Of a stretch of 64,000 nucleotides of DNA, positions 1-64,000 are shown one piece after another. A model generated the notes under the pieces. It was not told the origin of the DNA. It worked only from the letters and a program-made list of their open reading frames with translations, and made no database searches. The translations under genes were made by a program, and so were the position numbers. The first letter of the stretch is position 1. Every line of letters begins with the position of its first letter. This stretch comes from Schizochytrium sp. TIO01 (taxonomy: Eukaryota > Protista > Bigyra: Labyrinthulomycetes), in contig SMSO01000014.1 of assembly GCA_004764695.1 (NCBI GenBank), positions 4,474,845 through 4,538,844 of the forward strand, written 5' to 3'.

Positions 1-2400
1 ATGGTGCTGTAAAGACACAGATCTCATCATCAACAAAGAGTACAGAGGTTCTAGCTGATAGGAATATTACTTACATACGAGCAAGCATGCTGAAATGTAT
101 TCAGTGAAGTTTGCACGGATAAATTTGAAAACACTTGAACAGATGGATCCAATGACTCAGCGATAGGGGTATTTTTTGGTAATAGCTCGTTTGAATTCGT
201 TTAATGTGTCTAGAGAAGGTCTTGATGCCTCAACACTACAAGCAATGAGACTCTTCAGCGTTTACGCTTCCTCACCAAGTAGCTTCCCCTCTCGAATGAA
301 CGGATTTTTGTTTACTGCTTCTGCGGTTAAAGAGATCTAAACAATTGACTGATGGAATTCGTCGAGTTTTTGCCTGCATTCAAATGAGTGAGGCATTAAT
401 GTGAGACTTTAACGGTAAGGAACAAGAGTACGCTTCTTATTGAGTGTTGAGTCTTTGAATCACAACTTTTGCAGGAGATAGTGCCACACAGTGGGCCTCT
501 TCAACAATTCTCGGAATTGCATGTTCTGTTTCTTAATTATGGCGGTGCCTTTTGCCGGCGTTAAGTTATTACTAGGCCAGATGCTGATAAAACTGCCCAC
601 GAGACCTAGCACTTACCAAGCATCATTGGTTTCTTCCTGCTCTTCGCGAGTTTTGTAGTATGTCCACGCCACAAACGCCCTTCGTGGCGTTATTGGTTGG
701 CAATAAATTCTCTTGCGAAGAGAACTTATCTAATCCTTATCGATCTTGTTGAGATTTCTAATCAAAGAATCATGTGAACAACACAGTGCGTAGCTTCTTG
801 GTGTACCTTTGTAAGACCTCGAAGAGTAAGGCGATGAATAGGATAAGAAGCAGGCAATCAGATGCGTGACTGCGGATTCAAAGAAAGCCAAGGCACAAAA
901 GGTGCACAGGCACCTTGGTAGAGCGTGTATGGCGAGATTTACTTTGATGGTTGAAGAGGCAAGTGAATTAAACCTCTTCAAATATGTCTAGCTCTGTTCT
1001 AGGCTTTCGATTGTGATATAGATTTGCCTATCATGGGATATCATGAACAGCAGATCGCTAACTCTAACGAGCCAAAGGTTCTTGCTATTTTCCGAGCTCT
1101 CCTAAGTTTTAAAAGCCTTTTATAGGCCTTCTTCAAGTCTCTTGCCTTCGTCTTCATAGTCAACCTTCATCTGTCCAGACTCAATTTGAGCAAGGCTGGG
1201 CCACTTTGTCGATGATCTTTTCCTGAACGAAAGAAGAAGAAGAAGAGATTTTCCAGAACGCCAACAAGCGCAAATGAATTTGAGACTCGAGCTGGTGCTT
1301 CCATGAGCAACTACATGGCCTTGACAGCAAATAATAATTCAGGTTAAGATTTCTTAGTTTATCATCTTTGCTTGACTTTGATGTCCAAGCATTGAGTAGT
1401 GCTGTATACATTTGGATAGAACATACGTAGAGCACTTTATATTGGTAACCATCATATTTTGGAACATGGTGGCCAAAGTAAGTTCTGCTACATGTTTCTG
1501 CTGGATGCCAGTACTCTCTGTCCAGCTTGCCTTTCTAGGTACAGGCATGTTTCGGAATCTATATGTGTCACGATTTGATAAATTCTTCCATAGGAATGGC
1601 GTCGCACAGTCTAAAGAGAACTAACTCAAAAGAAGGAGCTCGCTTTTTCTAGAAGTGAATCAGCAGTGCTCAAATGGTGTTATTTCAGGTCCTTCGAATC
1701 ATCCTCGATGAGGCAATCATATATCATAAAAGCTTGGACAAAATCATACAGGATTACCATCCAGCAAAACTTTTGAAATACCAATCAATTGTAGAAATGG
1801 GAGCGAAATAGAACCGTCGAATACTTCTCTTGATACCCACGCATGGTGTGCACACATGTAGCTAAGAACCATAAGCATACGTTTGTATCGCACAGGTACT
1901 TCAAGCACTCTCTAAAGTCCAACTGAAAACATAAACTTAGCAGAGGTTTTGAGGTTCGCACCTCTGAAGGATGCTGAGCGTAGTGGATTGTTTGAACGTA
2001 ACGCTTAGGTATGAGACCAATAAATGTTTTCCAAGAACAATCATCGCGTACGCCAATACTTCTCTAACAGCAGACTGGATCGACATGTTCGAAAGGAAGT
2101 CACCATCTAGTCCGTCATGGAACTTCAATCCCCAGCGAGCCGAGCGTTGATATTATGATGTATTAGCGCGTCCATCCGCATGCACGTTCTAACATCCCGA
2201 CTAGACATTACATTTTTTGCCTTTCCCTCGCCCATAATATCGGACACAATTTGCGTCTCCAGGAATTCCTCGACATTGCCCTTTCCTTTGATACACTGAC
2301 TCATCAATGCATCGGGGGTTCTTCGAGCAGGCTCGTGGCTGAGGCTTACTTCTCTTTTCTATGAGCGAGGAATCCTGTTTCAACGGCTACGGAGTGCCTA
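1..2400 (-). pseudogene. Decayed coding element, partly homologous to the N-terminal/REC region of the Fanzor at 58989-59570; probably continues beyond the left edge of the window
   Basis: Stop-interrupted, protein-like minus-strand frames. Colinear nucleotide matches to 58989-59570 include atggttgaagagg (~947 vs ~59072), cagcagatcgctaactct vs cagcagctcgctaactct, tcttgccttcgtcttcatagtcaaccttcatctg vs tcttgccttcatctttgcagtcaaccttcagctg (QMKVDYEDEGK vs QLKVDCKDEGK), and caaataataat (NYYL vs HYYL). Boundaries are approximate. Confidence 0.4.
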
Positions 2401-4217
2401 CCTATCTAGCTAGGTACCTGCATCTACGCTTATGTGCCGCTCAGTTCTTTTCGATGATCAACTAAATGACATAGCACTAAATAGCAAAGCGGTGATCGAC
2501 CACTGTTTGCGATTACTACAAATAGATAAGAACAGTTTGACCCCATTGAGTTTTCCCAATTCCATTCTTCAGAAAGATCATTAAGTTATAAGGGAATATG
2601 GAGAAGAATGCATACAGATCGATTGATCCACCATTGGGTTATTATAAGTGTCGATGGCGCACGAGAACTCGGCCTCCATTTCCACACCCAGGCCTGCAGC
2701 ACACCGTCGACCCGGGCATGGTGGAGGTCCACGATGTGCGGTGCGAGGTCGAGCTGCAGAGCAGGTCAGCCATCGGTCGGTCGGTCAGTTCGACCACTTG
2801 AAGTTGGTTGGATGGATGGTTAGTTAGTTTGTTGGTTAGTTAAAGGTTTAATGAGTCAGGTTTTTTCCTTTTAAAATAAAAATGTATGATCATCATACTT
2901 CCCATAGCAATAGAGGACAGAGTGAAAGAAATCAGCGATTCCAAGTGTATTTATCGAGAAATATATATTGCTATGCTGTCGCAACGATGATTATTTGAGA
3001 CGATCTATGGAGATCTCTGGCTTCTCGATGTGGCATGCATTCATGTATATCAAGATTGGGCAGGACACAGACACTTGCTTTACATCGAGGATGAGATTGC
3101 ATTCGTTTGCACGTCTAGAGGACTACTAGTACCATTATAGGTGCTAAGTACGAAGTAAATACTAACGTGTATACGAATTCTTTTCTTGTTGTTCACCATT
3201 TCTGAAGGCTGCTCATTTTGCACCTCATTGAACAGTAGTAAAAGTAAGCGTGGGAAGGATTCTAGTTCATTAACACGCCAAGGACCTCGACACAGCTGGT
3301 CTCGTACATATTGTTCCATTCTAGACTTCGAGTTCGCTATACTGCCTTGATGATGGCGCAAATTTATTATTGTGCGAATAAAGTATCCATGACGATATGA
3401 TTTTTCGCGCTGAGAATTAAAAAAAAGAAAATGAAGAAAAGAATTAAATCGATATTGAAAAATAAACACACCTTCTTTGCACAACACTGCTAATAGACAA
3501 ACCCGCAACAAAGAGCCAACCCAGTCAGGGCCCGATTCCTGCGCTGCAAAGGACTTGATCAAGCCAACCGCCGTCTGGCCCATCGGCAGGGGCTTGTCAA
3601 CGGGCCTTTCTTAGTTTCTATCTCGTGAACACTCGGTTGCTGTTTCTGCATTCGTCGTTTTTGTTGTTGATACTGTTAACATTGATTGTGGTGGCGTTAG
3701 TTAGTTAATAGCTTTATTGAGTACTTGAGCTCGCCAGCACCTCGGCAGTATTGAAAGTTGCTGCGCTCTCGGGTTTACAGCGACTCTCTTCGGCAGGGCC
3801 TGCTATCGTTGCGGCCCTTCGTAAGGCATTTGAGTCTTCGAGAAGGAGACTCACTGTGGAATTTGCTTTAAAATATATACTATTGAAATATCAGGACGCT
3901 TGGTGACAGAACTATCTTGGGTGCCGACCTTCCTGGCTGTGCTAGGCAGGAGGTTGCGTCGATTGTGTTTCCCTGCTATCTATACCCTTGGTTCTCCCCC
4001 AAAGACACCGAATATAGTTAACTGGAAAGGCCTTTAGCGAAATTAAAGTCGTCTCTGGTCACAGCTCCAGAACGTGCTTGATAATTCACGGGTTGTTGAT
4101 TCTTGTGAAGATACCCTGAGAACATCTTGGTACAGAAGGTGGTGAAGAGGCTGAAGAGATCCTGTGCGGGCCCATCCGAGGGCCCTGCGTATCAGCACAT
4201 TGCCAGTGTAAGCAGCC

Positions 4218-7200
4218 ATGAACAACAACAATTTAACCAAAAGGCTCGTGGAATATTTCATTGTTGTGGGCATTGATGAATTTGAGGGGCTTTCTCGAGC
4301 AGAGGATCAGCGCCCGTTCGTGATAAGCAATGAGCCTCAAGACAAGGCCTCAGATGATGTGGATGACTTAGCCAAGGCAAAGCTCAAGGTTGGCGTCCTT
4401 AGCCGATATCCAGATCTGGACCATGCCGACGTGCCTTTCCCAAGTGGTGTACCCGTGTTTTGTTTTCCAAACGGCGGCGCGGAGTTAACAGATCGTATGG
4501 AGATGCCCAAATTCTTTGAGTTTGTCAGCACAGGGGATAACGGATCACACATTTTTGGTTTTGTTCTGTTAATATACGAACCGATCAACCGAGAATTGTA
4601 TACAGAATCAATGATCGAAAGCGAGATCACATTCCACGCACCCAAATGTCTATGCCTGCTTTCTCACTGGCCCTTTCGCAGCCAGTTCCGCACATTCTTA
4701 ACAACACTTTATAGGCTTTCTTTGAGTCCAATAACTGCTCCCCTGGAGCGTGTTGTGAGCAACTTTGTTTCTGAAGTCCCGCTTCCCCCGGCAGGAAGAA
4801 TTCGTGTACAGTACCAAGTGGGCGACACTGAACTAACTTTCACTCGTCCGCCTGCAAACAACCCAATCTCTTGGACTGATATTGGTTTTCAACAGGTGTT
4901 CGAGTGTTTGGACCTGCAAAACATCTTGCTCGTGTTTTCAGCTCTGCTCACGGAGCGGCAAGTTCTCGTTCGCTCGTCGCAACTGAGTCTTCTTGGCGCA
5001 TGCGGAGAAGCGTTTCGTGCTTTAATCTATCCCCTAGTGTGGAGCCATGTGTATATTCCTGTACTCCCTTATGCCATGTTGATGGTGATGCAGGCCCCCC
5101 TACCTTATTTAATTGGAATCCACGAAGACACCTTTCGTCTTGCCATAGAAGAGGGTTACGAGATTCCCCCAACTGCCGTGGTTGTTGATCTGGATCGCAA
5201 CAAAGTGATGGTGTCATCTAAAGATTTTGCAATTATGGAATTACCCATGCACGACTGTAAAAAGTTGCTAGGGCGCATTCAGCAATGTGCTCCTGCTTTC
5301 GAACGACGCTCCATGTCTTGGAGCGAGGACGAGCTTCCAAATATGGATTTGGCAATTAGTCACGCTGCTCGCCCGTATGAGATTGATGATGACACGGCTG
5401 CGTATGTGCGGAAAATTGCGCAGTCTGGGTCAGACTACGACGCTTCTGGGGTTCATTCTGTATGGCGAACGTTGCCTGATGGTTCATGCAACTGGCCAAT
5501 GGTTCGTACTGCGTTTTTCCGTTTCTTTGTCTCTATTTTGCGCGACTATCGCGAGTTCTTGGTCTACCCAGTACAAAAGCCTGGGTCGCCGCGGCGCCGT
5601 GGCATGTCCCGAGCGCAACGTGAAGCGGCATTGGGTTCATTTAACGCAGAAGGCTTTCTTATGCGTAGACGTCGAGCTAATGAGCGGAACTTTATGGCGG
5701 TTCTAGTTGATACTCAGCATTTTCAGTGTTTTATTGCAGAACGTCTGCACCCTGATGGTGCTCACGATGCGGATGTGGTATTTTTTGAGCAGTCCTTAGA
5801 AGCAAAATTAAATCGTAGCTTCTTCACCAAGCTCATTCCTGGTATGAAAGCTGAGACACCGTTTTTGGACGATCGTCAATATTCAATATCCAAAACCGTG
5901 GTGGCTAATGGACCTGATCAAACCCCTGTGCTTCTTGCGACAGAGTCTTGGATGCCGCTTCAACCACACTTTGGTTATGAACGCTTCCCGCGTTTACGTG
6001 TTAGTTTGTTTGGTTTAATTCGTCCCATGCCAGACACAGGAGCAGAAATGGAGCGTTCGGAAGGCCTCTTGGCAAACAAGTCACACCTTTTGCGTAAGCA
6101 TCGAACCCCAGGTCATGAGGACGACGATTTTGGTTCAGCTTCTGATGCAATTTACGCAACATGGTTCATCTTGTTCTGCTCATCTATTGGTCGACAGACA
6201 GAGAATTGGCTTGCTATTGAGCAGTACGACGCCCGACTGGGCCCCTTTTCAGGTCGCATGTCTGTGGATAGCACTTCATCGTCAGTGCGGACAATGACTG
6301 AGCTGGACCCTGACTCTGGGCGCGTTCGCGCTGATAGCGATGCCTCAAGTCAATTTCGAGGTGGCACACGAATGTCTGTTTCGAGTTACGACGAGGTAAA
6401 GCGCGCAGAGACCTCATTGATTGATCTCGCCACAGCCTTTGAGGTTCTGGAGGCCTCTCAGCAGTGGTCAAACGCAGTAGATGAGATTGTTTATCGTGCG
6501 CTCATTGACGCATGTGGCCGTTGTGGTGCAACTGACCACGCCATTCGTGTTCTTGGTATGATGCATGAGTCAGGTGTCACAGTGGATTCTCTGATCTATT
6601 CCAATTTTGTACAATCTTTCAGTATGAATGGCGATGCAAGGTCGTTCAAGATGGATATCCTTGACTGGAAAAAGCTACGACAAGAGGTTAAGGCTGCAAA
6701 TCAGCGTATTGAGCGCTCTATGCGGGAGCTTGCCCATCGTAGCTTTGCGTCATCGACAGGTTCATCAAGTGGTTCTCGGGCGAGAAGACATCGTCTGAAT
6801 AGTGGGATTCGCAGCCGCAAGGGAACACTCGTGCGCCAACTCCAGACTGCGACACCACCACTGCCACAACACGGACGAACTATGTCTGGAGGTGGTAGTG
6901 AAGGTGTGCCTGGGGGACACAAGCGAGTCGCTTCGGACTCGCTCAAGGCTTTCATGTTGTCTTCGTTTACTCCTGAATCCGGAGGTAGTAGTAGTGCGGG
7001 TAGCAATGCAAGTCCCATGTCTCCTGCACTAAGAACTTTTGCGAGCACAGGTACTCCACTCCCTAGCGTGCGGCGCACGATGCAACATTGGGGTTCGCGT
7101 TCTCGCGCCCCGGAAGGTTGTGACAGTGCTGACATGGAGCGCAAGCCAAGTACAAGTTCCCGCTCAAGTGCAGCGAATAGCGCAGGGCGCAAGAATTCTC

Positions 7201-8765
7201 GCTTTGATGCAAGTCGCATGTTTCAATCTTTCATGTTTGGCAACAACAAACAGCCTTCAAGCCCCCCTGTGGAGAGTACAAGATCTCAGAACTCAGCTAT
7301 TTCGTCACCTGGGTTGTATGGGGCGCTGAGTCAGAGTGGCGATTCCTCGCCTGAGGCGGATATGGTAGCAAAATCTTTACCTGTAAGTCCGGCAGCATCA
7401 ACCCCACCTCCACATCTTGAACCACTCACGATTCAGATTAGCACAGAAAACCTAGGGGCAATTGCAAAGGTCTCTGGGCCAGGAGGCTCTTCGTCATCAT
7501 CTTCAGAGCAACAGAACCAACAACAAAGCCAAAGTGACGCAGAGCCAGCGTCTGCTGGTCTGAGAGCGGAGCGTCTGGATCTTGACCACATTTTTCCATG
7601 CTTGGAGATTGACACCGAGCGAGAAACATGCCCGCAGTGCAACCGCATGATTCACAATGATGATATCCGCAAAGGCTGGGACACAGACCCGAACGACTAC
7701 AACACTGAATGCCCTTCGTGCGGTCGCAAGTTTGTTGCGTTTTTCACTGTTTTCTCTTCTGATGAGGAATGGGTAGGCTCGCGAGGGCCTTGTACGCCTC
7801 TCTTCTGTGAGTTCTTGCCTCCATGGGCACTTTCAAAAGAGGTACGAACTATCTTGGAGAATCATTCTATTGATTATGTGTGCTGTCCTGCGTTTCGGGA
7901 GTACAAGGCAACTGTGTTTTGGAATCTTGTCCTGTACTTTAGCGAGTTTAGCCTTCCTCTCGAGTTTCTCACAGGTCCGCCTGCGACAGACCCTGATTTT
8001 TCAGATATCGATGCATTTGCTCTTAATGCAATTGGTGTAGTCTTACCTACAACGGTACGCAAGTCTCGGCAGAGTGGTGGCGAGCAAACAGTGGTGAGCA
8101 GTGGCGAGGAGAGCGGTGCAGAAGACGGGTTTGACGGGACTTCACAGACCGCGGAGATCGAGGCTTTGCCCACCAAGAACCGCGCTGATCCCTTGAAGGT
8201 TGCAGAGGGCCTACGGAGAAGCAGTGCTACCAGTATTTCGAAAAGAGCCCTTTCTGTGGAAACTAAAGCTTCTGCTTCTTTGATAACATCAGGCTCGCAC
8301 GCACGCCTCGCGATTCAAGATGCTACTTCCGAATTTGCGAGCGAGGATGAGGAAAGTAAGGCAAGATCTGGGACTTTGAGTGTAGCTGAAGACTCATTTG
8401 CTGATAGCTCCACCTCCGCCTCAAGAGCGTTTGATGCACAAGAGGCTGGTGGGTCCAGGGCTCACCATCACAGCTTGGATCTTTCGTTCGCTGGGACAAC
8501 AACTTTAGGCGAGCCAGCCTCATCATCGCCCATGGCTCCACCGCGTATCTCGCATTCGCAAAAATCTAAGTCTTGGTCTGCTTTGGGTCCGGATGAGCCT
8601 CGACGTCCTCGCTACTCGGCGTCCAAGTCACCCTCCACTGCACTTGCCTCGACTCGCAACATGAAGAGTGTTACCGGAGACTTTTCGAAGGGAGAGTCTA
8701 GTTTTACCTCTCGAAATGTGAAAGAGGCGGCTATTCGTCGGCGCAGTGTTGTACTGGATCAATAA
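4218..8765 (+). CDS. DENN-domain Rab GEF, DENND4/Crag-like (uDENN-cDENN-dDENN, PPR, C-terminal Cys-rich region), 1515 aa, intronless
   Basis: LVEYFIVVG...RYP...FCFPNG (uDENN); PKCLCLLSHWPF and LIYPLVWSHVYIPVLP...QAPLPYLIG (cDENN); FFRFFVSILRDY and TQHFQCFIAER (dDENN); PPR-like DEIVYRALIDACGRCG; C-terminal CPQC...GW...CPSC and FWNLVLYF, characteristic of the DENND4 family. Confidence 0.9.
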   Translation: MNNNNLTKRLVEYFIVVGIDEFEGLSRAEDQRPFVISNEPQDKASDDVDDLAKAKLKVGVLSRYPDLDHADVPFPSGVPVFCFPNGGAELTDRMEMPKFFEFVSTGDNGSHIFGFVLLIYEPINRELYTESMIESEITFHAPKCLCLLSHWPFRSQFRTFLTTLYRLSLSPITAPLERVVSNFVSEVPLPPAGRIRVQYQVGDTELTFTRPPANNPISWTDIGFQQVFECLDLQNILLVFSALLTERQVLVRSSQLSLLGACGEAFRALIYPLVWSHVYIPVLPYAMLMVMQAPLPYLIGIHEDTFRLAIEEGYEIPPTAVVVDLDRNKVMVSSKDFAIMELPMHDCKKLLGRIQQCAPAFERRSMSWSEDELPNMDLAISHAARPYEIDDDTAAYVRKIAQSGSDYDASGVHSVWRTLPDGSCNWPMVRTAFFRFFVSILRDYREFLVYPVQKPGSPRRRGMSRAQREAALGSFNAEGFLMRRRRANERNFMAVLVDTQHFQCFIAERLHPDGAHDADVVFFEQSLEAKLNRSFFTKLIPGMKAETPFLDDRQYSISKTVVANGPDQTPVLLATESWMPLQPHFGYERFPRLRVSLFGLIRPMPDTGAEMERSEGLLANKSHLLRKHRTPGHEDDDFGSASDAIYATWFILFCSSIGRQTENWLAIEQYDARLGPFSGRMSVDSTSSSVRTMTELDPDSGRVRADSDASSQFRGGTRMSVSSYDEVKRAETSLIDLATAFEVLEASQQWSNAVDEIVYRALIDACGRCGATDHAIRVLGMMHESGVTVDSLIYSNFVQSFSMNGDARSFKMDILDWKKLRQEVKAANQRIERSMRELAHRSFASSTGSSSGSRARRHRLNSGIRSRKGTLVRQLQTATPPLPQHGRTMSGGGSEGVPGGHKRVASDSLKAFMLSSFTPESGGSSSAGSNASPMSPALRTFASTGTPLPSVRRTMQHWGSRSRAPEGCDSADMERKPSTSSRSSAANSAGRKNSRFDASRMFQSFMFGNNKQPSSPPVESTRSQNSAISSPGLYGALSQSGDSSPEADMVAKSLPVSPAASTPPPHLEPLTIQISTENLGAIAKVSGPGGSSSSSSEQQNQQQSQSDAEPASAGLRAERLDLDHIFPCLEIDTERETCPQCNRMIHNDDIRKGWDTDPNDYNTECPSCGRKFVAFFTVFSSDEEWVGSRGPCTPLFCEFLPPWALSKEVRTILENHSIDYVCCPAFREYKATVFWNLVLYFSEFSLPLEFLTGPPATDPDFSDIDAFALNAIGVVLPTTVRKSRQSGGEQTVVSSGEESGAEDGFDGTSQTAEIEALPTKNRADPLKVAEGLRRSSATSISKRALSVETKASASLITSGSHARLAIQDATSEFASEDEESKARSGTLSVAEDSFADSSTSASRAFDAQEAGGSRAHHHSLDLSFAGTTTLGEPASSSPMAPPRISHSQKSKSWSALGPDEPRRPRYSASKSPSTALASTRNMKSVTGDFSKGESSFTSRNVKEAAIRRRSVVLDQ

Positions 8766-11170
8766 GAGGGAAACATACTCTATTATTTTTGTATCGGTTC
8801 CGGCGTGGCCTTGCTTGTTAAAAATGTACCGCTTTAAAAGCGTTCTTCTCGTAAGAAGAGGGTTTTGGCCATGAGTTTAAGAAGAGGAAGAACTAGGCGC
8901 TTTCTCCCCCTTTTCTTTCGTGCTTGTTCCCCACAAGAAATGTATTAGCAAAGTCCGCATGTGTGTTTTTGTATGTTTATTTTTTATGTTCTTCAGCTCG
9001 CTTCTTATTTGTTGCTTCGTGTCTCGTCCACTTGCTCTTTGATTAATTTTATTTTGTTATTATTATTTTAATAAAGTAGAGACGATTCCTTTTCTCTTCA
9101 CTCCCTCCGCACGGGCAGCACACTAGGTAGGCAGTTTTCCAAGTAAAGTTCTGATGATACCTCTCTACAGTGGTTTGGCAGACAACTTATACAATCGATT
9201 CCAAGTCAGTACCTCTGACTAGTGAGAACGTGACGGCGCTTTTGGGACGATGCTGCATTTGCCTAACTTCCAAGTGGCGAAGCGCAGCACCATTGAAACG
9301 CCGCAGAGAGCCTTTTGATTCCTTGCTTGCACGCACTTGCGTTGACTTCGCAAGTTTGAGCTTGCGTTTCAAGCTTGAAGTTCAAGATTTGCACAGCATC
9401 ACTCCGGGCCTTCCAAGTCTCGCACTACCCAGTTCATCGTGTGCTCTCCACGATCCGGGTTCTATCTCCGTCTAGTTCCGCGCTCTTTCCTGTTATCCTG
9501 TTTCGTCGTCTCGGGCTTTAGCTCTCCAAGCTCTTGAAGCTCTTCGAGTTCTAGGCAGGTGCTTCCACAAACTTATAAGCTACACAAGTTCACAAGCTAC
9601 AGCTTAAGCTAGAACCTCAGCGCGTGCTTCACGCATCGCAAAGCACGTATGCATGCATGAGCCTGATCGTCGTCCCCTCTTCGAGCTTGCCCATCATTTC
9701 TCCAGGCTTGATGAGCGTGCTCGACCGCCTCAATGACCTTCAACGAGCCATTTTCCGCCGCCAGTATCCCAAGCCTCGAGCCGGAACAAGTTGAGACTGA
9801 CCTCCCTCCACAAAGTCCGTCAAATCCTTCTTCGATGCAGACCATCATCGTCTCAAAGTTCTTCAGAGCGAACTTTCATCAATCATTCCATGAACGCCGC
9901 CACAATCGTCGCGGCTAGGGTAAGCCCTATCCGCCCCTAGTACACACCATTGAGCCTCTGGGGCGGACACAACTTTGGTTTCTGTAGTGCTTCTCGTGGA
10001 AAGAGTGCCTAGGAGCGGACAGTGAGTAAGTAAGTAAGCAATATGAAGGTTTGCTCAGAGTCAGAGAGAGGATTGGTTATCGGCAGCGCCACTAACGCTG
10101 TTCAGAACTAGTGCGGCCTCTGGGCTCTTTGACTGCCTGCCCTTTTATGAAGGGGTTTATCATTTCAGAGGAGGTGTGCCGTACTTGCGAAGAATCTTTG
10201 GTTTGACCGTCGTTTTATCCAGAGTTCCTGTCTCTACGTTCACAACGCGAGAATTGATGAAGTATGATATATATAGCTAATGAAAGCAAGTTGTTTTAAA
10301 ACGAAAAGGAATTTGTTCGAGTTTATTTTCAAGTTAGAAAAAGGAAAAAGAGAAAAAAGAAGTCTATTACAATTTTAAATGTAGTTAAAAAAAAATAAAA
10401 AATTCTTCGAGTCTGTTCTATGACAAGTAATCAATATATCCTTGAGGGGAGGAAACGGGAAAACGAAAAGAAAGTAACAAATCAACAAAGCGAAAAACGA
10501 AAAGAGAAACAAAACAAACAAACAAACAAACAAACAAACAAACAACAGTGACGAATCAGGAATCGTTGCCTGAAAGTGAAACAGTTCAGGGTGGGTCATC
10601 TTCTCTTCTCAGGCGTACGTACAATTCGCGATGGACAGACTCTTTCTGGTCTCCCACCTTCTCCAAACCCCTTCTTCGTCATCGTCTTCGTCTTCGTCGT
10701 CATCTTCTTCTGCAGAGTCCATGACACACGCATTCGATGAGGTCTATCTTCGATCGACCTTTGGCAATTTCTGAGATTGAGCCGTTGAATGACTTTATGC
10801 GATGTGATTTGATTTCGTCGTTGTCGTCGTCGTCGCCGCCGCCGTCAACCACGGCTCCCGCATCCTCGAGCGGCGAAGAGACCGCGTTGCTTGGCCGGCA
10901 AGAGGAGCTGCTCCGCCACGCGTCGATTGAGCCCGTTCTGATCTACGAGCACCTCGGATCCTCAAGAGGTCAGCCTGCTCGTGCGAGTGTCGTTGGAGAA
11001 GAAACCGTGGCAACCGTGGCACGAGCGAAGAGTACCGTTGCGACGTCACCGCCGTGGGTCTCGCCGGCGAGCTTCTCGAGCTCGAGCGAGCGACTTCGAC
11101 GCCCCTCCCCGGGCCCCTCGAGGCTGTCTTCGTCCACGACCTCGTGGGCTCCGAGCACAGCCAACTGGCT

Positions 11171-11198
11171 CATCGATCGATCGATCGATCGATCGATC
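11171..11198. repeat. (ATCG)n self-complementary microsatellite
   Basis: catcgatcgatcgatcgatcgatcgatc. Confidence 0.9.
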
Positions 11199-14100
11199 TC
11201 TCAGCGATCTCCGCGCTGAGGAAGGCTACACGGGCAGCCCTGGCGATGACCTCTTCTGCTTCTTCGTCTTCTGCCCGTTCGCATCGTCATTCTCCAGCGA
11301 CCGCAGGCCGAGCGACGACTCTGCGGAGGGCGAGGACATTTCCTGGCGCAGCGCCACGAGCTGATGGGGCAGGTCGTCCTTCTTGTCCTCCTTCTGGTCG
11401 TCGTGGTCGTCGTCGTTGAGCGCGAGCTCCACAAGTATTGCGGGTGTCCTGTGCGGAGTCCAGGCGTCCAAAAGGGCCTGTGCTGCGACGAGCGTCACAG
11501 TTTGCTGCAGTACGAGTCCACGGGCCTCAGTTGTGGATTCCTACGTGCACGCACGCACGCACGAATGAATTCATTCATAAGTAAGTAAGCAAGCAAGCAA
11601 CCTGTTGGGTCCCGATCTTCGAGGCGTCGTAGTTCAGGTTTTGAGCCTCCTCGTTCGAACCGCGCAACTGAGAATCCATTTCCCGATCAGCTCCTTCTTC
11701 TCTGCCAAAGGGGGTCACGACAAACTGCATTCTAACGATGCCGACTTTGAAGAAGATCAGCAAATCAATCCATCGATCAGCCAGTCCTTCAGTTTGCTGA
11801 CTTACCGGTTCTATTGATTCATCGATTCTTTGTCTGCTGGGAATGATGGATGCTCAAGAATGATGGATGCTCAACGATGAAGTGAAACGGAGTGAAACGG
11901 AGTGAGATGAGATGGAATGGAGTCGCGAATCGTAGGATAACGAGCTCTCGCGAAGATAGCGATGCAATGCATATGCAATCGGTGCTTTGGTTCTCTAAGA
12001 ATGTAGGTATCACCGGCTTTTGATCCCCTCTAACCAGCTCTCTTTTATATCATTTCACGTTCTTGACCACGCGTATCTTATTTTAGTTTCCTCCAGTAGA
12101 GAGTTTTAAATTAAAATTTAGCAAGACAAGACAAGAAAAGAAAAGAAAAGAAAAGCTTTTTGATTCAAAATCAAACAAATGTTTTATCTTATGCATTATT
12201 AAAAACAATCTTTCCTTCTTCCGGCGCAGTGTGCTAGTATCTTGCTACATCTTATCGTAACAGTGGCAGCCGTGCTAGAAAAAGAAAAAAGAAAAAAAAT
12301 AGAGAAGGGCGCTCACTCTTTCTCTCTTTCTTTCGTTTCATTCATTCATTGGTTTCCCGCATTGCAACGCTCGCGAAGCTCTCAGGTATCCTGCGAAGAA
12401 TGCCAATAGGGGGACAGACCTTCTCCAGGGACCCTCGAGAGCTCCTTTTCAAGCCTTCTCAGAGTCCTTTGCGGTTTTCTTCTTCGTCAATCTATGGTTT
12501 GCTTCGAGTTGGTCTTCTCTTTTTGGCCTCCTTCTGCTTTTGCTTTTCTCTTTACCGATCATTTCATTTCATTTCTATTCATTTCATTTCTATTCATCTC
12601 ATTTCTATTCATCTCATGTCACTGTTTTCTATTTGTACATTCAACTAAATCGTTTCATCGACATCTGTTCGATTAAAAACTAAAGATTATCCAACAAAGG
12701 GAGAGAAAGGAAGGAAGAAAGAAAAGCGGAAAAGGCTTTCTTTCTTATTCTTGCAAAGCTCTTTCTTGGTCTGATAGACAATGACAATGCGGTTGAGGCG
12801 CCAATGACGTGCGCTCTGCGAAAGCGATGACGACCGTCCGTGCATAAGAGAGCGCCCAAACGCAACGAGGGAGGCCTATCCAGAGAGGAGAGAGCGGGAA
12901 GAACTGAGTGGGCACGGCGAAGAAAGCACCGCGGAACTCTCTTCGAACGAGGGCAAACCATCCGATGATGCTTTCTTTTCTTTTCCAGTTCTTTTCACCC
13001 ATAGCTTTTCTTTCATTATTAACTCAAGTTCTTCGCTGGAAAGTAAAGCTTTATTTTTTTAATATAAAATTTAATTAACAGTACCTGTTCTCGTGGTGTA
13101 TACCTATTTTCATTGAAAAAAAGAAAAGAGAGAAAAGAAAGAGAGAAAAGAAAGAAAGAAAGAAAGAAAAATAAAGTAAAGCGTCAGAATAATTAAAACT
13201 TTAAAACTCTAAATCATTAAAACTTTAAATAAATCTTTACCTCCAGAAGATACTATTTTGGGAACACCAACAAACATCAGTCGCCGATCATCGAGCTCAA
13301 TGCTGCAGCAGCAGCTCTTCCTGGCGGTCGGTGGCGGAGGCCGCTGCGCTTAGCCGGTAGCGCAGCTCCACTGCCGCCTCCCTCCCTCGGAGAACGCGGT
13401 GCCTCGCGAACTAGTGCCCACCCGCTTCGTTTCCCAGGTCCCAGCCTCGTTTCTGGTCGAGCTGGAAACCTTAGAAACTCGAGAAAGATCGAAGAAGCGC
13501 ATTTGGGAGAAGAGCAGTATAGCCACGAAGAAGAAGGAAGGTTTGGATTGCACGGGAGTCAGGAAAGAACCCCAGTTCGTCTCGGTTTGGTCCTGAGGGC
13601 CTGGCAGAAGAGATAATATCCGCTTCTACTTGAACCAGGAGAACTTTGAGGTCAAGTTCATGAGGTTCGTGGCCAAACGGCCTTCAGTGCAAACCGCTGT
13701 TTAGCTCTTGAAAACAGTGCAAGATCTGCGAAACCCAAAATAGCAGCAACATGAGCAGCAGCTTCTGTGTGATGATTAGTGTGTGCCTTCAGTGAGAACA
13801 AAAACCTACAGACAGGAACTTTGTCGTATAGGCTGAGAACCCGCACAGGATCAATTTGATTTCTTGAATGAACGAATTGAGTTGACCTTAGAATTACGAG
13901 CTCTGCATTGAAGCTGTTGATGATTATTGCGCGAGAGAATGTGACTTTGAGTCTTAGAGGATGACTCTTCCCCCGATCTCTGAAACCCTGGTCTTCAGCT
14001 TGTAGCATCCTTTAGACCTGACCTTTAGCCACAGACGCCTCGACGTATGAAGGTCGAATTATAGTACCTTTTTGAAGAGATCTATGATGAATCTGCAAAC

Positions 14101-16210
14101 TTGTTGAGGGACGCTAACTCTATTCTATCATTGCACTGCACTGAGTGGATAGGTCAGAGGTTGCGCAATATTGAAGATGTGCTTTAGTGCTTCAGGATAA
14201 AAGATTGCGTCAATCGAGGTGGAGAATGTGTTATTGCTTCAACTTCATGCGATAACTTGCCGTTTCTTTCGACACATGACATAGGTTAGATGAATAAATA
14301 GTAAATCCAAATCTTCTTCCTTTGCCGGTTGAATAATTGTCAGCTCAAAGAGTTTCAACCAAGGAATTGAATTCTCAGATGGAAGAAGCACTTCCAGGAG
14401 GCTCTCGAAGGAGCTGCTCAACAACAAATAATGACAGTGAAACCTCTAATAAATCGCAAAGGCAGCCAAAGAACCCTCGAAAGTAGAGTTCCTTCATTGC
14501 ACATGAAAGTGCTTCTTTTCGATCTCGCTTCGTCCACCTTGAATGACTGTGAGGCCTTTTCATAATTCACTCGCCAAACGAAAAAAGAATTCATTTCATC
14601 TTCTCTGGTCAGCACAAGCACTTGAGTTTTTTGCCCACGATTATTCCGAGCTGACCGCCCTCCGTCATAAACTGATCTTCAGTTTCTTCTGGAGCAGCTT
14701 CAGGTCCCTCATAAGCATCAAGCTCAACCCAGCAAGTCCCTAAATCGTGCGTTCTCTAGTGGTTTGTCTCTTCATGACCTCAAGTCATGTGATTTATAAA
14801 TAGACGAAACGCCATCGCTTCTGTTCTGCATTGACGGCAACCACAATCGTCCCGACAAAGATCAACGGTTCTTCTTCTTCCCCATCCGCTTTGCATTGCA
14901 AGAGCATTTCCCCAATTCTTTATTTTTATACTCCACTAAAAAGGTACATTAAGACCTTGACAACTTGAAATCCTTAAAATATAAAATATGCATCGCTCAA
15001 TCTCTCAATCAATCAATCAATCTATTGAGTATAAGTACCATACTGAGCGCCCATAACCAAAGATCGCGCCATTCGAAACAAAACAACAGCTATTCTCACG
15101 CAGAGGAGACTCATGGGTGCAGTCTCTACTGCGTCGTAGTAGCTGCGCCGAAGCAGCGTCTGCGTGCTATTTTGGATCAGATCAGAGTGATATCCTCGTC
15201 ATCATCACTTTGACGCCCAATCTCGAAAAGAAGCTTCTTCCTCTTCTTTTTCTTTTTCTTCTTCTTCTTCTTCTTCTTCTTCTGTGATGACCACGGATAT
15301 GGTATGAACGTACGAATAGCTATCTATCAGGTGCCTTTCAAGTTCTTCAATGTACTTTGGTGGTTCTGTCATCACGATCGTCAAGCGAGTTATCGCAACG
15401 AAGGGAGGGCTTGCCTCGTAGAGTTTGGAATAGCCAGCTGCTAGTCTACTGCCTGCGACGCTGTGGGTGTGCGATCACTGCCGATTCAAGAGTCGTCTTG
15501 GCGGCATTCGCAATCTTTCCTGAGATCGTGGCAACAATTGCAAATCGCGCAAAGACAGCCCTCAAAGCCTGAACTCAAGCCGGAACGCGGCACCGACTTC
15601 GCGCTGGTCTCGAAGTTCAGGAAGGCTGCAGTGCAATGCCATCTTCACATTGTGCGCCGCCGTGCTTTCTTGAAACCTGCGAGATCCGTAGATTCTGCTG
15701 ACTAAGCGAGTGATCCTTTTTCCGCCGCTGCCAAAGTCATCATAACTTTATTTTTTTAAAGTTTATGTATTTATGTATTTATTTTTAATTGAAAGAAGTG
15801 TTTATTTTTTTTTTTTAAAAAATATAAAAATCTAATGTATATCTCTCTATATACCCTGTTTATCGATTTCTCTTTGCCGGTCTTTCTGCAAATCTTCAGG
15901 TTATGCAATGCAACGCAATGCGAGTGCATTGAAAAGGGTCCGAAGGGCGTCCTTGGTAGCTGATTACTGCGAAAGGGCCGTCCTCAGCCCCCTTCGATCA
16001 GCTTTCTCGCAGCTTGGACGTCCCTTGCTCCGCCTCTCACGGCCCAATCTGCGCGGTCTGACCCTGCGGAGAATTAACAACTTTGATATCTTAGCATCAC
16101 TTTCTGAGTAAAAAGAAAGGGGTTCCTTTTTCTTTAAGTACTGTAGTCTCCATCCAAGCTTTTTCATTTTTTTTTTTCTTCTCTCTCTCTTCATGTTTTC
16201 ATGTTTTCAT

Positions 16211-16253
<43 letters not shown>

Positions 16254-19200
16254 ATTAGAAGTAGTAGTATTCTTAATATGTGTATTTTAAAAATATATCA
16301 TATTAAATTATTAAAAACCTCACTTGGTTGTAAAAGAGGTGGTTAGGTTAGAGGGTGAGCTCAAACAAAGAAGTTTTTCCAAAGAAGGAACTTCTTTTGA
16401 AAAAGTAAAGGACCTGAGGACATCTTGGAATCTATTCGTAAAGAGCGCATTAGTTGGTAAGATTGGTCGATCCATCCGCCGCGTCATTTTATAGAGGGTT
16501 CGTCCTTATTCTGCGAGGTTTCCAAAAGGTTTTGGGTGTCCTTGCGCGGTTTTGCTTGATCGTGGTGCCAAAGTATCATGGTATCCGCAACTTAGTTCGT
16601 ACACTAACTAACTGGCGTGCGCAGGTGTGCGTTTTACGTTAGCTGGTAGGTAGGTGTAGGTCCTAGCTATTCTCCGCAACCCTTTTCGCGCACCACAGAT
16701 AATATATGGGGACTCTTGCCTTTTTACTCCATTACTCATAGATGCAGTCACTACTTATCTTTAAAAGTTGTTCTGCTATTTTGTTTTTGTCTTTAACAGA
16801 ATAAAAGGTATTCATACTTCTTATTTAATATATTTTGAATCATAGTGTGTTACTTTTAATTATATTTTAATTCAAAAAGAGCTGAAGGGGGAAAAGGTAA
16901 AAGAGAAGAAAAGAAATGAGAGTAAGGAAGATTGCTTTGCTTTGCTTTTTCTTTTTCCTCCTCTTCACTGTTGCGATGACCCCTTCTTTGTTTTTTCTAC
17001 GTCCGTCTGAAATTCATTTCTCTTGAAGCTACCAAAGTGCCGCGGATGCTTCCTGAAGCGTGCTTGTTTCCCCGTCGTTCGTTCTGTTCTCTTCGCGTAA
17101 TGGAAGCGCGAGCAGCACGCCCATTCATCCCCTCACACCTTTCACCTAGTACCTAGTTAATAATAGGTAATTAATTATCTAGCATTTCGAAATGTTTTTG
17201 ATTAAAGTCAAAACCCTCTTAGGGGAGCTTACATAGCTAGATACTAGAAGGCACGAGCTTTGTTTCTTCTCATTCACGCACTGTCGCGCACTGTAATTCG
17301 ATTGGAAAGCCTCAGACTTTGGATGCTCAGACTTTGGTTGTTCATCAACCTATTCCGGTGTGTTTGCCTTTGTTTACACCGTATCAATGGCTTTGGAATG
17401 GTGAAGGAAGGGTTAGTCACAGCAGAATACCGACACGAAACACGCACGGATATCATTGAATGCTCAAGGTTGTTGGTAATAGGGGGTTGATTTAGAACGA
17501 GCCGCAGCCAACCACTGCCACGATGCGACAGATGTTGCCTGCCCGGGGACCTATCTCGCCATCTCTCGAGGACGAGAACCCACGCCAGGCAAGCCCAAGT
17601 CGAGGTCTGCAAGCGTCCCCGTCGGTTTGTCGATCGATAGGTTGAGCTCGAGCGAGCGTCTTCCATGGAGATCAGGAGCATTTCGGTTCGTCGTTACCAC
17701 GGTGATATCGACGCTATCGGGTACCTGGAATTGTAGTAGTTTTGGGCTTCCACTGTTGTCGATATCTTGGGAGCGTCGCTCGCTCGAGGGTTTTGACAGC
17801 GCCCTCGCACGTGAAGACACTGCACGAACCAGCAACCTCAAGTCGAGCAACTTGAAGGAGGGGGTGCCACCCGCTAGGTTGGGGCAAGATTGTAACGGTG
17901 TTCTCGACATGGAAATTGGCAGCTTTAGTCGCTCTTGTTGAGGTAGGTAGGTCAGCGCAACGTGCTACAACTCACACGAAGGGCTTCCTTCTTCTACAGC
18001 TAGCTGCAAGCAAGCAAGCAAGTCTTGCCCAATACCGTCAGCACAGGCGGTTTGTTTGTCCGTGTGTGTCTGTCTACCTGTCTGTCTGTTTGTCTATCCT
18101 TGAAGCTCGGTGCTGCCGCTTAGAAGGCCCTTTCGCAAGAATCGCAGACCTCATGACATCAGGCTAATTTGTTCATGTACTCGCATCGTCGTCAACCCTA
18201 TCCTGAAGGCTAGTGCTAGTGCTCCGCCGTTGTTGTTAATCCTCAACCCGGCCATTAACATCCACGACCTTGAATTTACCTTCTTCGCCTTCTCTCTCTA
18301 TTGATGGCGCTGATGGCAGGAGCAAACTCATGGTGCGGCGGTGCAGTGCGAGGCTGGCTAGGTCGCGGCTCCAAGCCTGGGCCTGAGCTTAAGCTTGAGC
18401 TTGCTTGGCAGCGGTTCATTCATTGCTGCTGCGCATTTTACAAATTCACAAGCTCACGAAACCACTCGAGGAGGGCTCGGAAGATATTGAAGGTAGCTAG
18501 CTAGAATTCGGCGACTGCATTCTCTCATCTTATTCACTCACTCACTCACCCATTCATTCCTTTCACTCATCACAGAACCAGGTTGAACTCTAGAAGCTCA
18601 GCTGCGTGATGGCATCTTTGGCGCAGCCGCACAGCAGCAGTAGCAGCAGCAGAAGCAGAAATAGCAGCAGAAGCAGAAATAGCAGCAGCTTCGTATCGAT
18701 GTTGGCCTCCTCGAGCCATGATCTGTGAATGCCGATCACAGCCACATTTTGGCTTGGAATTCGTGAACCCGAAACCATTGTAAAAGCCTCAACCTGCCAA
18801 AGGTGCTACCAACTAGGATGAAAATCGTCGTCATCCTTGTCGTGGAGGACGCAAATGGGTTGCGCGGCCCTCGCTCTGGTAACTTGAAGGTGGGGTTGTC
18901 GGGGTTGGGACATGACATGGCTAACCTTGCACCCTTTCGAGAGGCTGGCCACAAAGCATCCCGTCCTCGTCTTGAGCTCGAGCCCTGCTCCTCCTCATCG
19001 CGAATAGCTGCAACCTCCGTCCACCATCCATCTTCATCTTCATTGCACCGTTTCGATCTATGATCTCTTGGCCACATGGCCAAACGCGGTCGTCATTGTA
19101 GTCGTCATGCTTGCTTGCTGCCGCTTGCTAGCTAGCTAGCTTTGTGGCGCTGCTTGGGCCACCAACCACTCCCAACCCCCACTCGAACAACCAGTCGTCC

Positions 19201-19418
19201 TGGCGCGAGAACAGGTTGGTTCGCGAGAAGCGGCACCAGCGAGCGCTTCAGCGGCTTCACCAGCGGAGGCTCGCAGCCTCTCATTTCGCGATGCATGCAT
19301 GATCCCGTGCCGCCCAAGAAAGCACTTTGCAGAACCATCGCAGTGTCAGATTTGGCAGAAAGCGAAAGTCAGAACTTTGAACTAACTATACTATTCTATC
19401 CCATAATAACGAGGCGCC

Positions 19419-19590
19419 TGAATTGTTTGAATTCGAATAGTTTGAATAGTTTGAATTTGAATTTGAATTTGAATAGTTTGAATTTGAATTTGAATTTGAA
19501 TTTGAATTTGAATTGTTTGAATTTGAATTTGAATTGTTTGAATTTGAATTTGAATTGTTTGAATTTGGATTTTGAATTGTTTGAATTGAA
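19419..19590. repeat. Compound TTTGAA / TTTGAATTG / TTTGAATAG tandem array
   Basis: Visible directly; it generates the spurious LNLNLN, IQIQ and FKFK ORFs. Confidence 0.95.
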
Positions 19591-21070
19591 GAAGAAAGAA
19601 AGAGCGCACCGCACTGCCTACTGCCTCCTATGCCCTCGCGTAGGCACTGCTAACCGCGATGTAGTTTGGTCTCGCGTCTCACTGTGTAATTACTTAGTTT
19701 GGGTGAGAAAGTAGTGACGACCAATTACTTTCTTTTACTTCCTCTGTGATGATGGCAATCTCAGCCAAAAGGCTCTGTTTGTTGGGTTTTCAATTGATGG
19801 AGCGATACTTAAGCAAGTGAGTGAGCAGGCAAGTAATTAATTAATTGATTAATTAAGTAAGTAAGTATGTAAATAAGCAATTCCTCTGACCCCTTTGACC
19901 TTTCCTGAAAGGTTCATCGCAAATGTTTTAAGAGGGGAAATAATCATCAATTTTAGTTTCGTTTTGTTTTTTAAATTAAAAAGCAAAAGCAAAAGCAAAA
20001 ACTTTGCCTTCCTTCGTTAGATTCTTATTGCCTTATCAACCCTCGAACGATGAAATGAGAAGGTCTTCATTGATTGATTGATTGATTAATTAATTAATTG
20101 AATTGAATGATCGATTGAATCTCTCTACCTGTAGCAAGAAAGAGAAGAAGCGACTTGAACGAGCGGGAGCAGCCTCGGCCTCTCTCTGAAAGCTCCGCAG
20201 CGCCGCTCAATCGAAAGGGCCTCAAGAGGGAACGAAAGGGAATGGGGGAGTGGCTGAGCTTGGAATCGAATCGGGTTTCGCCCAAAGATTAAAGAGAGAG
20301 CTCTTTCTTTTCTGTTTCTTTTAACTTCATTATTTTAGGTAGAAAAAACAAAATATTCTAAAGAAAAAGAAGCGAAGCAAAAAGTAGGTAAAAGGGGGAA
20401 AGAGAAACTGCTTTAAATAGAGGTTATTGGCGAGTGCTCTTTTGGGGTTTCTGACCACTCACTCTCTCGTTCATTCGCCTTCATTTGTCGCGATTGGAGA
20501 ACTCAATCACTCAATCAGAGACAACCTGCGAAACGTGGGCAACTTGCCTTGCTCGAAGAGGGAGATTGTTCGATAAAGTCGAGTACAAACAAAGGATCGA
20601 TGGGCAATCGACGATCGCGAAGTACACTCCATCCAATTCAATTCAGAAGCACTCCGAAGAAGTTGTAGACGAAGATGGCAAAGCAAACAGTGATAATAAG
20701 AGTGAGAACAAACAAACAAACAAACTCACATAATAAATAAAACCTTTCAAGTTCTTTCTTTACACTCCTTTCTAATCGCTTCGCTCGCAGCGCCTCAATA
20801 GTCTATGAATGCGTAGGCATAAGTAAGTAAGTAGGTAGCACCTAGCTAGCGCCGCTTATTTCCTTCGCACTCCGGAACGCTTCGAGAGCGTGCCAGTTTA
20901 AGCAAATAAGCCTGCGTTTTGGCTTCTGCAGCAGGGCACCTGCGTTCCTTTTGATCTGAAGAAGGCGACGAGCCGAAGAAGACCCTCGAAGATCACGAGG
21001 AATGAGCTGTTTGCTGAGCTTTGCGCAAGTTGCGAAGATTTCGAAGGGCTCTTTTCGAGATGCGCGAGAC

Positions 21071-21200
21071 TCTCTTTTTCTTTCCTTTTCTCTCCTTTTC
21101 ATTCCTTTTCTCTCCTTTTCATTCCTTCTCTCTCTTTTTCTTTCCTTTTCTCTCCTTTTCATTCCTTTTCTCTCCTTTTCATTCTTTTTCTCTCCTTTTC
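21071..21200. repeat. Pyrimidine-rich 10-bp repeat (NNNCCTTTTC) with a 60-bp higher-order duplication
   Basis: 21071-21130 is nearly identical to 21131-21190. Confidence 0.85.
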
Positions 21201-23127
21201 GAGGCCCATTTCACTATTAATTACATCGTTAGGTTGGTTGGTTGGGCGCCATGGTAGGACCCGCTAGGACCTCCTAGGCAGCACAAGTGACCCTCCCTTT
21301 CTTTCCGTATATCAATCACTTTACCTGCTTTGGACAGAAATGAGCGAATGAAAGAGAATTCTGATGCTTCTCATCGCACAACTTCTTCTTCTTCGAGTGC
21401 CATGAAAAAGCGCGGCAGAGAAAGAGCCTTATTCCCCTTGAAGGCGGCTCCTCCGCTGACAGCTGTCTATCTATCTGCCAAAGTAGTTTGATAGATCGAT
21501 GGCAGCGCTCTTTCTTTCCACGCGCAGCGAATGCTTTCTTTCCCTTCTGCCTCGCAGCGAAAATTGAAAATGCCACGAAAACTTTGACGGCAGGAAGTCG
21601 CCGGCTACCCGTTACTATAGTAGTCAGATAGCACCAGAAAAGTCAGCACTGCCGAAAAGACGAAGAAATAAGAACGGAAAATGAAATGAATGAATGAAAG
21701 AAAGAAAGGAATCGGAAGTGACTAGTTAAAGAAAACATCGCCCGAAAAGGCACTTTGAAACGAATAAACATTGAAAGAGTTTTACTTTAAAATGCAAACA
21801 AACAGCAACAAATAACATAAATAATGAAAATAATAAAATTATACAATACTTTTAAAGAAAGAAAGAAAGAAAGAAAGAAAGAAAAAAAGTCTATGAAGGC
21901 AGACAGGCAATACTGTAGGAATCCCTCTGCCTTGGATAGTAGTAGTTGCAGACAGCCAAAGAGAGGCTGTGCAGGAGTGGCAGAGAAAGCACTCCCGATC
22001 GATGGATCGTCAGAATTGTCCATTGACAATCCGCCTTTCAAAGCCCTCAGCGTCCTTTCGCTCCGCCAATGGTCATCAGCTGCGTGGTGGACACTCCATA
22101 TGCTGACATGATCTGCTGGCCGATGACGATCGGTTTCTATTTCCACAGCGCAGTCAGTGCAACGTTTCTGCGATAATAATTGCCATGAGAAGCAGATAAG
22201 CGCCGCTCTGAGTTCCGGTGCCAACGATAAGTAAGATATAGGCAAGCAATTCCTCGATCGATGGGATCTGGGCATTGGATTTGATCTGATCTGACCATCG
22301 TAACACTATTCGCCTCGCCCATGATCGGCATGGAAGCGTGGTCGATGACCAGGTCGTGGTAGCTAGGTTGGTGTACTTATTGATGTATGCATTCCTTCAA
22401 TTATTGATCTATTTGTTCATGCATGTCATGGTGATGATCACGATGGTGGTCAACGTCGGCATCGTGGATGAACGACATCCATCATTGCCAGTTCCTCAGT
22501 GGTGGGCTCTGACGGGTTGGGTGCGAGCAGCTTCGTCCAGCGGTTGAACGTCAACGAACAAATGCAGGAAGGATGGAAGCAATGGAGTGGAGCGCAATGC
22601 ATGGATGCATAGATGCATGCGTGGATGCATGCATGCACGCACTGCGGTTTCCATTTGACCTCCACCTTTGCCTTCATGACGGTGCCCCTCGGCAGCAAGA
22701 TGAGCGATCAATCGCAAGCTACCGAAGCTCCATCCTACGCAGCAATCATATCACCACCGCCACCACCAAGGCACCGCTGGAACTCCTCAGGCCTCTGCTG
22801 TTGTCACACGCATGCACGAGCAGAGCTTGGAGCACGAGGCTAGCGAGCAAGCAAGCAAGCCCGCTGCCCAGGTTTTGACACTCGCTCAAGCACGATGCCG
22901 CTTTCCGTTGGCTGTTTAGCCAAGCTGCGTAGCTGTCGTGGACGAGAACGGGTGCCGCCGCGAAGGCTCTCCCGCTCTCAGTCAGGCTCGCGAGGCCGAG
23001 GGAGTCGCAGCTCGCCAGGTCATGGCCGCGTGCTTCGGCTCTCTTGGAGAGGCCCAGAGAAGCAGAAGACGAAGCGCTCGGAGACCTTTGTTATGTTGTT
23101 CGCATCCTCGAATGGGAACTGGCCCAT

Positions 23128-23178
23128 TCTCAGTCTCAGTCTCAGTCTCAGTCTCAGTCTCAGTCTCAATCTCAGTTT
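23128..23178. repeat. (CTCAGT)n microsatellite
   Basis: Visible directly. Confidence 0.9.
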
Positions 23179-25296
23179 CTGATCGTCGATTGATCGATCG
23201 CAGGAAATGCTCGGAAAAGGCAATGGCAAGCAATATCTATGGCGCGATGGCAATCAATGCCATCATCGATACCGATACCGACGCCCATGCCGATGCAATG
23301 CCAATGCCAATGCCAATGCCAGAGCAATCAATGTGAACGGGGCAGAATTGGGTGAGTTCCTTTCGTAGAGATTTCCTTTCCTCGATCGCCTCGGCGTACG
23401 TATCGGCGTCGTTGGCGTTCAAGAGCGGCTTGCGTCGAGGGCTTCAACGTGTAAACAAACGAACAAACAATGAATGAATATGTATGAATGAACGAATCAA
23501 ACAATCGAACGGATGACAGCGGAAGGAAGCGAAGGGAGGAGAATTGCGAAGCAAAGAAAGTTCATGGCCCTCATTTCCGTGGCGAACTAATCAATTGCCT
23601 GCACTGTTGCTGAAGCTCTCTTTTCTTCATCGTAAAATAATCGAAACATGTTTACTTTCTCTACTCTGCTTTACTTTGCGTTGCTTTCTAAAATGATGAG
23701 AGGAGATTGTTGGCATATTCAAGGTATTTGGAAATTTTCTCGCTCGATACTATAATTAAAATTAAAACTTTCTTGATGAAAGTTAAGACAAAGAAAGAAA
23801 GGGAGAATAGAAGAGAGAGCTTAAGAACTCTCGCAGAACTCTTCTTCTCTCTCTCTCTCTCGTTTCTCCTTTCTCGTTCTTGTTCTTGTTCTTGTTCACG
23901 ATCGCCGTAGAAACACTCAGCAGGAGCACCAAAGCAGAGGGCAGAAGGCGCCTGGTTACATATACTACAGGTCGAGAGAGCGAGCGTTAAGATCAGGAGA
24001 AGAACTGACTGTTTTCTTGTTTCGTCTTTCATTCATACCTTCGCTTTCCCGGCCTTCCATTCCCTTTTTCTCTTCTATTGGTTTCTTTTATATATATAAT
24101 ATTTGAAAACGTATTTTAAAATAGTTTTAATTTAAACCTTTGATTGCTCACTATTTGCTTAAGCAGGAGCTAGTTTACAAAAGCAATTTCCTTCCTAGAG
24201 TTATGATTATATGGTATGTTTTACGAGTAAATTACTTTTTTGCTGTTTACTTTTATTTATTTATTATTATTTTTCTTAAAAACTTTACTTTAAAAATAAA
24301 ATATAGAAAGAAAATAAGATGAGTTAGTTAGAATGGAATGAGAAGTGAAAGTAAAATGAAAATGTGGAAGAAGAGGGAAAGTAAATAAATAAACGAAAAG
24401 AAAATAAGAGGAGACAAAAAAGCGGAGAAGAAGAAGAAGAAGCGTCAGGGAAAGCAAACCTCGAAAGGAAAGAGACCACGCCCGGCCAGCCAAGTCCGAG
24501 CGCTCTCTACCGCCCCTCTCCTCCCGCGCAGCACCCCGCACCCTTCGCCGCACCCTATCCACCCTCGCCCGAGGACTCCGAAGCTCCCCCTCCCCCCCCC
24601 CCCCGCAAGGCAAGAGCTGCGAGAAAACTCGACGAAGAAACGTCACTCCTCCTTGTTTGTTGTTTGTTTGTTGTTATTCACTTTTAGTGGTCAGAAGGTT
24701 TCAACCTTTGCTAGTTAGTGTCTACGAACCTCGATCCTGCTGCTGCCTGTCCCGAAGCCTTTCGCTTGCCGTCGTGAGCCCTTGATTTGCTTGTCGCCGT
24801 CGTCATTGTGGCCGTCGTGGACTTCTTCTCGTTAGGGTCTCTGCTGAAGCTTTGCTAGGAATACTTGGTTAATTGTTGCCGAGTGGTAGTGGAGATTGAT
24901 TGCTCATTAACAGCGTACCAACCGCATTCAGGCCTCCCGTCGCAGTAGCTGTTTGGGAGCGCGTTAGGGACTTGCATTGAGACCTCCTCTGGAAAAAGAA
25001 GGTCTTGTGATTGTCCGCTCCTCTTCTTCGTTCGAAAGGACGTTTGGGAGAAAAGGAGAGATTGTTGTAGAGACCCTTCTTGGTGTCCCTTCCCATCCCC
25101 CTTTCTACACTCGTACACTCGTCTCAGGATCGTCATAGCCGTGGCCATCCAGTGAGTGTCTTGTGTTTCTAGTTCTCTTGTTGTTTGTTGTTAGCCAGTT
25201 GGACGCTGCCTAGCTCATAAATTTACACCCTCCTTGAGACACCCTCTTTCCCATACATATTTCCCTTCTTTCTTTGAAAACACATCTATCTACACA

Positions 25297-26382
25297 ATGC
25301 TGCGCTCATCCATGCTCAAGCAGGCATCTGCCGTCGCCAAACAATGCACACGCAGCTTGTCCACATCGCCAACAGGCGCCGTGGCCCAGGCCCCGCAATC
25401 AGTGACTCTGATGGACATGCTTGACAAGTCAAAACCGGTTGTCTCTGTTGACAAGAACATGACCGTTCGCGACGCAGTTCAGGCCATGGCGGCCAATGCT
25501 GCCTCGACGATTTTTGTGGAAGATAACGGCTTCGTTTGTGGTGTGATCAAGGAGAACGATGTTGTGACCCTCGCTGGAGAGACCGACGGAGACCTCTCCT
25601 CCCGCGTTTCTGACCTTATGAGCTCCTCCATCAGTTTTGCCAATACCTCCAACACCATTCGCGAGTCCCTGCAGCTTCTCAACTCAAGTAAACAAGATCA
25701 CCTCCCCATTCTCCAGCACCCTGCAGAGGCAGACAGCAACCTCCTCACCGACGTGAAGGTTTCTGATATCCGCCTTCTTGATGTCACAAGCATTATCTCT
25801 GCCAAGCAAATCATCGGCCAATTTTATTATGACGTCGTGGGACCCCACGCAGACCTCGAGGAGGATCAGCGCATTAATCTCGAAAACGAGGCACAATCTT
25901 TATACAAGCTTCCTAGTGTCAAGAGCATCATGAAGGCCAAGAAGACACGTAGCGAAGCTCTCGGCGAGCTCGGCACCATGGTCCTTAATACTCTCGTCGA
26001 GGACGAAATCAGCGTTCGTGAGACCATTCAACAGATGATCAAATATCAAAAGGGCAGCGTTGCAGTAATGGATATTTGCCGTGATGTGCCTGTCCTTGTC
26101 GGCCTTGCCACCGAGCAGGACATCGTGCGCCGTGTTCTCGCTAAGGACCTTAACCCGGCAGAAACTCTCGTTGCAGACATCATGACACGCAGCAATCTCG
26201 TAACTGTATCCTCCAAGGAGACCCTCCTGTCATGCGCTTACAAGATGATCCAGCTTGACGTGCGCCACCTTCCGGTTGTTTCCCCCAAGGGTGAGCACGT
26301 CCTTGCCATGGTTTCTTCTGGTGATGTCGTAGCATATCTTTGTGAGTCCCTCGAATCCGATGGCGCGTCCCCTTCCAAGTAA
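25297..26382 (+). CDS. CBS-domain (two Bateman pairs) protein, CBSX3-like, probably mitochondrial; 361 aa from the first ATG
   Basis: VSVDKNMTVRDAVQAM, VSDLMS, DHLPIL, VGLATEQDIVRRVLAKDL...VADIMT, VRHLPVV...SSGDVV. The N-terminus MLRSSMLKQASAVAKQCTRSLST is R/S/A-rich and lacks acidic residues. The ORF-track start at 25234 is TTG, so the ATG at 25297 is preferred. Confidence 0.85.
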   Translation: MLRSSMLKQASAVAKQCTRSLSTSPTGAVAQAPQSVTLMDMLDKSKPVVSVDKNMTVRDAVQAMAANAASTIFVEDNGFVCGVIKENDVVTLAGETDGDLSSRVSDLMSSSISFANTSNTIRESLQLLNSSKQDHLPILQHPAEADSNLLTDVKVSDIRLLDVTSIISAKQIIGQFYYDVVGPHADLEEDQRINLENEAQSLYKLPSVKSIMKAKKTRSEALGELGTMVLNTLVEDEISVRETIQQMIKYQKGSVAVMDICRDVPVLVGLATEQDIVRRVLAKDLNPAETLVADIMTRSNLVTVSSKETLLSCAYKMIQLDVRHLPVVSPKGEHVLAMVSSGDVVAYLCESLESDGASPSK

Positions 26383-27762
26383 TTTTTTTCTAGAGTTTGC
26401 ATATGTGGTTGATTTTTCATCTATATCTATGTACCTTTTTTCATTCAATTTGACGTTCTTCACTTGCCCTCATGTCTTCTAGCTCTACTTGTTCGCAAGG
26501 CTCGTCTTGAAAAACTTTGAAACAACATCAATAATCGTTTTAGTATATGGCATTTTGCTTTGTGCCTTGCAAGCATTCTACAAGCTTTAATGTAAAACCA
26601 CTGAAGGTGGATCCCGCATCTTTGCCTATTCACATGTAATTCAAGGCGCCAAGGTAGTTTTAAGAATTTTTCTTTTTCGATTTTGTTTTCTTATAAATTG
26701 TTTTATCATGTTCGTATGCTCTGCACCTCTTAAAAACTAAGTGAGAGACCTTCTCACGCACGCTCCATAGACCTTCTGTAGACTTACAAGGGTCTAGACT
26801 GCCTCTGGCTTGTATCTTGCGTACTAGTTCAAAGTCGAAAGACAGACGAGTCCCATGCCAACATGCACCTACATTTTGGGCTCCTCCGATCTGGAGAGAG
26901 TAATTAACTCTATGACGAATCCTACTAACAAATGTAAAATTGTAGCAAAGTGATTCCAGAAAAGACTCACATAACCCTTGGAAGCCAAACACCGAAAGGA
27001 TATATAAAACGCCTGTTATCCCTCAGTCACTATACTTAGTTATAGAAACAAATGAAGGCTTGGGAAGGAGGTCACAACGTACCCTAGCACACGCCCAAGA
27101 GAAATTCCCCGAATCATCGTTGGCTAACAACCATCTTACGCTCACAACCAGTGATACTAAAAGTAAGTAGCAGCTAGTCTGCATTTAGATTAGATATTTT
27201 TTCATAATGGTACACACCTTCCTTGGTCATACTTTAATAGCTGCACTTGAAGGACGAAAGCTGGTAATACGAAAAGTAAACCAGAACCCACCAGAACAAA
27301 GGGAAGGTGAGAACGTTCTTACTCGTATTGTCAGAGGCTACTTAATCGATCATCTGAGACTTATAGGTTAAAACGTAAGCTAAAACAATTAGTACAACCA
27401 GGTACTAAGAAGCAAAAGTAATGATACTATTATCAAGATCCTACCTTGCTATCTATCGTCTCATGTTTTGCACTTGAGCTTTCACTCAAGTCAAATGAGT
27501 GATACAAATAGCATTCGACTAGTGATATTGATTTTTCCAAAGCTTGCAAAGAAATGGGCACGTGTTCTTATAGATTAAAAACGTCGACAAGGCCATTGGA
27601 GCAAATGTATTGGCAAAAGGTTGTAACCTCCAGTTTAGATGATGCTGTGATGTCCCCATCCGATTTAGATCACATGTTTGACCTGAAGGAGGAGGGGGGC
27701 ATCATCACGAACAAGGTGATGTTATGGACATCTGACATTTAGGTCGCAGGTCGCAACGGCCC

Positions 27763-27936
27763 ATGTTTGACGACTCTGCTATAACATTCAATATTTGTGT
27801 AGGGTGCTGCTTTGTTTCATCGACTTTGCGAAAACAAGGACTTCATACATATTGCGATTGGTGTTGGGAACGCACTAATGAAGACGTGGGTTAAGCGGAA
27901 TGCCCCGACTTTTTCTGCAGTGAACATGTCAAGTGA
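27763..27936 (+). pseudogene. Possible degenerate RING-finger (RBR RING1-like) fragment
   Basis: Translates as FNICVGC...GLHTYCDWCWERTNEDVG*AECPDFFC, with RING-like H-x2-C-x2-CW...CP-x3-C spacing and an in-frame stop. Confidence 0.3.
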
Positions 27937-28305
27937 CTGATCTTTATTTGAAAATATAAAAATCTTTTGATGAGAAATTATTTACTTATGCGGATCTGCG
28001 CGTATGGTAGGGGTTAGGTATATTATTTTGCTTGAAGTGTAGTCGTTTGTGCGCAATAGTGGGGCATGTTCCAGAACACTCTTCCGCCTTTTAAAAGAAA
28101 AGAAAAGAGAAAGACTACAGATGTTATCACCATCATGTACATGAGCGTTTGTGTCTCCAATAGCTAATTTACCACCTTGAGCGGAGCGGTAAACACAAAC
28201 ACATCTGGTACAAGAGAGAGGATCTCGAACTAAAAAGTTATGTTTGGCACGACAGATAGAGATCTCACCTCCCATATGTACAACAGCCGCCCTTGTCGAA
28301 AATAC

Positions 28306-30570
28306 CTATTCATGAGAAGATAGTAATGAAGCCTTAAATCCTTCCAAAGCACACTGGTCGTCGTCGTCGTCATCGTCGTCGTCATCATCATCATCGTCGT
28401 CATCGTCATCATCATTGTTTGGGGCTTGCTTCGCAGCCTTTTCCATTTCTTTCTCGTTCTCATCATCATCATCATCATCACCACCATCGTTCTTGTCAAT
28501 TTTGCCATTGCCATTTGCGGCCCGGATCAAATCCTCTGCTTCTCCACTTGCCATAAGGTTAGCAGCAGCTGTAGCAGCTGTAGGAATCGATGGCTGTGGT
28601 AAAACAGTTTCTTTATCAGTGGATCTAACTTGACGCTTCGCAGCTGGTGGCACCAATGTTGGCTCGCGTTGATCATAAGTATCACCTTCTTGCTCTACAT
28701 CATTCTCGGCATTCTCGATCGGATATCCCCACTCGTCTAACTCAGGAAGCTTTCGTTTGCTACCTGCTGTGCTAGAGGATGATCTTGAAGCTGGCGATGA
28801 TAGTGAGGTCGAGGAAGAGGAACAGGGTTGAGCGAAGCCTGCAGAGAGTTTCGCAGAGGGATCAATTGAGGTCGTGCTTTCCGCAGTGGTTGAGGAAAGT
28901 TGTTCTGCAGGCAAAGCCTCGGCTGGCGAAATGTTCGAAGTAATATCCTTGGGCATAAGTGACGCGACATCTGCTGCTCCAGGGACAACACCTGCTGCAG
29001 CATTAGATTCGGATACCTTTGATGATGAGGAGTATACGCGAAACAGTGAATAATGCGTAAATTGCTCGCGATTCCAGTTGTGAATACACGCATGCAACCA
29101 GTCGGGATGTACAACCCAGATTTTAGCAGCCTTTGCTTTTTGAGCGAGGGTCGAATTCGCATTCCAGGATATCACAGCACGGGTGTTTGCCTCAATAGAT
29201 GCCGAGCAGACAGCTCCGGCATTCTCCGCGAGTGCCCACATACTCCGACGATCTGGGTCTGGAAGGTCAATAACAATTGGCATACTGCGAAGGATGCGCC
29301 GCCGAAGCTCCCGAATAAGTTTCTTGACATCGCCCCCCTTGCCTTGCTTTTGCATGCTAGGTGTAATACCACCAGGGACCTTGTAAAAATGCGAATGAAC
29401 CCATTGCAAAAGCTCGAGGACGCGTTTCAGCCCACGGTCCATTTGCTGCTTGGCAAAAGCCTCATCCTCGTCCTTGACTTCCTCCTTAAGATCAAACTCT
29501 GGGCCTGACGTGTTGTTTACCTCTGACATGCCTAAAAAAAAGTGGTAGGGCCGGATAGTAATCAGGTTGTTGACATCTTCAATCCAGACATCAGAACGAT
29601 CGTCAACGGCGAGCACCATGCGGTCCTCCGTAGGGAAGAAACGTTGAAGGCGCTTAATCTTACCCAGCTCTGGCACATCGGTTCGCGAGATAATGCGATC
29701 TCCAAAAAGACTCTTGTCCGGATCAAAGATACGTGCGACAGCCTCCGCGTAAAGTCGTGTACCAGCTGTGTAAATGTATAATTCATACATCTTGCTCACC
29801 TGTTTGAGCCAATCCTCCAGGCCAGGCCGCAGCATAACAAAGTGCTCGCGAGCACCTCCAGGCACACCTTCCTTGCTCATGTCCAGCATAAATCGATGCA
29901 GGAGTTTATCAGGGAGACCTTTACTCTTGACAAATGCGGGCGCCCTTGCATCATCCGTGGCGTGGAGCATGGTATGGTCAATGTCCAGGACGAGCAGCAA
30001 TTTCTGAGAATTGATAAGTCGCTTCAGTGTACGCATATGGTCTCCCTCTGCCTCGTCTTGGCTTACCAAAATCTTGTTGCCGCCATCGACATTTAGGGTC
30101 ATAGATGCAGAGATTCCTTCTTCCGCACGTTGGTTCTCCACAAGTACACCTGAGGCTTCGCCAAGTGCGGTCTTGTTGATTAGAGAAGGAGTACGTCCAC
30201 ACAGGCCGCACAGACCGCCACCGATTACAATTGGGTGCTCACAGTATGACATCCGCAGAAGGGCAGGCATTTCCTGACGTACTGCTGACTCCCCATCCTG
30301 AATGGTCTCAGTTGGAGTCACGGGAGCTCCTGCAGGGAAGAAGATTTCCAGAATTGTGCCATCAAGAGGAGCTTGAAGGTCCACAATACGGTCGTTTGCA
30401 CCGTCTGGGCTCTTGCAGAGGCACTCAGCCATCACGTCACCGATCTCAACATCTTGACCAACCTCAACGCGCCACCTGCGTACACTTCCGCCCAGAGTAC
30501 CAGGAAATAGCACACGAGCACGATTTTCTGTAGACTCAGATTTTTCCTTCTTGGATCTACGACGACGCAT
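28306..30570 (-). CDS. FCP1: RNA polymerase II CTD phosphatase Fcp1/CTDP1, 754 aa
   Basis: N-terminal lipoyl/biotinyl-like hybrid; CEHPIVIGGLCGLCG; HAD motif LVLDIDHTMLHA (DxDxT); LRPGL..WL, YTAGTRLYA, FGDRIISR, AVDDRSDVW; BRCT-like VVHPDWLHAC; acidic tail. Confidence 0.93.
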   Translation of the reverse strand: MRRRRSKKEKSESTENRARVLFPGTLGGSVRRWRVEVGQDVEIGDVMAECLCKSPDGANDRIVDLQAPLDGTILEIFFPAGAPVTPTETIQDGESAVRQEMPALLRMSYCEHPIVIGGGLCGLCGRTPSLINKTALGEASGVLVENQRAEEGISASMTLNVDGGNKILVSQDEAEGDHMRTLKRLINSQKLLLVLDIDHTMLHATDDARAPAFVKSKGLPDKLLHRFMLDMSKEGVPGGAREHFVMLRPGLEDWLKQVSKMYELYIYTAGTRLYAEAVARIFDPDKSLFGDRIISRTDVPELGKIKRLQRFFPTEDRMVLAVDDRSDVWIEDVNNLITIRPYHFFLGMSEVNNTSGPEFDLKEEVKDEDEAFAKQQMDRGLKRVLELLQWVHSHFYKVPGGITPSMQKQGKGGDVKKLIRELRRRILRSMPIVIDLPDPDRRSMWALAENAGAVCSASIEANTRAVISWNANSTLAQKAKAAKIWVVHPDWLHACIHNWNREQFTHYSLFRVYSSSSKVSESNAAAGVVPGAADVASLMPKDITSNISPAEALPAEQLSSTTAESTTSIDPSAKLSAGFAQPCSSSSTSLSSPASRSSSSTAGSKRKLPELDEWGYPIENAENDVEQEGDTYDQREPTLVPPAAKRQVRSTDKETVLPQPSIPTAATAAANLMASGEAEDLIRAANGNGKIDKNDGGDDDDDDENEKEMEKAAKQAPNNDDDDDDDDDDDDDDDDDDDQCALEGFKASLLSSHE

Positions 30571-31802
30571 TCTTAATGTCTAAAGCAAAACGGGTTCACC
30601 AACTTCTCCGTACAGATCGAAATAACTTGGACGTGGATCTTATATGCGGATCACGTAGAGAGTTCAAGTATATCTATTTGTGAGGAAGATGGTGAGACTC
30701 CTCTCCAAAACAAAAGTAGCAGCGTGCCAAGAAGGCGTACAATAGAGATTTCGAAGCTGAAGTTCTGTTGGCGATCCTGATATTATTCAGAGAACCTCAA
30801 CCAACAAAATCTATCCAGAAACCCCAGCAGAAGCAGAAACCACAGCACCAGTACAACTATGCAGACCAGAAAGTCAAACAAAGATTAGAGACAGACGCTG
30901 AAAAGTAAGCAAGCTCCTGAAAACCACGGTCAGGAAAGTTTAGAGATGGCCGCACGATGCTGGAGTGGTTGATGATATAGAAAACTAACTCCCAGGGCAC
31001 CAAGCCGGCACACCCACGTCTCACGAGCCAATACGCACAGTTATGCCGGGTCAGACCCAGCTCGGAGTCCTCTGACCGAAAGGCCCCAGGATGTGGCCTG
31101 AGCACAAAGTCGGCGGCGGAAGTCGCCCCGTTGGTGGTCTGCAGCCGAAGCTGACTTTGAAACTATGTATTCATAAAATTCACTCATTTCATTCACTCAT
31201 ATTGAATCAATAGTAAGATCATATTGTGGGAAAAGCCATATCAAGACAGTTATATAGATACCCATGGAAATGCCAAGGAGCAAACCAATTGTCGTGGGTC
31301 AACAGCACCTCAACGAGCGCACTCATCGTAATCATTTCCAGCACCAAAGAATGCAGCAAGGCTTCTTTCTTGAGTGCTTTCCTTTCACCCGTGATGCAGA
31401 TAGAGTGAGAGAAGAACATAGCAGTTTTGCGTTCTTCCTATCAATCATACGTAAGGAGCAAAAAGAAGGGACGGGAAATATTCTCAAAAGAACCTATGGA
31501 ACAGTCAGCACTTTAAGAACCAAAGGTTGGAACGTATGGAATTTACAGAACGTATGGATTTTATGGAACCTGTGAGGTCTGATGGAGCTTGTGGAGCATT
31601 TGGAACGTGCAAAGAATTAGTTTCATGAGTCAACCAACATATGCGCGAGACCGACGCAGGAGATCTGATGCTTGAACGGAAACTGCGCTTCGCATAAGGT
31701 AGAGACGCGGACGTGGAGCAAGCGTGTTTACGAGCTGTAGAATAAGCACCAGGTCACGGCTGGCTTGTTCGTAGGAGATTCAACTTTCTGAACCCCAACG
31801 GC

Positions 31803-33140
31803 ATGTGGAAGGTGGTGGCGCGTGACCGTGGCGCGAAGACAGCACAAAGACTCGTGGAGCTCGCAGGAAATCATAAAGATGTTCTTGCGAACGAAGTTGC
31901 GAGAGTTGACATTGCCGAATTTCTAAAACGATCTGCAAGTAAGAAAGTAGCACTGATTGATGTGAGGGCCCCATGTGAGTTTAACAAAGGCAGAATGCTT
32001 GGGGCCTACAACTTACCTCTGCTCGATGATGAAGATCGTGCGAGTATTGGCACCATGTATAAGCGCGCCGGCAGGAAGGAAGCAGTGAAACTAGGCTTTC
32101 AGCTGGTGAGTCCAAAGATACCTTCAATGATCGAGCAAGCTCTAGGCATCCTTCAAAGTGCAAATGCAAACACCTTTGCCGTCTACTGTGCTCGAGGCGG
32201 TCTCCGGTCTCAGCTAACATCTAGTTTTCTACACTCTGTTTTTGTTAATCAAAAGCCTACCAAGCTGATGGAGTCCCTTGAAGAAAGACCGGAAAGTCCC
32301 CACCGCAATGCACGATCCTTAATACACGATTCGCCAAGAAACTCTTTGCCAGATGTAGAGGAGATATTTATTTGCGATGGTGGCTACAAAGCGTACCGAA
32401 ACTACATGCTTAGTTCGTTTGAAGAACTAAATCTACAGCCCCAAATTCACATCATTGGAGGTCGCACAGGGGCAGGCAAATCAAGACTCTTGCGTAAACT
32501 TCGCGACACCTATAAAGAGCAAATTATTGACCTCGAAGCACTAGCTAATCATAGGGGCAGCGCATTTGGCAGAATTGGTGAAATTAATCCACAACCCTCT
32601 AGTGAACAATTTGGAAATCTACTCGGGTCTCACTGGCGTGGCCTTGACCTTAGCCGACCAGTTTATATCGAGGATGAGGGACCTAACATCGGTGACTGTC
32701 AAATACCCCCAAAACTTTACGCGGCTATGCGTAACGCCCCGCTCGTGGTACGTCTTGAAGTCCCTGAAGGTCTCCGTATTTCAAATCTTGTCAAAGACTA
32801 TTGTACAGCAATAGATAAAGCAAGCTTTCCTGGCGAGTATATGGCATGGGAAACGGATATGAAGAATTCTTGCATTCGATTGCGGAAGCGCCTTGGAGAC
32901 GAGCGACTTACCAACATTCTTCAGGCCTTAGAAGATTCCAATTATGCTCTTGTAGCTCAGACACTACTCCTATACTATGACCGTTTGTACGAGAAACACA
33001 TCATGAAAAATCGTGACTTGCGTCATTTCATCACTGTCCAACTACGCGAGTCTGATCTATCAAAGTCTGATGTTGATGCATATTCTCTTCTAGCCCAGAA
33101 TATGCTGAAAGCAATAGACACTGTAAAACGCACAACATGA
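31803..33140 (+). CDS. selU: tRNA 2-selenouridine synthase SelU/MnmH-like (rhodanese + P-loop), 445 aa
   Basis: LIDVRAPCEF, NLPLLDDEDRASIGTMYK, active-site YCARGGLRS, GGYKAYR, Walker A GRTGAGKS, IDLEALANHRGSAFG, QPSSEQF, IEDEG..IG, LLLYYDRLY. Confidence 0.9.
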   Translation: MWKVVARDRGAKTAQRLVELAGNHKDVLANEVARVDIAEFLKRSASKKVALIDVRAPCEFNKGRMLGAYNLPLLDDEDRASIGTMYKRAGRKEAVKLGFQLVSPKIPSMIEQALGILQSANANTFAVYCARGGLRSQLTSSFLHSVFVNQKPTKLMESLEERPESPHRNARSLIHDSPRNSLPDVEEIFICDGGYKAYRNYMLSSFEELNLQPQIHIIGGRTGAGKSRLLRKLRDTYKEQIIDLEALANHRGSAFGRIGEINPQPSSEQFGNLLGSHWRGLDLSRPVYIEDEGPNIGDCQIPPKLYAAMRNAPLVVRLEVPEGLRISNLVKDYCTAIDKASFPGEYMAWETDMKNSCIRLRKRLGDERLTNILQALEDSNYALVAQTLLLYYDRLYEKHIMKNRDLRHFITVQLRESDLSKSDVDAYSLLAQNMLKAIDTVKRTT

Positions 33141-33574
33141 ACACCTCCCAGGAAGGAAGAATGTCAGTTTCGTTCAATTTATTCCAAGTCAAGTTAAGTT
33201 ATACATACATTTTAGCACTTTGTAAACGTATCTTTTGCCTAATTCTCAATTTCTCTGTCATTGATTCATCTGAAATGGAGCACCAAAGAACAACAACTGC
33301 CCGCTTCTATTTGTTTGTAAAAGTGATGCATTAGGCTAACGCCGATAGTTTCTCAGTGTTCGGGTTATTTGGAAAACGTACCTATAAGTTTCATGGTTTC
33401 AATCTCAACAACAATGTCAAGCGATGCCCTTAATCTTCAATGTATACATGATTTAGCTATTTATCAAAAATGAATAATTTCAAAGTGCAGTAGATGTTGA
33501 GGTTACACCATGATTCTGTAGATAGTTCGCCATCATGTCCATAATTTTTTGTTGAGATCACGCAGGAGCTCCTT

Positions 33575-35104
33575 CTATTTATCTGCACGATCTTCCTTTT
33601 GGTTTTCGTGTGTAATTTGGGGGTTCGATGGCAGAGGAACTTCTACGTCAGCGCTATCAGCATCACAGTCTTGTTCTCTAGGGGATGCTAATGATCCTGC
33701 ATAGCTCTGATGATCATCTACGAAATTATCAAAGTGGTCAAAGGAAAGACATTCTGATCCCACCTGGCTTCTTGAACCCTCATCCAAATCAGGAGCAGTC
33801 GCTGGCTTCATTGACAATGCAGATTGTTCCGCTGCACTAGAACACTCCACACCCTGACGAAGACCAATTTGTATTCCTGTTGCTAGTAGTATGGCTGATT
33901 CGGGCAGCACTGTAGAAGTTAGAGAATCTGTACGTGCAATGGACGGTAAGGATACTAAGGGTGGCGTGGGGGTTGTGGTTGCCTCAGCTGCTTTATTTTT
34001 TTTAATTTGTGGTTGATCTGCATCACCTTGAGCTAAGCTTGACGAACGTTTTCGGCCTTGGGCTGAGCTGCTGGACGAATCCGATTTGCCATAATCAGAA
34101 AATATGTTTGCAATTGTATTCGAATGAATAAAACACAATTGCTTGCCACGAATCATGGAATCAGAAAGTGAGAGTTGGCTCCTGTAGTAAGAATCTATGC
34201 GTGCCTTGCATTTTTCACCTTTATGGCCTTTGGGCTTCGACCTAACTTGGATTTTATTCTCATACGCAGTTTCAGCTCCATTGTTTGAAAATGAAACTCT
34301 ATACAACACATCTTTGGTATGCTGTTGGCGTCGTGCGATTAAACGAATTGCGAAGATATTCCCATGTTTAGGATGCTTGAAGGAGTAAACAAATGGCCTG
34401 TATTCAAATTTTTTGCGAGATGTCTTTTTCATCTCTGTCACCCCCTCCTCCTCCTCCTCCTCCTCCTCCTCGCCCACTTTTTGTAGCACCATCTCCTTCA
34501 TTTTGCTCAAATTGTTTTCTAATAGTTCCTTTGAAATGGTTGAAAATATTTGGTTTTCAGACCCAGGGTTCTCCACCTTTATATCTTTTATGAGAAATTC
34601 TGAGCCTGTATCACATAGTTTAACACGAATCTTCTGGGGGTATCCGGCACGCTGACCATGTGTTACATCCCAGACTTTAATTTCATACCATCCCTCGAAG
34701 CCATCAGGACAGCGCACGACTTCGATTCCAATGGATGTGGGAACCAACTCCTTACCGAAGACGGTAGGTAGTCGCTGCAGAACTGTAGGGCGAGGAGTTG
34801 CACAGCTGGAGTCTCCGTTGACTCCGTCGGAAGACTGCTCATCTGTATGTTCTTGATGCATTTCCTCGTTTGTGCGAGTTCCCACATGCCGGGGCTGGTC
34901 TCCTTGCGCATGGGTGGTGGCATCATCACCCTGTGAAGAATGATTCGATTCCGCATTTTCTGCAGAACTAGTATCGTGTGCGGTAGTGTTACTAGCTTGG
35001 GGATCCTGTGAGGCATCCTTTGGAGGAGCAGAAGCTCCATCTGCAGGAGCCTTGCTCGTCTCGTAGCTGCTCGATTCCTTCATGGTCTCTACGCCTCGGG
35101 TCAT
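33575..35104 (-). CDS. Hypothetical protein, ~509 aa; disordered termini and a basic central region
   Basis: Long uninterrupted ORF. The first ATG is at 35104 (the track start at 35128 is GTG). No family recognised. Confidence 0.7.
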   Translation of the reverse strand: MTRGVETMKESSSYETSKAPADGASAPPKDASQDPQASNTTAHDTSSAENAESNHSSQGDDATTHAQGDQPRHVGTRTNEEMHQEHTDEQSSDGVNGDSSCATPRPTVLQRLPTVFGKELVPTSIGIEVVRCPDGFEGWYEIKVWDVTHGQRAGYPQKIRVKLCDTGSEFLIKDIKVENPGSENQIFSTISKELLENNLSKMKEMVLQKVGEEEEEEEEEGVTEMKKTSRKKFEYRPFVYSFKHPKHGNIFAIRLIARRQQHTKDVLYRVSFSNNGAETAYENKIQVRSKPKGHKGEKCKARIDSYYRSQLSLSDSMIRGKQLCFIHSNTIANIFSDYGKSDSSSSSAQGRKRSSSLAQGDADQPQIKKNKAAEATTTPTPPLVSLPSIARTDSLTSTVLPESAILLATGIQIGLRQGVECSSAAEQSALSMKPATAPDLDEGSRSQVGSECLSFDHFDNFVDDHQSYAGSLASPREQDCDADSADVEVPLPSNPQITHENQKEDRADK

Positions 35105-35441
35105 GCTTGTTTGCTTGATGCTCGGCACAGTCTTGGCGTCTTAGCTCGTTGCACTCACTGAAGTTGAATAGGGGACAAACTCTTGGCCAAGAGTACTCAC
35201 ACACAACGATATGACCAACTCCCTGCACGGGATCTGGTGGCACGTGAATGGCGATCTAACCTTATCTCTCAACTAATGTGGCTAAACCCACTTACTCAGC
35301 GGACCCTGCTGATGCTGTAGAGTAACGAAGAACGCGAGAGGTGGGGGGGAGGACGATTGATTCTGGCTAAGACGATTGATGTTTGCAGTCCCGGTGAAGA
35401 CGAATGATAAAGGACCTATGCTTGTTGTACGGAATTCTGTA

Positions 35442-35507
35442 TAGTATTATGCTAATTTAACATTTTGAGATCTGCGTAGTATTATGCTAATTTAACATTT
35501 TTAGATC
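35442..35507. repeat. 35-bp tandem duplication upstream of the 33575-35104 gene
   Basis: tagtattatgctaatttaacatttt(g/t)agatc occurs at 35442 and 35477. Confidence 0.85.
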
Positions 35508-36087
35508 CATCCTTTCTTCCTCAAACCAGAAGTTGCAATATCTAATAAACTGGTATTACCAATCAATAAATTTACAATGCCTTCTTCGGTCTTATCATGT
35601 ATTCCAAACTGCTTTCCTTGCCTGCTTTTAGCTGGCCAGGTTCATCTTTCTGCAGAAAAAGAAAAGAAGAGAAATCTCCTTCTATTGTTTATCACTTCAT
35701 CTATAGACCCTTTGTAGACGTACGCAGATCTTGGATGAAATCCAAGAAGGCTACAACCTCTTTCAACAAATTTGGCATGAAATGAGTCATAATTTGCTCT
35801 TTAAAAAAAATAAAAAATCCAAATCCCAAACACATGTCATAAACTCTAATCAGTTATCTCAATTAGCACCTTAAGCCTCTTGGGAAGCTACTTGATGACC
35901 TCACGGCAACGGTAGAAGCGTGGTTCTTGAGTCCTCCACAAATGGTAAGGGGTTTCCTGTTTCTTTTAGTCTACAAAGTCTCAAATTGATATTAAACAAG
36001 GCAAAGCAACACTGAATAGAATATTGATACATTAATGGATAGTAATACAGTCTTGATGAGAAGTTGGCAGCTCTTTGGAGCTTGTAG

Positions 36088-37098
36088 CTAATCACTCTCT
36101 TCATTGTTCTCACTTTCGTCGCTCTCTGCGAAACCTCGATGACGCTTTCTTCGCCCTGTTTTGACACGCTTCCGGGGCCTTGGTATGACTGCATCTTCTT
36201 CGATCTCCGCAGAAGCCCCCTTGTTATGTTCTGCTCCAGAGTCAAAAGTGCCAGATTGATCAGGAGGCGCAATGTGTGATGAGCTTCGTGCTGGCCCCTC
36301 ATCCTGTAAATCGAAACTGTCCACAGGAAGCAGCGTCTGAGTTACGTCTAAGGCAAGTCCTTGTGTCATAAACTCCTGGCTTATTTTTTCTTTACGCCGG
36401 CGCGCTGCCTGAGGGGTTAGCATCTCTTTTTGTGAGATTTTGGTGCTAGTTTTGGAGTCAGAAAGCACAGTCACCCATGAGGAATCATTTTCCGTTTCTG
36501 CATTGAGGACATAGCGTTGGTGTATTTCCTGGCGCGTTTCCTCAGGATACAACGAAAATGCTACGTCAAGCATAAATTTCACCATAAAATGGTCCCCACG
36601 ACGAGCGAGCACGCCAAAGGTAAGGTTCGTAGCTCCTCCGTCAGCGTATTCGATGCCGAGATGAAGTTTTTGAGATTTCTCGTCAATCCAAAATTCGAAC
36701 TTAGGCTGCATTTGGATCGCTTTGGCACAGGCACGGGCAAGATTGTTCAGAAGTGCTAGATCCTCCTCATCAACATCATAACCTGCGCGATCCATATGAT
36801 CACATAGTGACTTTGCATCGAGCTTGCACCCAAAAACGGGTGCTCTCGGATGTGCTTCGAGATTCCCTGTCACTGGGTCTATAGTGACAATCGCTAGGCA
36901 TACTTGTGCAATACGACGCCCTTTTTCTTTATCGCACCGGAGCCATAGGATCCCCCTGTTCCAAGACCGCGTTACCTCGCTGTTGCTCGCGTCGTGCAGG
37001 TCCACGAACCTGCACCAGAGCAGCTTAGACTTGCTAAAATCTTGCGCATCCTCCACCAGCGCAAAGATCGCCTTGCACACCGTCGTATCGCCGTCCAT
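36088..37098 (-). CDS. Hypothetical protein, 336 aa; tentatively XRCC4/XLF-superfamily-like
   Basis: Uninterrupted ATG-start ORF with a beta-rich N-terminal domain, a helix, a disordered tail and a basic C-terminal RKRVKTGRRKRHRGF motif. The family call is weak. Confidence 0.7.
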   Translation of the reverse strand: MDGDTTVCKAIFALVEDAQDFSKSKLLWCRFVDLHDASNSEVTRSWNRGILWLRCDKEKGRRIAQVCLAIVTIDPVTGNLEAHPRAPVFGCKLDAKSLCDHMDRAGYDVDEEDLALLNNLARACAKAIQMQPKFEFWIDEKSQKLHLGIEYADGGATNLTFGVLARRGDHFMVKFMLDVAFSLYPEETRQEIHQRYVLNAETENDSSWVTVLSDSKTSTKISQKEMLTPQAARRRKEKISQEFMTQGLALDVTQTLLPVDSFDLQDEGPARSSSHIAPPDQSGTFDSGAEHNKGASAEIEEDAVIPRPRKRVKTGRRKRHRGFAESDESENNEESD

Positions 37099-37151
37099 AC
37101 CTTCTCAATCTGACCTCAGCCTTAACTTGGTCCTCTAACCAGACATCTGCA

Positions 37152-37177
37152 AAAAGCCAAATCGCGATTTGGCTTTT
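37152..37177. promoter_or_regulatory. 26-bp perfect palindrome in the ~300-bp divergent intergenic region
   Basis: AAAAGCCAAATCG|CGATTTGGCTTTT, between divergent starts at 37098 (-) and 37398 (+). Confidence 0.6.
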
Positions 37178-37397
37178 ACTTTTGCTTCGTCCCTGGATTT
37201 GAGTAAACCAAATTGTTTGATGTATTTATGACAGCAAAAGCTGAAAAAAGAGTGAAAAGAAGAAAAAGAATTATAATACCGTGGCAGTATTCAAAACTAA
37301 TGACAAACAGGCTTTTATTTAGATACCTTCCTAGTACCATAAAACCCGCAGCGATACAGAGCCTGAGCAAAGTCGATTTGCCTCAGCTACGCTCAGG

Positions 37398-38906
37398 ATG
37401 CCGGAGCCGGCGGTTCGAGGGTCCTTTGGGCCGCGTAGAACGTTTCTGCTGGGGATTCTACTGACACTAGGCGTGGTGGCGCTTCTCTCGCTTGAGAGTT
37501 CCCGCGAGCGACTCGTGGTGGTCTCGCAGTCGTCGGGTTGGGCGTGGATCTCGGACTTTGCCTCGAAGAATGGCACCTCAGAATTTGCTTCCACGATCAG
37601 AGGATATATTCGAGGCGTGGGTAAAAATGGTGATGAGAAGGAACCCCAAGAGAAGGGAGATACAATCTTAATCGAAGGCCAAGGCTCGGGGGTGGAAGAA
37701 CAGCGAGATGACGATGATAACAATGCTGAGGGTTTTGAGTCTCTTCAAGACTCAGAAGACAAGGAATTCTCTGATCGACTCGTCTTTGATTGTAACCAAG
37801 ACTCAATGTGCCGCGAGACAACATTTTGTGACCGTAGCTTGAATAAGTGTCGACCAGGTGTCTGGACGGCACGACAGGTCCCTGCTCAACGTTGCGAGCA
37901 GTGCAGAAGCGATATTAAAGCTCTTCTAGCCGATGACGCTATTGAATTTGCAGGTGATGTGATCGATGATGATACGGGGGCATGCATGATTCGCTTTATT
38001 TCTAAGATTGAGCCTGAGGAAGCTGTTAAGCGTACAGGAGCGATTTCAGGTACTGTGAGACGTATCGACCACCATGTTGACTCGACATTTGCCTTCTGTG
38101 AGGCCGACAGTGGGGATAAGGATGGAGAACAAAATGCAAAAGAAACAAAGGTTAATCAAGTAGTTGATGTTTCAATGCACTCTGGTCTTACGCAGCTACA
38201 GCTCTACACATCGCCCCATTTTGTGGTTTCTCGTAGAACTGCTAGCGTCGAATGGCTCTACAAGGATTTCTATGATGGTTTTACTTCGGATATATGCCAG
38301 TTCGGTCCGCTTGACATTGCGACAGCGTGCATGGTACCTTTTACCACCGCTGAGAGTGGGTCTGCTTTTCTTCTTCACCTGCTAAACAACTGGTACCATT
38401 TACCAGAGTGGCTAGCTTTTCTGGACGCAGACAAGACTGATCGTACTATCTTCGAAGCTAAACTAGGATGTCTACAGGTGGATCCAAACATGGAAAACCT
38501 GGAGGCAATAGGCTTTATGCCCTTGGATGGTGCTGTTTCCGGCACCCATGAGCAGGTTCCTGAGTCGACACAGGCTGTTTTGGACGCTGTGTGGTCTAAA
38601 ATTATTGTCAAATACCTTGAAAACTCGGTGCCAGCAGCAGTGCCGACCTCCTGGACATCAGTCCGTGCGTTCATCGTTGAAGAAGACCAAATCTCTCGAC
38701 TCCCTCGTGAAATGATTATGGAAATCTATCTCGTAACTATAGGAATGTTCCCTGGCATTAATTCTCTCGGTACCGAGTTCCTGCCTGCACTCTGGCCTGT
38801 GCTACTAAGCAAGTTCTCTCCTGACAACGGCAACAACGCAACCCAAACCCAACCCCAATTGTATGATTGTGTGGATACCCGCATTATGTCCCCACCAGGT
38901 ATCTAA
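37398..38906 (+). CDS. Type II membrane protein with a DUF3431-like C-terminal domain, 502 aa
   Basis: N-terminal signal-anchor FLLGILLTLGVVALL; ESGSAFLLHLLNNWYHLPEWLAFL and FIVEEDQISRLPRE resemble the DUF3431 motifs E..aYL.yIidnYd.LP...iF and F.Vsr.rI...Pre. Confidence 0.7.
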   Translation: MPEPAVRGSFGPRRTFLLGILLTLGVVALLSLESSRERLVVVSQSSGWAWISDFASKNGTSEFASTIRGYIRGVGKNGDEKEPQEKGDTILIEGQGSGVEEQRDDDDNNAEGFESLQDSEDKEFSDRLVFDCNQDSMCRETTFCDRSLNKCRPGVWTARQVPAQRCEQCRSDIKALLADDAIEFAGDVIDDDTGACMIRFISKIEPEEAVKRTGAISGTVRRIDHHVDSTFAFCEADSGDKDGEQNAKETKVNQVVDVSMHSGLTQLQLYTSPHFVVSRRTASVEWLYKDFYDGFTSDICQFGPLDIATACMVPFTTAESGSAFLLHLLNNWYHLPEWLAFLDADKTDRTIFEAKLGCLQVDPNMENLEAIGFMPLDGAVSGTHEQVPESTQAVLDAVWSKIIVKYLENSVPAAVPTSWTSVRAFIVEEDQISRLPREMIMEIYLVTIGMFPGINSLGTEFLPALWPVLLSKFSPDNGNNATQTQPQLYDCVDTRIMSPPGI

Positions 38907-39263
38907 AGGTACACCCCTGTATTGAAAGGGCTTTCTGAATAAGACTAATAGTGGGGAGTGCATACAATGGGTATGGAAGGACTATATGATGGAATAGACG
39001 ATTGGCGAGGAAAGATGAGGAACTGAGAGAGAAGGAATTTGTCTTAGTTGCTATTAGTACCTACTTACTTTATAATAGTATAATAATAATAATATGTAGT
39101 TTTGCCAGATTTACTTGGTCGAGAACATCGAGCAGTCGAACAACACAGTGATAGTTGGAGAGCAATCGAAGCTAGTTCTTCTTACGTCGACAAGCTTCTC
39201 TAACCAAGGTTCTCCGGCGTGGAGCGCTGCGAGTGACCCGTTCACAAAGTTTACGTGTGCACG

Positions 39264-40715
39264 ATGACAACTCCAATTGATTACTCAAAGTTTGAGGCCA
39301 TCGAACGCCAGGTCGTGGAAGACGAGGCTGCTGAGAAAGCTGCCAAAGAGGCCGCGAAGCAGCGTGAAAAAGAGGAAATCGAGGCCTCTGATGGTGACCA
39401 AAAGGCCAAGGCTAAGGCTCTTGAAGCGAACCGTAACAAGTTCAGACCTCCCGCAAAATATGTGGACTCTGATGGTGACACCGTGAGCAATCCCTCCGAA
39501 GATGAGGATTCTGATTCCGATGATGAAGATGGCCTCAACGAAGATGAAGATCTTCATCCACTTTTCTGGCGCCGCATGCCCAAGCCAGGCACCAAGGGTG
39601 ATGAACAAGCCAAGATTCTTCGAGATCTCGTGTACAAGAATGAAGAAGATGAACCAAAGCACCCAAACGAACTTGCCGAAGACTTTAAGGAGAAAGGCAA
39701 TGAGTTCTTCAAGTGGGGACCTAAGTACTTCAAGCGAGCGATGCAAGAGTATAAAGAAGCTCTGCAGTGGGCTCGGAAAGGAGATGATAGTATCGAAAAC
39801 AAGAAATGCTACGCAGCCATCTTGTCAAATCGTGCCGCGATCAACCTCAAGCTTGGCAACAATGGCAGCGTGGTCCGAGACTGTGAAGCTGCTATCAAAT
39901 ACGGCCCTGAACCCTTGCCGAACCCGAAAACACACTGGAGAGCTGCGATGGCGTGCTCCAAACTTGGCAAGCTTCGTGAGGCAAAGAAATTCGTGGACGA
40001 TGGTCTCAAGATTGATCCTGAGAACGCAGAAATGATCAAGCTTGCAGCCAAGGTGAAAAAGGATCTTGACGCACAGAAAAAGGCAGAACGGGAGAAGGAG
40101 CGCAAACTCATGGAAGAGCGTCGCAAGGATGAGCAGATGCGCAAGGAGTGCTTAGAACGTGGGTTCCACGTTGGTCCTCTTGTCAATGACATTGAGATGT
40201 ACCTTCAGGGTGCGATTGGCAACAAAACACAGGGCGGGTTTCCACGACCTGGTCGCGAGAACAACTCGATGCAGTGGCCGGTTATGCTCATGTACCCGGA
40301 GCACATGCAAACTGAATTCATCAGTGCTATGGACCTTCATCACACCTTTCGTGACCACCTAGAGATTATGTTCCCGCCTTCGCGAGCGGCAATGACCCCT
40401 GAAAACAAGGCGCCATGGGACGAACTCGGGGACTACACTGTGGACGAGATGGAAGTGTATATGGAAGAACGTGTGGTGCATTCATTTGATATGGAGCGCA
40501 TGTGGGAAAAGCAGTACAGCATCAAACCCGAAAAAGAAGACTGGTCTAAACGACGCCGCGTGCTTGTTTCTTTGGACAAAACTCTCAACGACTGCCTGAA
40601 GGATCCGGACTATGTCATACCAGGTGTCCCGACATTTTACGTAGTGTCGAAGAGATCAGCCTACTACAAAGATACTTTTTGTCCGGATCATAACGGACGT
40701 CTCAGGATACTTTAA
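39264..40715 (+). CDS. TTC4: TPR co-chaperone TTC4/Cns1
   Basis: HPLFWRRMP, AEDFKEKGNEFFK, LSNRAAINLKLGN, C-terminal wheel domain WPVMLMYPEHMQTEFI...FRDHLEIMF...APWD...Y...GVPTFYVVSK. The track start is GTG; the first ATG is at 39264. Confidence 0.88.
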   Translation: MTTPIDYSKFEAIERQVVEDEAAEKAAKEAAKQREKEEIEASDGDQKAKAKALEANRNKFRPPAKYVDSDGDTVSNPSEDEDSDSDDEDGLNEDEDLHPLFWRRMPKPGTKGDEQAKILRDLVYKNEEDEPKHPNELAEDFKEKGNEFFKWGPKYFKRAMQEYKEALQWARKGDDSIENKKCYAAILSNRAAINLKLGNNGSVVRDCEAAIKYGPEPLPNPKTHWRAAMACSKLGKLREAKKFVDDGLKIDPENAEMIKLAAKVKKDLDAQKKAEREKERKLMEERRKDEQMRKECLERGFHVGPLVNDIEMYLQGAIGNKTQGGFPRPGRENNSMQWPVMLMYPEHMQTEFISAMDLHHTFRDHLEIMFPPSRAAMTPENKAPWDELGDYTVDEMEVYMEERVVHSFDMERMWEKQYSIKPEKEDWSKRRRVLVSLDKTLNDCLKDPDYVIPGVPTFYVVSKRSAYYKDTFCPDHNGRLRIL

Positions 40716-40759
40716 GGAGCTCAGTAAACGTAGATTTATAGCAGGTTGGCATGAAAAAA

Positions 40760-42130
40760 ATAATTGCAGCAGGGTTGCTCGGGGATCTCTCGCAGTGTTA
40801 TGTTGGCCCAAAGAAGTTTGGAAACATTCCCCCTGCGCAGTTGTAAGGAGGATGAAAGCACCAGAGTCCTTCTTGTTAGCCAGGTCAACAGGATTAGGCA
40901 GGATGGAAAACCCATTTTTTAATCATTCCTATCGATGAACTTGTGGGAGCTAGATCTATCAAGTAACATGTATTTTCGCGCATTGATTTGTCTTTTCTTT
41001 CTTCTATAACTCCTAAGAAAATTTAAGCGCTGGTCGGCCCCACTCTGTATATAACCAGACTAGGGCAAGCTAGATCTAGTGATCTTTGTAGGTATTGTTG
41101 GTAAGCACTTCTTGGCTCATTCCTCAAACTCAACAAGACTTTTTTTGGGGAGGGGGCGATAAATCCGGTTTAGAGATTAAATAAATGGCGAGTCAACTTC
41201 CATTTCCGAAGCCGTTTACGGTCCCCGGCTACGTACATGTTTCCAAGGTATTGGCAAAGTTTTTTTAATGTGGATTATTAATGAAGGTTTACAAACATAT
41301 GTAGCCACTATTAAACGACAGGGATCATTTGCAATAGTAATCTAACGTATGAATCATCTCAAAAATGGATTTTATCTGAGCCGTGGACCAAAACTTTGGA
41401 CGACGTTGTGTCAAAGGTGTCTTCAAGTCCTAATCGTTGGCTTGCACATACCAGCACAATCATGTGCTCAAAGTGCGCTAGCAGAAAGACGCTGCCTGAG
41501 GAAAGCGAATTTCTGAAAAGGGCAGGAATTACAAACGTGACTGAACTACTTGATTGACCAAGTTGTAGTGCCTCGACAACACACAACCACTTCCATGCGT
41601 AACCAATAATTACAGGAATTTATGCTACGCCATCTAGTCTTCAAGAAAGTCTGAAATGTTTCATAAGTTCTAATTAACCACACAAGTTGAATGAAATGCC
41701 TTTGACTGTCGTTTGCCCATAGAGCATGTGTTGAGACGTCTACGCTTGTTTATTGGGCTAAGTGTAATCTACCTCTAGTTCGCCTGAAGGAAGGTGAGCT
41801 CCCTCAAACCGGCAAGCCGACGGCCTTTTCGTCTGATTTTATGAGCTTTTCTGTGTGACATAGGATAATACATAATGCCAGCTTTCCCAGCTGGCAAGAA
41901 AGTGTAAGAACATAAGTTCATGTTTTCTGACCAAAGGTGGAAAGTAGGTACATCTTCTACCAGGTGCAGGCGTTTGACCCAGCAACGTTGTCTGTGCCAC
42001 AGAGTGTGCACGAAAGTGATACGCGACTCGAGAATCTCAGCCACTCATCGCACGCAACACCTACCATCAGTTGCAGATGATGAAACACTTCATTGCTTCT
42101 TCTTTAGACTGCTTCTCGATGGGCTAAATT
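40760..42130 (+). mobile_element. Probable highly decayed non-LTR (LINE-like) ORF2 relic
   Basis: Ordered degenerate motifs across frameshifts: GDLSQCY (~40781, cf. D..KAYD), RIRQDG then FLIIPIDEL (~40890-40942, cf. GxRQG...LF...DxL), ttcgcgcattgatttg (~40975, cf. FADDL), SGLEI (~41163), and DETLHCFF..DC (~42079-42112, cf. zf-RVT ETxxHxFFxC). Confidence 0.4.
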
Positions 42131-44793
42131 AAACAACAACATGGCATTGACCAGAGCTCTTGTCAGAGCTTCTCAGCATAAAACATACTACTAGGTGCCT
42201 AGGTCCTAGTTCCGAAAAGTCATGAGACTCTGGCTTCTGACCAAACGGTTTTTGAAGGCTCGTACTTCACATCGTCTAAACGGTCGTGAAAAGCTATGAA
42301 GTCAGCCGTTGCAAATAAAGCATCCAATTCTACATCATATTTGGTTGTGTTAAGACTCGAGGAATGTACGTCTTACGTTATGATTTGCTTTCTATTTCTC
42401 TTTGCAACTTTTTTTAATTCTCTTTTTTTTTTTTTTTTTTTTTTTTTAATTAAAATAAATTATTTTTAATACTGAAAAGAATGAAAAGAATGAAAAGAAT
42501 AAATAACAAATAATAAATAATAAAAGGTCCTTAAAAGCACGGGGGAAATCATGCGTAGGTGAGAAAGGATAATCCTAAAGAACTTGAAGTGTTGGCGAGC
42601 AGATCAGCTCTTTAGAATGGAATAAACGCAAGCCAACGTGGGGTTTCCATCTTCCAGTGCAACCACACCCTCGCTGAAGTGTCCGAATATGATCTAAAAA
42701 CCGCATGCCATGTCGTTGTCCAATCAAAGTGCTGGGCTGATTCAAGTTCTAACTGCGCTTACACATGCCAGTAGTAGTACATTGTTGAGCCAGCCTTAGT
42801 AGAGGCTAATCCTACAAGTTAGATCTTTCACACAAACTCAAGTTAGTTCCAGCCGAGGAAAGCCAAAGCATGGAATGCTACCATCACAATTCTCGTACCA
42901 CAAACGTATGAACGGCCTCGTTTTAAAAGCAGATCCGATCCGCAGATAAATCTCCTCGACGGCGTCGCTATATCTGGAAAATAAGAAATTGAGAATCGAG
43001 AAGAGCTTGATTACAGCAACAACGGCAGATAAAACTTCAATTCACGCCCTGCGTTCCTTGAAGGTGATGAGATCCAGCTTTATTGATTGTTGGACTGTCC
43101 TTATTGTCAAGATGACTGAACGCCATTCTCGTAGTTTGCTTTCCGTTTCTTATTATTTATTCAGTATTTTTTAATTAATAACCTACAATATTTTAGTCTC
43201 TAGAAACAACAGGAGCGTCAAATGTGATTAATGAACCGCTGCATAAATAACTCGACCCCTTGAATTACTCGCTGCCAATAGCCATTTCTTCAGTCTCTTA
43301 CCAATTGTAATTCTCGCACAGCATAATGGCCTGTCCTCGCGACGACTTTGTCATCGTGCCAATCGAACCTCGGAAAGAAAAGAATGGGCTGCACTCTCGA
43401 GCCTGGGCTTGTTGAACCGGCTGACCAGCTTGAAAATGATGAGACCCGTTGGTTAATAGTTTGCGCCTTGACTTCTGCGGTTGATTCAATTAATTCTCAG
43501 GGCAGCGGTCTTTCATAACACTCCCAGTCTGCCTGCCTAGAAACCTTGAAAGGCTTCCCAACTTCCTCCAAATTCATGAGCTTGCCTGGAAGACAGGGGC
43601 TACAGTACGATTATATGCGGCATCGCGACGCAATTACGGATCAGCTTGCGTTGGCGAAGAACCAACCATTGATGGTCCTTTTCCAGCTCCTCCGAAATCA
43701 CTCAGCTTGAATTGAATTGGTTTGAGCTCGATCTTTCGAGGGACTTCCTCAGCAGCAGATTGAAGATTGATCCGCAATCGGTTTCTTCACTGGCATTCAT
43801 TACGAACATGTCAGGAAGTGGAAGTCAGGGAATACACGAGAGAGTAAGAGAGAGACACACAGAGAGAGAGAGAGACCTTCTGAGGTCTGATGAACCTGGT
43901 TTGGTTGAACAATAGAATGCGTGAATTGCGCATGCCAAATAAAATGGCACGAGTTGGTAGCTTGCAAAATGGTTGGTATCTTGGCAGGTACCTTCAACCC
44001 ACGATTTTGTCAGATCGATCCCCGGAGCAGCACCGTGGCGTCCGTGAGCTAGCTCTCCAGGGGTCTCGAAATCTGAACGGCGAGCGACTTTTCAGAATTC
44101 ATTCACGCCCAAATTGCGAGAAATCAGTGCTGTGGACAGAATGGTGGCATTTTGTGGTTCGCAAGAATGGTCTTGTAGAAACCTGAACACTGAGGACTGC
44201 ATGAATGTTCTGGCCAGTGGATCACTTTCCCGAGCGCACGCCTCAATTTGGACAACCTATGATTAAGATTGACTTTAAAAGCCTCGTCCATACTTTGTTC
44301 AAGTGAGGGCAAGTTCTTCTCACGTGTAGCTGGAAGCGCACAAGTAACAGATGCCAGTCGAAGGATATATTTCGCAACTCCCACTTTCAATGTCAGAGGT
44401 TGTTTACTCGTTGGCGCAAGTGTCTTCATCATGGGTTCCCTTATTAAAGTAAAGCGCGAAGTGTTGCAGCTGTCCATTCATTGTTTTACAGCGTGCATAA
44501 AGTTGAACCAAATCTTATATGTTTCGAGGACCAATCATTTTTCGATCTGCCCAGGTCAGCAAGTCGCTATGCAAAGATCGACCATACAGTAGGCATGGAC
44601 CAAGTGCACCAGGTTCGCGATTATTAAAGAGCATATTTTTTTAATACTGTCAAGATCCAACGTAAACCTAAAAAATCAACTTCACTGGCTCATCGGTATA
44701 AGAGAGCCCCCTGCGTAAGATCGCCGAGGCCATGATGCCATGCCGTTGCTACCAGATGATGCATCCTACAGGGATCATCAACCAAAACATACA

Positions 44794-44885
44794 GCAACAG
44801 CTAAAGCAATAGCTAAAGCAACAGCTAAAGCAACAGCTAAAGCAACAGCTAAAGCAACAGCTAAAGCAACAGCTAAAGCAACAGC
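44794..44885. repeat. 12-bp tandem repeat (GCAACAGCTAAA)n, about 7-8 copies
   Basis: Visible directly. Confidence 0.9.
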
Positions 44886-45569
44886 CACAGGTGCAGGTGA
44901 ATCAGAATCGCTGCACTTGATACTAGGGAGGCGGTATCAAGATATCTTGGAAGCGTAGTATCATTTAGTAGGTTATCCAAAACTGCAGAGAAGCTACTGG
45001 AGTAGATCCTCGAGGCATTTGGATCTCCTTTGACCTTCTCCGAAGTTCAATCATCCTTTTCTGATGTTTAATTTCATCCCGGCAAAGTCTCATCCGCAAG
45101 AAAGCGCCCATCATCATCGTCATTATAGTCCCCACTTTTTCGTTGTCATCTTCATCGCCGCCCACCTCAAAGTTCCACCTTGAAGGAACATATGGAACGG
45201 AACGCTTGTGAATCTTGGAGGGCCGCCTTTGAGGGGTCTTTCAAGCTAGCGGGTCTTTCACGAGCGCCTTAGCTAGCTATCTGTGAGGCTCTTTAGCCTG
45301 GCTGCGGGGCTTTCGCCAGCTGGCTAACCGCAGCGCCCTCGAAGGCAACTTATTCATGTGAGTGCGTGCCTTATTTCTTCGGCTTGTACCGCAAATCAGC
45401 TGAGCTCTCCCCCCGTCGCTCACTGCGCCTCGCCAGCGGGAGAGGCCTTCAGTGGCGCCCTGAGGAGGGCGGTCTTTCACCATGGCGAGGTCTCGCCAAA
45501 CCGACGGACCCAGTCGCCTCCCTAGCCAATTAGCTACTTCGCTGCTGCCTAGCCAAGTAAGTAAGCCAA

Positions 45570-45860
45570 TAAATAAGTAAATAAGTAAATAAGTAAATAA
45601 GTAAATAAGTAAATAAGTAAATAAGTAAATAAGTAAATAAGTAAATAAGTAAATAAGTAAATAAGTAAATAAGTAAATAAGTAAATAAGTAAATAAGTAA
45701 ATAAGTAAATAAGTAAATAAGTAAATAAGTAAATAAGTAAATAAGTAAATAAGTAAATAAGTAAATAAGTAAATAAGTAAATAAGTAAATAAGTAAATAA
45801 GTAAATAAGTAAATAAGTAAATAAGTAAATAAGTAAATAAGTAAATAAGTAAATAAGTAA
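45570..45860. repeat. Perfect 8-bp tandem repeat (TAAATAAG)n, about 36 copies
   Basis: Visible directly; source of the spurious YLFTYLLI ORFs. Confidence 0.97.
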
Positions 45861-46615
45861 TGCTCTCTCTGATGAGCGATTAGTACTCCGAAGGATCTCA
45901 ATGCGCGAAGATTGCTTCGCCTTCGTGCGATTCTCCTGAAGCGACGATCCCGAGCGCCGTCTCCGTCGATACCCTGCCTCTCTGGCGGCAGAATGCCTCG
46001 GCCTCTCACTGGCTACGTCAGGGATGGAGATGGATCTTTCCCTCGAGGTGAGTTCTGCTGCTTTCATCGAGTTCTCCAGTTCTCGAGTTCTCGAGGCCAT
46101 AGATCCATAGATCCGCATATAGATCCACAGATCCATAGATACAGGTAGACATTGGACGCAGCGATCTCTGCGTGACTCTGCTGTGTTTGTCTCTATGATC
46201 GAAAGCGCCAACGTCATGAAGCAATCAATCGGTACACCGTTGAGCTGCAAACTCTTTGATTGAGGTTGTTATCTCAGCAGGACCTCAGTTCTTGGCTTCC
46301 ATCGATCGCTTTCTGCGCATTCTTCGGCCTTCAAGATCGCCGCGCGAAGATAGAACAGAACGGCTGAGAGAACGCGGGAGCTCGAGTCCCAAGGAACTGC
46401 CGTTCATCCATCCATTCATCCATTCATTCATTCATTCATTCATTCGCTCATGCTCGTCAGAAAGGATGGTGGACCACCGTGAAGGCTCTGCAAGGCTCGC
46501 AGGGTACGCCTCCCAGCTCAGGACAGACTGCCTTTTTCGCGATTTGGGCGTCGTGCGGTCGATCGTAAATCGCTGTTTTCCTTCCTTTGGAGAGCTCTTT
46601 TCTGTGGAATCGAAG

Positions 46616-46985
46616 AAAGAACTCATCAGAAGAAGGGAACTCAACAAAAGAAAGGAACTCAACGAAAGAAAGGAACTCAACGAAAGATAGAAACTCAACG
46701 AAAGAAAGGAACTCAACAAAATATAGAAATTCAACGAAAGAAAGGATCTCAACGAAAGAAAGGAACTCAAAGAAAGATAGAAACTCAACGAAAGAAAGGA
46801 ACTCAACAAAATATAGAAATTCAACGAAAGAAAGGATCTCAACGAAAGAAAGGAACTCAAAGAAAGATAGAAACTCAACAAGAGACAGAAACTCAACAAA
46901 AGATAGAAACTCAACAAGATATAGAAACTCAAAGAAAGAAAGGCAGAAACTCAAAGAAAGAAAGAAAGACAGAAACTCAAAGAAG
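46616..46985. repeat. 18-bp minisatellite (consensus ~GAAACTCAACGAAAGAAA) with a 90-bp (5-unit) higher-order duplication
   Basis: The block starting gatagaaactcaacgaaagaaaggaactcaacaaaatatag recurs at 46686 and 46776. Confidence 0.9.
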
Positions 46986-49654
46986 AAAGACGCCATAACT
47001 TGAACGAGGCGGGTCTTTCATCGTCGAGATCTCTCTCCATCTAGCGAGATATCCGTGTTCTCGACGAGGCTAACAACGGTAGCCCACGCCTGACAAGTCC
47101 ACCGGCACATGCGTCTGCTCGCTCATCCAGTGCGTGCGTAGGCAGCGCGTGCGTTGTTCTCATCCTCATCATACATCACAAGTTCAACTCGAAGGGTAAT
47201 CTTTGCTGTCAACGACACCTAAAACTAAACATCGAAAACTGTGCCATTATCGTATACAGAACACGGGAAAAGGAGAGGATACATATATATATGTATATAT
47301 ACATATATATATATATAACAGAGAGAGAGAGACACGCGCTGAAGAAGAAGAAGAAGATCTTGGAAAGCAAGAGGCCACGAAGAGCAGGGTCCCGAGCGAG
47401 AGGAGGCGGTCTGGCGGGCCTTGGTATGCTTGCAGACAGGCGGTCAGGCGCCGCATGGAACGGCCTCAACGAACCCCCGTTGAGGGCGAAGAGGCGACTG
47501 GGATCGATGGGCCGGTGTCCATTGGCGCTGGAGCAGAGAGAGGGCTTTGAAAGATATGAAAGGTTTGAAAGACGTGAAAGACAGGGAAAGGAAGAAAGAA
47601 AGGAAGAAAGAGAGAGACTGCGAGAAGGCGCGTAGGTAGATGGGTAGGCAAGAGAGTACCCACAGCGGGTTGAAAGACACCGCTACTGCCATCGCTAAAC
47701 ACGCAGGAGGAGGTGTGTTGGGGCAGAAGCAGAACTTGAGCTACGCCGTCTGGCACACGAAAGCTTTGCAGAGCGATTGAGCGATTGTTCAACGGATTGA
47801 GCGATCGACGGGCTGCTTGAGGGATGGAGCGGATCGTTTGGATGAAAACTTATGGGAGAGAGGTGCGGATCGTGTCAGCCAGGAGAGGCAGCTCAGCGAG
47901 AGCCCAGGCAGGACCTGAGAGCCTTGGCACGATAGACACAGTTAGCGCGAACTGACTGTAGCAGCCTTCAACGGCAGGTCTTTCACTTCAGTAAGTAGAA
48001 GGAGGTTGCAGCTGTGGGGACTGGCTGGAACACGAGCGCGCGATCTTTCTTTCTTTCTCTCTGTCTCTCTGTCTCTCTGTAAAATGTATTTATGCCGCCG
48101 TTTGTTTGTTTTAAAGTTGGAGGTCTTTCAGTCTTTCAGTCTTTCAGTCTTTCTTTCTTTCTTTCTTTCATGCTATGAATGATTGATGGATTGATTGAAT
48201 GATTGATTGCCAAGCGTGCCAAAGACGCAACCACGAACATATATCTTTGGTCGCCAGGAAGGAAGGAAAGCCTTGGGCAAAGCTGCTGCGAGAGCTCGTG
48301 AATGGTGATGGGCGGAGGTGGTTGGCAAAGCAAGCAGGTACAGGGAGTGTTCATTGCGAGCATGAAGAAAGAAATCGACCTTGGAACGTCAGGTTTCTCT
48401 ATTTGCGTTTTCCCTTCTGAATACTACTATCTTCCCTTTATTGCGGTAACTATTCTTATCGTAAATAATAACCATCATCATCGAAACGAAAAGCAAAAAT
48501 GCTCAAGGAAACCGCTAAGCAGCGCCTACCGCAATCGCTAGTCCCCGTTCTTCGCTTAACTTTTTCATTTCCTTTTCCTTTTTCTTGTTTGTTAATTTTT
48601 GTTTATAATATACTATGTTTGATATTCAAATAGAAAACTTGAAAGGAAATACCCGCCTAAGAGGTGCTAGTGCCTGCTACTGCAACGGGAGGAGCGAAGG
48701 AATCGTGTCTTTCATTGATTGGGCGCGCAAAGCTCATGAAATCAAGGTCCGCCAAGAAACAGAAAGAGCAAACAAGATAGATAGCGAGCAGCCCGAAGGT
48801 AGATGCAATGCAGAAGGGACGGCCGAGGGTCCACGAGGGAGGCCCAAGAGGCAGGCCGCGCCGGGCCAGCGAGCTCTTTCTCTTTCTTTCTTTCTTTCTT
48901 GCTGGTTTCGCAGCTTCTTCGCTTTTTTGGCGTTTTATAGCAATTACAGCGATTAAGCAGAAAGCGTCTGAAAGAGAGTATTTATTATTGAGGGATCGTG
49001 GAAGAAGAGAAAGGCTCTTAAACATGAATACTTTAAAAGGAAAGAAAACCTAAAATGAAAGAAAGAATAGAATCGTTTTTAAAAACAGAGGAAAGAAAGA
49101 GAAAAAGAACCTCAAAAAAAATAGTTTCTTTGGGCTTAGAATAGCGGGGATAAATAGGCTTCAGGGTAGAAGTACCCTAGCTGGTAGCTGGGGCGGTAAG
49201 ACCTCCTAGGAGACTTGAGAGCTTTGTTTGAAGTTGGAAAAGCAAATGATCAATCAAAACGAAGTTGGAGCCCACGCGCAGAAGCTATAGCTGCGCTGCG
49301 CTGCACTGCACTGCGCGGGCGGGCGGGCGGGAAGGCGGGCAGGCGAGAGCGTGAAGGCCGCCTCGAGGACCCTCGAAGGGAAAGACCTCCTGCCTCCGAG
49401 TCGAGGGAGTGGCTACGACTGCGTTTCCGTTCATTCTCTCTCTGGTTTCTGGGTTTAAATCTGCAATTCACTCATTCTCTCATTCTCTCATTCTCTCATT
49501 CTCTCATTCTCTCATTCTCGCGATCTGCGTCGCAGCGCGGCAAGCCGTTCCGCCGTGAAGGCCGGGCCGCAGCGTGAGGAAGGCTGCTCAGGCGGTGAAC
49601 GACCCAGGCTGCAGGGACGATTCCTGCGACAAGCCGGAAGCCGTCGCAGCTGCC

Positions 49655-52600
49655 ATGCTCCGCTCCAGCGCCCCCGCGAGCAAGACCACGGGGACCCAGA
49701 CTGCGGAACACAGCGAACGGGTCGACGGCGAACCCAGGCTTGGCGAGGAATGCGAACTTGGAGAACGGCGTGCATATGGGAGCGTGGAGGGCGGCGGCGG
49801 TGGCAGGCATTGGAATGATGAGGATGAGGATGATGATGATGATGACAATGGGGAGGAGGAGATGGAGAATAAATTAGGGACTGCGAGGAAAGAGCTCGGG
49901 ATTCGTGGACCAAAACTCGCGCTGAAGACGTCGCAGGGTTCTAAAATCCCGCAAATTGTTGTAAGCAGGGATGTTGAAGGGTTGGACGCTGCCGAAAGCA
50001 TACCCAGCCTTGGCAAAAGACTCACGTGCAAAGGTCAGGAATCACAGTACCACCGGCAGCAGCAACGACTAAGCCAACTCCAGGATCAACAAAAATTGTA
50101 TCTAGAAGAATCGTATACGAAGAGAAACTTGAATATGCACGAGCACAGAGGATTCAATGACGAGGTCGATTATAATGATGCGGAGGTCAATAAAGACTAT
50201 TTACAAGCTACAGAACCTTGGAGAAGAAGGTATTCATCCGCGGAGAATGTCATACCAGAACGAAAAGCTGCTTTCCGTGAACCTACTTCTTCGTCTTCCT
50301 TTCGGAGTGTAAGACCGGGACGTGATGCTAAACCGCCGGATAATGAACCTATTGGCTCGCCCTTCACGCGCACTCGAGCAAGGCACGAATACAATATCGC
50401 TCCTGGACCCTATAAACCTTCTCAGAACAGCAAAATACAAGCACACAATGGTCATAAAGAGCACCAAAAAGTCTCAACATGTGTAATTGGCTATTTACAC
50501 ACTAATTCCGAATCTAAACGATCATCTGGCCAGGTTTCCAATCCGAAGGCTAGCATGGAGTCGCAGTCAGATGAAGTTGTTAATCGCAATGGCAGACATA
50601 CACCAACTACCAGTCTTGCTCCTCCTTCTTCACCAGCAGCTAAGTCACAACATCTTACAAGGGTTTTTCCTCAAATGGTGCGAACGAGTGAACTTGAAAG
50701 AACTCATGGGAGACGGAGAGCGGCATCATCAAATGACAGCAATCACCGCTATCCCCGGCGTCAGCTCTCTCAAAATAAAAAATTCCACACCGATCAAAGC
50801 CGGGAAAACTGCGACAATGATACTGGGGATATGGAAGAGGATATTCTTGAGCTTGAAACGATTAGCCTTTCTGAAAATGAAATGGACAACCTTGACAACT
50901 TGGATAACCTTGACGGAAATGCTGTCTGTCACAATTCGAGTACTAGCGACGAAGATCATGCCCTTGCGAGACAGCCATTAGCTGGTAGACGAACGAGGTC
51001 TGTGTCAACCCTCTCAGCAGCCTCATGCCCCTCCCCACGTTACCACTGTTCCCAAAACGAATCAGTAGCCCCGCGAGCAATTATGCATGATGACTATGAA
51101 ACGCATCGGAGATCCTTTAAACAACCATCAACTTTGACTCGACAAGATGAAAGGATCAGCTCCACCAACTCTAAATTTGACGACGAGGAGATTGGCATTA
51201 CTCCCGCTGCGCCTACCGAGACTAAAGTGTCGTACCGAAGGCATCACTCTTACCGCCATCAACCTCTACACAATGATGACACTTATATTTATGGTGCAAC
51301 CCGTGGTGCGCGTCTGGTAGGTCGCCAACCACAGCATCCAGGGGTAAGTCTCCGCCGGCGACGATTTCGAACGCCATTGCATGCACCAGTTCCACTGAAC
51401 GACGATGTCCAACTCCATCCACCGTTAAGTGATAGTTATGATCAAGACTTCATCGAAGATCCTGATTTCTCGAGCCCAGGCACGAGCGCAAGCACCCTTC
51501 CTGCGCGCTTTGATTATGATTTAGTTCCCCCAGAGCAGCAAGCAAATATCACCGAGAAAAAGAGCAAAAAGGTCCAAGAGTCTGCAACAGAGACTGAATT
51601 AGTTGAGCATGTGCGGCAGGATGATTGTGGGGAATGGTCATCCCTGCCAACGCCCCAACCTTCTGAAGAGAAACATTATTTGCGCCTTGGTAGGCGTGTG
51701 ATAGCACATGCTCCTCTCCCAAGTTATCAAAGTGTCGAAGATATTCATTTGGACAAGGATGACTATGAGAATGATGATCCGAACTCTTCTACTAATCAGC
51801 AGCAAGCCCTACGTTCCTCGTCGCGGCCTAACTTTTTGTGTACATACTCTAGGGATGAACAGAGTGTCGCAAGCGTATTCACCTCCAAGTCACGTCTTTG
51901 TACTGGCATTGGCACTAGTACTACTTCTAATCTCGAAAATGGGCCTGCTTCACCAATCAGGCATCTCCAAACGCGCTCTCTTCGTCAAATGCCTGAGAAT
52001 ATTCTTGCATCTCCTACAAGATTGGTTGGTATCCGTCGTTCCACATCTGCAGCTTCTTCCAGAGAATTTAGTTCACATAGTCATAAGTCTCCTGTAGGCA
52101 GCGGTGCTAGTGCCTTTTTCTCTGTGAATACAAGCCCGCGTTCTCATGTTGTTCCATCCCCGCGGCGGCAATACCGACATAGCTCTGATGTCCTTTCCTC
52201 AGATAGCACTCTCAGCGCCTCGGTTGCTCATTCTCTATTTGTGGTTGCTCCGCCGGTTTCGTCTGCAAGTCGTCGCAATAAGCTTACCCACTTTGAGCCG
52301 TCTAGCCCGCGTGTTCCTGACCTTGCGCAGACCCACCAACCATCTTCGAGTTTAATGGAGGATGTCAGAGAAGGACTGACAGCCTCTAGACCGAGAGGTT
52401 TACCATCCTCGCTAGCGTCACCTCAAATAGCACGGAGTAGTTATGGTGGAATGACTAATCCTGCAAGCCAAAACCCAAGCCCATTGCAGAGTCCTGGTTC
52501 TCGACTTCCCCAATCAAGTGCTCTTAGTCCTAGTTCGCAAAGCTTTTCTATATCAAAACGCAAGTCCTTGGGCAAAACACATCCTTCGTTTTTTGCTGAC

Positions 52601-53032
52601 TCCAACGAACACGTACCTCAGCCCCCGCCTCCTCGTGAAATGATCAGCCAACGTACTGTCGACTTTGACCGAAACCCTACTTTACCAACGCGTAGGATCC
52701 AAAGGTGGCAACATCAAAATAATGACTCTTGTACGCAATATACCGATTTGTCTAGTACGGTTGCCGACTCTTCAGGCGTTCGTAAAACCTTAAGTACAAG
52801 AAGGGATAATGTTTTCCACGATACGGATTCCCTTCTGTTGAATTTGAAGGCTCGTCCTGAAATTTCGCCAGACGCAAATGACGGACTTTTGCCTTTTTCA
52901 TCTAAAACCTCTTCGCTACGACGTCGGTACACCCTAGACAACAGTAAGCAATTTGCAGAGGCTCCTCAAGTGGCACATGATACATATATCACTTCCACAC
53001 GAAGTCTCGACCCTGCACCTGCCGCCTCTTGA
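49655..53032 (+). CDS. Hypothetical Ser/Pro/Arg-rich, largely disordered protein, ~1125 aa
   Basis: 3.4-kb uninterrupted ORF; first ATG in a gccATG context at 49655; no folded domain recognised. Confidence 0.75.
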   Translation: MLRSSAPASKTTGTQTAEHSERVDGEPRLGEECELGERRAYGSVEGGGGGRHWNDEDEDDDDDDNGEEEMENKLGTARKELGIRGPKLALKTSQGSKIPQIVVSRDVEGLDAAESIPSLGKRLTCKGQESQYHRQQQRLSQLQDQQKLYLEESYTKRNLNMHEHRGFNDEVDYNDAEVNKDYLQATEPWRRRYSSAENVIPERKAAFREPTSSSSFRSVRPGRDAKPPDNEPIGSPFTRTRARHEYNIAPGPYKPSQNSKIQAHNGHKEHQKVSTCVIGYLHTNSESKRSSGQVSNPKASMESQSDEVVNRNGRHTPTTSLAPPSSPAAKSQHLTRVFPQMVRTSELERTHGRRRAASSNDSNHRYPRRQLSQNKKFHTDQSRENCDNDTGDMEEDILELETISLSENEMDNLDNLDNLDGNAVCHNSSTSDEDHALARQPLAGRRTRSVSTLSAASCPSPRYHCSQNESVAPRAIMHDDYETHRRSFKQPSTLTRQDERISSTNSKFDDEEIGITPAAPTETKVSYRRHHSYRHQPLHNDDTYIYGATRGARLVGRQPQHPGVSLRRRRFRTPLHAPVPLNDDVQLHPPLSDSYDQDFIEDPDFSSPGTSASTLPARFDYDLVPPEQQANITEKKSKKVQESATETELVEHVRQDDCGEWSSLPTPQPSEEKHYLRLGRRVIAHAPLPSYQSVEDIHLDKDDYENDDPNSSTNQQQALRSSSRPNFLCTYSRDEQSVASVFTSKSRLCTGIGTSTTSNLENGPASPIRHLQTRSLRQMPENILASPTRLVGIRRSTSAASSREFSSHSHKSPVGSGASAFFSVNTSPRSHVVPSPRRQYRHSSDVLSSDSTLSASVAHSLFVVAPPVSSASRRNKLTHFEPSSPRVPDLAQTHQPSSSLMEDVREGLTASRPRGLPSSLASPQIARSSYGGMTNPASQNPSPLQSPGSRLPQSSALSPSSQSFSISKRKSLGKTHPSFFADSNEHVPQPPPPREMISQRTVDFDRNPTLPTRRIQRWQHQNNDSCTQYTDLSSTVADSSGVRKTLSTRRDNVFHDTDSLLLNLKARPEISPDANDGLLPFSSKTSSLRRRYTLDNSKQFAEAPQVAHDTYITSTRSLDPAPAAS

Positions 53033-53450
53033 GCTCTGGGAGAGAGAACAGGCTATAAACACCAACCTGAATCTTTTCACTGTAAAGTTTTCCGATACAA
53101 TACCTTAAAATGTAAAGATGCTTTTACTTTCCTTTAAGTTGCATTATGATGGACAGCGCTGATAGGATTCAATGGGTACCACTACCATCGCTTGAATTGC
53201 AAGTAATTGGCACACAGTTTAAAACGCGCATGACGGATTATCCAGTGCGATGACAAAACAAGTGCAGGAGGTAATGTGGCGATCATTGTAAGTGATGGGC
53301 CTGGAAATAGCAAATATGATTGTATTTTTATCAGAGATATTCACTATTTCTAAAGCTTGCGAACATACAAGCTTTCCTTGAACAAACAGTTATACTTGAG
53401 AAACCAAAAGATTTCATCTTTTTGCCTCGTCGTAGTTATAAGGCAACATT

Positions 53451-54085
53451 TTAAGAGCTTGCCTTGAGACCCATGCTACGGAAAAACTCTGAGACATTCT
53501 CAAGCTGCAACAGATCTGCTTCATTGAACTTTTTCATACACTTGTTTTCGTCTGGGTTCCAAAGCATCATGGTAGGAATTCCGCTTACATTGTAAGGTTC
53601 TTTACGCAGAAAGTGGCCTGCACCGGGATCAACTTTCCACTCTTCACGCGACAGCTCAACCTCGATGAGCTGGACTGCTGCCGGGGCATGCTGCATAGCC
53701 TCCTGAAGAACGGGGTCTGACTCTTCGCAGTCAGGGCACCAGCGTGAGCCATCCTCCTTGCTGCAATTCAGAAGTAAAATAACACCAGGTCCAAAAAACA
53801 CGTTAGTCATCAAATCAGCGCTCCATTATTAAAGATGCAATGAAATATGTACTTTTCCATAGGTTTCTTGACCACGAAGATAATGCAACGGCACGAAGAG
53901 ACGACCACGCGCCTGTAGTGGTCAAGCTACATGGAGGACATGAATGATCCATCGAACAAAAAAGAAGAAAGACTCCCAAACACGTACCGTGTTGCTGTGA
54001 ACAGTAGGACGACAGGCGAAGGACTGCCACGAAGGACCTGCAGCTTGCTCTGCAGGTGTACAGCTGAGAGGGTCTCGCGGATCAT
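53451..54085 (-). CDS. TXNDC17: Thioredoxin-like TXNDC17/TRP14 (DUF953), 135 aa, two exons: 54085-53988 and 53760-53451
   Basis: Spliced product MIRETLSAVHLQSKLQVLRGSPSPVVLLFTATRKEDGSRWCPDCEESDP...WK...HFLR...VSGIPTMMLW; WCPDC active site; phase-2 intron GTACGT...TTGCAG. Confidence 0.85.
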
Positions 54086-54723
54086 GGTGCTGTCTAGCCT
54101 CCCGGAGCAATTGCGTGTGGACTTAATTCGGGAACTGCCGATGTAGCTACTATGTATCTAGGGGTACTCCTATTGTTGCCTAAACAATCAGGCGATTGAT
54201 AAAAGGTACAAAAGGATCTCAAATCTGGTATTTCAATTTGTAGTCAGAGAATGTCAGATTGCAAATAATTAACAAAGCAGCCACAAAGAACTTCACAGAC
54301 ATGCAAAAGCACTTAATCGAGTCAACAAACTAGATACATTGTTCCTGTTGCAGCTTAAGGTTTGCAGCACAAAACTGTTCTTTTTCCCCTTTGTAGGTTA
54401 TTGTGGAGTACTCTTTCGGATGTTCAGGAGGGAAAAAAATGTTCACCAAAAGTTGGTAACGCCATTCGCTTTCCTGCTCTCAATAGCAGGCAATTAAACA
54501 CACAAGCAAAAGGCTGCTTAAACTTGTTTCCTTTTCTCAAGATTGGCACTTACCGAGAGGTGGCAACATTTAACATACGTTTGTCCATGTCAGCGAACAG
54601 ATTCTTTGAAACCCTTTCTAGTTATAAAGTATTATAGTAACTAATCTCGTTGTGCATGTTATTAGATACGAGAACATCTATTGTCTTCACAAGCTGTAAA
54701 ATCCAATATAGTAGGTCAATGTC

Positions 54724-57566
54724 TTACAACGCTGGCACATTCCTCATTTCTGCTGGTAAAACCTGGTTTGCATTAAGGTCGGGCACATACATGATCCGGC
54801 CATTGATAAGTACCTTTCTACCCTTAGGTTTTCGTTGTCGAAGAAACACATACTTGCACGCAAAACTCATAATTATGACAAAAAGCGCCGCGAAAACTGG
54901 GGCTAGAAGCAAAAGAGCAAGACGAGGAATCGAACTATCATAACAAACGTCAGAGATATACGCTGGCAAAGATACGTAGTCGACCCTCAAGTAATCCGGT
55001 TGATCGCCGCATAGAGGGTTCCCAGAGAGATCCAGATACGTTAAACTCGAATATTCAACAAGATCCCATGGCCCAGTATTCAAATCATTTCCACGCAGGA
55101 TCCTGTATAACAGTAGTTTATGTTCACCACGCCAAAACAAATACCTGTCAGTAAACTTGGTGTGTGTATACCATGCTTGTTGTCTATATTTGAAGAGGCC
55201 AAACTTACAGCTCGCGCAAAGAAGGCAGATAAGTGTACTCAGTAAACGCAGAGGTCAGCTGGTTCGATGCAAGATCTAAGTAGGATAAATGGGATAAGTA
55301 TCTGATGCTGTTCGGAGTGCTGCGCAGAACATTGTTTCTGGCCTCACTACCAAGTTCGATTAATCGCATAGAAATGAGAATAGAAGAAGAAACGAGAGCC
55401 CCTCCTCACACGCACGCCCCCCAAAAGGGAAAAAAGACGGATCTATACGTCAGTGGCAAAGTTCATTTGTAAAAAATACATCACCTTACTGTTTCTCCTT
55501 TTTTTTTTAACCTGTACTATAAACCTTTATGAGGTTACCAAAGCTCCAAAAACGTACAGTATTTTGAGACTAGTCAGATAAGAGAGACTGGAAGGCAGAT
55601 CTGTCAAATTGTTGTAAGACAGTGATCTGTGCTGCAGCAAAGTCATATTGGGTTAGCTACCGATTAAACAGAGAAGCTCAACATCCAAATAACACAACAA
55701 AAGGCTAACCAACTTACAATTTAGTTAGTTGCGTCAGAGAAGTGAAATACTCTGGAACCTGATCAAAGTAACTGTCTGTAATAGAAAGTGATGTCAAATA
55801 CGAAAGTGAGCTAATTTGAGGGAAATATGAAAGCCCGTCGCATGTGAGTGCAGATGTATACTCTGATAAGTCATCAGAATAGCATGTGTAGTACCAATCA
55901 CACAAACATAATTCAGATAAACTGCAGTCTGGAATAGGATCTGGCATACCGTATACATTTGTAATGTGACCCAAATATGGTTGAGGACCACAAATTGGGT
56001 TTGATGTGACATATCTGCATAGTTGGGAATGTGTGAACAAGACTGTCAGTAAATACAAGTACCGGGTCGAGTGGTAATCTTTATAAGGAAACTTACAGTG
56101 TGGTCAAATCTGTCATACCTTCTATTGCATCAGGCAACGTCTGAATGTTATTCGACTCGAGATCGAGGTATGCTAACTTTGTTAGAGTACCGATTGATTC
56201 TGGCAAAGAAGTGATCTCATTGATCCAGAGAGAGCTGTTTTTATATCGAATGATGTGAGTGATATGTTCTATGTAAAACCCTGTGAAACCCTGTTGTCAT
56301 GAGAGAAGGTAAACAAACTTACAAGCTAGTCAACTTTGTGAGAGCGCTGATTTGTTGAGGAATGGTGGTTATTGCGTTGCTCTTTAAATTGATTGTTTGA
56401 AGATTAGTAAGACCAAAAAGTTCTTGTGGTATTGCAGTCATTCCACCACTCAGCAATTCTCTTTGCTTTTGAAATATGTTTGCTCTACTGTTAGTTAAAA
56501 TCTCAGAGAAAGATATTGTCGTACATGCATGCACAGTGCATGTAGCAAGTGTGTCTAGAAACTTACAAAGAGGTAAGAGACGTAAGCGAAGATAGAAATG
56601 ACGGGGCTGTTGAGTCACCAGTGCAGAGAAGGATCTGTGTTGTAGAGTATGATGTACTTGAGCATTCACCCCCATCACACATGCAGTTATGCGCAGTTGT
56701 CGGAGACAGAGTTGGGCTTTGCGTCGGGACTTGAGACGATGAGTCACATGCTGGCACAGGGTTTGGCATACCGTATACATTTGAGATGTGGCCCAAATAT
56801 GGTTGAGGACCACATATTGGGTTTGACGTGACATATCTGCATATTTGTTTATGTGTGAACGAGACTGTCAGTAAGTACAAGCACCGAGTCGAGTGACAGT
56901 CCATATTAGGAAAGGAAACTTACAATGTGGACAAATCTGTCATATATTCTATTGCATCAGGCAACGTCTGAATGTTATTTGACTCGAGATCGAGGTAACC
57001 TAACTTTGTTAGAGCACTCATTGATTCTGGCAAAGAAGTGATCTCATTGATCCACAAGGTACTGTTTTTATACCAAATGATGTGAGCGATATGTTCTATG
57101 TAAGATCTTGTTATAATGGGAGAAAGTAAACAAACTTACAGACCAGTTAACATCGTGAGAGAACTAATTTCCTCTGGAACTGTTATTATCGCATTGCTTT
57201 TAAAGCTGATCTGGCGGAGATTAGTAAGCTCAAAAACAGTCTGTGGCACTGACGTCAAGCCGCCACTTAACAATGCTCTGTTTAATTTCAAAACAACTGA
57301 CACTGTTAATTTGAATGCTATCAAGGCTTTCTTTGTAAAGAACACTTGTAAATGTCGAATTCGCAAACTTACAGAGAAGTAAGAGATGTAAGAGCCGAGA
57401 GAAACGTCGGGGCACTCGATTCATATATACAGCTGAGACTTTCGGTTGTACTAGGGTACGATGCACTCGAGCAGGTACTGCTATCGCATGTGCAACTCGC
57501 GAATAGTTGTAACGGAAGATAGCCCGCAACGAAAGCCCACACAAGAACAACACCTACGAAAGTCAT
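54724..57566 (-). CDS. LRR type I membrane receptor-like gene A, 632 aa, 10 exons: 57566-57373, 57277-57140, 57061-56924, 56836-56567, 56460-56323, 56234-56097, 56014-55718, 55626-55558, 55346-55209, 55102-54724
   Basis: Signal peptide MTFVGVVLVWAFVAG; Cys caps CTCD...C and NPICG...C; 23-aa LxxLxLxxNxLxxLP repeats; PTQSPT stalk; TM LALLLLAPVFAALFVIIMSFAC followed by RQRK. Nine GT-AG phase-2 introns; exon lengths sum to 1899 nt with an open frame. Confidence 0.88.
55925..56715. repeat. Copy 1 of a ~790-bp near-identical tract shared by LRR genes A and B (copy 2 at 61237-62027)
   Basis: Constant 5312-bp offset at all exon boundaries (56014/61326, 56097/61409, 56323/61635, 56567/61879); introns are also nearly identical. 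Confidence 0.95.
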
Positions 57567-57788
57567 GGTATTTGTTTGCTTGTCACTTTGTTGCTATTTT
57601 GATTGCAAACTCGAGCGTAACATGGGGAGCATACCAATATGTTACCGAGGTTGATGAAACTGTACACTTATAGCACATTATAGTGCTGTACGGTTTATTC
57701 ACCGAGGTTCGCAGAGGTGAGCTTGGAGCCTTACTGTTTTATCTATATCACTCCAAAGATTTGGGAGCAGTAAGGGTTGTTAAGGGTA

Positions 57789-57960
57789 CTGTAGGCTCGC
57801 TTCAACGGACACTACGTATTTATAAGATTTGCAAAACTTGCATTTCCTATGGTGACATGGGGCTGTGGCCCAATTTAGGGTCAAAGTTTTAACCCGCGAC
57901 TCAAAGGGAAATTTTTTTAACATGTTCTTGGATAGGTTGTGCAAAAGGATGCCTGCGGCG
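57789..57960 (-). ncRNA. Putative Fanzor omegaRNA scaffold / transposon right end
   Basis: Lies at and just 3' of the nuclease C-terminus. Minus strand shows GC stem TTGGGCCACAGCCCC, near-palindrome TGCAAGTTTTGCA and terminal TGTCCGTTGAAGCGAGCCTACAG. TnpB/Fanzor omegaRNAs are encoded at the right end. Confidence 0.45.
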
Positions 57961-59570
57961 GCGTGGATTTCACGATCGGCTACGCGTTTGCATTTGGGGC
58001 ATTTTAAAATCTTGAATTTTCCGAGCCTTTCATGGACGGTACCAACAACATTCATTGCATAGTCTTGAATTGCACTCCTCTCGGCCAATAATAGGTTTGC
58101 ACCAGAAGAAAAGCTCTGTTTTGTGAATGAGCCGTTGTGGGAAGCTGAAGTGGCGAGCTGCCTTGCTATGGATCCGTCTTGTTAGCTGGTCACTATCTTG
58201 GCTGTTTCAAGTTTAGACAAGAGGATAAAACGATAGATATCACAGAGCCAAAGCACGAGCTCGTAATGAATCTCGGTAATTCTGCCCTAAGTAGTGCGTG
58301 GAGGTATGCGCGTCTTGAGGTAGTTTTGCCATTTTCCTTTTGGTCAGTTTAATTGATGCGGCGACAGAGAAAAATGTTTTTATTTATTTTTTACTTCCTC
58401 TGTGTCCCACTCAATGGCTCAGTTATCAGCGTTGTACATGGCCTGAAATGAGCGTACTCCTGGGTTCAAAGCAATGATAGCATGGTGAGCACTAGTGTCT
58501 GATTTTCTGGATATACTTTTCTTCATGTAAAAAGCAGAAATAAATATGACTTAGGCGATTCGTTTGCACACGCACGGCATTTGTTACTTGGTTGGGGAAC
58601 TTTTTCTTGTGAGTACAACGCGTTTGAGAAAGAGAAAGAATGTGGCTTTGCCTTTCCTTCGCTTCCCCTTCCGTGACCTGACTCTTGAAATATAGGTTTT
58701 ATTATGTTGTGTACGAAGCTTGGAAGAAGAGCGAATGCTAAGTTTCTCTGGGGCTGCTGATTCCTCATTTTTGGCCTGACCAGCATCGAAAGCGCCAAAA
58801 AAGAAACGATTCGTGAATCTCTTATAGCTTGTGGTATTTTAAGAACCCGCACAGATGCCTTCGTGCTTTCTTTAAGGCGTGCTACAATCTCCAATCGAAG
58901 GAACTAGTAGACAAGACATTGCTAGAGTCCTTGGCGTCCCTTTTTATAGACGTCATGGACATAGGGGTTTTAATACAGCAGGACTAGACAATCAGACTTT
59001 CGTGGATGAGAAGCCAAGAACCAAAGTGTGTCTACAAATCTGTAGAATCCAGTATGGTGCAACTTGAATTAATGGTTGAAGAGGTTGAATTAACCTAACC
59101 TCGTCAAGTAATATCGAACCATAGCTCAAGAATATCATAGTCTCACACATACTACATAATCAGTCTGCCCTGGATGTCATTTCCAAGACAGCAGCTCGCT
59201 AACTCTTGAAATCAACCTTCTTGAAGCCTTCATCACATCGAGACTCTTGCCTTCATCTTTGCAGTCAACCTTCAGCTGATCAGGTTTATCTTTCAGCAAG
59301 GCGACTACTGTTTTTTCTCCAGAGCTAACACAAAAATCTTAGGATTGTCAATTTTGTCTTTCAAGATTTGCTTTGTTTTGGAACTCTTCTTGATGCATTC
59401 CTTTTTATGCAGGGAGAACGGCTTCTTTTTAACCTCTGAACAAATAATAATGAAAGGCAACACCAAAGTTGTAAGCTCCTCTGGTATCGCCGAACCATTT
59501 TTTGACTTGAGTAAGCTGATCGTACAGAAATCTTCCTAGCAAGAACTAAAGTGTACTCGTTTTTGGTTGT
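57918..59570 (-). pseudogene. tnpB: Fanzor2 (IS607 TnpB-derived RNA-guided RuvC nuclease) pseudogene
   Basis: ARKI/LY...VKKWFGDTRGAYN (59540-59465, N-terminal WED/HTH); KIPQAIRDS (~58840); RuvC-I IIALNPGVRSFQAMY (~58475-58432); EIHYELVLWLCDIYRFILLSKLETAK (RuvC-II); RRIHSKAARHFSFPQRLIHK; EECNSRLCNEC...LGKFKILKCPKC (Zn ribbon); DREIHAAAGILL (RuvC-III). Multiple stops and frameshifts. Confidence 0.88.
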
Positions 59571-59589
59571 CTTCCGTGCCTTCACGCAC

Positions 59590-60200
59590 GATCTATTGTT
59601 CCTTGCTACGTCGTCACCGTCTATTTCGCAATACTTGTTATCCGTGATGCAATGACATAAAGACAGTGATGATGCCAAGGAGCTCTTTTATGGAGGTGAC
59701 GGAGTCCCCGGAATGCATATTTTCGCCGTGTACCTAGAGCTTGACATTTTTTTTTTTTAAAGGTGCCCAAGAAGGTCGATGCTTTGCTCGCGCATTCGGT
59801 TACGGTACGTGGCCACAACTTAACCGACTCTGCCGCAGTAACACATAGCCAGAAGGGCCCAGAAGCCCGCCGTTTTGAAGATAACCCCATTACCAATGTT
59901 TTAATAAATGGTTGCGACGTCTGGATAGACACGTTGAGTATTATCACCAACGCGTTCGAAATCCTCCTTTTGCTTAGTGGAAGGTTTTCTGGCGTAGATA
60001 ATGGTATGGTCGGTGCTGTCGTTGCTCACAGCCGCCGGGACCGTAGCCATGGATACGCTTAACATTGCAACTTGCGTATTTGTGCTTAAACCGGCTGCGC
60101 ATGTGACCTCCATCAGTCCAAGCCCGAAGGGATCTTGTTGGGACGCCAAACTTTTGTTTGAAGTGTTTTGCTGGATTATAGTAAAGGTTTGCTTCACTTG
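59590..60200 (-). pseudogene. tnpA: IS607-family TnpA serine recombinase pseudogene
   Basis: MerR-like HTH PAKHFKQKFGVPTRSLRAWTDGGHMR; IIYARKPSTKQKEDFER (cf. IYARVSS.KQK.DLER); YPD...*NIGNGVIFKTAGFWALL (cf. DIGSG.NFKR.G...LL); VVATYRNRM (cf. VV.YRDRL); ELLGIITVFMSLHHG (cf. DLLSIITVF..R.HG). Confidence 0.85.
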
Positions 60201-61034
60201 TAGTGTTTACAGCTTCTTGGTTCCTTGGCCATGCCATTCTCTTATCAAAGCTCACCACAGCTCCACTTCTCATCAAAGGCCTAAAAATTCATACTTGATC
60301 CATTACCTAATATTTGGAGGTTATACATGTTCCAACGTTTTCATAGGTACAATAAGCGGAAAAAAGAATTTGACGTGTGTATGCAGAAATATTTTGGTCT
60401 TCCGCATTAGTGCAAAACCCCAGAGCTGTATTTTCCAATTATTTACCAAACTTCAACTAAGTTAAGGAGGAGGTTCGATGAAACTTAGTTTTCTATACCT
60501 ACCTACTTACATAACGTATTATAATTATATATAAGGAGCAAGACTCGCTTGGAATGCAGATAATAGACGACAAATGGTGAAAACAGATAACTAGATGTTC
60601 GGAAATCCCAGCTTTAAACAAAGTCTTCTTGTATTCTCTTCTACATACATTTGATGTCAGGGCAGCGCTACAACTTTGTACATAAAACATATCTAGTTTG
60701 ATATATTTAACTCACCGCCAATCTTATTATCATGACTGGCTATATCTTTGTGAGGATGCACATTCTAACAAACATAAATGAAGAATATATAATAAGTCAT
60801 TAAACACGACGCGACTAGAAGTATCTAATGCCTTTCAATAACTTTAATTGGATCATAACTGTAAGCTATTCCGGCTATCTACATTCTTTAATGCCTCAAA
60901 CTTCTCTATAATATGCATGGATCTTTTAGAGAGTAGCAACAATGAACTTAAGTATTGTGTTGGACATCTATATGGTAAGGTGCTTTAAGATATAAAGAAG
61001 ATTAAGTCAACATTCTACGAAATGTGCAACTTCA

Positions 61035-64000
61035 CTACCATGCTGGTTGAGTTTCCAATTCCAAAGGTGCAATTTGATTAGACCTCGTCTTGCCATTATT
61101 TACTGTCAGAACAGAAGTGCCTCTTTGGGTCCGTCGTCGTCGAAGTACATACTTGCACACACAAGACATTGTGATGACAAATACGATTGCAATAGTTGGG
61201 GCTAAAATCAAAATAACGAGGCTTGGCCAAGAACGACAGTCTGGAATAGGATCTGGCATACCGTATACATTTGTAATGTGACCTAAATATGGTTGAGGAC
61301 CACAAATTGGGTTTGATGTGACATATCTGCATAGTTGTGAGTGTGTGAGCAAGACTGTCAGTGAATACAAGTACCGGGTCGAGTGACAATCCTTATAAGG
61401 AAACTTACAATGTGGTCAAATCTGTCATACCTTCTATTGCATCAGGCAACGTCTGAATGTTATTCGACTCGAGATCGAGGTATGCTAACTTTGTTAGAGT
61501 ACCGATTGATTCTGGCAAAGAAGTGATCTCATTGATCCCAAAGGTACTGATTTTATACCGAATGATGTGAGTGATATGTTCTATGTAAAACCCTGTGAAA
61601 CCCTGTTGTCATGAGAGAAGGTAAACAAACTTACAAGCTAGTCAACTTTGTGAGAGCGCTGATTTGTTGAGGAATGGTGGTTATTGCGTTGCTCTTTAAA
61701 TTGATTGTTTGAAGATTAGTAAGACCAAAAAGTTCTTGTGGTAATGCAGTCATTCCACCACTCAGCAATTCTCTTTGCTTTTGAAATATGTTTGCTCTAC
61801 TGTTAGTTAAAATCTCAGAGAAAGACATTGTCGTACATGCATGCACAGTGCATATAGCGAGTGTGTCTAGAAACTTACAAAGAGGTAAGAGACATAAGCG
61901 AAGATAGAAATGACGGGGCTGTTGAGTCACCAGTGCAGAGAAGGATCTGTGTTGTAGAGTATGATGTACTTGAGCATTCACCCCCATCACACATGCAGTT
62001 ATGCGCAGTTGCTGGAGACAGAGTTGGAGACAGCGTTGGAGACAGAATTGGAGACAGAGTTGGAGACAGAGTTGGAGACAGAGTTGGAGACAGTGTTGGA
62101 GACAGTGTTGGAGACAGAGTTGGAGACAGAGTTGGGACTTGAGTAGGATTACAAGTTGGTATAGGTTCAGGCATCCCATACACTTCTGTAATATGAGACA
62201 CATTTGGTTGGGCCCCACAAAGTGGGTTAGAAAATACAAATCTAAGTTACATAAAAGTTCCGTGAGGCCGTCAGTTAATGAACATTTGTGATGAGATGAC
62301 GATGCACACAAGCAAACTTACAAGACGTTTAGGTTCGTCAAAACCTCTAATGCTGAAGGTAGAGTTTCAATGTTGTTTGACTCAAGGTCGAGAGACACTA
62401 AGTTTGTCAAAGCGCTCATCGATTCTGGCAAAGACGTGATCTCATTCATCCAAAAAACACTAGATATGTATCACAACATGTTAGCGTATTTCCCTTCAAA
62501 ATGCAAAGCATTCATATGCAAAAACTTACAGGTTAGTCAACAACGTGAGAGCACCAATCTCCTCAGGGATTGTAGTGAGTGCGTTTGATTTCAAATTAAG
62601 TACACGAAGACTGGTAAGCTCAAAAATATCCGGTGATATCGCTGTCATCCCACCACTTAGCAGAGACCTATGTTGTTATTGTCAAAATCCACAACGCCAT
62701 CAATAAATACACACGAAGAACAATTAGTCTCTTGGTCAAAGGGCAACTAATAGCTGCAAACTTACAGAGCGGTTAGAGACGCAAGAGATGAGAGGAAGAG
62801 TGGACCATTTGGCTCATTAGTACAGTAAAGATTTTCTGTTGTAGCATACGTGACATTGGAACAAGCCATACCATCGCACATGCAGTTATGTGCTGTTGTT
62901 GGAGTCTGTGTTGGGCTTTGTGTCGGGACTTGAGTCAAATTACATGTTGACAGTGGGTTCGGCATACCGTATACATATGGGATATGACTCACAGATGGTT
63001 GTGGACCGCAAATTGGGTTTGAGGTGACATCTCTAAATTTAAAAAGGAGCAAAAGCGCGAAGCTATTAGTTTTTACACGCGTGATCACAATCAACAAGTT
63101 CGAAATTTAAACTTACAGTACCTCTAAGTGCGTCATAGCCTCTATCGCTGTAGGCAAGGTTCGAATACTGTTTGACTCAAGGTCAAGAGTGACTAGATTT
63201 GTCAAAGCACTCATTGATTCTGGCAACGCGGTAATCTCGTTTATCCAGAAAGTACTATGTATATACGATAAACGTGAGTGATAATTTACTGTCTAGCACA
63301 ATTGTTCTAATAGAAGGAAACTTACAGGCTGGTCAGCAGCGTGAGGGCACTGATTTCTTCAGGGACTGTGGTGATTTCGTTTGATTTGAGATTCATTCTT
63401 TCAAGGTTTGTAAGTTGAAACAAATCTAATGGTATTGCAGTCATCCCACCACTTAAAAGAGACCTAAGAAATCCAAATTTGCAACTTGCCGTCAGTTCGT
63501 CAACATTCAAATGCGAAGATTCATGCATTGTTGTTATATTTGTGAACTCACAATTCGGTGAGAGAGGATAGAGATAAGAGAAACGACGGAGCATTTGAAT
63601 CACCAGTGCACGTGAGGACTTGTGTTGTGGCGTATGTTGCGCTTGAGCAAGCAGCACCATCGCACGTACAGTTATGAGCTGTTGTCGGAGCCTGAGTCGG
63701 TGCTTGTGTTTGTGTTGGTGTTTGATTCGGAGCCTGAGTCGGTGTTTGTGTTGGCGTTTGTGTTGGCGTTTGTGTTGGGACCTGAGTTGAAGCACATGAT
63801 GGTATAGGGCTTGGCACACCGTATACATTAATGATATGACTCAGATCTGGCTGCGGACCACAGAGTGGATTCGAGGTGACATACCTAAATAATGAAACAT
63901 CTCGAGATTGTTAGTGAATACGAGCTTAAGTTAATATCACGATCCATGTGTGATACCACAACTTACAATGTCTCTAAGTTTGTCATAGCCTCAATCGCTG
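61035..64000 (-). CDS. LRR type I membrane receptor-like gene B, 5' end beyond the window, >700 aa. Exons: >64000-63967, 63884-63552, 63463-63326, 63254-63117, 63032-62766, 62667-62530, 62459-62322, 62241-61879, 61772-61635, 61546-61409, 61326-61035
   Basis: Three complete plus one partial repeat of [cap/stalk/cap exon][138-nt SGG exon][138-nt WIN exon]. Ten phase-2 GT-AG introns with an open frame; TM LVILILAPTIAIVFVITMSCVC followed by RRRR. Confidence 0.88.
62013..62135 (-). repeat. Coding 12-bp VNTR (SPTL)n in a mucin-like stalk of LRR gene B
   Basis: About 10 units of tggagacagagt and variants. Confidence 0.9.
63686..63780 (-). repeat. Coding (PTQT/PTQA)n stalk repeat in LRR gene B
   Basis: Imperfect 12-bp units such as tgttggcgtttg. 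Confidence 0.85.

What the first reader, a model, noticed from the sequence alone, without database searches (positions are those of the whole stretch)
54724..64000. Cassette-built, multi-headed LRR surface receptors: a candidate exon-shuffling recognition system
Seen: two tandem genes are assembled from a repeated three-exon unit, [C-cap NPxCG..C + Pro/Thr stalk + N-cap CxCD..C..C][138 nt = 2 LRRs][138 nt = 2 LRRs]. All 19 introns are phase 2 and cut the same Leu/Phe codon of the LxxLxL strand. Every internal exon length is a multiple of 3 (69, 138, 267, 270, 297, 333, 363), so any exon or whole cassette can be skipped, duplicated or swapped in frame. Most other genes in the window are intronless. 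The product is a string of self-capped ~5-LRR heads on mucin-like spacers, then a TM and a short tail with no signalling domain. Established: each head resembles the LRRNT-LRR-LRRCT-stalk layout of lamprey VLRs, and LRR exon shuffling is known in brown-algal ROCO genes. Inference: a modular, evolvable receptor or adhesin family (pathogen, prey or self recognition) in a protist. Retention of a GTAAG/GTGAG intron gives an immediate in-frame stop, i.e. a TM-less form or an NMD substrate.
Basis: partly seen in the sequence, partly recalled or inferred. Interest (0 to 1): 0.82.

Follow-up and report, generated by a model that had tools for sequence, protein, structure and literature searches.

The report
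Multi-headed LRR surface protein gene pair
Two neighbouring protist genes each encode a membrane protein carrying several small, self-capped leucine-rich-repeat "heads" strung on mucin-like spacers. The layout is real and unusual, but it arose by ordinary tandem duplication and gene conversion at one locus, not as a large exon-shuffling recognition repertoire.

Summary
On the minus strand, gene A (57566-54724, 10 exons, 632 codons) and gene B (start beyond the window at about 66944, end 61035, 22 exons, 1382 codons) are intact. Both are built from the triplet [C-cap + Pro/Thr stalk + Cys N-cap][138 nt][138 nt]. All 30 introns (19 in the window) are GT-AG, phase 2, and split the same LRR Leu/Phe codon.

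- **Family size:** the cap exon and this two-LRR exon type occur nowhere else in the 64-Mb genome, so there is no donor-cassette reservoir.
- **Selection:** the heads are old (synonymous sites saturated) and under purifying selection (omega about 0.1-0.3).
- **Exchange tracts:** three recent tracts of 0.3-1.0 kb start or end inside exons as often as in introns. This fits unequal crossing-over and gene conversion, not intron-mediated exon shuffling.
- **Caps:** they match no Pfam LRRNT/LRRCT model and no PDB sequence, so the likeness to VLRs is analogy only.

Single-headed relatives (SP, N-cap, LRRs, C-cap, stalk, TM) lie nearby and on contig C5. They suggest the cap exon is a fusion of an ancestral last and first exon.

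Splicing and expression could not be tested. This scan noted the same stretch in overlapping windows, and 84-nt phase-2 LRR exon arrays elsewhere in this genome.

The parts
57373..57566 (-). Gene A exon 1: start codon, signal-peptide-like segment, Cys N-cap (CxCx4Cx13C), first LRR flank; ends in phase 2
57140..57277 (-). Gene A exon X1, 138 nt, 2 LRRs
56924..57061 (-). Gene A exon Y1, 138 nt, 2 LRRs; 89-92% identical to Y2/B-Y7 (conversion tract)
56567..56836 (-). Gene A cap exon K1, 270 nt: C-cap + P/T stalk + N-cap
56323..56460 (-). Gene A exon X2, 138 nt by homology (AAG acceptor; 162/165-nt alternatives in frame); Pfam LRR_4/LRR_8
56097..56234 (-). Gene A exon Y2, 138 nt; Pfam LRR_4/LRR_8
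55718..56014 (-). Gene A exon K2, 297 nt: C-cap joined without stalk to a divergent N-cap and first LRR of a third head
55558..55626 (-). Gene A exon 8, 69 nt, one LRR, GTACGT donor, phase 2
55209..55346 (-). Gene A exon 9, 138 nt, 2 LRRs, phase 2
54724..55102 (-). Gene A last exon: LRR + C-cap (GNPLCGDQP...C) + TM + 43-residue tail + TAA
61035..61326 (-). Gene B last exon: C-cap + TM + short tail + stop
61409..61546 (-). Gene B exon Y7, 138 nt
61635..61772 (-). Gene B exon X7, 138 nt by homology (AAG acceptor, same ambiguity as A-X2); 99% identical to A-X2
61879..62241 (-). Gene B cap exon K6, 363 nt, with a 12-nt-period (TLSP)n stalk
62322..62459 (-). Gene B exon Y6, 138 nt
62530..62667 (-). 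Gene B exon X6, 138 nt
62766..63032 (-). Gene B cap exon K5, 267 nt
63117..63254 (-). Gene B exon Y5, 138 nt
63326..63463 (-). Gene B exon X5, 138 nt
63552..63884 (-). Gene B cap exon K4, 333 nt, PTQT-rich stalk
63967..64000 (-). Gene B exon Y4, 3' part (the exon runs to window-equivalent 64104). The 11 exons 5' of it run on to the start codon at about 66944 (L009 3789), outside the window
55925..56715 (-). Gene A copy of the 792-nt tract that is 97.1% identical to gene B 61237-62027. It runs from the end of the stalk inside exon K1 to the last Cys of the C-cap inside exon K2, i.e. one structural head including its introns
61237..62027 (-). Gene B copy of the same 792-nt tract (inside K6 to 89 nt into the last exon)

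Best explanation
These are two intact, tandem, spliced genes of a small lineage-specific family of type-I membrane proteins.

Architecture (shown from sequence):
- Each product has a signal peptide, then 3 (gene A) or 7 (gene B) small LRR domains.
- Each domain has a four-Cys N-cap, four 23-residue LRRs and a fifth strand inside a two-Cys C-cap with the motif N-P-[LI]-C-G-x-Q-P...C.
- Pro/Thr-rich, probably O-glycosylated spacers separate all of gene B's heads and gene A's first two. Gene A's third head follows its second without a stalk.
- A transmembrane helix and a tail of about 40 residues with no recognisable domain follow.

Origin (inferred):
- A single-headed ancestor (SP+N-cap exon, LRR exons, last exon with C-cap+stalk+TM) underwent an internal duplication.
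- That duplication joined the 5' part of the last exon to the 3' part of the first exon. This created the composite cap exon and a 3-exon unit of about 0.8 kb.
- The unit then multiplied by unequal crossing-over.
- The phase-2 introns at one LRR codon are inherited copies of an arrangement that is general for LRR genes in this genome.
- Gene conversion and unequal exchange still move tracts of 0.3-1 kb between heads and between the two genes, without regard to exon borders.

Function (inferred):
- A multivalent surface binder (adhesin or co-receptor) that holds several similar binding sites away from the membrane.
- The heads differ mainly at predicted concave-face positions, so they may bind related but not identical ligands.
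For: Gene reality:
- The frame stays intact over 10 and 22 exons using only canonical GT-AG junctions.
- LRR exons show pS 0.63-0.66 against pN 0.16-0.19, omega about 0.1-0.3. Between old head pairs the BLAST matches barely extend beyond the exons.
- The X and Y exons are Pfam LRR_4/LRR_8.
- SP-like and TM hydropathy peaks are present.

Locus restriction:
- The cap profile hits only this locus plus one C-cap hit 28 kb away.
- The nine Y-type exons score above 96 bits; the next hit scores 41 bits.
- The C-cap DNA motif occurs 16 times in the genome. Eleven are in genes A, B and gene 4 and one is in a gene on C5, against a control count of 4.

Single-headed relatives:
- They have phase-2 LTxLxxL|GTAAGT donors, and gene 4 and the C5 gene also carry the same C-cap followed by a stalk and TM. 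They are gene 3, gene 4 and the C5 gene.
- The C-cap alignment shows N, C, G, Q and P invariant.
- The N-cap half of the cap profile matches both first exons.

Recent exchange:
- A 792-nt tract at 97.1% identity between A and B is bounded inside exons.
- A tract of about 330 nt at about 90% runs from mid-intron to the C-cap end.
- A tract of about 400 nt at 100% in gene B spans a whole cap exon plus flanking intron parts, inside a 1049-nt, 89% staggered duplicate.

Head differences: concave x-positions differ about twice as much as other positions (0.475 against 0.233, permutation p = 0.0004), yet 5 of the 20 are invariant.
Against: - No transcript evidence could be obtained.
- The acceptor of exon X in cassette A2/B7 is ambiguous.
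- No structure was predicted for a head, because joined exons were not to be submitted.
- Disulfide caps, glycosylation, topology and ligand are inferred from sequence patterns only.
- The fusion origin of the cap exon is inferred from architecture, not reconstructed.
- Higher variability at x-positions is expected for any LRR fold and does not show different specificities.
Confidence: 0.72

Rival explanations
1. This is an evolvable recognition repertoire in which exons or whole cassettes are shuffled between genes by recombination in introns, or skipped by alternative splicing, to create many receptor variants.
For: - All internal exons are symmetric phase 2-2 and multiples of 3.
- X and Y exon trees are incongruent.
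- Recent transfer of one head between the two genes.
- Variability is enriched at concave-face positions.
- Precedents exist in Tetrahymena (PMC6564038) and in brown-algal ROCO genes with alternative splicing (PMC11378527).
Against: - Only two genes and ten heads (nine of the X/Y cassette type) exist, with no donor cassettes elsewhere.
- Omega is about 0.1-0.3 and synonymous sites are saturated, so most heads are old and conserved.
- Exchange-tract borders fall inside exons as well as introns.
- The tree incongruence is explained by the staggered register of a tandem duplication.
- There is no isoform evidence of any kind.
Confidence: 0.1
2. A ligand-sensing receptor-like protein. The short tail and TM recruit a separate signalling partner, as plant LRR receptor-like proteins do with co-receptor kinases, so the genes act in sensing and not in adhesion.
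For: - LRR ectodomain, single TM, and a short tail without a domain.
- The two juxtamembrane segments share a CKYV-x-LR-x-R pattern.
- The plant-like 'GNPLCG...C' C-cap resemblance comes from my own knowledge and was not tested.
Against: - No partner has been identified.
- Seven near-equivalent heads on mucin spacers suit avidity binding better than one-ligand sensing.
- The LRRs are the 23-residue LxxLxLxxNxIxxLP kind, not the plant-specific 24-residue kind.
- Pfam LRRNT_2 is not matched.
Confidence: 0.15
3. Decaying or never-expressed duplicates: tandem repeat DNA that only looks like genes.
For: - No transcript evidence was found.
- A transposon-like fossil noted by another reader lies between the genes.
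- One weak AAG acceptor.
Against: - Thirty of 30 junctions keep the frame, with no stop in 632 or 1382 codons.
- Strong purifying selection acts on the exons, and between old head pairs the BLAST matches barely extend beyond the exons.
Confidence: 0.03

Closest known systems
[quoted passage not shown]
   Same: Tandem arrays of LRR exons of one exact length, nearly all flanked by phase-2 introns, explained by clonal exon duplication and unequal crossing-over.
   Different: - There: tens of thousands of exons in thousands of dispersed, young, species-specific genes, with one exon type and a retrotransposon association.
- Here: 18 exons of 138 nt (two LRRs each) in two genes at one locus, in a three-exon unit that also carries caps and a stalk. 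The heads are old and conserved.
Brown-algal ROCO LRR exon arrays (PMC11378527; Zambounis et al. 2012 as cited there)
   Same: 23-residue LxxLxxLxLxxNxL repeats in phase-2 exons within a stramenopile. Exon duplication or shuffling is proposed as a source of binding diversity.
   Different: - ROCO proteins are cytoplasmic LRR-ROC-COR GTPases with one LRR per 72-bp exon and documented splice variants.
- Here the products are secreted-pathway type-I membrane proteins with Cys caps. They have no ROC-COR domain, two LRRs per exon, and no isoform data.
84-nt one-LRR-per-exon arrays of the same genome (385-bp repeats near rDNA)
   Same: Same genome, same phase-2 position just before the LRR beta-strand. 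I confirmed 13 consecutive 84-nt phase-2 exons in a 385-bp tandem array.
   Different: Those are 28-residue RI-like repeats in highly similar tandem units. Other agents report about a thousand such exons, which I did not test. They show no caps, stalk or TM. The cassettes studied here are a separate, tiny family.
Lamprey VLR and platelet GPIb-alpha (LRR head on a Thr/Pro-rich stalk with a membrane anchor). Comparison from my own knowledge.
   Same: Each head is a small capped LRR domain followed by a mucin-like stalk, and the protein is membrane-anchored.
   Different: - The caps match no LRRNT or LRRCT model.
- The germline genes are complete, and there is no cassette reservoir for somatic assembly.
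- Several heads sit on one chain.
Slit and multiple-cysteine-cluster Toll receptors (several capped LRR domains in one chain). Comparison from my own knowledge.
   Same: More than one N-capped and C-capped LRR block in a single extracellular polypeptide.
   Different: Those use canonical LRRNT/LRRCT caps, longer LRR blocks and short linkers. Here up to 7 blocks of about 5 LRRs are separated by Pro/Thr spacers of roughly 10-50 residues.

Membership tests
Pfam LRR (LRR_8 / LRR_4, clan LRR) | Match to the LRR profile above the gathering score | tested here: met
   X and Y exons each score 31-35 bits against a cut-off of 27 for LRR_4 and LRR_8.
VLR-type receptor | Canonical LRRNT and LRRCT caps | tested here: not met
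   No Pfam family at E<=0.01 for the cap exons, and none of LRRNT, LRRCT or LRRNT_2 even at E<=10. No PDB sequence match at E<=10.
VLR-type receptor | Incomplete germline gene plus a flanking library of donor LRR cassettes | tested here: not met
   Both genes are complete in the genome. No further cassettes are found anywhere in the 64 Mb.
VLR-type receptor | Thr/Pro-rich stalk and membrane anchorage | tested here: met
   P/T-rich stretches lie in every cap exon of gene B and in K1 of gene A, and TM segments lie in the last exons. The resemblance is in layout only.
Phase-2 LRR exon-array genes (Tetrahymena / brown-algal type) | Fixed-length LRR exons flanked on both sides by phase-2 introns | tested here: met
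   Eighteen exons of exactly 138 nt, and all 30 introns are phase 2.
Phase-2 LRR exon-array genes (Tetrahymena / brown-algal type) | Large, dispersed, rapidly turning-over family | tested here: not met
   Confined to one locus. Synonymous sites between most heads are saturated and omega is 0.1-0.3.
Phase-2 LRR exon-array genes (Tetrahymena / brown-algal type) | Alternative splicing of LRR exons | not testable with these tools
ROCO | ROC-COR GTPase module after the LRRs | tested here: not met
   No such domain is found in any exon scanned, and the proteins end in a TM and a short tail.
Plant-type LRR receptor-like protein | LRRNT_2 N-cap and 24-residue LxxLxLxxNxLSGxIP repeats | tested here: not met
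   No LRRNT_2 match. The repeats are 23 residues with an NxIxxLP pattern.
Plant-type LRR receptor-like protein | Single TM and a short cytoplasmic tail without a kinase | tested here: met

The most novel reading that the evidence does not exclude
Regulated skipping of cassettes turns two genes into a set of surface isoforms with different head number and length, which would be a DSCAM-like scheme in a protist. This includes skipping a cap exon alone: because every junction sits at the same LRR codon, that would fuse two 5-LRR heads into one continuous longer solenoid. Head number might also differ between strains through unequal crossing-over.
Probability: 0.08. Interest if true: 0.8.

Novelty: new variant of a known kind. 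Interest (0 to 1): 0.38.

Why it matters
- It adds a clean, small example of how a capped extracellular LRR domain can be multiplied as a unit. The composite cap exon records an old join between a last exon and a first exon.
- It shows that uniform intron phase and symmetric exons, often read as signs of a shuffling system, also follow from plain tandem duplication.
- The cap sequences have no recognisable relatives, so the heads may be an independent solution to capping an LRR solenoid.
- If the proteins are on the surface, they are candidates for attachment or recognition in thraustochytrids, whose surface biology is little known.
- It is not evidence for a diversifying immune-like repertoire.

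Tried and rejected
- **Cap-exon profile against 1.84 billion representative proteins.** One hit at E = 9.8e-4, a bacterial-looking FN3 + LRR protein matched over LRR-like sequence. It is not a relative.
- **Word-indexed search with the cap alignment.** Nothing found, and Pro/Thr words may have swamped the candidate list.
- **Word search with gene A's last exon.** Only P0004, a TTG-started genomic ORF call from the same locus, so no information on splicing.
- **Exact look-up of five window ORFs.** None was in the collection. This is uninformative because the called starts may differ.
- **ESM Atlas with a cap exon.** Scores were at most 0.85 and pointed only to generic LRR clusters.
- **Metagenome scan with the Y-exon profile.** Six loci at 41-51% identity, none with the C-cap motif, so these are generic LRR hits.
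- **Pfam on four minus-strand open frames between the genes.** Nothing found. I neither confirm nor reject the Fanzor/IS607 reading of another note.
- **Species identity.** Other notes say Aurantiochytrium. However, contig C13 is 7.46 Mb, and that paper reports chromosomes of 1.0-4 Mb. I leave the species open.
- Exons were searched one by one by reference, and joining was done only inside a script to count stops.
Full report
**What is there**

The window is C13:4474845-4538844 of a 64.07-Mb, 37-contig eukaryotic assembly. Translating the minus strand of 54.6-64 kb shows a repeating set of open segments:
- a Cys-rich segment ending in ...LTSLTSL;
- a segment reading ...LLSGGMTAIP...NLKSNAITTIP...LTxLTSL;
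- a segment reading ...WINEITSLPES...LDLESNNIQTLP...MTxLxTL;
- a segment reading YVTSNPICGPQP...GMPxPxPxC, then a Pro/Thr run, then NCMCDGxxC...C...LTSLTSL.

Each segment ends at xT|GT[AG]AGT. Choosing the AG acceptor that keeps the frame and matches the paralogues gives exons of exactly 138 nt for the two LRR segments, which I call X and Y. It gives 255-363 nt for the composite cap exon, which I call K.

I fetched the 10 kb beyond the window (L009). Gene B starts with a signal-peptide-like exon at window-equivalent 66944 and has 22 exons encoding 7 heads. Gene A (57566-54724) has 10 exons:
- two standard heads;
- a K exon whose C-cap runs straight into a divergent N-cap;
- a 69-nt exon and a 138-nt LRR exon;
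- a last exon with an LRR, a C-cap, a TM segment and the tail.

With these junctions the two genes read 632 and 1382 codons without an internal stop. I used the joined sequences only inside that script to count stops.

**Check of the observation**

All 30 introns (19 in the window) are GT-AG and phase 2. They split the codon of the fourth position of the LxxLxLxxN motif, a Leu or Phe. For the 26 cassette introns tabulated, lengths are 69-106 nt with no preference for multiples of three, and each places a stop at the first intronic codon.

That last point follows automatically from phase 2 plus GTAAG/GTGAG. The remaining four introns, at gene A's 3' end and before gene B's last exon, were placed.

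GTAAGT is about eight times denser in the two genes than in the other 54 kb, where it sits at background level. This fits the remark that the rest of the window is intron-poor.

Pfam calls the X and Y exons LRR_4/LRR_8. The first exons have hydrophobic N-termini, and the last exons have a 19-residue TM segment followed by Arg/Lys.

There are two caveats. The acceptor of X in cassette A2/B7 is a weak AAG, with in-frame CAG and TAG alternatives 27 and 24 nt upstream. The uniform phase also reflects copying, not 19 independent events.

**Are these real genes?**

Between heads, the X and Y exons have median synonymous differences of 0.63-0.66 per site (saturated) but non-synonymous differences of 0.16-0.19, giving omega of about 0.1-0.3. 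For old head pairs, BLAST matches barely extend beyond the exons. Together with 30 frame-preserving junctions, this makes pseudogenes or chance very unlikely.

I could not obtain direct transcript evidence.

**How big is the family?**

- A profile of seven K exons (A1) finds 12 places in the genome. All are in genes A and B except one C-cap match 28 kb away.
- A profile of the nine Y exons (A2) finds those nine at 97-108 bits, and then nothing above 41 bits.
- The DNA pattern for N-x-[LI]-C-G-x-Q-P occurs 16 times. Ten are in genes A and B, one is in gene 4 and one is in a gene on C5. The reversed-pattern control gave 4.

So there is no reservoir of spare cassettes and no dispersed repertoire.

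Outside the genome I found nothing convincing:
- The K profile met one borderline, unrelated bacterial-type protein among 1.84 billion representatives.
- The word search gave nothing.
- The metagenome scan returned only generic LRR loci lacking the C-cap motif.
- The cap exons match no Pfam family and no PDB sequence.
- The ESM Atlas gave only weak LRR-context neighbours.

This absence has limited weight. The profile is short, and protists of this group are poorly represented in the collections.

**Relatives that explain the origin**

Three further genes share the phase-2 LTxLxxL|GTAAGT junctions and the type-I layout, but each has a single head:
- gene 3, directly upstream of gene B;
- gene 4, on the plus strand at C13:4565002-4567064;
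- a gene on C5.

In gene 4 and the C5 gene, the last exon reads C-cap (GN[SP]LCGxQPxLS...C), then a long Ser/Thr/Pro stalk, then TM and tail. N, C, G, Q and P of the cap are invariant across all five aligned sequences.

The N-cap half of the K profile matches the first exons of A and B. The simplest account of the K exon is therefore an old internal duplication that joined the front of a last exon (C-cap + stalk) to the back of a first exon (N-cap). That would create a unit of about 0.8 kb, [K][X][Y], able to multiply by unequal crossing-over. This step is inferred, not shown.

**Shuffling or conversion?**

There are three recent tracts.

1. Gene A 56715-55925 and gene B 62027-61237 are 97.1% identical over 792 nt, introns included. 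The tract begins at the end of the stalk inside a K exon. It ends at the last Cys of the C-cap, inside the next K exon in A and inside the last exon in B. It is one structural head, not a set of exons.
2. The 3' half of head A1 is about 90% identical to A2/B7, from the middle of the X|Y intron to the C-cap end. Its X exon is only 67% identical.
3. In gene B, a 1049-nt stretch is duplicated in a staggered register (Y1..K2 against Y2..K3) at 89% identity. It contains about 400 nt of perfect identity, covering a whole K exon and parts of both flanking introns.

The ML trees reflect this. X exons unite B2+B3 (95/94), while Y exons reject that pair (p-AU 0.010). Y exons unite A1+A2+B7 (100/100), a grouping the X exons neither recover nor reject (p-AU 0.31). 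I named these clades after seeing the identity matrices, so the p-values are indicative only.

But the borders of the tracts show homologous exchange along a tandem array, not recombination aimed at introns.

**Do the heads differ where ligands would bind?**

Over eight heads, the predicted concave positions (x2, x3, x5, x7 and x8 of each repeat) differ in 47.5% of pairwise comparisons, against 23.3% for the other positions (permutation p = 0.0004). Five of the 20 concave positions are invariant, including the D-E-S face of the fourth repeat.

This is the usual pattern for LRR folds and sits within overall purifying selection. It allows related but non-identical specificities, and it is no evidence of diversifying selection.

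**Mechanism proposed**

The product is a multivalent surface binder. All of gene B's heads, and gene A's first two, are separated by Pro/Thr spacers that are probably glycosylated; gene A's third head follows its second directly. In both proteins the last head sits directly at the membrane, since neither last exon has a stalk.

The tail has no domain, so any signalling would need a partner. An adhesin role and a co-receptor role cannot be separated with the present data.

**Context**

Phase-2 LRR exon arrays are known from several systems:
- Tetrahymena (PMC6564038);
- brown-algal ROCO genes, with the gonadotropin-receptor precedent cited in the same paper (PMC11378527);
- elsewhere on this same chromosome, where a 385-bp tandem repeat holds 13 consecutive 84-nt phase-2 exons of RI-like LRRs, as other notes of this scan reported.

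What is new here is the combination: a composite cap exon, self-capped heads of about 5 LRRs repeated up to seven times on mucin-like spacers, and caps without recognisable relatives.

Other notes call the organism Aurantiochytrium. Contig C13 (7.46 Mb), however, exceeds the 1-4 Mb chromosomes reported there, so I leave the species open.

**Verdict**

The anatomy is real and well described. It is an interesting architecture but an ordinary evolutionary mechanism. The claim of a recognition system is unsupported.

Noticed in passing
L009:4741-6092 (minus strand; window-equivalent 67896-69247): A third LRR-TM gene directly upstream of gene B. It has a single head with a CxCx5Cx13C N-cap, LRR exons with the same phase-2 LTxLxxL|GTAAGT donors, a different C-cap (DISGNVDLC...C), and a TM segment.
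   Followed up: partly
L011:7003-9065 (plus strand; C13:4565002-4567064): A single-headed LRR gene whose last exon carries the same C-cap type (GNSLCGSQPDLS...C), then a Ser/Thr/Pro stalk, a TM segment, a Cys-rich juxtamembrane stretch and a longer tail. It looks like the ancestral layout.
   Followed up: partly
L012:4365-6502 (minus strand; C5:658864-661001): Another single-headed member on a different contig. It has a signal peptide, a Cys-rich N-cap, LRR exons, and then a last exon with GNPLCGEQPNLS...C, a Pro/Thr/Ala stalk of about 90 residues, a TM segment and a short basic tail.
   Followed up: partly
L013:1473-6478 (C13:5668972-5673977): A 385-bp tandem repeat (12.9 copies, 90% matches) contains 13 consecutive exons of exactly 84 nt. 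All are phase 2, and each encodes one RI-like LRR (LxxNxIGxEGAKAxAAALKENxSLTSL). This confirms the other notes that such 'spacer' repeats are LRR exon arrays.
   Followed up: partly
window:62013-62148: The stalk of cap exon K6 is a near-perfect 12-nt coding microsatellite, (TLSP) repeated about 11 times. Stalk length differs widely between heads, with cap exons of 255 to 363 nt, so it may be length-polymorphic between strains.
   Followed up: no
L009: about 2785-3155 against about 2015-2385 (window-equivalent 66310-65940 against 65540-65170): About 400 nt are 100% identical between two adjacent cassettes of gene B. The stretch covers a whole cap exon and parts of both flanking introns, and it is flanked by sequence that is 82-98% identical. 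This is either a very recent conversion or possibly an assembly effect.
   Followed up: partly
My Pfam scan of four minus-strand open frames there found nothing. I did not examine the plus strand.
   Followed up: partly
window:4218-8765 and 28306-30570: Long intron-free ORFs: a 1515-residue uDENN-DENN-dDENN protein with a weak PPR match, and a 754-residue FCP1-like NIF phosphatase with a BRCT domain. These are ordinary eukaryotic housekeeping genes.
   Followed up: no
G000 contig C13 as a whole: C13 is 7.46 Mb, longer than the 1.0-4 Mb chromosomes reported for Aurantiochytrium limacinum MYA-1381 in the preprint 10.1101/2023.06.15.545109. The species assignment in other notes may therefore need checking; this could be a different assembly, strain or species.
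   Followed up: no
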